Source of the DNA: Candidatus Saccharimonadota bacterium
GTDB taxonomy: Bacteria; Patescibacteriota; Gracilibacteria; BD1-5; UBA2023
Length of the DNA: 32,000 nt
NCBI GenBank assembly: GCA_042852035.1
Contig: BAAFHK010000001.1
Location: 240,001-272,000 of the forward strand
Reading direction: 5' to 3'
The notes beneath the pieces were generated by a model, which was not told the origin of the DNA, searched no databases, and saw only the letters and a program-made list of their open reading frames with translations. This document shows positions 1 through 32,000 of this stretch, in pieces (the stretch's first letter is position 1; each line of letters begins with the position of its first letter). Position numbers and translations under genes: made by a program.

Positions 1-108
1 AACCCGAATTATTTTATCGCTTGCTGGTCATCATTGAGGCATTATAGTTCCATCCACATCAAATAAAACTGCTTTTACTGAAGCGTTTCCATTTCTTTGA
101 GAATTCAT
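1..108 (-). CDS. HAD-superfamily hydrolase, N-terminal fragment (gene runs off the left edge)
   Basis: The minus-strand ORF starts at ATG 108-106 and reads MNSQRNGNASVKAVLFDVDGTIMPQGGPASDKIIRV. It has the HAD motif I DxDGT. Two in-frame TGA codons are read as Gly. Confidence 0.5.
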
Positions 109-225
109 AGGAAGTGAGTGGTTATGAGTAAATAAATTATACTAAAATATTATATAGAGTCAATATATGATTTTTTCAAATCAGTATTCGATTTTTTTAA
201 AAATTTTACTAGAATATAACTACTT

Positions 226-1452
226 ATGTTACAAATTCGCAGAAAAACACATACTGTCATGGTCGGAAATATCCCAATAGGAAGTGGGCACCCTATAGTA
301 ATCCAGTCGATGACGAATACTCCGACGCGTGATATCGAGGCAACGCTGACTCAGATTATCGAACTTGCAGATACAGGATCTGAGCTCGTACGTATCACTA
401 TCAATGATGATGCCGCAGCAGTTGCAGTCCCTGAGATTGTAAGAAAACTCCGAGAAAAGTGATACCTCACCCCGATTGTTGGAGACTTTCATTACAATGG
501 GCATATTCTCCTCGAGAAATATCCAGAAATGGCGCGGTCTATTTCGAAATACCGAGTTAATCCAGGAAATGTCGGGAAATGAAACCGCCACGATGACAAC
601 TATAAAAAATTTATCGAATGTGCAATAAAGTATAATCTTCCTGTTCGTATTGGAGTCAATGGATGATCCCTCGATGACGAACTTCTCTCAGCCAATATGG
701 AAATGAATGCAAAGCGAGAGAATCCAAAATCCTGACAGGATGTATATATAGATACTATGGTAGAATCTGGTCTTATCTCTGCAAGAAAGGCAGTTGAATG
801 GGGACTACCTGAGGATAAAATCATTATTTCAGTGAAGATGAGTGACCTTCAGTCGATGATAGGTGCCTATGAGCGAATTGCCTCACAGTGTGAGTATCCT
901 CTCCATCTCTGACTTACAGAGGCTGGTGCGGGCACGAAGGGAATTGTCTCTTCTTCCGCAGCGCTTTCTCTATTGCTTGAGCAAGGAATAGGGGATACTA
1001 TAAGAGTTTCTCTTACTCCCGAACCTGGAGCTCCACGCACTCTCGAAGTGGAAGTTTGTAGGGATATTCTTCAGTCAATGTGATTTCGTGCTTTCGAGCC
1101 TCAGATTGTGAGTTGTCCCGGATGTGGACGAACGAGTTCTGATAAATTCCAGATTCTTGCAAAATATGTAAAAGAACGAATCAGAGAAAAAATGCCGGAA
1201 TGGAAGAAGAAATACTACAATTTTGAATCCACTCATATCGCTGTTATGTGATGTATTGTGAATGGTGTTGGGGAAGCAAAAAATGCAGATATTGGTATAT
1301 TTATCCCATGAGATGCTGAAGCTCCACAGCTTCAGATCTATGTAAAGTGAGAACACTATAAATCTCTTGAGTGAAAAGATATTCTCAGTGTTGGAAGAGA
1401 GTTTATAGGGGTAATTGAGGAATATTTTGATCAAGAATTTACTCAGAAATAA
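226..1452 (+). CDS. ispG: 4-hydroxy-3-methylbut-2-en-1-yl diphosphate synthase (IspG/GcpE)
   Basis: A single 408-aa frame once TGA=Gly. By my reading it has ten in-frame TGAs. Several fall on conserved Gly: GVNG-G-SLD (664-666), HL-G-LTEAGA (910-912) and M-G-CIVNG (1249-1251). The stop is TAA 1450-1452. Confidence 0.95.
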
Positions 1453-1639
1453 GTCAACTCAAATCTTCTCCTACTTTTTTTGCTACCTCAGTACTTACTG
1501 TAGCACCAGAAAGAAAGGCTTGAATTTTTCGAAGCTCAATAGCATATTCCTTGCTTCAATCTCATCACTTTGTTACGATGGCTTGATAATCCTTTCAAGC
1601 TTGTAGATATCTATCGTATGCTATTTGACTTAATTCCAT
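1439..1639 (-). CDS. Small hypothetical protein (66 aa), weakly supported
   Basis: Minus-strand frame MELSQIAYDRYLQAGKDYQAIVTKGGDGSKEYAIELRKIQAFLSGATVSTEVAKKVGEDLSGLISE, with four TGA=Gly. It overlaps the ispG 3' end by 14 nt. No promoter is visible between it and the upstream terminator. Confidence 0.25.
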
Positions 1640-1642
1640 AAT

Positions 1643-1677
1643 AAAAATACGTTATAATATTCTTATAACGTATTTTT
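1643..1677. terminator. Bidirectional intrinsic terminator
   Basis: Perfect 15-bp inverted repeat aaaaatacgttataa / ttataacgtattttt with a 5-nt loop. A/T runs flank both sides. It lies between convergent ispG and the DUF305 gene. Confidence 0.7.
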
Positions 1678-1691
1678 ATTATTTATCAAGT

Positions 1692-2255
1692 TTAATAGTA
1701 TTTTTCACATCATAGCATAGTTGGCATTTCGCGACAATGCTCTCGCATCATCTCATCTTGAGGATCTATGCTAGTTCCGCTCGATATAGTTCCACTATTT
1801 GTATAGCCCCATTCTCTGAGCCATTTCTCCATTTGATCGATTTCATTTGCTTGTGCTGCGATGATATCAGCACCAAGTTTTTTGAGTTCGTCGTGTTTTG
1901 CTCCAGTAAGATATTTTGCCATATCGATAGCTCATTGATGATGGGGAATCATCGCAATAAGAAAGGCCTTATCAAGATCATCTCAAGTTTTTCCTTCGAG
2001 CATCTTTACCATATCATTCATTGTCATAGAGTCATGATTCATGGCTTGATTGAAATATTTATTTTCGTATTGTTTCTGGAACTCACCCCTCATTGGTCTT
2101 CCATATTTTCCTTGAGTGTTTTGAGGGTTTGGGTAATATCGACTTCCATCGATGACTCACCAAGAATAGGCACCTACAAAAAGAAGAACTACGATAAGGA
2201 TGCGTATCCATGACCAGAAGTTGATTTTTTGGAACTCTTTTTTTATATCTTCCAT
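1692..2255 (-). CDS. DUF305 family protein (ferritin-like, copper-associated), membrane-anchored
   Basis: 187 aa with an N-terminal TM (WSWIRILIVVLLFVGAY). Motifs FLIAMIPHHQGAIDMA and IIAAQANEIDQMEKWL are typical of DUF305. The standard-code stop TGA 1710-1712 is read through for 5 codons to TAA 1692-1694. Confidence 0.85.
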
Positions 2256-2342
2256 AAAATAATAGGGTTAGAAGTTACATATCCATCATACTGTGATTTG
2301 TTTTTGTGTCGAGTGAATTCAAGGAATAAATTTCTTCATATT

Positions 2343-2618
2343 TTATTTGCGAGTAGCAACATCCCAGGTTCGTAGGAGTTCGTCGATGAATGCATCTACC
2401 ACTCTTGGGTCGTCGGATGAAAGTTTTTTCTTTCCGCAACAGAGGAGATGGTCTCTCATGAGTTCGCGATTCGCGGATTTGAGGAGTCCCATTGTCGCAT
2501 TAATTTGATGTGCTACATCAGCACAGTAGACATCATTTTCTGCCATTTCGATGACCTTTTCGAGAGTCCCTCTTGCTTTCTTGAGACTTGTAATAATAGC
2601 TTTTCGTTCGTGTTGCAT
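2343..2618 (-). CDS. csoR: CsoR/RcnR-family metal-sensing transcriptional repressor
   Basis: 91 aa, intact in the ORF track. It shows the DUF156 pattern, with a C...H...C ligand arrangement (VYCADV ... DHLLCCG) as in copper-type CsoR. Confidence 0.85.
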   Translation of the reverse strand: MQHERKAIITSLKKARGTLEKVIEMAENDVYCADVAHQINATMGLLKSANRELMRDHLLCCGKKKLSSDDPRVVDAFIDELLRTWDVATRK

Positions 2619-2627
2619 AGAGAGAGT

Positions 2628-2888
2628 TTAGAGTTTTCCGAGCGCGCAGGAAACATAGCTTTTTGCTTTCTTTATAAAATTCTCTGCCTCAGGACTTCCG
2701 ACTTCGGGGTACCCTAGTGAGGAGAGAAGGGAAGTTATATCTTCTTTTTTTGGCCCCTTAGTATACTGCAAGGTTCCAGTTTTTATATCGATATGAACAT
2801 CTTCTGCTCATACCTTTTCGAGTGCTTTGGTGATGGTGTTTGCACACCCGCAACACTTGATGTTCATGATTTGTATCGTCTGTTTCAT
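2628..2888 (-). CDS. copZ: Heavy-metal-associated (HMA) domain protein, CopZ-like chaperone
   Basis: 86 aa: MKQTIQIMNIKCCGCANTITKALEKVGAEDVHIDIKTGTLQY... The metal-binding CxxC is near the N-terminus of a ferredoxin-like HMA fold. It contains one TGA=Gly and sits immediately upstream of csoR. Confidence 0.75.
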
Positions 2889-2891
2889 ATA

Positions 2892-2939
2892 CCATACCAT
2901 AGGGTATGGTTATATTATTCTGGTAAGAAAAAGAGTCAA
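2892..2939 (-). promoter_or_regulatory. Sigma70-like promoter with a candidate CsoR operator
   Basis: On the minus strand the promoter reads TTGACT (2939-2934), a 16-nt spacer, then TAATAT (2917-2912). It is followed by the inverted repeat CCATACC-N4-GGTATGG (2892-2909), directly abutting the copZ ATG. The palindrome resembles the TACC-N-GGTA type described for CsoR sites. Confidence 0.5.
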
Positions 2940-3016
2940 ATAAAAATATGATATTTCTTTGGGGCTTCTCTAGATTTATGATATTATTTCCTTATCCTTT
3001 ACTGATTGATTCAAAT

Positions 3017-3733
3017 ATGAACAAGAAGAGTTCCTCAGAGTTTTCAGAGGCTATTAACCAGATAAACAATGCTATACTATCTACCTTTAATAAGTACTGA
3101 AGAAGTTGTTCGGCATTTTATCAAATAGGAGAAAAAGGACTTCTACCTGAAAGGAGCATATTGTTTGTTGGTATGAATCCTGCCTGATCTAGGAAATGAT
3201 TTCAAAAATGGAAATGAATGAAAAAGGATGAATATTTCAAAAAAAATGCAATGGATATTTCGTCCTATGATAGGTACTATAAAATCTATTCTGATAATTT
3301 TGGTCGCTCAAAAAAAAGAGATTGGAATATTATCGATTTGTTAGCTCAGAGAAGTTCTAATCAATCAAAAATAGCGAATTCTATAGATTTAATTATCAAT
3401 AGGAAAAGAAAATATAGAGCTGAAAAATTAATCAATGCTCAATACAAAATATTTCTTAAGCTTATATGAATTCTTAAACCCAAGGTAATAGTAGTAATGA
3501 ATGCAAAGGCATCTGAATATATAAAATTTAAGCAGTTCAGAAACCAAAAGAAACGAATATGAAAGCAATGATTCTGGGAAATGAGACTTTGAAAAAAACA
3601 AAATCTCACCATACCAATCTTATTTACATGCCCATTATCAACATGACGACCCATGGATATATGAACGAGAGAACAACTAAAGTGGAATATTAAACGTATA
3701 TTGAAAGAAATGCAAAACTCTCCCAATAAATAG
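3017..3733 (+). CDS. Hypothetical protein, possibly uracil-DNA-glycosylase-superfamily-like
   Basis: A 238-aa frame with about ten TGA=Gly and stop TAG 3731-3733. The motif ILFVGMNPAGS resembles UDG/MUG motif A (GxNP), but I could not confirm a second motif. The functional call is weak. Confidence 0.6.
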
Positions 3734-3744
3734 GAGAGTTTTTT
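3714..3744. terminator. Bidirectional intrinsic terminator
   Basis: 8-bp stem aactctcc / ggagagtt with a 9-nt loop, flanked by A and T runs. It lies between convergent genes. Confidence 0.7.
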
Positions 3745-3746
3745 CA

Positions 3747-5264
3747 TTATTTCTTTTTGTTCTTTCTGAAAATTTTCGATATTTTTGACTTTATTCGTAC
3801 CCCAAAAAAAGTGAAGCCCTGAGTGAGTCGATGGATCTTCTTTTCGAAAAATCCATGACTCTTTTTTTCCTCATTTCAGGACTTATTCTTCTTTTCTGAT
3901 CATTCTTTTTTCGTTGCCTTTTCAGGGCTTCCGAGATCTTCTTTGGTCCGGATGAGGGCATATTCTGTTGGTTTTTCTGGCACAGTGATATAGACATCGA
4001 CATGCCCACCATGAGCAGATTTCACCTCTTCACCCGAGAGTGAGTAGATTTTCTCGAGAGTAAAATCGACAGATTGTGTTGGGGAAATGAGTCTGAGCTT
4101 ATCTCCGACATCGATTCGATTTTTTACGATAATTCTTGCGATTTTTTCCTCCTTTGCGAGTGATGTAAGATTCTTTGGGACTTCATTGTCGGTTTGGATG
4201 ATTCCCGCCATTTCTTCCTCATGGAGTTCTTTATTTTTTTCGAAATAGATAGCTTTTTCTCCAGGGTTTCCGACCAGAAATCCTGGAGTATATCCACGAT
4301 TGGATATAGCAAATACTTCTTTCGAAAGTTTCATCGCATCGTACTCTATATTTTTCTCTACCGCATCGAGTGCTGGTCGATATGCGCGCCCGACTCAGGC
4401 GATATAATTCACCGTCTTACTTCGACCTTCTACCTTGAAGCTTACTACTCATGCATCAGCAAGTTCCTGCATATATGATAGGAGACAGATATCTCGTGAA
4501 TTCATGATGTAGGTTCCATATTCATCTTCATCGATTGGAAGCATTTCTCCTGGGCGTTCTTTTTCTTCGAGGTAAAATTCTCCCGTGAGTTCCTCATAGT
4601 CATCAGGTCGACCTGTCGAGTCATAGAGTTCCTCGGGTGAGGCGTCTTTTTTAAATACCTTATATTCCCAGCGACAACTATGGGAACAAGTTCATTGATT
4701 CGGATCACGGTGAGAGAAATAGTTCGAGAGGAGACATCGCCCAGAATACGCCATACATATTGCTCAATGGACAAAAAATTCAAGTTCGATATCTGGAACT
4801 TGCTCGTGGATTTCTTTCACTTCTTTGAGAGAGAGTTCACGAGAGAGTATTATGCGCTTCACTCCGAGGTCTCGCCAGAATTCTACTTGTGCCCAGTTAG
4901 TGTTGTTGGCTTGCACAGAGAGATGTATTTCTGCATTTGGGAAGTTTTTTCGCACGAGGTTGATGAGTCCAGGGTCGCTCATGATATAGGCATCAGGCTT
5001 CAGTGCTTCCATCTTCTCGAAGGCTTTCATAAAGGGTCCAATCTTCATATTGTGGGCGTAGATGTTTGCGGTGAAGTAGATTTTTTTCCCACGAGCATGA
5101 CAGTATTCGACCCCTTCCGCAAGAGTTTCCCAGGTGAATTGGTTTTCTCGAGCACGGAGAGAAAACATTGGCACTCAGGCGTATACAGCATCTGCTCCAT
5201 AGGCGATGGCGTATTTGAGCTTTTCGAGGTTACCAGCGGGCATGAGGAGTTCAAGTTTTTTCAT
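3747..5264 (-). CDS. Peptidase U32 family protein (YegQ/TrhP/RlhA-like)
   Basis: It starts MKKLELLMPAGNLEKLKYAIAYGADAVYAG and contains the family signature EFFVHGAICMAYSGRCLLSNYFSHRDPNQGTCSHSCRWEY. I checked every codon from 5264 to 3747. The former stop TGA 3900-3902 is followed by a 51-codon Lys-rich in-frame tail ending at TAA 3747-3749. Confidence 0.9.
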
Positions 5265-5584
5265 AAGTTGACAAATATAAAATAAAGGCTAAATTAATGG
5301 AACTTTTTTAAAATCACAATATATGTCATGAATTGAATGAGGAAGCCTTGGTGCAACACCAGATTCACAATTAAGGGATGTGCTTATTCAGGCATTTCCT
5401 CAAATGAGGGATATCGATAGCAAAGTACGGGATTTACCACAGGATGTAAGAGGTCGAATTCTTGATCTTATGTGTACTGGGCCTTTTCGGGAAGCTGATA
5501 TTTCTCTAACTGCAAGTGAAGAAGTTCTTAGTGCAGTTCGACAGGCCTATATGAATCACCTAAGAAGTCCAGCACATGGGCAAT

Positions 5585-5787
5585 AAAAAAATCGCACAGA
5601 ACTTTTGAAAGTAGAGTATCTGAAATCTTGAAATCGGAGCATGGATTGCTCGCCCCTCTCATGTGTCGCACCGCTTGGCGGATGCTCGCATTCGGGGGCA
5701 TGGATCGCACATAGTGCTTACACATCGTACCTCGCAATGACAGAATAGTGGGAACTTTCAAAGAGGGTTCTGCACGACTTCTCTTTT
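5585..5787 (-). ncRNA. Candidate ~200-nt rod-shaped ncRNA (6S-like architecture, class not assigned)
   Basis: A perfect -10 TATAAT (minus strand, 5799-5794) sits about 7 nt upstream of the predicted 5' end. The 5' arm (5783-5767) pairs with the 3' arm (5602-5586) over 17 bp, with 5 G-U pairs that would be A-C mismatches on the plus strand. A nested 9-bp helix (5762-5754 with 5612-5604) and a 6-bp helix (5747-5741 with 5622-5617) follow. The RNA ends in a U7 tract. The interior is GC-enriched and hairpin-rich, and I see no convincing ORF. Confidence 0.45.
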
Positions 5788-5924
5788 GGGCGAATTATAG
5801 AGAAAATTTTGTGAAATCAAGTTTTCTCTATTTTGCGTTTATAAACAAGAAACCCAAATCCCTAAAAGAAAAATTGCTATTATCTGGCGTCTAGTTATAG
5901 TAGTTTTGCTACTAAGTTACTACT

Positions 5925-6770
5925 ATGAAACGCAAATTTTCTTCATGGATTATTCTATTTATTGCTGTTGGTATTACTTTTTTTAGTATAGAAGAATTCT
6001 ATCAGACTCATGAGGAAAATACGCTTCCTTCACAAAAATTGGGAGTCTCTTCTGAATTAGTTCATCCTGAACCTCTTCCAAAAAGTGCATGACAACAAGA
6101 TTGTTCCATGAATGGAACATGGTTCCAAGAAAATGAACGTGAGGGATATCAGAGTTGACTTATTGATTGTGATCATGCTGTTTCATATAACCTACTTGAT
6201 GGAACTGTAGAGTCAATAACGGGAGCTTCAACTTTTGAAAAATGATATATTTCAGATGATAACGGGACATATTTTGCATTAAACGTAAAAAGCTGTTGAT
6301 GAGCTCCATGTGAATTTAGAAAGATATCTCCAAAAACCAGATTACAAATTATGAATAATTCATGAGTATTATTTGCGAGTGATGGAATCAATATCTTTTA
6401 TAATGGCATAATTCTGAAGTGAGCTACGAAAATATCAGATTTTATTGTGCTCAATGACACGGTTTGATGAGTGATATTTCGAAATTCTGATACGGTTTGG
6501 TTCGATGGGCAAGCTATAGAATGAGCTGATTCAAGAACATTTAAAATTATTTCAGGAAGTGAAGAGGGGAGCTCTTCGGTATTTGCATCGGATAAAAAGT
6601 ATTGCTATCATCTTTTATCGTATTGAGGTGATTCTGGCGTTATTCCAGAGTGTATTCCAGAGAATTTCCGTACCCTCTGAAAGGAATATTCCACTGATGG
6701 AAAAAGTGTATTCTTGCAAAATAGTAAAATCGAAGGGGCGAACCCACTTACTTTCAGGCTTCCACAATAA
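5925..6770 (+). CDS. DKNYY-repeat family protein, N-terminally membrane-anchored
   Basis: 281 aa with 14 in-frame TGA, all checked in frame. There is an N-terminal TM (WIILFIAVGITFF). Repeated units are of the type DKKYCYHL / GKSVFLQNSKIEGANPLTFRL / VWFDGQAIEGADSRTFKII. The stop is TAA 6768-6770. The standard-code ORF 6559-6774 is in another frame. Confidence 0.8.
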
Positions 6771-6772
6771 AT

Positions 6773-6805
6773 AAAAAATTCCCTCCAAATCGGAGGGAAT
6801 TTTTA
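6773..6805. terminator. Bidirectional intrinsic terminator
   Basis: 10-bp stem aattccctcc / ggagggaatt with a 5-nt loop, flanked by A6 and T5 runs. It lies between convergent genes and overlaps the stop of the MBL gene. Confidence 0.75.
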
Positions 6806-7501
6806 TTCGAGTCCAAGTTTTAGATTTGCTGGAAGAGCGACATCGAGGAATTTTGGTGGAGCGAGATGAAGTGCATTCATTGTTTCAGTGAATGCTTCGA
6901 GCGTGGTCTCAGTTCGAATACGAGTATTGTATTGTTTCTCTTCGCCAATTGTTGACATCATATGCCCTGCATAATCGTGTCCTGGATAGACCTTTGTATC
7001 ATCAGGGAGTGTGTACATTTTGTCTTTGATTGAGTGGTACATCTTCTCGGGAGATCCTTGTTGGAAGTCAGTACGTCCCGTCTTTCGGATGAAGAGCACA
7101 TCCCCAGAAAAAAGCATATCTCCGATAACAAATGAGGTGCATCCATCCGTATGACCTGGAGTTGAGAGGGCTTTTATTTCTATATTCCCGACCGTAAGGA
7201 CTTCTCCATCATGAAGGAGGATATCAGGTTTTGCGACTGCAGCACCTTCTCCAAGGGCAATCTTGGCTCCTGTTTTCTCCCGGAGTACCCCACTTCATGT
7301 GATGTGATCGGCGTGGATATGGGTATCGAGGATATAACTGAGAGTGAGTCCGAGTTCGGTGAGGAGCTTCATATCTCGTTCGACTTGTTCACGGACAGGA
7401 TCAATAATGACCGCTTCTTGGGTCTCGCTATCCGCGACGATGTAAGTGTAAGTCCAGGTCTTCTCATCGAAGAGTTGGCGGAAGATGATAGTGTTGTTCA
7501 T
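6803..7501 (-). CDS. MBL-fold hydrolase, ETHE1/Blh-type persulfide dioxygenase-like
   Basis: 232 aa with the motifs DTHIHADHITG, STPGHTDGC, FSGDVLFIRKTGRTDFQQGS and VYPGHDY. There is one TGA=Gly at 7295-7297. I checked every codon across the 7117-7295 gap. Confidence 0.85.
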
Positions 7502-7504
7502 AAT

Positions 7505-7532
7505 TTGACAGTTTAAATAATATTGTTATATT
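7505..7532 (+). promoter_or_regulatory. Sigma70-like promoter facing the plus strand
   Basis: TTGACA (7505-7510), a 16-nt spacer, then TATATT (7527-7532). It points into the spacer between tauE and the MBL gene, both of which are on the minus strand. Confidence 0.4.
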
Positions 7533-7539
7533 TAATTTA

Positions 7540-7715
7540 TCACATACTCGCGGAGGTTAGATGGTCGAATCGATTCTCATCTGTGCTTTCGCGGCATGGG
7601 TGCTCGAAAGAGTGGTTTTCACGGTGCCCTCGAAGATTCGATGGGCAATCGCAACGGTGTTCATGACCATCATCTGGCATGTGACGCTCTACATGAGGGG
7701 GTAACCCCTTTTTTT
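7540..7715 (+). ncRNA. Candidate ~175-nt sRNA antisense to the tauE-MBL spacer (class unknown)
   Basis: It begins just downstream of the 7505-7532 promoter. It ends in a GGGG-UAA-CCCC hairpin followed by T7 (7697-7715), which acts as a terminator only in the plus orientation. The interior is GC-enriched, with a GCUC-GAAA-GAGU hairpin and a CAUGU...ACAUG hairpin. The alternative reading is a minus-strand His/Cys-rich ORF (see noticed_but_rejected). Confidence 0.35.
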
Positions 7716-7785
7716 GTATTAATTTTTGAAGCAACTTTGCCAGAATCGAGTGGCACACCAGTGTCAGAAAGGTTTCATAGATAAA

Positions 7786-8553
7786 TTAGAAAAAAAGTTC
7801 TTTCGAAAGCATAACGACAGCTGCCGTCATCGTGAAGTAACCAAATCCCTGAGTCAGATGTTCACTCGCGAGATATTTCTGGAGAAAAAGTCCGATAGTG
7901 AGTCCACCGACAGCAATGAATACGAGCGTCGCGAGAAATGCCGTGTCAACCTCAGGAGGAATCCTTCATGCAGCTCCTATAAGCATATTGAGTGAGATAA
8001 TGCTCATGGAGGTCGCGATAGCCTTTTTCCCTTCGAGTCACTCGAAGAACATGAGTGCTGGTACGATGAGGAATCCAACTCCAGCTCAAACGAGCCCAGT
8101 GATAAATCCAACAACTCCTCCCCTGAGTCAGGTGCGTAAAATTTTTCCATGGGTTGAATACGTATTTTTCGCACTACTTAGAGATTTTTTCTTACAGATC
8201 ATCGAGCAGCCAGAGGCAAACATGATGAAGGTGAAGAGGATGAGGAGGTAGGTGGATTTTTCGAGGATCCAGAGATGTTCTGGAAGGGTCGGGAGGATAT
8301 ATCTGCGAGTCAGGACTGTGATGATGATCGAGGGGATGGCGAAATGAAATCCTGTCTTCCATGAGATACGGTTGTGTGCGAGAAATGTCCCGATGACTGA
8401 GGTTGATCCAACGATGATCATGCTATAAAACGTCGCGAGGAGAGGATCAATATGAAATCCATATACGAGCGTAGGAATCGCGAAAATCCCTCCGCCACCT
8501 CCGACGAGTCAGATAATAATCCCGACAAGGATAAAGAGAAGAAGGGAAAACAT
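7786..8553 (-). CDS. TauE/SafE (DUF81) family sulfite/anion exporter
   Basis: 255 aa, polytopic. It starts MFSLLLFILVGIIIGLVGGGGGIFAIPTLVY and has the second-half repeat GGVVGFITGLVGAGVGFLIVPALMFF. The start codon overlaps the trx stop (TAATG at 8551-8555). The stop is TAA 7786-7788. Confidence 0.9.
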
Positions 8554-8864
8554 TAGAGGTATTTTTCGATTAAGGTCTTGAGTTCATCGACATATTTCAC
8601 TCCGACGACCTTCTCGACGGGTTTCCCGTCTTGGAAGAGAATCATTGTCGGGATTGATCTGATTTGGAAGGCATTTGGCACATTGGGTTCATTATCGACA
8701 TTGTGCTTCATGACTCGCATTTTGCCGTCCATCACCTTCGCGAGTTCTTCGAGGATGGGTCCCATCATCTGACAGGGTCCGCACCATGGTGCCCAGAAAT
8801 CGACGAGGACGACACCTTTCTCGATATCACGAGCGAAATTATTATCCGTAGAAGTGTATGTCAT
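8553..8864 (-). CDS. trxA: Thioredoxin
   Basis: 103 aa from the internal ATG at 8864: MTYTSTDNNFARDIEKGVVLVDFWAPWCGPCQMMGPILEE... It has the canonical WCGPC motif. The longer upstream extension in the ORF track is hydrophobic junk that overlaps the promoter. Confidence 0.9.
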   Translation of the reverse strand: MTYTSTDNNFARDIEKGVVLVDFWAPWCGPCQMMGPILEELAKVMDGKMRVMKHNVDNEPNVPNAFQIRSIPTMILFQDGKPVEKVVGVKYVDELKTLIEKYL

Positions 8865-8890
8865 AGTATTTTTTATAGTGTTACATGAAT

Positions 8891-8944
8891 ATATTATGAA
8901 AATGTAATATAAAGTCAAAAGAAAATATTATGAAAATGTAATAT
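8891..8944 (-). promoter_or_regulatory. Two tandem copies of the palindromic operator ATATTATGAAAATGTAATAT; the proximal copy is embedded in the trx promoter
   Basis: Identical 20-mers at 8891-8910 and 8925-8944, 34 bp apart. On the minus strand the proximal copy lies inside TTGACT (8918-8913), a 16-nt spacer, then TAATAT (8896-8891), 27 nt upstream of the trx ATG. Each 20-mer is an inverted repeat, ATATTA-N8-TAATAT. Confidence 0.6.
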
Positions 8945-8961
8945 ATAGTGTTTTGAATTAT

Positions 8962-8989
8962 AAAAAAATCCACTAAGATTTGGATTTTT
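8962..8989 (-). terminator. Intrinsic terminator of the ATPase-Toprim gene
   Basis: 9-bp stem aaaaatcca / tggattttt with an 8-nt loop that overlaps the TAG stop. A T run follows on the minus strand. Confidence 0.7.
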
Positions 8990-10781
8990 CAGGAGGATTA
9001 CATATGAGTTTTATTTTGTCGAAAAGAGGACTAAAGTTTTTAAAGTATTCTATACCAAGAGTATCAATAATGATTCTACTAAAATGAGTTTTATCTCATT
9101 TAAATGTAATGATTTCTCATCATGGTGAGCATACTTTATTGTAGTGCAAATTATCAAAATCATCATTAATTCAATAAAACATCAGTTCAATAGGGAATAT
9201 TGTTTTGGATCAGAAATGTTGTCCAGAAGTCATATCAAAAAGTTGTCTGTTGATTTTTTGGGACTTATTTATTGGTAATAATAGAGCATAAAATCATGCA
9301 TCCTTTGCTTTATTTGATAAGCAAGTTTCAGGATTGGTATCGTGAGTTATGAAGTCAAGTCAGTTCCACTGATTATATCACTCTTCATCAAAATCAAATA
9401 AACCAATGACACAACTATTTTGAAAACAATTTGCTTTTTCGAGTGAGTATTTAACATCTTTTGCATTCTGTCATTTTGTTGGTTTTGGAATATAAAACGG
9501 CATCTTGACTCAAGGGTAAAGTTTACTCCAAGATTTTTCAAGTATTTCTTTATCAGTAAATCATTCAACAAATAATAATGGTTTTTCTTTATTGCTTAGT
9601 ATTTCCAATGTTTTATTATTCTCTTGTGTTAGTTCTCGTATTCTAATTTCCTGATTTCAAATTTTATCAAAAAATTCCTTATTGGCTATTCACAGTTCTT
9701 TATATTGTGTCTTTTGTACAGGAAGTATTCTTGGTTCATATCACTTTCGAAATACTTCATAGTAATTTGTTCATTCAGGGGCTAATGATATTGTAGTTGG
9801 TGAGTGAGTTACAACTATTACCATAATTCAATTATCTACAAAATATTGATTCAATACCTTGTAAAACATTTCAGTCAAAGATGGATTAAATGTCGCATCA
9901 AATTCATCTAGTAATAACAGCTTTATGTTATTTTTATCACGAGAATTGAGTGTTGAAAATATTAATGAAGTAATGACCTTTTCTCAATCAGATAAATCTG
10001 TTACTTCCATTCATTTTTTTTCATCAATAGTCCCATTGATAATTGGGTATATCCTTGGTTGTTCGATAATTCATGTAATTGATGTGTAGTTATCTTTAAA
10101 TCTATAGTCTATTTTAAGAAGTTTAAATAATTCATTAAGTTTCTTCCACGGGGGGAATCATAATTCATTTTGCAAGTCTGAGTCGCTTATAAGGACTCCT
10201 TGATCATATTTTTCCAATTTTAATTTAGTAAATTTATTTGCATATATAAGAAATGAATCTGCTACTATATTTGAAAAAATATCATCAGATTCCCAGATAA
10301 ACTCATCATCAATAGCTCATATTATCTCTTCTCTTTGGAGCAATCCTCCCATAAATCTACTCTCTCAAAATTTTTGAGTGAGTATCTCCTTTGCTTTTTT
10401 TGAAGATTTTTGGAAACTTTTTAATATCTGATGATTTTCATTAAGAAGGACTCAGTTTGTGTAGTGGCTCCAAACACTATTTTTATGATTTATGAAATTT
10501 TGTGGTTCCGCATTTCAGATATTGTTTATTTGCTGTATATTACTTTGAAGTGTTCGAAATTGTATATTTTTATAATTTATCGGTATGCCATCAATGTCTA
10601 TGCTTGTGGCAATATTTTTATTTGGGTCTTCGGGATATTGTCACTTAATTATTTGCATTAATTGTGATTTTCCACTTCCATTTACTCAAGAAATAATTAT
10701 TAAATTTCACTCTAAGCTTATCTCAAATCAACTTGGAAAGGATTTGTATTCTTCAAATAGTCTAATATTTAAAACTCCCAT
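8973..10781 (-). CDS. Fused ABC-type (AAA15/21-like) ATPase + Toprim/DUF4435-like nuclease; OLD-family or fused PARIS (AriA-AriB)-like defence candidate
   Basis: A 602-aa single frame of 1809 nt with many TGA=Gly. Motifs: Walker A IISGVNGSGKSQL, ABC signature-like LSDGEK, Walker B KLLLLDEFDATFNP, and H-loop VVTHSP. The C-terminal Toprim motifs are PLLFVEGFTDKEIL and GLFDFDEEG. It is the most AT-rich coding stretch in the window. Confidence 0.8.
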
Positions 10782-10852
10782 ATAAATCTTAATTAATATT
10801 TATACAAATTATATTTAAAGAGACTTCTCTTTCCAGCTTTTCCGATTTTAAA

Positions 10853-11479
10853 TTATTCTTTTACCTCACACACCCCACCCACACAATTCTGATTCTTGTG
10901 TTCTTTCATCCACTTCCGACGCACGAGCCAGCCATAGATCCGACAGCCGACACAGTATCAGGCGACAGATTCGAGCCACATAAAGGTGATACAGAGGATG
11001 CATGCAAAAAGGGTAGGATTCAGTGGTGTGACGATGAGTTCATGATTTCGGAGATTTTCAGCAGTTGTCATCCAGATTTTTCCAACGGTCTCGGCCTGTG
11101 GTCCAGCAGTAGGGGCCACATAGCCTCCGAGGATGAGTATGCAGTAGAGAGCAAATACTGAGAGGAAGAGTCCGATGCTCCATGCAAATCGTTTTTGTAC
11201 CGCACCAACCCAGATTTCTTTGCTCTTTTCGAGATTCATACGTACAAGAGATCCGAAGATGCTCCACTTTGGTCCGATGAATATCTTCATGATGAACTCG
11301 AGTATGACGATGCTCACGAGGACGAGGGGGATAGAGTATTCAGCCTTGAAGAGGACGAGGAAAAATGATGTCATCGTGAAGAGGAGCATGATGCCTGTTG
11401 AGATGCGGATTTCTCGTTCATCGACGAAACCATATTTATCGTGTTTTTCAGAGATGCCGTGAATGAAGTGTCAGTACAT
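10853..11479 (-). CDS. DUF4395 family membrane protein
   Basis: 208 aa: MYGHFIHGISEKHDKYGFVDEREIRISTGIMLLF..., with several TM segments. The C-terminal GYCVGCRIYGWL motif is reached only by reading TGA 10958-10960 as Gly. The stop is TAA 10853-10855. Confidence 0.8.
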
Positions 11480-11537
11480 AGAAGAAAATTAAAACACCTA
11501 TAAGTGTAGGTGTTTTTTACGCAGATTCAAGAAAGAA

Positions 11538-11921
11538 TTACTGAACTATCTTTACATTTTGTATACTATCCATACCGCCAACATCCCTTATATTCGTATA
11601 TCATGCATTTTTGAGAATGTTGTATGCAATAGCAGATCGTCGTCCACTACGACAATAGAGGTTCACAGGAGTGTTTTTCGGAATAATAGAAAAATTTCCT
11701 GCTTCAATATCTCCGAGTTTTACGTGCATGGCTCACTCGATGTGGCCAGCTGTCCATTCGCTATCTTCGCGGACATCGACATAGAGTACTGATTCCTTTC
11801 ACTGAGTCTCCGAAGAGACGGAAGCACTTGGGAGAGAGCTACTCGATCAAGCTGGGGGAGGGGAGTTGGTACAACTTGCGAGAGAAAGAAGGGCACCAAA
11901 GAGAAGAATATATTTGAGCAT
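11538..11921 (-). CDS. Rhodanese-domain lipoprotein (sulfurtransferase)
   Basis: 127 aa. The signal peptide has a lipobox (MLKYILLFGALLSLAS-C). Rhodanese motifs are VLYVDVREDSEWTAGHIEGA and the active-site loop YCRSGRRS. Confidence 0.85.
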
Positions 11922-11982
11922 AAAAAGAAATTATGGAGAGAACGGATGTTCCCGAAAACCCACCCAATTAGGGTTGGAAATA

Positions 11983-12768
11983 TTAGTGATTCATTTGTCC
12001 CATGCCATTTCCTTGTCCACCACCACGACGATTTCCTGATCCTGTAGGTCCACGACCATCACCATTTCCTCAGCCTTGGGCTCCAAAGGTTTGGAGATTA
12101 TTGGACTTGAGGAGATCAGTCATTTTGTATTTGAGGGGGCCAGTGCTGTTTAGTTCGCTGGCCGTCATATAGCGAGCATAGTCGGTCGTGACAATATAAT
12201 TATTTTCTACCGCGAGACGAAGAAATGCTCGAAGGTGATTGAAACTGCCACCACCGATATTTTCGAACACTCGGCGGACATCCGTATCTTCGACGGTTTT
12301 ATATTCAGAGAGGAGATGATCTATGTCTCCAACTTCTACCATAACTCAAGCTTCGATAGCTTCTGTGAGGCTTGTATCAATCATCTTTTTCAGGGTTTCA
12401 TAGGTACCAGAGTAGCTGCCATAGTCAGTCGGACGATCGATACTACGAGCATCGAGGAGGCGTCCAACCTGTTCTGAATGTTTTTCTTCCGAACTCACGA
12501 TATTCATCACTTCGGTGAACTCGGGATATTTTGCCACCATGAGGGTGTAGATGTCTTCTGCGAGACGTTCTTCGGAATAGGCATCCTTGAGAATGTTTTC
12601 GACTATTTTTGGATCAGTAGTTTGAGGGTCGGGGGCTTGTTTTTGATTGTTTGAAGCCACTGTTTGTGTTGGAGTTTGAGTCGAACTTGGTACTTTATTT
12701 TCTATACTAGAAAGAGTACAAGAGCTCAGAATGCAAGCAGAGAGTGGGAGAATTAAGAGGGCATTCAT
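11983..12768 (-). CDS. DUF2202 (ferritin-like) lipoprotein with a Gly-rich C-terminal tail
   Basis: 261 aa. The lipobox is LPLSA-C. Motifs are EERLAEDIYTLMVAKY, SSEEKHSEQV and the diagnostic GGGSFNHLRAFLR. Two TGA=Gly join ORFs 12346-12768 and 12070-12342 and add the tail GGNGDGRGPTGSGNRRGGGQGNGMGQMNH. Confidence 0.85.
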
Positions 12769-12786
12769 ATGAAAAATGGTTAATGT

Positions 12787-12806
12787 ATATTACAAAATTG
12801 TAATAT
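12787..12806 (-). promoter_or_regulatory. Third copy of the operator (perfect 9-2-9 palindrome)
   Basis: ATATTACAA-AA-TTGTAATAT, located 19 nt upstream of the DUF2202 ATG. It has the same ATATTA...TAATAT arms as the trx and arsR sites. Confidence 0.55.
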
Positions 12807-12847
12807 AATAACGAGTATAACATCTCAAAGTAAGAATTCGGAAAGAA

Positions 12848-13099
12848 TTATGCAATCCCCAGCTTTCCTACAAGTTCACCCTTTTCGTGCAGAGCATTGA
12901 TGCTATCGAATCCTCCGAGACACTCATCAGAGACAAATATCTGAGGAACGGTTCTCATGCCAGATTTTTTTGCTATAGCAATCATGGTATCCATGTCATG
13001 TGTGACATCTATTTCGTCATAGGTTGCACCAAGGGAGGAGAGGAGATTTTTTGCTTTGACACAATAGGGGCAATAATCTTTAGTATAGATGGTAATCAT
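12848..13099 (-). CDS. grxC: Glutaredoxin
   Basis: 83 aa, intact in the ORF track: MITIYTKDYCPYCVKAK ... TVPQIFV ... GGFD. It has the CPYC active site. Confidence 0.9.
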   Translation of the reverse strand: MITIYTKDYCPYCVKAKNLLSSLGATYDEIDVTHDMDTMIAIAKKSGMRTVPQIFVSDECLGGFDSINALHEKGELVGKLGIA

Positions 13100-13117
13100 A
13101 TCAGAGAGGTAAGAATA

Positions 13118-13462
13118 TTAAAAGAGACCAAAAAATCATTTTTTCTCACTTCGCACAACCTTATCTGCGAAATCATTTTCTATGGCATTCATGCCACCAG
13201 AAAGGTTGTATCCCTTGATGCCTTCACCTTCTGCAAACATTGTTGCTTGAGCAGATCTTCCGCCACTTCGGCAAATAAATACAACCTTTTTTGACTTATC
13301 GATTTCACTCATGCGAACGGGAAGGATGTGAAGGGGGATATTTTTTGCTTCTTTGAGGCGAGCTTCATCATATTCACCGGTTCCACGTACATCAATGAGT
13401 TCGATGGTCTCTGGTGCGGTTGTGAGTGATTCCATGAGTTCCTTGGCAGAGAGAGTATTCAT
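13118..13462 (-). CDS. Single-domain rhodanese (sulfurtransferase)
   Basis: 114 aa with the active-site loop FICRSGGRS. TGA 13136-13138 is read through for 5 codons (GFFGLF) to TAA 13118-13120. Confidence 0.9.
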
Positions 13463-13476
13463 AAATAGAGAGTATA

Positions 13477-13767
13477 TTAAAGGCTACAAAAGTTTTTTTC
13501 GAGGTCGTGGATGAGGTTTCGTACTCGTATATCTTTAAGTGAATAGAAGACGAACTGTCATTTTTTCTCACTTATGAGGAGTCATTCTTTCTCAAGTTTC
13601 CCGAGAAATTGTGAGAGTTGAGACTGAGAAATAGTACAATCTTTCTCTAGTTCCCCAACAGATTTTGGTCCACTTAGAAGACGACAACAGAGGAGGAGTC
13701 GTTTTGGGTGGGCAATAAGCTTCAAGATATGAGCAACTTCATCTGCTCGTTCCGAGAGATTTTTCAT
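13477..13767 (-). CDS. ArsR/SmtB-family repressor, SqrR/BigR-like (candidate persulfide sensor)
   Basis: 96 aa with a winged HTH (HPKRLLLCCRLLSGPKSVGELEKDCTISQSQLSQFLGKLEKEGLL). The Cys in helix 2 (C27/C28) and the Cys near the C-terminus (C94) are 66 residues apart (C28 to C94). Two TGA=Gly. The stop is TAA 13477-13479. Confidence 0.8.
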
Positions 13768-13793
13768 ATTCGAAAAAAGTAATATGTGTATTT

Positions 13794-13821
13794 ATATTAT
13801 AAAAATGTAATATAATGTCAA
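13794..13821 (-). promoter_or_regulatory. arsR promoter with embedded operator (fourth copy)
   Basis: The 20-mer ATATTATAAAAATGTAATAT is at 13794-13813. On the minus strand it reads TTGACA (13821-13816), a 16-nt spacer, then TAATAT (13799-13794), 27 nt upstream of the arsR ATG. That offset equals the one at trx. The 32-nt block differs from the trx proximal block at 2 positions by my alignment. Confidence 0.6.
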
Positions 13822-13826
13822 AAGAT

Positions 13827-14687
13827 TTATATGTATTTTTCCTGAAAGAGTGAATAGAGCTCGTGGAGATGATTTTTATCTGATGTACCAAAGATGATAC
13901 TTGATACGTGGGGTTCATGCATAAGAAATTCAAGTGCAAGTTCTTTTAGTGTTTTATTTTTTCTCTCAGCAATTATTTCATAGAGTTTACGATCTCGTAA
14001 AAACTGCTTGAGTCCCTGATTTCGAAAGAGCATATTCAGTGCATTTTCGTCTCGTTTTAATATTTCTGCCATACTTCTTTGTGTGAGTCACCCACGATAG
14101 AGCGGAGAATATGCCATAAATTCAATTGATTCATCGATATATGGGAAAATAGATTTTTCTACCCCTCGGTCGATAAGATTATAAAAATCTTGAATGACGG
14201 TAATGTTTTGTTCTTTGATTGAGAGAAATTGCTTGAGGAGATCTCATGAACAATTCGAGAGTCCATATTGGCGTATGAGTCATCTTTTGGTGAGCTCATT
14301 GAGGGTGTTGATAATTTGGTTGGGATTCTCAATTCTTTGTGGAATATGCAGGAGATAGGTGTCAATAAAGTCTGTCTTGAGTCGATTGAGGCTTTCGTTA
14401 AGTTGAGATTTTATGCCTTCTGAGCTCACATCATAGACGCTTCTTCCATTCACGATACTGAATCCGAACTTTGAGATGATTCGTATATCTTTGCGGACAG
14501 GGGAGAGGATTTCTCCGATAAAAGATTCACTCTTTCCATTCCCATAGATAGGGGCAGTATCATAGGATCGAATCCCAAGTGTAAAAGCTGTCTCAAGGAG
14601 TTCAGATACTTCCCCTTTGTTCATATCTCGAAAAGAAGGGAGTCCTCCGATTTGCCAACATCCGAGTATGAACTCCTTTTCTTTCAT
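13827..14687 (-). CDS. Aldo/keto reductase family oxidoreductase
   Basis: 286 aa joining ORFs 14280-14687 and 13827-14072 through three TGA=Gly. Sequence: MKEKEFILGCWQIGG ... SYDTAPIYGNGKSESFIGE ... IDTYLLH. Confidence 0.9.
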
Positions 14688-14698
14688 GCTAAGAGTCT

Positions 14699-14734
14699 AA
14701 AAAAATCCTCCCTTTTTACAAGGAGGATATTTTT
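14699..14734. terminator. Intrinsic terminator (bidirectional shape)
   Basis: 7-bp stem atcctcc / ggaggat with a 10-nt loop, flanked by A5 and T5 runs. It lies directly after the stop of the 517-aa gene. Confidence 0.75.
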
Positions 14735-16286
14735 ATTTTGCAGGTGGTTTTGGGATGTTCCCTTCAGGATACTTGTCCCTATAGGCAGCAACAGTTTTTT
14801 CTCAAATAATTCCATCAGCCTTTTGTTCTCATTTTCCGGGTTTTTTCTTGAATCAAAGTTCCTCTTGGAGTCGAATAACGGCATCAACTCATCAAATTTC
14901 ATTTCGAATCGTTCTTCATAGCGCAAGTATTTGATTTTTGTCTGTAAGATCCTTGAATCTTTCAAATTTATCTGCTAAAGGATGTCGTGTTGGTTTCTCT
15001 GGAGTTCTTTCTGCAGGGGCTGGCGGTTGTTGTTGAGGGTTCTGGTCGGTACTCGATTCGAGTTTTGCAAGTATCTTCTTGAGTCATTCTTCATTTAGGA
15101 TTTCAACTGCGGGACTTATTCAGAGTTTCGTACTAAATTCGCTCACGGCCTTTATGAGTTTTTGTGAGTAGGTATATTTACCATCTGGACCCTTATCAGG
15201 AAGTCATTCTCCAAATCATAATTTTCAGATATCTTCGAGAAACTTTTGTCATCCTTCACTGGCATAATTTATTGTTCCAGAGCTCAGATTGTATCGTCAA
15301 TTGGCTGGATTGAGCATATCTTTTAGAAGCGCTATTTTTTCCTTTTTATCGAGAGGTTTTTCCTTTCAGGTTTCGATTTTCTGTCAAAAATCTATTCCAA
15401 GAAGGGCTCAAAATATTTTGAGAATATCTCCAATTCCTTTAAAAATCTTTGAATCTGATTTAAGAAGATTATTTACGAATTCACCAAATTTTGCTCTATC
15501 GAAATTTGGAGGAAGTTGTTTTTTGAGTTGTTCTGCCCCTGCTTTTGGGTCGACGGTGTTAATTTTTGAAATATCAATCCCAGCTGTTGTAAGCTCTCCT
15601 TTTTCATTTGAAAGAGGGAGAATCTTCTCACCCTTGATGATATATTTCTTTCCATCCTTAAATGGATCGTCTCAGGCTCATTTTTTCCAGGCTGCAATAG
15701 CTGTTTTCGTTTTCTCAGATCCATTTTTTTCAAGAAATGCGATATCATCTTGAGTCTCCAGAGAAAAACCATTTTGTAGCATAGTTTCGATAAATGGTGT
15801 CACAACCTGCATGACTGTATTTTTTAAGAGCGAGTTATCGATTTTATCAAGACTTGTAAGAAGTTTTTTCACATCTGCCTTATTGAGCTTTCCGATTTTT
15901 TCACGTATTTGATCAGGGGATAAGTCTTTTATAGCATCGCTATCGAGAGTTCCGTCAGGTTTTATAATTCACTTTAGACTCTCTGATGGTGTATTCGTTG
16001 CTACAAGTGTTTTTTGTATGAGCTCAGCTGAAAATAGACGATTGTAGAGGTCAATTATTTTCTGCTCACGGGGAGTGAGTGGGCCTTTTTTTTGCGAGAG
16101 AGTTTCCCATGCCTTTCTTAAAGCCTCTTTTGTGGCATCACGTATTTCTTTAATTTTGTCAGGACTAGAAAGTTCCGTTGATATTTGATCGATATCTTCG
16201 GGCTTAATATCTGACTTACTGATCGCATCGAGAATTCTTTGGTTCTGCTGTTCGAGTCGAGATTGATCTATTCCTTCTGCTGCCAT
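14733..16286 (-). CDS. Hypothetical 517-aa protein with a C-terminal peptidoglycan-binding-like (PG_binding_1-type) motif
   Basis: I walked the frame codon by codon from 16286 to TAA 14733-14735. It carries more than 20 TGA=Gly and joins ORFs 15969-16286 and 15678-15872. The body is K/E/D-rich with a PQQQPPAPAERTPEKP linker. It ends VIRLQEELGFKKKPGKGEQKADGIIGEKTVAAYRDKY. No signal peptide is evident. Confidence 0.75.
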
Positions 16287-16300
16287 ACTAAGAAATTTAA

Positions 16301-16615
16301 TTATATAAAATTTTTGAGTACCATTTCTTCTGCCTGATTTCTCTCCTGGTTCATCTCCATGAGTTCACTCTGTCGTAATTCATGAATCTTATTTGCTCAT
16401 TCTGTGAGCTTCTTCTGTAAGCGCATGTCACCTGCAGATTTAATAGATTCTCGTAAGAGATTTTCGACTCCATCAATGGCTTCAAGTGTAACAAATTCAC
16501 TTCCTATAAGTGCTATTAGTCCATCGGCTAAATCCCAAGAACCTGAAAGACTTTCCAGAACTTCAAGCACCCCATTCCTCCGACGTAAATATGATTTTTT
16601 TTCTTCCTCAGTCAT
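16301..16615 (-). CDS. Hypothetical 104-aa protein
   Basis: MTEEEKKSYLRRRNGVLEVLESLSG..., continued through TGA 16397-16399 to TAA 16301-16303. It lies 15 nt upstream of the 517-aa gene and is probably co-transcribed with it. Confidence 0.6.
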
Positions 16616-16648
16616 GAAGTTATCCTATCATATGTTCTTTTTTGTGTC

Positions 16649-16677
16649 AAAAAACCTCCCTTTTTGAGAGGTTTTTT
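16649..16677. terminator. Intrinsic terminator
   Basis: 6-bp stem aacctc / gaggtt with a 9-nt loop, flanked by A and T runs. Confidence 0.6.
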
Positions 16678-16688
16678 GGACGGACGAA

Positions 16689-17207
16689 CTATTTCTCTGA
16701 AATCGTATCGTGTACGATAGACCGTATTCACCAAATGAATGCAAGTATCATGAGAATTATCCCAGTCCAGTGTACAATAAGAGCTAAAGAGTGATCATAT
16801 TCAAGTATATCAAGCATTGTGAGAAGATTTCCCCAGTCATGAGCATCTTCATTCATTCCACCGATGAGGGGAAGTGAGCGCGCACTTGCATCAGAGATAT
16901 AGAGTGCTACATCGGTCATATTTTGCCCCGTCCACCAGAGAGCAAATTGTGCACCGATGATGCTTCTTTCATCTTGGAAGAGAAAAACAAATACGAGTAT
17001 AGCTGGAAGAAGACACTGAAATAAGCTCCCACCGAGTATTGTCATAAATTCTCAAAATGGCATGAAAATCACGTGGCCAGCTTCATGAAAGATAAGATTT
17101 GCTCCATGAATAAATGCATTCATAACAGATTGATTTATCCCGAAGGTAAAAAACTGTATTGAATATAGCAGAAGAAGTCCGAGAAAGATGATTCTTGCGA
17201 AAATCAT
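16689..17207 (-). CDS. Membrane protein with an HExxH zinc-protease motif (M50/site-2-protease-like, tentative)
   Basis: 172 aa: MIFARIIFLGLLLLYSIQFF ... IFHEAGHVIFMPFGEFMTILGGSLFQ ..., with 4-5 TM segments. Two TGA=Gly. The stop is TAG 16689-16691. Confidence 0.7.
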
Positions 17208-17246
17208 ACGTTAATTTTGGGAAGATTTCATAAAAAGAATATTTTC

Positions 17247-18590
17247 TAGAGAGAATTTCTTTCCAGATATCCAAACATTGGGTGATTTTATGTCTTCCTC
17301 TCCCTCGAAAAAGCCAGTAACAGCTCCATTTTCGAGATCATTCACGAGCATCTTTTTTATTTTTTTGATTATTCCCATCTTTTCCATCACATCGTAGACA
17401 CGATTTACTCCATCGATATATCACATATTTGTCATTCGAACAATCTCTTCGATACGGTCACCGTGAACCTCAAAGTTATTATCATCGATACGAGTAAGGG
17501 TATAACGTTTTGCATCCCGTGAATCATCTCTGAGATCAAAAAAGCGCACACTTCTTTGATTATTTAATGATGATTCTCATTCAGATTCATTTCGTATTGT
17601 TTCTGGAATTGTTTGAAGGAGAAGATCTTTTAGCTCATCAACACGGATATAGGCTCAGGCAGAGATAGTCAGTGCTACTGTTTTTCCGGTTTTCTTTTCG
17701 AAATATTTTACGATCTCATTGAGATGATCAGGATCGACAAGTTCAGATTTAGAAAAGATTATAAGTTCCTGCTTTTTACTCATTTCTTCATTCCATTTTT
17801 CAAGCTCAGTTCGTATAATCTTATAATTTTCTATCATTTCATCCTCTCAGACAGTAGCGTCAATGAGATGAATAATAATTCGACATCGTTCAATGTGCTT
17901 GAGAAATTGAAATCCAAGCCCCTTTCCTTCGCTCGCTCCTTCTATAAGCCCTGGAACATCTTCTATAACGAGTGATCGTCATTTCCATTCCATAACCCCA
18001 AGGTTTGGTATGAGGGTTGTGAAAGCGTAATTTGCAATTTTTGGTTTTACATTGGTGATTGATTGGATAACTGTTGATTTTCCAGCATTTGGAAGTCCAA
18101 CGAGTCCAACATCAGCCACAAGCTTAAGTTCAAGCTTTACTTCACGCTCTTCTCAAGTATCGCCAAGTTCTGCAAAGTTGGGAGCCTGTCTTGTCGAGGA
18201 AGGGAAGTGGGCATTTCCGAACCCTCCTCTTCATCCCTGACAAAGTAAAAATTCTTGCCCCGGATGGGTAAGGTCAACAATTATTTCTCCATCTTCCATA
18301 TCAGTTATAACTGTTCCAACGGGAACTTCGAGTATGGTGTCTTCTGCGGTCTTTCCGTGCATTTCTTGAGTGGCTCATCGTTCACCTTCAGCGGCTTTTA
18401 TGATTTTTGCATGACGATATCTAATAAGGGTCGTTTCATGGGTAGTAGCTCTGAGGATGATGTTTCCTCCATTTCCCCCATCTCACCCATATGGACCTCC
18501 GTTTGGAATATATTTTTCCCTTCTCCAAGAGACAGATCCGTCTCCTCATTTTCCAGCTCGACAGGTCAGGAGCACTTCATCGATAAACAT
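17247..18590 (-). CDS. obg: GTPase Obg/CgtA with a C-terminal OCT-like domain
   Basis: 447 aa: [42 protein letters not shown]..., with the G1 motif GLPNAGKST and [12 protein letters not shown] falls on conserved Gly in GK-G-GDG, YG-G-DGG, ER-G- and QG-G-RGG. I walked every codon to TAG 17247-17249. Confidence 0.95.
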
Positions 18591-18739
18591 ACTTCAATTC
18601 TTAAAAAGTAGAACATTTTCGCTGAATATACCAAAAAAATCAAGAAAAGCAAAACTGAAACTTGCAAAATAAAAAAATTCTATATGATACGTGCATTCCT
18701 CAATTTTTGAGTAAACCATCATTATATAATATCTCTATT

Positions 18740-18910
18740 ATGGCAAAAGGTAAACGAACATATCAAGCAGGTCGCTCTGAGAGCGGTCTCCAACACTATG
18801 TATATGCTGTTCAAAAGAAGAATCTTCCCGCTTGAGAGAAGCTCACTCTTATGAAGTATGATAAAAAGCTTAGAAAACACGTTCTACATACATTTAAAGA
18901 TGTAAAGTAG
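18740..18910 (+). CDS. rpmG: 50S ribosomal protein L33
   Basis: 56 aa: MAKGKRTYQAGRSESGLQHYVYAVQKKNLPAGEKLTLMKYDKKLRKHVLHTFKDVK. There is one TGA=Gly. The stop is TAG. Confidence 0.9.
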
Positions 18911-18985
18911 TCCTTCCCCTCTCTTTATGGGAGAGAAATTAAGGCTATGTTTCTCTAAAACTCTAATATCTTAGGAACGAAAATA

Positions 18986-19011
18986 AAATCTCCAGTTTAA
19001 TTTGGAGATTT
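18986..19011. terminator. Bidirectional intrinsic terminator
   Basis: 9-bp stem aaatctcca / tggagattt with an 8-nt loop. It lies between convergent rpmG and the 19016-19300 gene. Confidence 0.7.
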
Positions 19012-19015
19012 ATTT

Positions 19016-19300
19016 CTATATTTTTGCTTTTTCAGTAGAAAATGCTGGAAGATTCTCGAGAAACTGTTCAATTTCACTTTTTTTTGTATTCTGGAGGTCA
19101 GTATAGTATTCTTCTAGAGAAATAAGCCTCGCATCGAGAAATGCTCGCTCAGAATGAGTAAGAATGACTCGAGTGATTTCCTCGAACTGCATATTATACT
19201 GGAGAAGTTTTTTCACGAGCTTTTTGCTTACTTCTCGATCGTCCGTAGTTCCGAAGAGTTCACGAAGACGAGGTGATTCTTTACGAGTGCGAGGAGGCAT
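19016..19300 (-). CDS. Hypothetical 94-aa protein
   Basis: The first in-frame ATG (19300) gives MPPRTRKESPRLRELFGTTDDREVSKKLVKKLLQYNMQFEEITRVILTHSERAFLD... The open frame extends to 19402 but only with a TTG start. I recognise no family. Confidence 0.5.
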   Translation of the reverse strand: MPPRTRKESPRLRELFGTTDDREVSKKLVKKLLQYNMQFEEITRVILTHSERAFLDARLISLEEYYTDLQNTKKSEIEQFLENLPAFSTEKAKI

Positions 19301-19659
19301 TGGTATTTTGTATTTATTTATATTTTTATAGTAGTGAGGGAAGGGGTTCTTTCCTCGCTCGAGGCATGAATATATCCTACTCGATTTATAATTTTCTCGC
19401 AAATAGTTGCTCTTGATTTTTTTAATTTCTGTTTAAAAAAAGAAATCTTTTCACTCGAGTTCCTCAATATATTCATTTTCTTAAAGAAAAAGTTCTTTTG
19501 AGATTTTCTAAAATCTCCTATTCGGGAGATGTGCTCGGTAAAAAATAATTTCTGCTTGCTTTCTTATAATGTTTTCCTATAATCCGCTCGCATTTTTGGT
19601 CAAAGTGCTTTTTATATCCTTCTTATCGCTTGCGGTAAGATATAACCCATAGGATTCAT

Positions 19660-19944
19660 ATGAGAAAATACGAACTTATGATGATCGTAGATCCTGCTCT
19701 TACGGTAGCTGACAGAGATGCTCTTGTTACTGTAATAAAGTCAGAGCTTACAGATCACGGTGCGAAAATTGTTTCGCAAGCTCATCCAGGTGAGCAAAAG
19801 CTTGCATACCGTATTCACGGAAGTCAAGTTGGCTATTATCTATTATATACTCTTGAGAAAGAGGGAAATTTTGTTGATGCTTCAAACGCATTTAACCTTA
19901 AAAAGGATATCTGGCGTTACATGTTTACCCGTGTAGAAGAATAA
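19660..19944 (+). CDS. rpsF: 30S ribosomal protein S6
   Basis: 94 aa, intact: MRKYELMMIVDP... It is first in the canonical rpsF-ssb-rpsR order. Confidence 0.95.
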   Translation: MRKYELMMIVDPALTVADRDALVTVIKSELTDHGAKIVSQAHPGEQKLAYRIHGSQVGYYLLYTLEKEGNFVDASNAFNLKKDIWRYMFTRVEE

Positions 19945-19966
19945 TTTTTTCATCATCATTTTTACT

Positions 19967-20386
19967 ATGAGAACTATTAACAAAGTTATCCTTATTGGAA
20001 ATATTACAAAAGACCCTTTCGTAAAAACAACAAGTGCTGGTCCAGATAAAAAGATTGCTACTTTTACAGTTGCAACAAATCGCTACTATAAATCTCCAAA
20101 TGGAGAGGCTCTCTCTGAGGCTGAATACACAAATTGTGTTGCATGGGGGCCACTTGCGGATCAGGTTGAGAAATTTCTTGTCAAAGGAAAACTTGTTTAT
20201 ATTGAGGGAAGACTAAAGACGAGAATTATCGATAAAGAAGATGGCACAAAGCTTCATAAGACTGAAGTGGTTGTCGGACAACTTATCTTCCTTTCTAAAC
20301 GAGAAGACTTTGCTGACAATTGAGCTGATTCTGGTCCAGTTTCTGATGATTTTGATGACTTCTCTGATCTTGATGATAAATTCTAA
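19967..20386 (+). CDS. ssb: Single-stranded DNA-binding protein
   Basis: OB-fold N-terminus MRTINKVILIGNITKDPF. Reading TGA 20321-20323 as Gly restores the expected acidic C-terminal tail ...DDFDDFSDLDDKF before TAA 20384-20386. Confidence 0.95.
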
Positions 20387-20421
20387 AACTTTTTGATTGA
20401 TAATTTTATAACTCAAATTAT

Positions 20422-20727
20422 ATGACTACGAAAAAGAAAAAAGTCTGTCCAATCGATGCTGCTGGAATAAAGCAGATTGATTATAAGGATACAACTCTTC
20501 TTAAGCAATATCTTACCAAGTTTAATCGTATCGTTCCACGTTACTATTCTTGAGTATCTCTTGCGAACCAAAAAAAGCTTGCACAAGCTATAAAAAGAGC
20601 TCGATATATGGCACTTCTTCCATATGTGCTTGAGGTAAATCGCCCAAGCGAGATTTCTCTTCCATCCGCTTCTGTAACTCAATCACCAACTCCTGAGACT
20701 CTTGATGAGACAGCAGTAGCCGTCTAA
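20422..20727 (+). CDS. rpsR: 30S ribosomal protein S18
   Basis: 101 aa: ...IDYKDTTLLKQYLTKFNRIVPRYYSGVSLANQKKLAQAIKRARYMALLPY... There is one TGA=Gly. The stop is TAA 20725-20727. Confidence 0.95.
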
Positions 20728-20750
20728 TTACTCAGATTTCATGATATAAG

Positions 20751-20774
20751 ATTCCCATTCCAGTTGGGAATTTT
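20751..20774 (+). terminator. Intrinsic terminator after rpsR
   Basis: 7-bp stem attccca / tgggaat with a 7-nt loop, followed by TTTT. Confidence 0.65.
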
Positions 20775-20851
20775 ATAATGTCAATTTTATTTTATAGATG
20801 CGATTAGTCGGGTATAAAACACGAAGGAAACTGCTTTTTTAGAAAATTATA

Positions 20852-20880
20852 TTGACTTTCTCTCTTAGGACTGCTATCAT
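20852..20880 (+). promoter_or_regulatory. Sigma70-like promoter of the pilin-like gene
   Basis: TTGACT (20852-20857), a 17-nt spacer, then TATCAT (20875-20880). Confidence 0.45.
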
Positions 20881-20913
20881 AGAGGGGTCCATTTATTTCT
20901 TATTTTTCTTTCT

Positions 20914-21273
20914 ATGTCACTTACAAAGTCACTTTATGCGACTATTGCAACTCTTTTTGTTGCTGAGAATGCTCTTGCTGCTGGAGCAGACACAATGTTT
21001 GGTCTTACAACTAAGGCTTCTGGAACAAATATTACTGGAGCAAATGGTACAGCGTGGGATGCTATTTCTAATATTATTAAGCAACTCCTTACTCTCGTTT
21101 CGATTATTGCCGTGCTCTATGTGCTTTGGGCAGGTTTTCAGATCATGACAGCAGGTGGTGATGAGGAGAAGGTGAAGAGCGGTCGAAAGACAATTATCTA
21201 CGTTATCGTTGGTATCGTTGTTATGTGGCTTTCATTCTGGCTCGTTTCCCTTGTTATCACTTCTCTTACATAG
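20914..21273 (+). CDS. Small two-TM secreted/membrane protein, TrbC/VirB2-type pilin-like
   Basis: 119 aa, intact. It has a signal-like N-terminus (ATIATLFVAENALAAGA). The first hydrophobic helix is followed by MTAGGDEEKVKSGRKT, then a second helix. This layout matches VirB2/TrbC-type pilins as I recall them from CPR genomes. Confidence 0.65.
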   Translation: MSLTKSLYATIATLFVAENALAAGADTMFGLTTKASGTNITGANGTAWDAISNIIKQLLTLVSIIAVLYVLWAGFQIMTAGGDEEKVKSGRKTIIYVIVGIVVMWLSFWLVSLVITSLT

Positions 21274-21287
21274 TAGAAAAAAATTTG

Positions 21288-21315
21288 AAATCCCTCGAAA
21301 GAGGGATTTTTTTAT
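21288..21315 (+). terminator. Intrinsic terminator
   Basis: 9-bp stem aaatccctc / gagggattt with a GAAA loop, followed by a T run. Confidence 0.8.
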
Positions 21316-21365
21316 TGTCTTTTTCCTGATTTTTCCTATTATAGAGTGCATCTAAATGCAATACT

Positions 21366-24062
21366 ATGGCTTACGATCACTTACGGATAGAAAAAAAATG
21401 GCAGAAATTTTGGGAAGAAAATACCACTTTTTCGACTCCTACTATTTCTGAAAAGCCAAAAAAATATATTCTCGATATGTTTCCATATCCATCGGGGGCT
21501 GGGCTTCACGTTGGTCATCCGAAATGATATACTGCAACAGATATTGTATCTCGTTACTATCATGCAAAGTGATATAACGTTCTTCATACCATGGGTTGGG
21601 ATGCTTTTGGATTGCCCGCTGAAAACTACGCCATAAAGACGGGTACACATCCTGCTATTACTACAGCACAAAATGTCACCACTTTTCGCTCCCAGATGAA
21701 GTCTCTCGGATTCTCATATGATTGGAGTCGTGAAATAGATACAACCGATCCAGAATATTATAAATGGACTCAATGGATTTTTCTTGAACTCTTCAAGCGA
21801 TGACTTGCTTACGAACAAGATCTTCCTATTAACTATTGTCCAAGTTGTAAAACTTGACTGGCAAATGAAGAGGTTCTCGCTGATAATACCTGTGATAGAT
21901 GTGGGACTCGCGTAGAACGTCGCCCAATACGACAATGGGTACTCAAAATCACTGAGTATGCAGATAGGCTTATAGAAGATCTCGAGAGTCTTGATTGGCC
22001 AGAAGGAATCAAAGAAATGCAGAGAAATTGGATAGGGAAAAGTGAGGGATGTGAGTTTGAGATGAAAAAATCTGACGATCAAACAAAAAGTATTCGCGTC
22101 TATACAACCCGTGTAGATACAGTCTTTGGGATGACGTATGCTGTACTTGCTCCAGATCATCCAAGAGTTAGAGAATTTATTACTGAAGAACAGAGACAAA
22201 TTTGTGAAAAATATATTGAATGAGTTAAGTGAAAATCTGATCTTGATCGAACAAATGAAGGTAAAAGTAAAACGGGGGTATTTACCGGATCTTATGTGAT
22301 AAATCCTTATAATGGTGAATCAGTTCCCCTTTGGATTGCTGATTTTGTTCTTGGTCATTATTGAACGGGTGCTCTTATGGCAGTTCCTGCTCACGATGAA
22401 CGAGATAGGGAATTTGCTCATTTATATTGACTTCCTATTGTTCAAAGCGTTCAAACTTCAGTTCCATTTGATGGTTGATCCTGGAAAAAGGAATATGGAG
22501 AAGATGGTATAAGCTTGGCTCTTAATCTTCCCTCAAGCGAGTCTCGAAAAGCTCTTACTGAAAAAGCAGAAAAAGAAGGCTTCTGAGAAAAAAAAGTCAA
22601 TTATAAACTTCGTGACTGGCTCTTTTCTCGTCAGAGATATTGGGGTGAGCCAATACCACTCATCCATATTGCATGAGATGATTTTGATGCACTTCCTCGT
22701 ATTGCTGACATTTCAGAGGCAAAAGACATGAATATTGCTTATATTCTTGATAAGCGAGGGACAGATAAGCGGTGTAAAAATTGTACTTGTGGTGATGTTG
22801 GTTGTGTAAAGCTTATTATCGGTGGAAAATCCTACTCAAGAGTTTATGACGGAATCTACTCAAAGATTCTTATCGATCCAAATCTTCCTGTTACGCTTCC
22901 AGAAGTTGAAAAATATGAGCCAGCAGGAGATGGTCAATCACCGCTTGCGAATGTTCCGGATTGGGTAAATATTAAACTTGCTGATAATCTCAGTGGAAAA
23001 AGAGAAACCAATACGATGCCACAGTGGTGAGGAAGTTGTTGGTACTACCTGCGATATATGGATCCGAGAAATAAAGAGGTTCTCGCAAATAAAGAGGCTC
23101 TTGATTATTGGGGAATTGTAGACGAGTATGTGGGTGGCGCTGAACATGCTGTTCTTCATCTTCTTTATGCTCGTTTCTGGCATAAGGTTCTCTTCGATGC
23201 TTGAGTTGTTCCGAAAAATGAACCATTCCAAAAGCTTACAAATGTCTGAATGATTCTTGCCTATGCTTATGAGCGAGAAGATGGAGGCCTCGTAGCGGTT
23301 GATCTTGTTATAGAGAAAGATGGAAAATTCTATGAAAAAGAAACACAAAAAGAGGTGAAGCAAGTGGTGGCAAAGATGAGTAAATCTCTCAAAAATGTAG
23401 TCAACCCAAATGATATCGTCAATGAATATGGAGCTGATACCCTTAGACTCTATGAGATGAGTATGGCTTGATTTACCGATACGGCTCCATGGAATCCTGA
23501 GGCGATTATCTGAGTTCGAAGATTTCTTGATCGAGTTTATGCGAGTTTCACAGAGTGAAAGAATCAGGCTCGTGATGATATGAAAGCGATGAAACTCCTT
23601 CATAAAACGGTGAAGAAGGTAGGAGAAGATATTGAGGGATATAAATTCAATACTGCAATTTCAGCACTCATGATCCTCCTCAATGAATGAATCCCTTCCG
23701 ATCTCGATTTTCGAAAGGAGTGGAGAGAAAAATTTCTCATACTTCTTCATCCATTTGCACCACATATTGCTGAAGAGCTTTGGATGTTTGATCATATGGG
23801 AGAGCGACCGATTTCTATTTCCACCTTTGCATGGCCAAATTTTGATGAATTTATGCTTGTGGATGATGAAGTGACTATTGCGGTTCAGGTGAATGGAAAA
23901 CTTCGAGGCACTCTTACTTGTTTTAATGGAGTAGCACAAGAAGAAGTCTCGGCACTCGCTCATGCAGATGAAAGTATAGCAAAGTGGCTTCTTGGAAAGA
24001 TTCTCGTCAAAGAAATTTTTATTCCAAATAAAATGCTCTCAATCGTTGTACGAGACGAGTAG
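21366..24062 (+). CDS. leuS: Leucine--tRNA ligase
   Basis: 898 aa in one frame (2697 nt) with many TGA=Gly. It has the HVGH (HIGH) motif, [10 protein letters not shown] (KMSKS), and the conserved blocks [17 protein letters not shown] and [11 protein letters not shown]. The stop is TAG 24060-24062. Confidence 0.97.
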
Positions 24063-24075
24063 GATGATTATCTTT

Positions 24076-24103
24076 TTGACAATTTATGTAAAAAGAATAG
24101 GAT
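24076..24103 (+). promoter_or_regulatory. Sigma70-like promoter of the RNA candidate
   Basis: TTGACA (24076-24081), a 16-nt spacer, then TAGGAT (24098-24103), directly after the leuS stop. Confidence 0.4.
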
Positions 24104-24109
24104 TCCCAA

Positions 24110-24436
24110 ATCCACGCAGTGCTCTGCTGTCGTGGATGAGGAGCTGAACCCTACCGTTCAGAGAAAAAGAGGTGTTTCTTGGCTACTACCGATACCCCCG
24201 ATACCCGAAAGGGTACTACCGCAACTCAACCTCAGCGTCGGCGTGTCCCCAAAGGTCATGCCGCACTCCAGCACGACCTGAATCCTTGTTCACGTCGTGA
24301 CTCGGACCAAACCCCGATCTTCTGGGTTCAGGCATTCCATCATCCGGGTGCATTACGGAGGGATTGATTCGCTACGGCGAGCATCGGCTTTCTCGGAAGC
24401 TTACCTTCATTCTTTTGGCCGCCTTCGGGCGGCTTT
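24110..24436 (+). ncRNA. Candidate ~330-nt structured ncRNA, class not assigned
   Basis: A GC-enriched, ORF-poor segment bracketed by a promoter and terminators. The hairpins I could draw are:
- 24111-24136 (tccacg/cgtgga)
- 24144-24161 (ctgaac/gttcag)
- 24202-24215 with a GAAA tetraloop
- 24272-24299 (cacgac..tgaa/ttca..gtcgtg)
- 24310-24328 (aaccc/gggtt)
- 24418-24433 (gccgcc-UUCG-ggcggc), followed by UUU. Confidence 0.5.
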
Positions 24437-24447
24437 AACATTTAAAC

Positions 24448-24476
24448 AAAAAAACCTTCAGTAGAGAAGGTTTTTT
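24448..24476 (+). terminator. Intrinsic terminator (second of a tandem pair)
   Basis: A7, then the stem aaccttc / gaaggtt with a 6-nt loop, then T6. Confidence 0.75.
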
Positions 24477-24600
24477 GATTACTTTATAAATTACTATTAT
24501 AAATTCGTTTTGAAGTGTCAACTTCCTCTTATAGTAAAGATATTACGATGACACCTTATATAGTTTCATGAACGCCAAGAGAAAAAATGGAGAAAAAGTT

Positions 24601-24628
24601 TTGACAAATGTTTCTAAATACATACATT
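24601..24628 (+). promoter_or_regulatory. Candidate promoter upstream of the high-GC ORF
   Basis: TTGACA (24601-24606), a 16-nt spacer, then TACATT (24623-24628). It lies in AT-rich sequence just outside the compositional boundary. Confidence 0.35.
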
Positions 24629-24734
24629 AAGAAAATCCAGTTTGATTCAGCTCAGGCTGATCCAACTGGTGTCACCGCTCGTAGGGTGAGAAACCCCGAG
24701 TATCAACTGTCCCAATGGTCAAGAGGAGAACCCA

Positions 24735-25184
24735 ATGACCCGTACCCGAATGAACCTGGCGGCTCTGGCCGCACTCGCATCCTGCGCCGGCAACGCGACC
24801 GCCCACGTGCGTACCAAGTTCGACGTCGACACCGATCCCAAGAAGGGCATCTGCGCCATCAGCGATGGCACCGACGGCGCGATCGGCGGCGGCACCGGCG
24901 TGGTCAGCACCGAAGGCGGCGAGAACAGCAATGGCACCGGCGTGGTGAACCAGGCTGGCACCGACGGCAGCGCGATCGACGGCAACCAGCAGCAGATGCA
25001 GCAGGCCGGCGCCGCGAGCACCCAGGAAGGCGATGGCCGCACGTACGACGCCAGCGCGCAGCAGCAGGCCGATGTGAGCCGCGAAGGCGATGGCAACCAG
25101 CAGCAGGCCGAGATCCCGGTGGACCGTTCCGACACCCAGCAGGGCTGATGTCGAGGTGAAGGCAGGAGTGTGGTGGAAAGATAA
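24735..25184 (+). CDS. Compositionally foreign lipoprotein, low-complexity G/T/D/Q-rich (standard-code end 25148; code 25 end 25184)
   Basis: GAGGAG lies 6 nt upstream of the ATG. The signal peptide plus lipobox is MTRTRMNLAALAALAS-C. Third codon positions are almost all G/C. Internal repeats are GTGVV x2, EGDG x2 and NQQQ x2. There is no internal TGA. The terminal TGA 25146-25148 would be read as Gly here, adding GCRGEGRSVVER before TAA 25182-25184. The overlapping ORFs in other frames and strands look like typical high-GC shadows. Confidence 0.6.
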
Positions 25185-25205
25185 GTTCACGATCCACCTC
25201 CTGCC
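25161..25205 (+). other. GC-rich hairpin downstream of the foreign ORF
   Basis: The arms ggcaggag(t)gtgg and ccacctcctgcc form 12 bp with one bulge and a 20-nt loop. No U tract follows. Confidence 0.5.
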
Positions 25206-25309
25206 CCCCCAATACCAAAATAAAGAAAATCGATACAAGTTGATGTAAGTTGATGCATTTCGAAAGAATCTTATCTTAGGATTTTTCCGAAATGGAGTCT
25301 CTTCACGAC

Positions 25310-25346
25310 AAAAAGAAAGGAGCGCCCCTTCCGGGAGCGCTCTTTC
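25310..25346 (-). terminator. Strong GC-rich intrinsic terminator for the minus-strand operon
   Basis: Stem ggagcgcccc-UUCC-ggg(a)gcgctc. On the minus strand it is followed by tttctttttg. Confidence 0.75.
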
Positions 25347-25358
25347 AAATTGTAATTT

Positions 25359-26099
25359 TTATAATGGTTTCAATTGAGCTTTTCTTATGCCAAGTTGCTC
25401 TGTGAAATTTCTTATCACTCCAGCATCAAGTGGTGTTTGAATGAGGGTGTTTCTGCTATCAGGTGAGGCATACCTCATGGCTGGTATTGCTCAGGAATAT
25501 GACGCAAGAATGGTAGGAAGTTCTCTCCTAAGTGCATCTCTATCCTTGAGGCTTCAATTTTTGATAGCCTCTTCGAGATGATTTGTGAGAGTAAGAAGTG
25601 CCACTCATTCAACATAGAGAATAATATGGGGAATTCTCATTTGCCGCCTTCATACGTATACCTCGTGCGACCATTTTCAATGATTTATTACCTTCTCATC
25701 GAGTCATCTTTCATTCATAGTGAAGTCAACTGATATATAGCGAACTCAGTTTCCGGTAGTTGCCTTAAGAATAGCGTCAGTATGGTTACGAACATCATCT
25801 ATAATACTACTCAGCCACATTTCATAAGAGACAATATTGTCAGATTTTGCTGCAATAAGCGCCCGAATTACTTGAATAGCTACCCACTCTGGAATTCGCT
25901 GATTTTTTATAATATAGGGTCAGCGCTTGTGTTTTATATCATCTAGTGCGTTATTTACTGCAAATGTTGCAAGTCCTTCTAGATCCATTGGTGAGACCCT
26001 TCTTTCCTGTCATCCTCATGCTGTGATTACTTTTCAGAGGTGTGGAAACATATCAACCCTTCATTGTTCCGCTCCAATTCATAGGAAGCGATTATCCAT
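25359..26099 (-). CDS. Hypothetical 246-aa protein (no family recognised)
   Basis: A single frame of 741 nt with about 14 TGA=Gly: MDNRFLGIGAEQGRVDMFPHLGKVITAGGGQERRVSPMDLEGLATFAVNNALDDIKHKRG... An in-frame TAA just upstream fixes the start. It lies 27 nt downstream of the cofD-like gene. Confidence 0.7.
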
Positions 26100-26125
26100 A
26101 CAAAGTTAGTTATCGAAATAAGTTC

Positions 26126-27124
26126 TTATTTTATCCAACCTTCTATAATATCTTCAATGACCTTGAAGAGTTTATCAGGGTCATGCCTGACATAGTCACC
26201 TGAGGTGCTCACAAGATCTCTTTCGATTAATTTATATCCTTTGTTCGCAAAAAGAGAAAGATCCTTTATTTTGAGAGGTTTCTTATTTTCCTCTGCCTTA
26301 TATTTTGCTACGATTTCATCAGGGATTTGCGTATTATTGGCGATAACATAGTCGAGTCTTCCTGGGTCAATATAACGTTCGATTGTGTTTACGAAATCTA
26401 TTACTTCCATGTTTGTTGTTTCTCCTCGTTTCGTCATAGCATTACAGACATAGATGATTTTTCCTGTAGTTTCATGGAGTGCTTCTCGCATTCCTTTTGA
26501 GAGAAGATTGGGCACAATGCTCGTATAGAGGTCTCATGGCCCGATGATAATATAATCTGCAGAAAGGATTGATTCACGAGCTCGAGGATTGAGATTTCCT
26601 TCAGCTCATTCAAGCCAGGCATCGATAATATTCTGATCGATATTATGAGTTCGTTCAAAATCATTTTTATCAGAAACATCGATATATTTCTCTCAGACTA
26701 CTACGGTCCCATCTTCGAATCTGGCAGCCAAGTGAACATCCTCGAGAGTGACAGGAATGACTCGGCCTCGTACGTCAAACATCTCACTCATAGTATCGAT
26801 GGCTCTTTCGTAGTTGCCATTGTGTATACCGACCAAGGCAGTAAGGAGAACATTTCCTATTTTATTTCCACCGATAACGCCATCTTCATCGAATTTATAT
26901 TCAAAAAGTTTCCGGACCATCTCGGTATTTTTTGCGAGCGCAGCGATAGCTCGACGCATATCACCAGGGGGGAGAATGCCGAATTTATCACGTATGAGTC
27001 AAGCGGTTCCACCGCTATCGGCCACGGCAATAACCGCAGAAATCTTATAATTTTCATGCTTCTTCAGTCAATAAAGGACGTTGAAGTTTCCAGCTCCACC
27101 TCAAATGGTTACAATATTTGGCAT
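26126..27124 (-). CDS. YvcK/CofD-family protein (UPF0052, gluconeogenesis-factor-like)
   Basis: 332 aa: MPNIVTIGGGAGNFNVLYGLKKHENYKISAVIAVADSGGTAGLIRDKFGILPPGDMRRA... ORFs 26126-26515 and 26693-26959 and the N-terminus are all in one frame. Confidence 0.9.
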
Positions 27125-27269
27125 AGAGTTTTTTTATAATACTTGAGATATTTTATTAAAATATAATTCTTTTTTCTCAATAGTTTCAGTCAAAAATCAG
27201 GAAACAAATTTTGCTTTTTTCTCGATAAATGGTAGGATTATAATGTTTTATTTATTAACGCAAGCCCAC

Positions 27270-28148
27270 ATGACTGGAGTAACACTTTTTTGGCTTCTTG
27301 TAGTCATCGCCGTAATGATCCCGATGTTTATCAGAAAGATAAATCAGGGTGAAGTATGACTTCGTGAATTTCTCGGTAAGTATACTGATACGGTAGGTCC
27401 GGGTATATTCTTTCTTATTCCAGGCATCCAATCAGTGAGAAAGGTTGATATTCGTGAACAAGTAGTGACTGTGCCAGAGCAGCAAATTATTACAAAGGAT
27501 AATGTAGGAATGGCGGTTGATGGAGTTATCTATGTTCAAATTACGGATCCATATCAGGCAACCTATGATATTAATAATGTTTTCATGGCTGTTGTGAATC
27601 TTGCACAGACGAATCTCCGAAGCGTACTTGGTACAATGACTTTGGATGAAACTCTCTCAAATCGTGAAATTATTAATGGAAAGCTTCTTGAGTCCCTTGA
27701 TCGTGAGACTGGAAAATGGGGAATAAAAGTACTTCGCGTTGAAATTAAGCGCCTCGATCCACCAGATGATATTCAGAACTCGATGAGTAAACAGATGAAA
27801 GCTGAGCGAGAAAAACGCGCTCAAATACTTGAAGCTGAAGGATATAAGCAATCTCTTATTACAAAAAGTGAATGAGATAAGCAATCGCAGATTCTCCAGG
27901 CAGAATGAGAAAAGGAAGCCCAACTTCTCCGTGCACAATGAGAGGCGAGCGCTATGGTAGCGGTTGCTGAGGCAAAGGCAAAATCTCTTGAACTCGAGGC
28001 GAATGCTGCCGTATCTTACTTTAAGTGAGCTGCTATAACAAAAGAACAGCTCAAAGTTATCGAAGGTGCTCTTGGTCAAAATACAAAATATATTCTTGAT
28101 AGTGATATTCTTGCTTGAGTCTCAAAGATTTTCTGAGCCGCAAAATAA
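27270..28148 (+). CDS. SPFH/band-7 (stomatin/HflK/C-like) protein
   Basis: 292 aa with an N-terminal TM, and ...VDIREQVVTVPEQQIITKDNVGMAVDGVIYVQI...RLDPPDDIQNSMSKQMKAEREKRAQILEAEG... It contains several TGA=Gly. The stop is TAA 28146-28148. Confidence 0.9.
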
Positions 28149-28164
28149 TTTTTAATTATCTTCT

Positions 28165-28578
28165 ATGGAACTCCTTTATTCCTGGTTTGCTATAGCTGCC
28201 CTTTTTCTTATTATTGAGCTTATAACATCGACATTTTACGGACTTTCGTTATCGTTTGCTGCTGGTGTAACGGCTCTTTATATACTTGTTTCGCATGAGT
28301 CTGCTTTTTCTCTGAATCAGGCCTGAATTTTTGTAGTAGCAAGTGCGATTTTTGCTTATATACTTCCAAGGATGCTTATATCTAAAGCTCCTGATGTTCC
28401 TCAAGGAACAGATAAATATGTTGGAGAGAAGCGAACAGTGAAAAAAGTTGGTTGAGACTTAAAAATTTCTCTTGATGGAGTTGATTATCTTGTCGAATCA
28501 GATGATGAAATCAATTCTTGAGATAAAGTCGAAGTACTCTGACATAAGGGTGCAAGCATGAAAGTTAAAAAGATCTAA
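28165..28578 (+). CDS. NfeD-family membrane protein
   Basis: 137 aa with two or three N-terminal TM segments and a C-terminal OB-like segment (GEKRTVKKVGGDLKISLDGVDYLVESDDEINSGDKVEVLG). This is the classical partner position after an SPFH gene. Confidence 0.8.
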
Positions 28579-29276
28579 TGAAAAAGATTCAAGAGAGGCA
28601 GATTCAAATCCTCAAGCACATTATCGAAGAATATATCAGAACTGGAGAAATAACTGGCTCAAAATCTCTTTTGGCAAAACATGATCTCCAGGTATCGAGT
28701 GCAACAGTCCGAAATGATATGGCCTCACTTGAAAAAATGGGGCTATTGTTTCAACCCTATAACAGTGCAGGGAGGCTCCCGACTACCCGAGGATTGAGAG
28801 TTTTTGTTGATTATCTTATAGAGGCTATGCCAGGGGTATTTATCGAAGCTGAAGAATACCATCGTCGACAAAGTGAAAATAATCGTATCGATGATACACT
28901 CTATGAACTTGTAGCTCGTCTTACTAAAACAACAGGAGAAATTACTTTTGCTTGCATTCCTTCGATTGGCACGTCGTACTATCTTGGTCTGTCGAATTAT
29001 CTCGAAAGGCATCGATGAATTCTTGGCGAAGAAATGTATCAGGTTATCAAATGCCTTGAAAATAAACATGAATTTATTTCTCTTCTTGAAGATCTTGATA
29101 TTACTTCGAGAGTTTCAGCGTTCATCGGAGAGGAAAATATTATCCCCGAGCTCGAAAGTTCGACAATGATAGTGAAAAAAATAGAAATTAATGGATACGA
29201 ATGATACCTTGGCATACTCGGATCAACCATGATGGATTACGCTTTTAATATAACAGCACTCAGGCAGATTTTATAA
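28578..29276 (+). CDS. hrcA: HrcA-like heat-inducible repressor (short form, 232 aa)
   Basis: MKKIQERQIQILKHIIEEYIRTGEITGSKSLLAKHDLQVSSATVRNDMASLEKMGLLFQPYNSAGRLPTTRGLRVF. The start overlaps the nfeD stop (TAATG). Two TGA=Gly. The stop is TAA 29274-29276. Confidence 0.8.
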
Positions 29277-29376
29277 TCTAAAATAAAAATTTGCATTTTG
29301 TAAATATTTATTATTATACATCTAATATATAAAAACACAACTTTACACATTGGTTGAGAGTTTTTAAGTCTATTAG

Positions 29377-30894
29377 ATGAAGATAACTTATCGAATTCTA
29401 TTTTTTGTTATAAGTAGCTTTTGTGCAATGCAATTTTGTATTGCTCATCCTCTTGATGTTTCGAATACGACACTTAGTATTTATGATGATTCTATTATTG
29501 GGGTAACCTATATTCATCCTGTTGAACTCGATAGGATACTGGTTGCTAGTTGAGGCATAGAGCCTGCAGAGATTTCTGTAGATATGTATTACACATTGAC
29601 GGGCGTTTTGACTGCGTATCTTGGTGAGTCACTTGAAGTAGAAGTATGAGGTATAAAATGTAGTATTGGCGAGTATAGTTTTCGAGAAAATCTCATGATT
29701 GATGAAATATATTCCTGATGATTTCCGATTTCGTATGTGTTTCGTTGCGGAAAAAAAGTACTCGATCCACGAATTACAATAAATTTTATGACTGAAGTTC
29801 CACTTCAGACGAATAAACTCTATATTTATCAAAAAAAGGGAACTGAGATGGTCCGTACAGACTATAAAGTTCTTAATGCTCAGAAAAAGAGCCACTCTCT
29901 CACTTTTGCTAGAGATTTGCAGAGTGAAAAAGTGTTTGATACGGATAATGATTGACTTACTGATGAAGATGAGCTTTTGTATCGAACGGATCCAAGTCGT
30001 TCAGATACTGATAATGACGGATATGCTGACGGACTTGAGATAGAAAAGTCCTGGAATCCGCTTTCCCAAGAACTCTCTCCGGGACAGTATCCTTATGAAA
30101 AAACAGAGGAACCAAGAGAAATTCCTCTCTCGTCTCAAGAGAGTTTTCATCCACAAAATAATAATCTTCTCCAAGATAGTGGTGTCTGGTGATCGGAATT
30201 ATTTCATGAAGTACTGAGAAAGATTCGAATCTATATTGATGATGGAGAGAGTCCAATTTCTATTTTCCTTCTCTTAGTTTCTGTTGTGATTCTTTGATTC
30301 TTTCATGCCCTTGGACCATGACATTCCAAATGAGTATTGGTATCGCAAATTATCAATGAAGATATGAGCTATATTCGTAGTATATTTTACTGTTGAGTTT
30401 TTACTTTTGTACACCTTTTGGATATCGTAATTGTCGTTATACTCTCAAAATTCCTTTTTTCTTATATTGATTCGAGTGTATACCTTTCATATATTGCTCG
30501 CTTGAGTACGGTACTTATTTTCTGAATTTCATTCTATTTGCTCTATCGTTCTGTCTCGAAATATTTTGTGAAAAATAGAAATTTATGAATAAATAACTCC
30601 ACCCACCAGAAGGGCTCTATATTTCTTGCTATAATTACTGGTCTCACTCCATGCGCTTTTTGATGGAGTATTTTTCTTATGCTCTTTGCTCTCAAAAAAA
30701 TTAATCTAGCACTCCCAATCCTTTCTGCTCTTGGTTTAGGTATTTTTCTCTGTCTCCTGAGTATTGCTACAGTAACCTGGTATTCGAGATCAAAAATATA
30801 TAGTTTCTCTCCAAAAATTTCTCAGATATCACCAATTATTTCTTCCGTATTTCTCTTATTCATTGGATCAGGCCTTTTACTACAAAATTTTTAA
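29377..30894 (+). CDS. NicO/RcnA-like (COG2215-type) metal transporter fused to an N-terminal extracytoplasmic domain with TSP3-like Ca-binding repeats
   Basis: 505 aa in one frame. It has a signal/TM N-terminus. The repeats are DTDNDGLTDEDELLYRTDPSRSDTDNDGYADGLE. A polytopic C-terminal half follows, carrying the motif GFFHALGPGHSKG. Confidence 0.75.
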
Positions 30895-30903
30895 TTTTTT
30901 TCT

Positions 30904-32000
30904 ATGAAAAAATTTCTCTCCCTTCTTCTTGTTCTCATTGTTTTAGTGTATAATACTTTTTTTATCACTTCGGCACTTCCGACAAACAATCTTTCATCAC
31001 CTTGGACGAGAGAAAAAGCAGAGCATCTTGCAAAGGCGGTCCTCTTTTCTGCAGATGCCAGGATGATAGATGATCTTTATAGTGCAGGAAGCGCAGCGCG
31101 TGCGGTCGATATTCTTTTCCCAAGTAGAGAGGGTCCTGATAGGACAGAATTTAAAAATTATCTCACTGCCTATACCTCTTCTGGATTTAATTGGGCGGAT
31201 GCAAACCACACAACAAGACTTTATCAGATTGTCTACGGAGCAGATCCCTATGAAGCGAAAAGAAAGCTTTTTTCACTATTCGAAGATATTTTTTCAGTGA
31301 ATAATGATAGCGGAAAAGATATAACTTTTAAAGATATTTCTGACTTACATACGCTCATATATGATAATATGTTTGGAGATTATCAGCTTCTAGTAAAAAA
31401 AGTTCTTTATAATAACTGATGAAGAGGGGATTACGCACTTTGAGCTTTTTTGGACCTTTTTAATCAAAATGACCCAGCCAAACCAAATGAGAACTACGCT
31501 CGTGAATTATTGCAGCTTTTTCTTATGGGGGAATATAAACCTCATGAATCAAAAGACAATGGTGATGTAAGGAATTACGAAGAATCTGATGTTCTGGCTC
31601 TTGCAAAGATACTTACTGGTCTCCGTTCTGTTCCTACAAGTCATGTTCTTTATTTTGATTCCACAAATCATTATGTTGCAAATCAGATTTCATTTTTAAC
31701 AGGTTCGATGTCTGAAACATTTCCATATTATAATACCTCTTCATGATTAATTGATCCAGTTAGTATTGTTGCTCCAGTAAATGCAAATAATTGACTTACA
31801 GATAATGTGATTGAGTATATTTTTGCTAAAAGATCAGATGCTATTGCTCTCTTTCTCGCTGATAGAATTGTACGATTTTATATTGAAGACAAGCCAAGCC
31901 GTGATAAGTTAGATTATGTGGCAGCGATTATTAAATCAAATAATTTTGATATCTATAATTCAGTAAAATCGATACTCACACTCGATATGATGTATTCAGA
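30904..32000 (+). CDS. DUF1800 family protein (3'-truncated by the window edge)
   Basis: It has a signal-like N-terminus, then ...NENYARELLQLFLMGEYKP... and DVLALAKILTGL, typical of DUF1800. ORFs 30904-31419 and 31450-31746 are joined by TGA=Gly. Confidence 0.85.

What the first reader, a model, noticed from the sequence alone, without database searches (positions are those of the whole stretch)
24629..25231. Very high-GC, Shine-Dalgarno-led lipoprotein gene with a TGA terminator embedded in a low-GC, TGA=Gly genome
Base composition flips between about 24650 and 25210, while both flanks are ordinary AT-rich sequence. The ORF 24735-25148 has these features:
- Its third codon positions are almost all G/C.
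- It has a canonical GAGGAG 6 nt before the ATG, which I do not see in front of the native genes here.
- It has a lipoprotein signal (LAALAS-C) and a repetitive G/T/D/Q/N-rich body.
- It has no internal TGA, and its only TGA is the terminator.

The host code should read that TGA as Gly, giving a 12-residue extension to TAA 25182-25184. The extension runs into a 12-bp GC hairpin (25161-25205). A 9-nt direct repeat AAGAAAATC (24629-24637 and 25223-25231) brackets the segment. A native-looking TTGACA-16-TACATT promoter sits just outside it.

My inference is recent horizontal capture of a gene from a high-GC, standard-code bacterium. Described members of code-25 lineages are epibionts or predators of other bacteria, so a host or prey donor is plausible.
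Basis: partly seen in the sequence, partly recalled or inferred. Interest (0 to 1): 0.8.

Follow-up and report, generated by a model that had tools for sequence, protein, structure and literature searches.

The report
Foreign high-GC lipoprotein gene in Gracilibacterium
A 573-base, 65 % GC segment carrying a complete standard-code lipoprotein gene sits just after a native promoter in a 38 % GC bacterium that reads TGA as glycine; it is most likely a very recent horizontal acquisition, although no donor or homologue could be found.

Summary
The host reads TGA as Gly. The segment 24638-25210 is 65.1 % GC, against 38.0 ± 4.4 % (maximum 48 %) for equal-sized windows elsewhere.

The ORF 24735-25148 behaves as real coding DNA from a 60-70 % GC, standard-code bacterium:
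- GC1/2/3 is .67/.53/.87.
- Gly is GGC in 21 of 21 codons, where native genes use 7 % GGC and 34 % TGA.
- It is the only long ORF in the window with a Shine-Dalgarno site.
- It has a lipobox.
- It shows no excess RNA structure.

An independent assembly (Logan, run DRR350542) reproduces window 23302-25118 at 100 % identity, across the left junction. A chimera is therefore unlikely. The right junction is unconfirmed.

The protein has no homologue in 1.84 or 5.8 billion proteins, so the donor and the host/prey idea remain untested.

Two further findings:
- The promoter module TTTTGACAA-N25-AAATCCA also occurs 525 nt upstream, in front of a candidate structured RNA.
- A related Gracilibacterium (LeuRS 67 % identical) has an unrelated GC-rich, SD-led, TGA-ended element of almost the same length between the same boundaries (AATC … hairpin-N5-AATAYCAAAATAAA). 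This suggests a recurrent insertion slot.

Verdict: a real, recent horizontal-transfer islet. It is of moderate interest, and more if the slot proves general.

The parts
24599..24639 (+). Native promoter module TTTTGACAA-N25-AAATCCA. The -35 TTGACA is at 24601-24606, the -10 TACATT at 24623-24628, and the presumed transcription start lies in AAATCCA at 24633-24639.
   Evidence: Promoter scan. The same 16 specified bases with identical spacing occur at 24074-24114 and nowhere else. None of 100 shuffles gave a match.
24617..24637 (.). Left copy of the imperfect direct repeat AATACATACATTAAGAAAATC. The perfect 9-mer AAGAAAATC is at 24629-24637.
   Evidence: the repeat finder family D6, 81 % over 21 nt. 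The 9-mer occurs only twice in the window. Empirical P = 0.007.
24638..25210 (+). High-GC foreign segment of 573 nt at 65.1 % GC. It comprises a 97-nt 5' leader, SD, ORF, stop, hairpin and CCCCC.
   Evidence: Composition. No excess RNA structure, z = -0.69. No DNA or protein match anywhere. Window 23302-25118 is reproduced 100 % in Logan contig L163.
24637..24670 (+). Stem-loop at the 5' end of the segment: CCAGTTTGATTCAGC / GCTGATCCAACTGG.
   Evidence: Minimum-free-energy folds.
24723..24728 (+). Shine-Dalgarno GAGGAG, 6 nt before the ATG.
   Evidence: Sequence. It is the only SD+ATG opening a real long ORF in the window. Presumed native starts show no SD.
24735..25148 (+). ORF of 137 codons plus TGA (25146-25148). 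It encodes a lipoprotein precursor: the signal peptide and lipobox LASC occupy 24735-24785, and the mature part is low-complexity, G/T/D/Q/N-rich and repetitive.
   Evidence: Translation. GC1/2/3 of .67/.53/.87. Codon table with GGC 21/21, CAG 15/15 and ACC 12/13. Internal repeats. AF2 mean pLDDT of 44, too low to interpret. ORF-only fold z = +2.57.
25146..25184 (+). Code-25 read-through: TGA read as Gly plus CRGEGRSVVER, ending at TAA 25182-25184.
   Evidence: Translation. TGA = Gly verified on LeuRS.
25161..25205 (+). GC-rich hairpin GGCAGGAG-TGT-GGTGGA … TCCACC-TCCTGCC, followed by CCCCC and with no U-tract.
   Evidence: Minimum-free-energy fold. Not called as an intrinsic terminator.
25211..25231 (.). 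Right copy of the imperfect direct repeat. Its first 14 nt, AATACCAAAATAAA, recur exactly 5 nt after the terminal hairpin of the GC-rich element in relative L001.
   Evidence: The motif is unique among 163 loci apart from L001 and its duplicate L081.
25232..25358 (+). Native AT-rich, strongly structured tail: a long hairpin plus a bidirectional terminator at 25320-25342. It may be the body of a small native RNA gene that the insertion cut off from its promoter.
   Evidence: Fold z = -5.43. Terminator scan.
24074..24476 (+). Context, unit A: the same promoter module, followed by a candidate structured RNA of about 370 nt (GC about 55 %) that ends in the intrinsic terminator 24449-24476.
   Evidence: no ORF, no periodicity. 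(z = -4.70). (no Rfam family).

Best explanation
The segment 24638-25210 is a recently acquired piece of foreign DNA. It is one complete gene unit (5' leader, Shine-Dalgarno site, lipoprotein ORF, TGA stop, GC hairpin) from a bacterium with roughly 60-70 % GC and the standard genetic code.

It is inserted in the variable leuS-cofD intergenic gap of a code-25 Gracilibacterium, at or within a few bases of the transcription start of a strong native sigma-70-type promoter.

Inferred consequences in the recipient:
- It would be transcribed from that promoter.
- If translated, the TGA would be read as Gly, giving a 12-residue tail ending at TAA 25182-25184.
- Translation is probably inefficient. The recipient shows no SD before its own presumed gene starts, and nearly every codon of the ORF is rare for it.
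- So it may be a neutral passenger or a newly co-opted surface lipoprotein.

The insertion mechanism is unresolved. Candidates are integration at microhomology or site-specific recombination at a slot that is also occupied in a relative.

Shown here: the compositional foreignness, the coding character, the expression signals, the left junction, and the absence from relatives. Inferred: the transfer itself, the donor type, expression, and the mechanism.
For: - The island is 0.651 GC, 6 sd above the rest of the window.
- GC3 is .87 against .21-.35 in native genes. GC3 versus GC2 gives p = 7e-10.
- All 21 Gly codons are GGC, while native genes use 34 % TGA and 7 % GGC. P(no TGA) = 1.5e-4.
- Codon usage fits 62-70 % GC genomes best among the fetched loci.
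- It is the only genuine SD-led long ORF in the window.
- The lipobox is present.
- There is no excess RNA structure: z = -0.69 for the island and +2.57 for the ORF.
- TGA = Gly in the recipient.
- The flanking repeat has P = 0.007.
- Independent Logan contig L163 equals window 23302-25118 at 100 % and crosses the left junction.
- The syntenic gap is empty in L020 and in the available part of L082, and holds a different sequence in L001.
- Horizontal transfer into Patescibacteria is well documented (PMC12455944).
- Standard-code DNA with TGA stops followed by back-up stops is tolerated in Gracilibacteria phages (PMC10746230).
Against: - No homologue or donor was found in 5.8 billion or 1.84 billion proteins, Pfam, NCBIfam, PHROGs, plasmids, phages or viral contigs. 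Transfer therefore rests on composition and signals only.
- The right junction was not recovered from an independent assembly.
- L163 probably derives from the same read set as the window.
- The only available relatives are distant (at most 73 % LeuRS identity), so 'recent' cannot be dated by presence or absence within a species.
- The boundaries shared with L001 suggest something more organised than a random insertion.
Confidence: 0.65

Rival explanations
1. The island is a cassette in a conserved capture or expression slot. In this model Gracilibacteria of this lineage keep a defined site between leuS and cofD: promoter, start motif AATC, then AATAYCAAAATAAA. Hairpin-ended, SD-led single-ORF cassettes of about 575-580 nt are inserted or exchanged there by a site-specific mechanism. 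That mechanism could be integron-like, or like hairpin-dependent single-strand transposition. This refines the transfer reading rather than contradicting it.
For: - L001 has an unrelated GC-rich element of 580 nt (573 nt here) with matching features. It begins right after AATC, 5 nt downstream of a -10 hexamer, and starts with a stem-loop. It carries GAGGAGG-N6-ATG and a 152-codon ORF ending in TGA, followed by a GC hairpin. Exactly 5 nt later comes AATATCAAAATAAA, a 13/14 match to the window.
- That motif occurs nowhere else in 163 loci.
- The L001 ORF is also an orphan. It is also the only SD-led long ORF in an SD-less genome.
- The promoter module is duplicated in the window.
Against: - There are only two examples, and the motifs are short, AT-rich and were chosen after the fact.
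- The window has no recombinase or transposase in 32 kb.
- There are no attC core sites and no terminal inverted repeats.
- The L001 body has weak codon periodicity (.64/.53/.67) and strong RNA structure (z = -5.75). It may be a structured RNA rather than a gene.
- L020 and L082 show neither an occupied nor an empty slot.
Confidence: 0.2
2. Assembly or library artefact: a chimeric contig in which a fragment of a co-occurring high-GC organism was spliced into Gracilibacteria sequence.
For: The sequence comes from a metagenome. The right junction is not independently confirmed. Logan contig L163 stops inside the island at 25118.
Against: - The fragment is internal, with native DNA on both sides.
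- It is exactly one gene unit, with sharp ends and a flanking repeat.
- A second assembler (Logan) gives the same left junction at 100 % identity.
- No long shared k-mer exists at the junctions that could cause a false join in a de Bruijn graph.
Confidence: 0.04
3. A long-resident native gene, or a locally generated sequence. In this reading the odd composition comes from in-situ expansion of GC-rich trinucleotide-type repeats (GGC, CAG, ACC) or from selection, and not from transfer.
For: The distal two-thirds of the ORF is repetitive, with 24-34-nt units at 71-79 % identity and CAG runs. No donor was found. The locus in L001 also carries trinucleotide repeats, (TTC)n and CTG runs.
Against: - The non-repetitive first 40 codons also have GC3 of about 0.83, by my own count on the sequence.
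- The leader and the 3' hairpin are GC-rich too.
- The SD and the TGA stop are foreign to this genome.
- There is not one TGA-Gly among 21 Gly codons.
Confidence: 0.05
4. A GC-rich structured non-coding RNA, the usual reason for GC islands in AT-rich genomes. The ORF would then be incidental.
For: The island is promoter-driven and flanked by structured RNA candidates: unit A upstream and the tail downstream, z = -4.7 and -5.4. All six frames are open across the island, so ORF length alone proves nothing.
Against: - Fold z is -0.69 for the island and +2.57 for the ORF.
- Three-base periodicity is strong.
- SD, ATG and lipobox are all present.
- No Rfam family matches, even at E ≤ 1.
Confidence: 0.02

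Closest known systems
Compositionally atypical horizontally acquired genes ('genomic islets', in the Lawrence-Ochman amelioration framework)
   Same: Sharp GC and codon-usage discontinuity, a single orphan gene, an intergenic hot spot that varies between relatives, and short flanking repeats.
   Different: The donor and recipient use different genetic codes, so the stop codon becomes a sense codon. The recipient shows no SD sites before its own genes. No donor homologue is known. Orphan genes in bacteria are usually AT-rich, and this one is 65 % GC.
Integron gene cassettes (Pc promoter - attI - promoterless ORF - attC hairpin)
   Same: A promoterless single ORF with its own SD, ending in an imperfect hairpin. 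It is inserted just downstream of a resident promoter, has orphan or secreted-protein cargo, and has composition unlike its host. A different cargo occupies the same slot in a relative.
   Different: There are no RYYYAAC/GTTRRRY cores, no integrase in 32 kb, and only one cassette rather than an array.
IS200/IS605-type hairpin-ended elements and their non-autonomous derivatives (PATEs)
   Same: Subterminal hairpins at both ends, no terminal inverted repeats, and insertion immediately 3' of a short specific sequence (AATC in both genomes).
   Different: No tnpA or tnpB is present. The cargo is an unrelated ORF. The ends share no sequence between the two examples. This comparison rests on my recollection of the family and was not tested beyond the repeat scans.
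Code-11-compatible phages of Gracilibacteria and Absconditabacteria (PMC10746230)
   Same: Standard-code DNA inside TGA = Gly hosts, with no in-frame TGA and a TGA stop followed closely by a second stop codon (here TAA, 12 codons later).
   Different: There are no phage genes and no PHROG or viral-contig match. The element is a single 573-nt gene unit in the chromosome.
The PTD-repeat surface protein shared between a Gracilibacterium and co-occurring Colwellia (PMC6851277)
   Same: A Gracilibacterium carrying a repetitive, atypically coded extracellular or surface protein that resembles one from a likely partner bacterium. Repeats there also broke the assembly.
   Different: In that case only a repeat motif is shared and the gene is otherwise native. 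Here the whole gene unit, including its expression signals, is foreign and no partner sequence is known.

Membership tests
Bacterial lipoprotein precursor (PROSITE PS51257-type lipobox) | Positively charged N-terminus, a hydrophobic stretch, then [LVI][ASTVI][GAS]-C with the Cys between residues 15 and 35. | tested here: met
   MTRTRMN-LAALAALAS-C17 has R3 and R5, no charged residue in positions 7-12, and the lipobox L-A-S-C. The pattern rule was applied by hand from memory. No SignalP-type predictor was available.
Bacterial lipoprotein precursor (PROSITE PS51257-type lipobox) | Processing by Lgt/LspA in the organism that carries the gene. | not testable with these tools
   No lgt or lspA gene lies in the window. 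A native protein (11983-12789, minus strand) begins MNALLILPLSAC…, which suggests that lipoproteins exist in the recipient. This is inference only.
Horizontally acquired gene | Composition and codon usage deviate from the resident genome. | tested here: met
Horizontally acquired gene | Patchy presence: absent from the syntenic site in relatives. | tested here: met
   Synteny Obg…LeuRS…CofD is conserved. The gene is absent in L001, L020 and L082. These relatives are distant, at 59-73 % LeuRS identity.
Horizontally acquired gene | An identifiable donor lineage or phylogenetic incongruence. | tested here: not met
   Zero homologues.
Integron gene cassette | An attC site with R''/R' cores (RYYYAAC … GTTRRRY) and an intI integrase nearby. 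| tested here: not met
   A regex scan of 24561-25300 on both strands found none. No recombinase domain occurs in the window's ORFs.
IS / MITE transposable element | Terminal inverted repeats plus a target-site duplication. | tested here: inconclusive
   A 9-nt perfect direct repeat is present. There are no terminal inverted repeats and no transposase.
Structured non-coding RNA | Folding energy well below shuffled controls, or a match to a curated family. | tested here: not met
   z = -0.69 and +2.57. No Rfam hit.
Intrinsic (Rho-independent) terminator | A GC-rich hairpin followed by a U-tract. | tested here: not met
   The hairpin 25161-25205 is present but is followed by CCCCCAATACC. The scan did not call it.
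Genetic code 25 recipient (TGA = Gly) | In-frame TGA at positions where standard-code homologues have conserved Gly. | tested here: met
   Open reading frames of at least 150 codons total 52 kb when TGA is sense, against 9.6 kb under the standard code. TGA columns in LeuRS align to Gly in 610 of 1310 residues, 8 of 11 conserved columns are Gly, and none is Trp.

The most novel reading that the evidence does not exclude
This Gracilibacteria lineage may maintain a dedicated slot between leuS and cofD. The slot would consist of a strong promoter, a conserved start motif (AATC) and a conserved downstream motif (AATAYCAAAATAAA). It would repeatedly receive different foreign, hairpin-ended, SD-led, TGA-terminated single-gene cassettes of about 575-580 nt. 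That would be an integrase-less, integron-like gene-capture and expression platform in a recoded epibiont, possibly sampling surface proteins of its partner bacteria.

A more extreme form is also not excluded. The signals are all of the standard-code type: a consensus sigma-70 promoter, an SD, GC-type codons and a TGA stop. The cassette might therefore be meant to be expressed in the partner cell rather than in the epibiont.
Probability: 0.15. Interest if true: 0.85.

Novelty: new member of a known kind. Interest (0 to 1): 0.45.

Why it matters
**Gene flow across a code boundary.** Recoded genomes (TGA = Gly) are often thought to be partly insulated from gene flow. This appears to be an essentially unameliorated gene from a standard-code, high-GC bacterium sitting behind a native promoter in such a genome.

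If so, it is a natural test case for what happens to foreign stops, ribosome-binding sites and codon usage after a cross-code transfer. It may also point to the organism's partner or prey.

**The possible slot.** If the shared boundaries with the relative reflect a real insertion slot, it would be a previously undescribed way for very small epibiotic bacteria to capture and express foreign genes.

Tried and rejected
**Searches that found nothing for the island or its ORF**
- Rfam on the whole window at gathering thresholds, and on 23900-25500 at E ≤ 1. Nothing meaningful.
- tRNA/tmRNA scan: none.
- blastn (distant mode) and tblastn against plasmids and phages: no match.
- Word-indexed search of 5.8 billion proteins and exhaustive phmmer of 1.84 billion representatives with the 137-aa ORF: no hits.
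- Pfam, NCBIfam and PHROGs: nothing.
- Viral contigs: nothing.
- AF2 single-sequence model: mean pLDDT 44, too low to interpret, so I ran no fold search.

**Attempts to confirm the right junction**
- Exact look-ups of eight ORF products found nothing on record.
- A concatenated query of all nearby ORFs also found nothing.

**Comparisons with the L001 element**
- Sequence or six-frame similarity between the window island and the L001 island: none.
- nhmmer/blastn of unit A, the island and the tail against all 161 loci fetched by then: nothing significant.

**Other checks**
- The metagenome scan with the LeuRS C-terminus gave only one close relative (L082, 73 %), with just 500 nt downstream.
- attC cores, terminal inverted repeats and dif-like symmetry: not found (and inspection by eye).
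- A search for an empty slot in L002, L005, L020 and L082: none.
- The run accession DRR350542 was not found in the literature. A link to a Japanese activated-sludge size-fraction study (PMC9530733, DRA013859) is only a guess.

**Ideas rejected**
- A synthetic gene optimised for E. coli. Lys is AAG in 3 of 3 codons, and GCC/GAC are preferred, which does not fit E. coli optimisation.
Full report
**The recipient genome.** Open reading frames of at least 150 codons total 9.6 kb under the standard code and 52 kb if TGA is sense. In LeuRS (21345-24062, plus strand) the in-frame TGAs align mostly with Gly in standard-code homologues. That is 610 of 1310 aligned residues, 8 of 11 conserved columns are Gly, and none is Trp. 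The genome therefore uses code 25.

The nearest public relatives of LeuRS are all Gracilibacteria or Patescibacteria:
- L001, isolate GFS_7187, 67 % identity
- L082, 73 % over the C-terminal 311 residues
- L020, 59 %
- L005, 58 %
- L002, 57 %

The window is ordinary chromosome: GcpE, peptidase U32, Obg, S6, SSB, a T4SS-pilin-like gene, LeuRS, CofD, an SPFH protein and HrcA. The gene order Obg…LeuRS…CofD…SPFH is conserved in L001 and L020.

**The observation.** All parts of it hold.
- GC rises to 0.65-0.70 between about 24650 and 25200.
- The block 24638-25210 is 0.651 GC. All other 570-nt windows have mean 0.380, sd 0.044 and maximum 0.482. The boundaries are sharp, within about 10 nt.
- The ORF 24735-25148 has GC1/2/3 of .67/.53/.87, while native genes have GC3 of .21-.35. 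The periodicity is significant, with GC3 versus GC2 at p = 7e-10.
- Codon choice is extreme: Gly GGC 21/21, Gln CAG 15/15, Thr ACC 12/13. Native genes encode Gly with TGA 34 % and GGC 7 % of the time, so 21 Gly without a TGA has P = 1.5e-4.
- GAGGAG lies 6 nt before the ATG. It is the only SD+ATG in the window that opens a genuine long ORF.
- I took the first in-frame ATG of 22 long code-25 ORFs as presumed native starts. Twenty follow AT-rich sequence with no SD-like motif. The exceptions are a GGAGG too far upstream and GGAGGA before an ATG at codon 300.
- The product starts MTRTRMNLAALAALAS-C, which satisfies the lipobox rule.
- Under code 25 the TGA at 25146-25148 reads through for 12 residues to TAA at 25182-25184.
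- The hairpin 25161-25205 is in the minimum-free-energy fold. It has no U-tract.
- The flanking AAGAAAATC occurs only at these two places in the window. It extends to 21 nt at 81 % identity. A repeat of at least 9 nt between two native 40-nt windows 590 nt apart has empirical P = 0.007.
- TTGACA-16-TACATT lies at 24601-24628.

**Coding DNA or structured RNA?** GC-rich islands in AT-rich genomes are usually structured RNAs, so I tested that.
- The island folds no better than shuffled controls, z = -0.69.
- The ORF alone folds worse than shuffles, z = +2.57.
- No Rfam family matches.

Together with the periodicity, the SD, the ATG and the lipobox, this shows that the sequence is, or recently was, a protein-coding gene shaped by a high-GC genome. 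Its synonymous codon choice fits fetched genomes of 62-70 % GC best. That set gives no taxonomic resolution.

**Real or artefact?** The same strain is present in the Logan assembly of run DRR350542.
- Contig L162 equals window 18926-22499.
- Contig L163 equals window 23302-25118 at 100 % identity.

L163 runs from leuS through the upstream RNA candidate, the promoter and the left junction, and 480 nt into the island. A second assembler therefore reconstructs the left junction. The insert is internal, is exactly one gene unit, and carries a flanking repeat. I rate a chimera at about 4 %. I could not recover the right junction from any independent record.

**Where does it come from?** Nothing similar exists in any of these:
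- the 5.8-billion-protein index
- an exhaustive phmmer of 1.84 billion representatives
- Pfam, NCBIfam and PHROGs
- plasmids and phages, at DNA or protein level
- viral contigs

The AF2 single-sequence model has mean pLDDT 44, too low to interpret. The mature part is low-complexity and repetitive. Donor identity, and the attractive idea that the donor is the host or prey, remain untested. The literature gives context only. Horizontal transfer into Patescibacteria is common (PMC12455944). Gracilibacteria tolerate standard-code phage DNA whose TGA stops are backed up by nearby stops (PMC10746230). One Gracilibacterium shares a surface-protein repeat with a co-occurring Colwellia (PMC6851277).

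**The locus in relatives.** The leuS-cofD gap is variable.
- L020 has only a small minus-strand ORF.
- L082 shows a terminator and AT-rich sequence in the 500 nt available.
- L001 has a native-looking 172-codon ORF followed by a GC-rich island at about 14220-14799.

The L001 island deserves attention. Its sequence is unrelated to the window's, at DNA level and in all six frames, but its architecture is parallel.
- It begins immediately after AATC, 5 nt downstream of a -10-like hexamer, and starts with a stem-loop.
- It carries GAGGAGG-N6-ATG. This is the only SD-led long ORF in L001, whose native genes also lack SD.
- Its ORF has 152 codons and ends in TGA. The product is an orphan.
- A GC hairpin follows. 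Exactly 5 nt after the hairpin comes AATATCAAAATAAA, against AATACCAAAATAAA at the same offset in the window.
- The bodies are 580 and 573 nt long.
- The 14-mer occurs nowhere else in the 163 fetched loci.

Allowing for post-hoc choice of short AT-rich motifs, I put the chance probability of the shared 3' boundary at roughly 1e-3 to 1e-2. That is suggestive, not proven.

Against a simple 'second foreign gene' reading, the L001 body has three awkward properties:
- Its periodicity is weak, .64/.53/.67.
- Its GC3 is not far from native L001 genes, which have .46-.58.
- It shows strong excess RNA structure: z = -5.75 for the whole element and -3.25 for the ORF.

Its nature is therefore unresolved.

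**The promoter.** The module TTTTGACAA-N25-AAATCCA, with the -10 hexamer at the same offset, occurs twice in the window, at 24074-24114 and 24599-24639. It occurs nowhere else even with three mismatches, and none of 100 shuffles gave an exact match.
- The first copy drives a GC-55 % region of about 370 nt. That region has no ORF or periodicity, is strongly structured with z = -4.70, ends in an intrinsic terminator, and has no Rfam family. It is a candidate novel RNA gene.
- The second copy drives the island.
- The native sequence after the island (25232-25358) is itself strongly structured, z = -5.43.

One reading is that the island landed at the start site of a small native RNA gene. The left copy of the flanking repeat overlaps the conserved start motif. 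The right copy overlaps the motif shared with L001. The repeat may therefore reflect the structure of a recombination or target site rather than a classical target-site duplication. I found no recombinase or transposase in the window, no attC cores and no terminal inverted repeats.

**Mechanism I commit to.** This is a very recent horizontal insertion of a complete foreign gene unit at a variable intergenic hot spot, placed behind a strong native promoter (confidence 0.65).
- Transcription from that promoter is likely but inferred.
- Translation is uncertain. The recipient shows no SD before its own presumed gene starts, and nearly all codons of the ORF are rare for it.
- Any product would carry the 12-residue read-through tail.

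The main alternative, at about 0.2, is not really exclusive of the first. It is that the site is a recurrent slot filled by hairpin-ended cassettes through a site-specific process.

**Assessment.** As a horizontally acquired orphan gene this is a new member of a known kind. Its special features are:
- the crossing of a genetic-code boundary;
- the pristine foreign expression signals;
- the precise placement at a conserved promoter/start module;
- the parallel element in a relative.

Interest is 0.45. It would rise sharply if a survey shows that the slot is general.

Noticed in passing
window 24074-24476 (+): Candidate novel structured RNA gene immediately 3' of leuS. It has the promoter TTGACA-16-TAGGAT, about 370 nt at 55 % GC, no ORF or codon periodicity, and fold z = -4.70. 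It ends in a clean intrinsic terminator (24449-24476). There is no Rfam match and no tRNA or tmRNA call.
   Followed up: partly
window 24074-24114 and 24599-24639 (+): Two copies of the promoter/start-site module TTTTGACAA-N25-AAATCCA with identical geometry, 525 nt apart, each followed at once by a 5' stem-loop. None of 100 shuffles gave a match. This may define a class of strongly expressed RNA genes in this organism.
   Followed up: partly
L001 14168-14220: A run of about ten TTC units lies between a TTGACT -35 box and the -10-like CAATAT/TAGAAT in front of the GC-rich element. The present spacing is too long for a sigma-70 promoter, and loss of about five units would restore 16-17 nt. This may be a phase-variable promoter.
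   Followed up: no
L001 14220-14950: A GC-rich 580-nt element (fold z = -5.75) followed by a 160-nt structured tail (z = -6.8) that ends in the terminator GGGCCCTTCGGGGCCCTTTTTT. No Rfam family matches. Its 152-codon SD-led ORF is an orphan that is also assembled independently in a Logan contig (L081).
   Followed up: partly
window and L001, upstream of presumed native gene starts: Presumed native gene starts in both genomes have no Shine-Dalgarno site. Many carry a TAAC/CTAAC(C)-like motif 8-20 nt before the ATG, for example …ctaaccaaccaaaat ATG and …cgataactaactttgt ATG. This may be an alternative initiation or promoter signal.
   Followed up: no
window 8973-10799 (-), within the 28-31 % GC stretch 9001-11000: A 602-aa protein with AAA_21 / SMC_N / ABC ATPase hits (AbiEii- or OLD-like ATPase) lies in a region clearly more AT-rich than its surroundings. 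It may be a defence gene on a separate, AT-rich islet.
   Followed up: no
window 25359-26105 (-): A 246-aa gene between the island and cofD has native composition and many TGA-Gly codons. It has no Pfam, NCBIfam or PHROG family, no homologue in a concatenated protein query that included it, and no counterpart in L001 or L020. It is a lineage-specific orphan in the same variable gap.
   Followed up: partly
window 20914-21273 (+) (= L162 1989-2348): A small gene just upstream of leuS has a T4SS_pilin hit (PF18895) and a faint TrbC hit. This is relevant to DNA exchange or host contact in Patescibacteria.
   Followed up: no
L001 14960-15140: Repeated, partly palindromic units (…GACAGATTCTCCTGAC[GT]GAGAATGACA…) lie between the structured tail and cofD. 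Only weak microRNA-like Rfam noise matches them.
   Followed up: no
L163 end (window 25118): The independent Logan contig breaks inside the repetitive part of the ORF, just after the second CAGCAGCAGGCCGA unit. This could reflect low coverage, or repeat-number polymorphism in the population.
   Followed up: no
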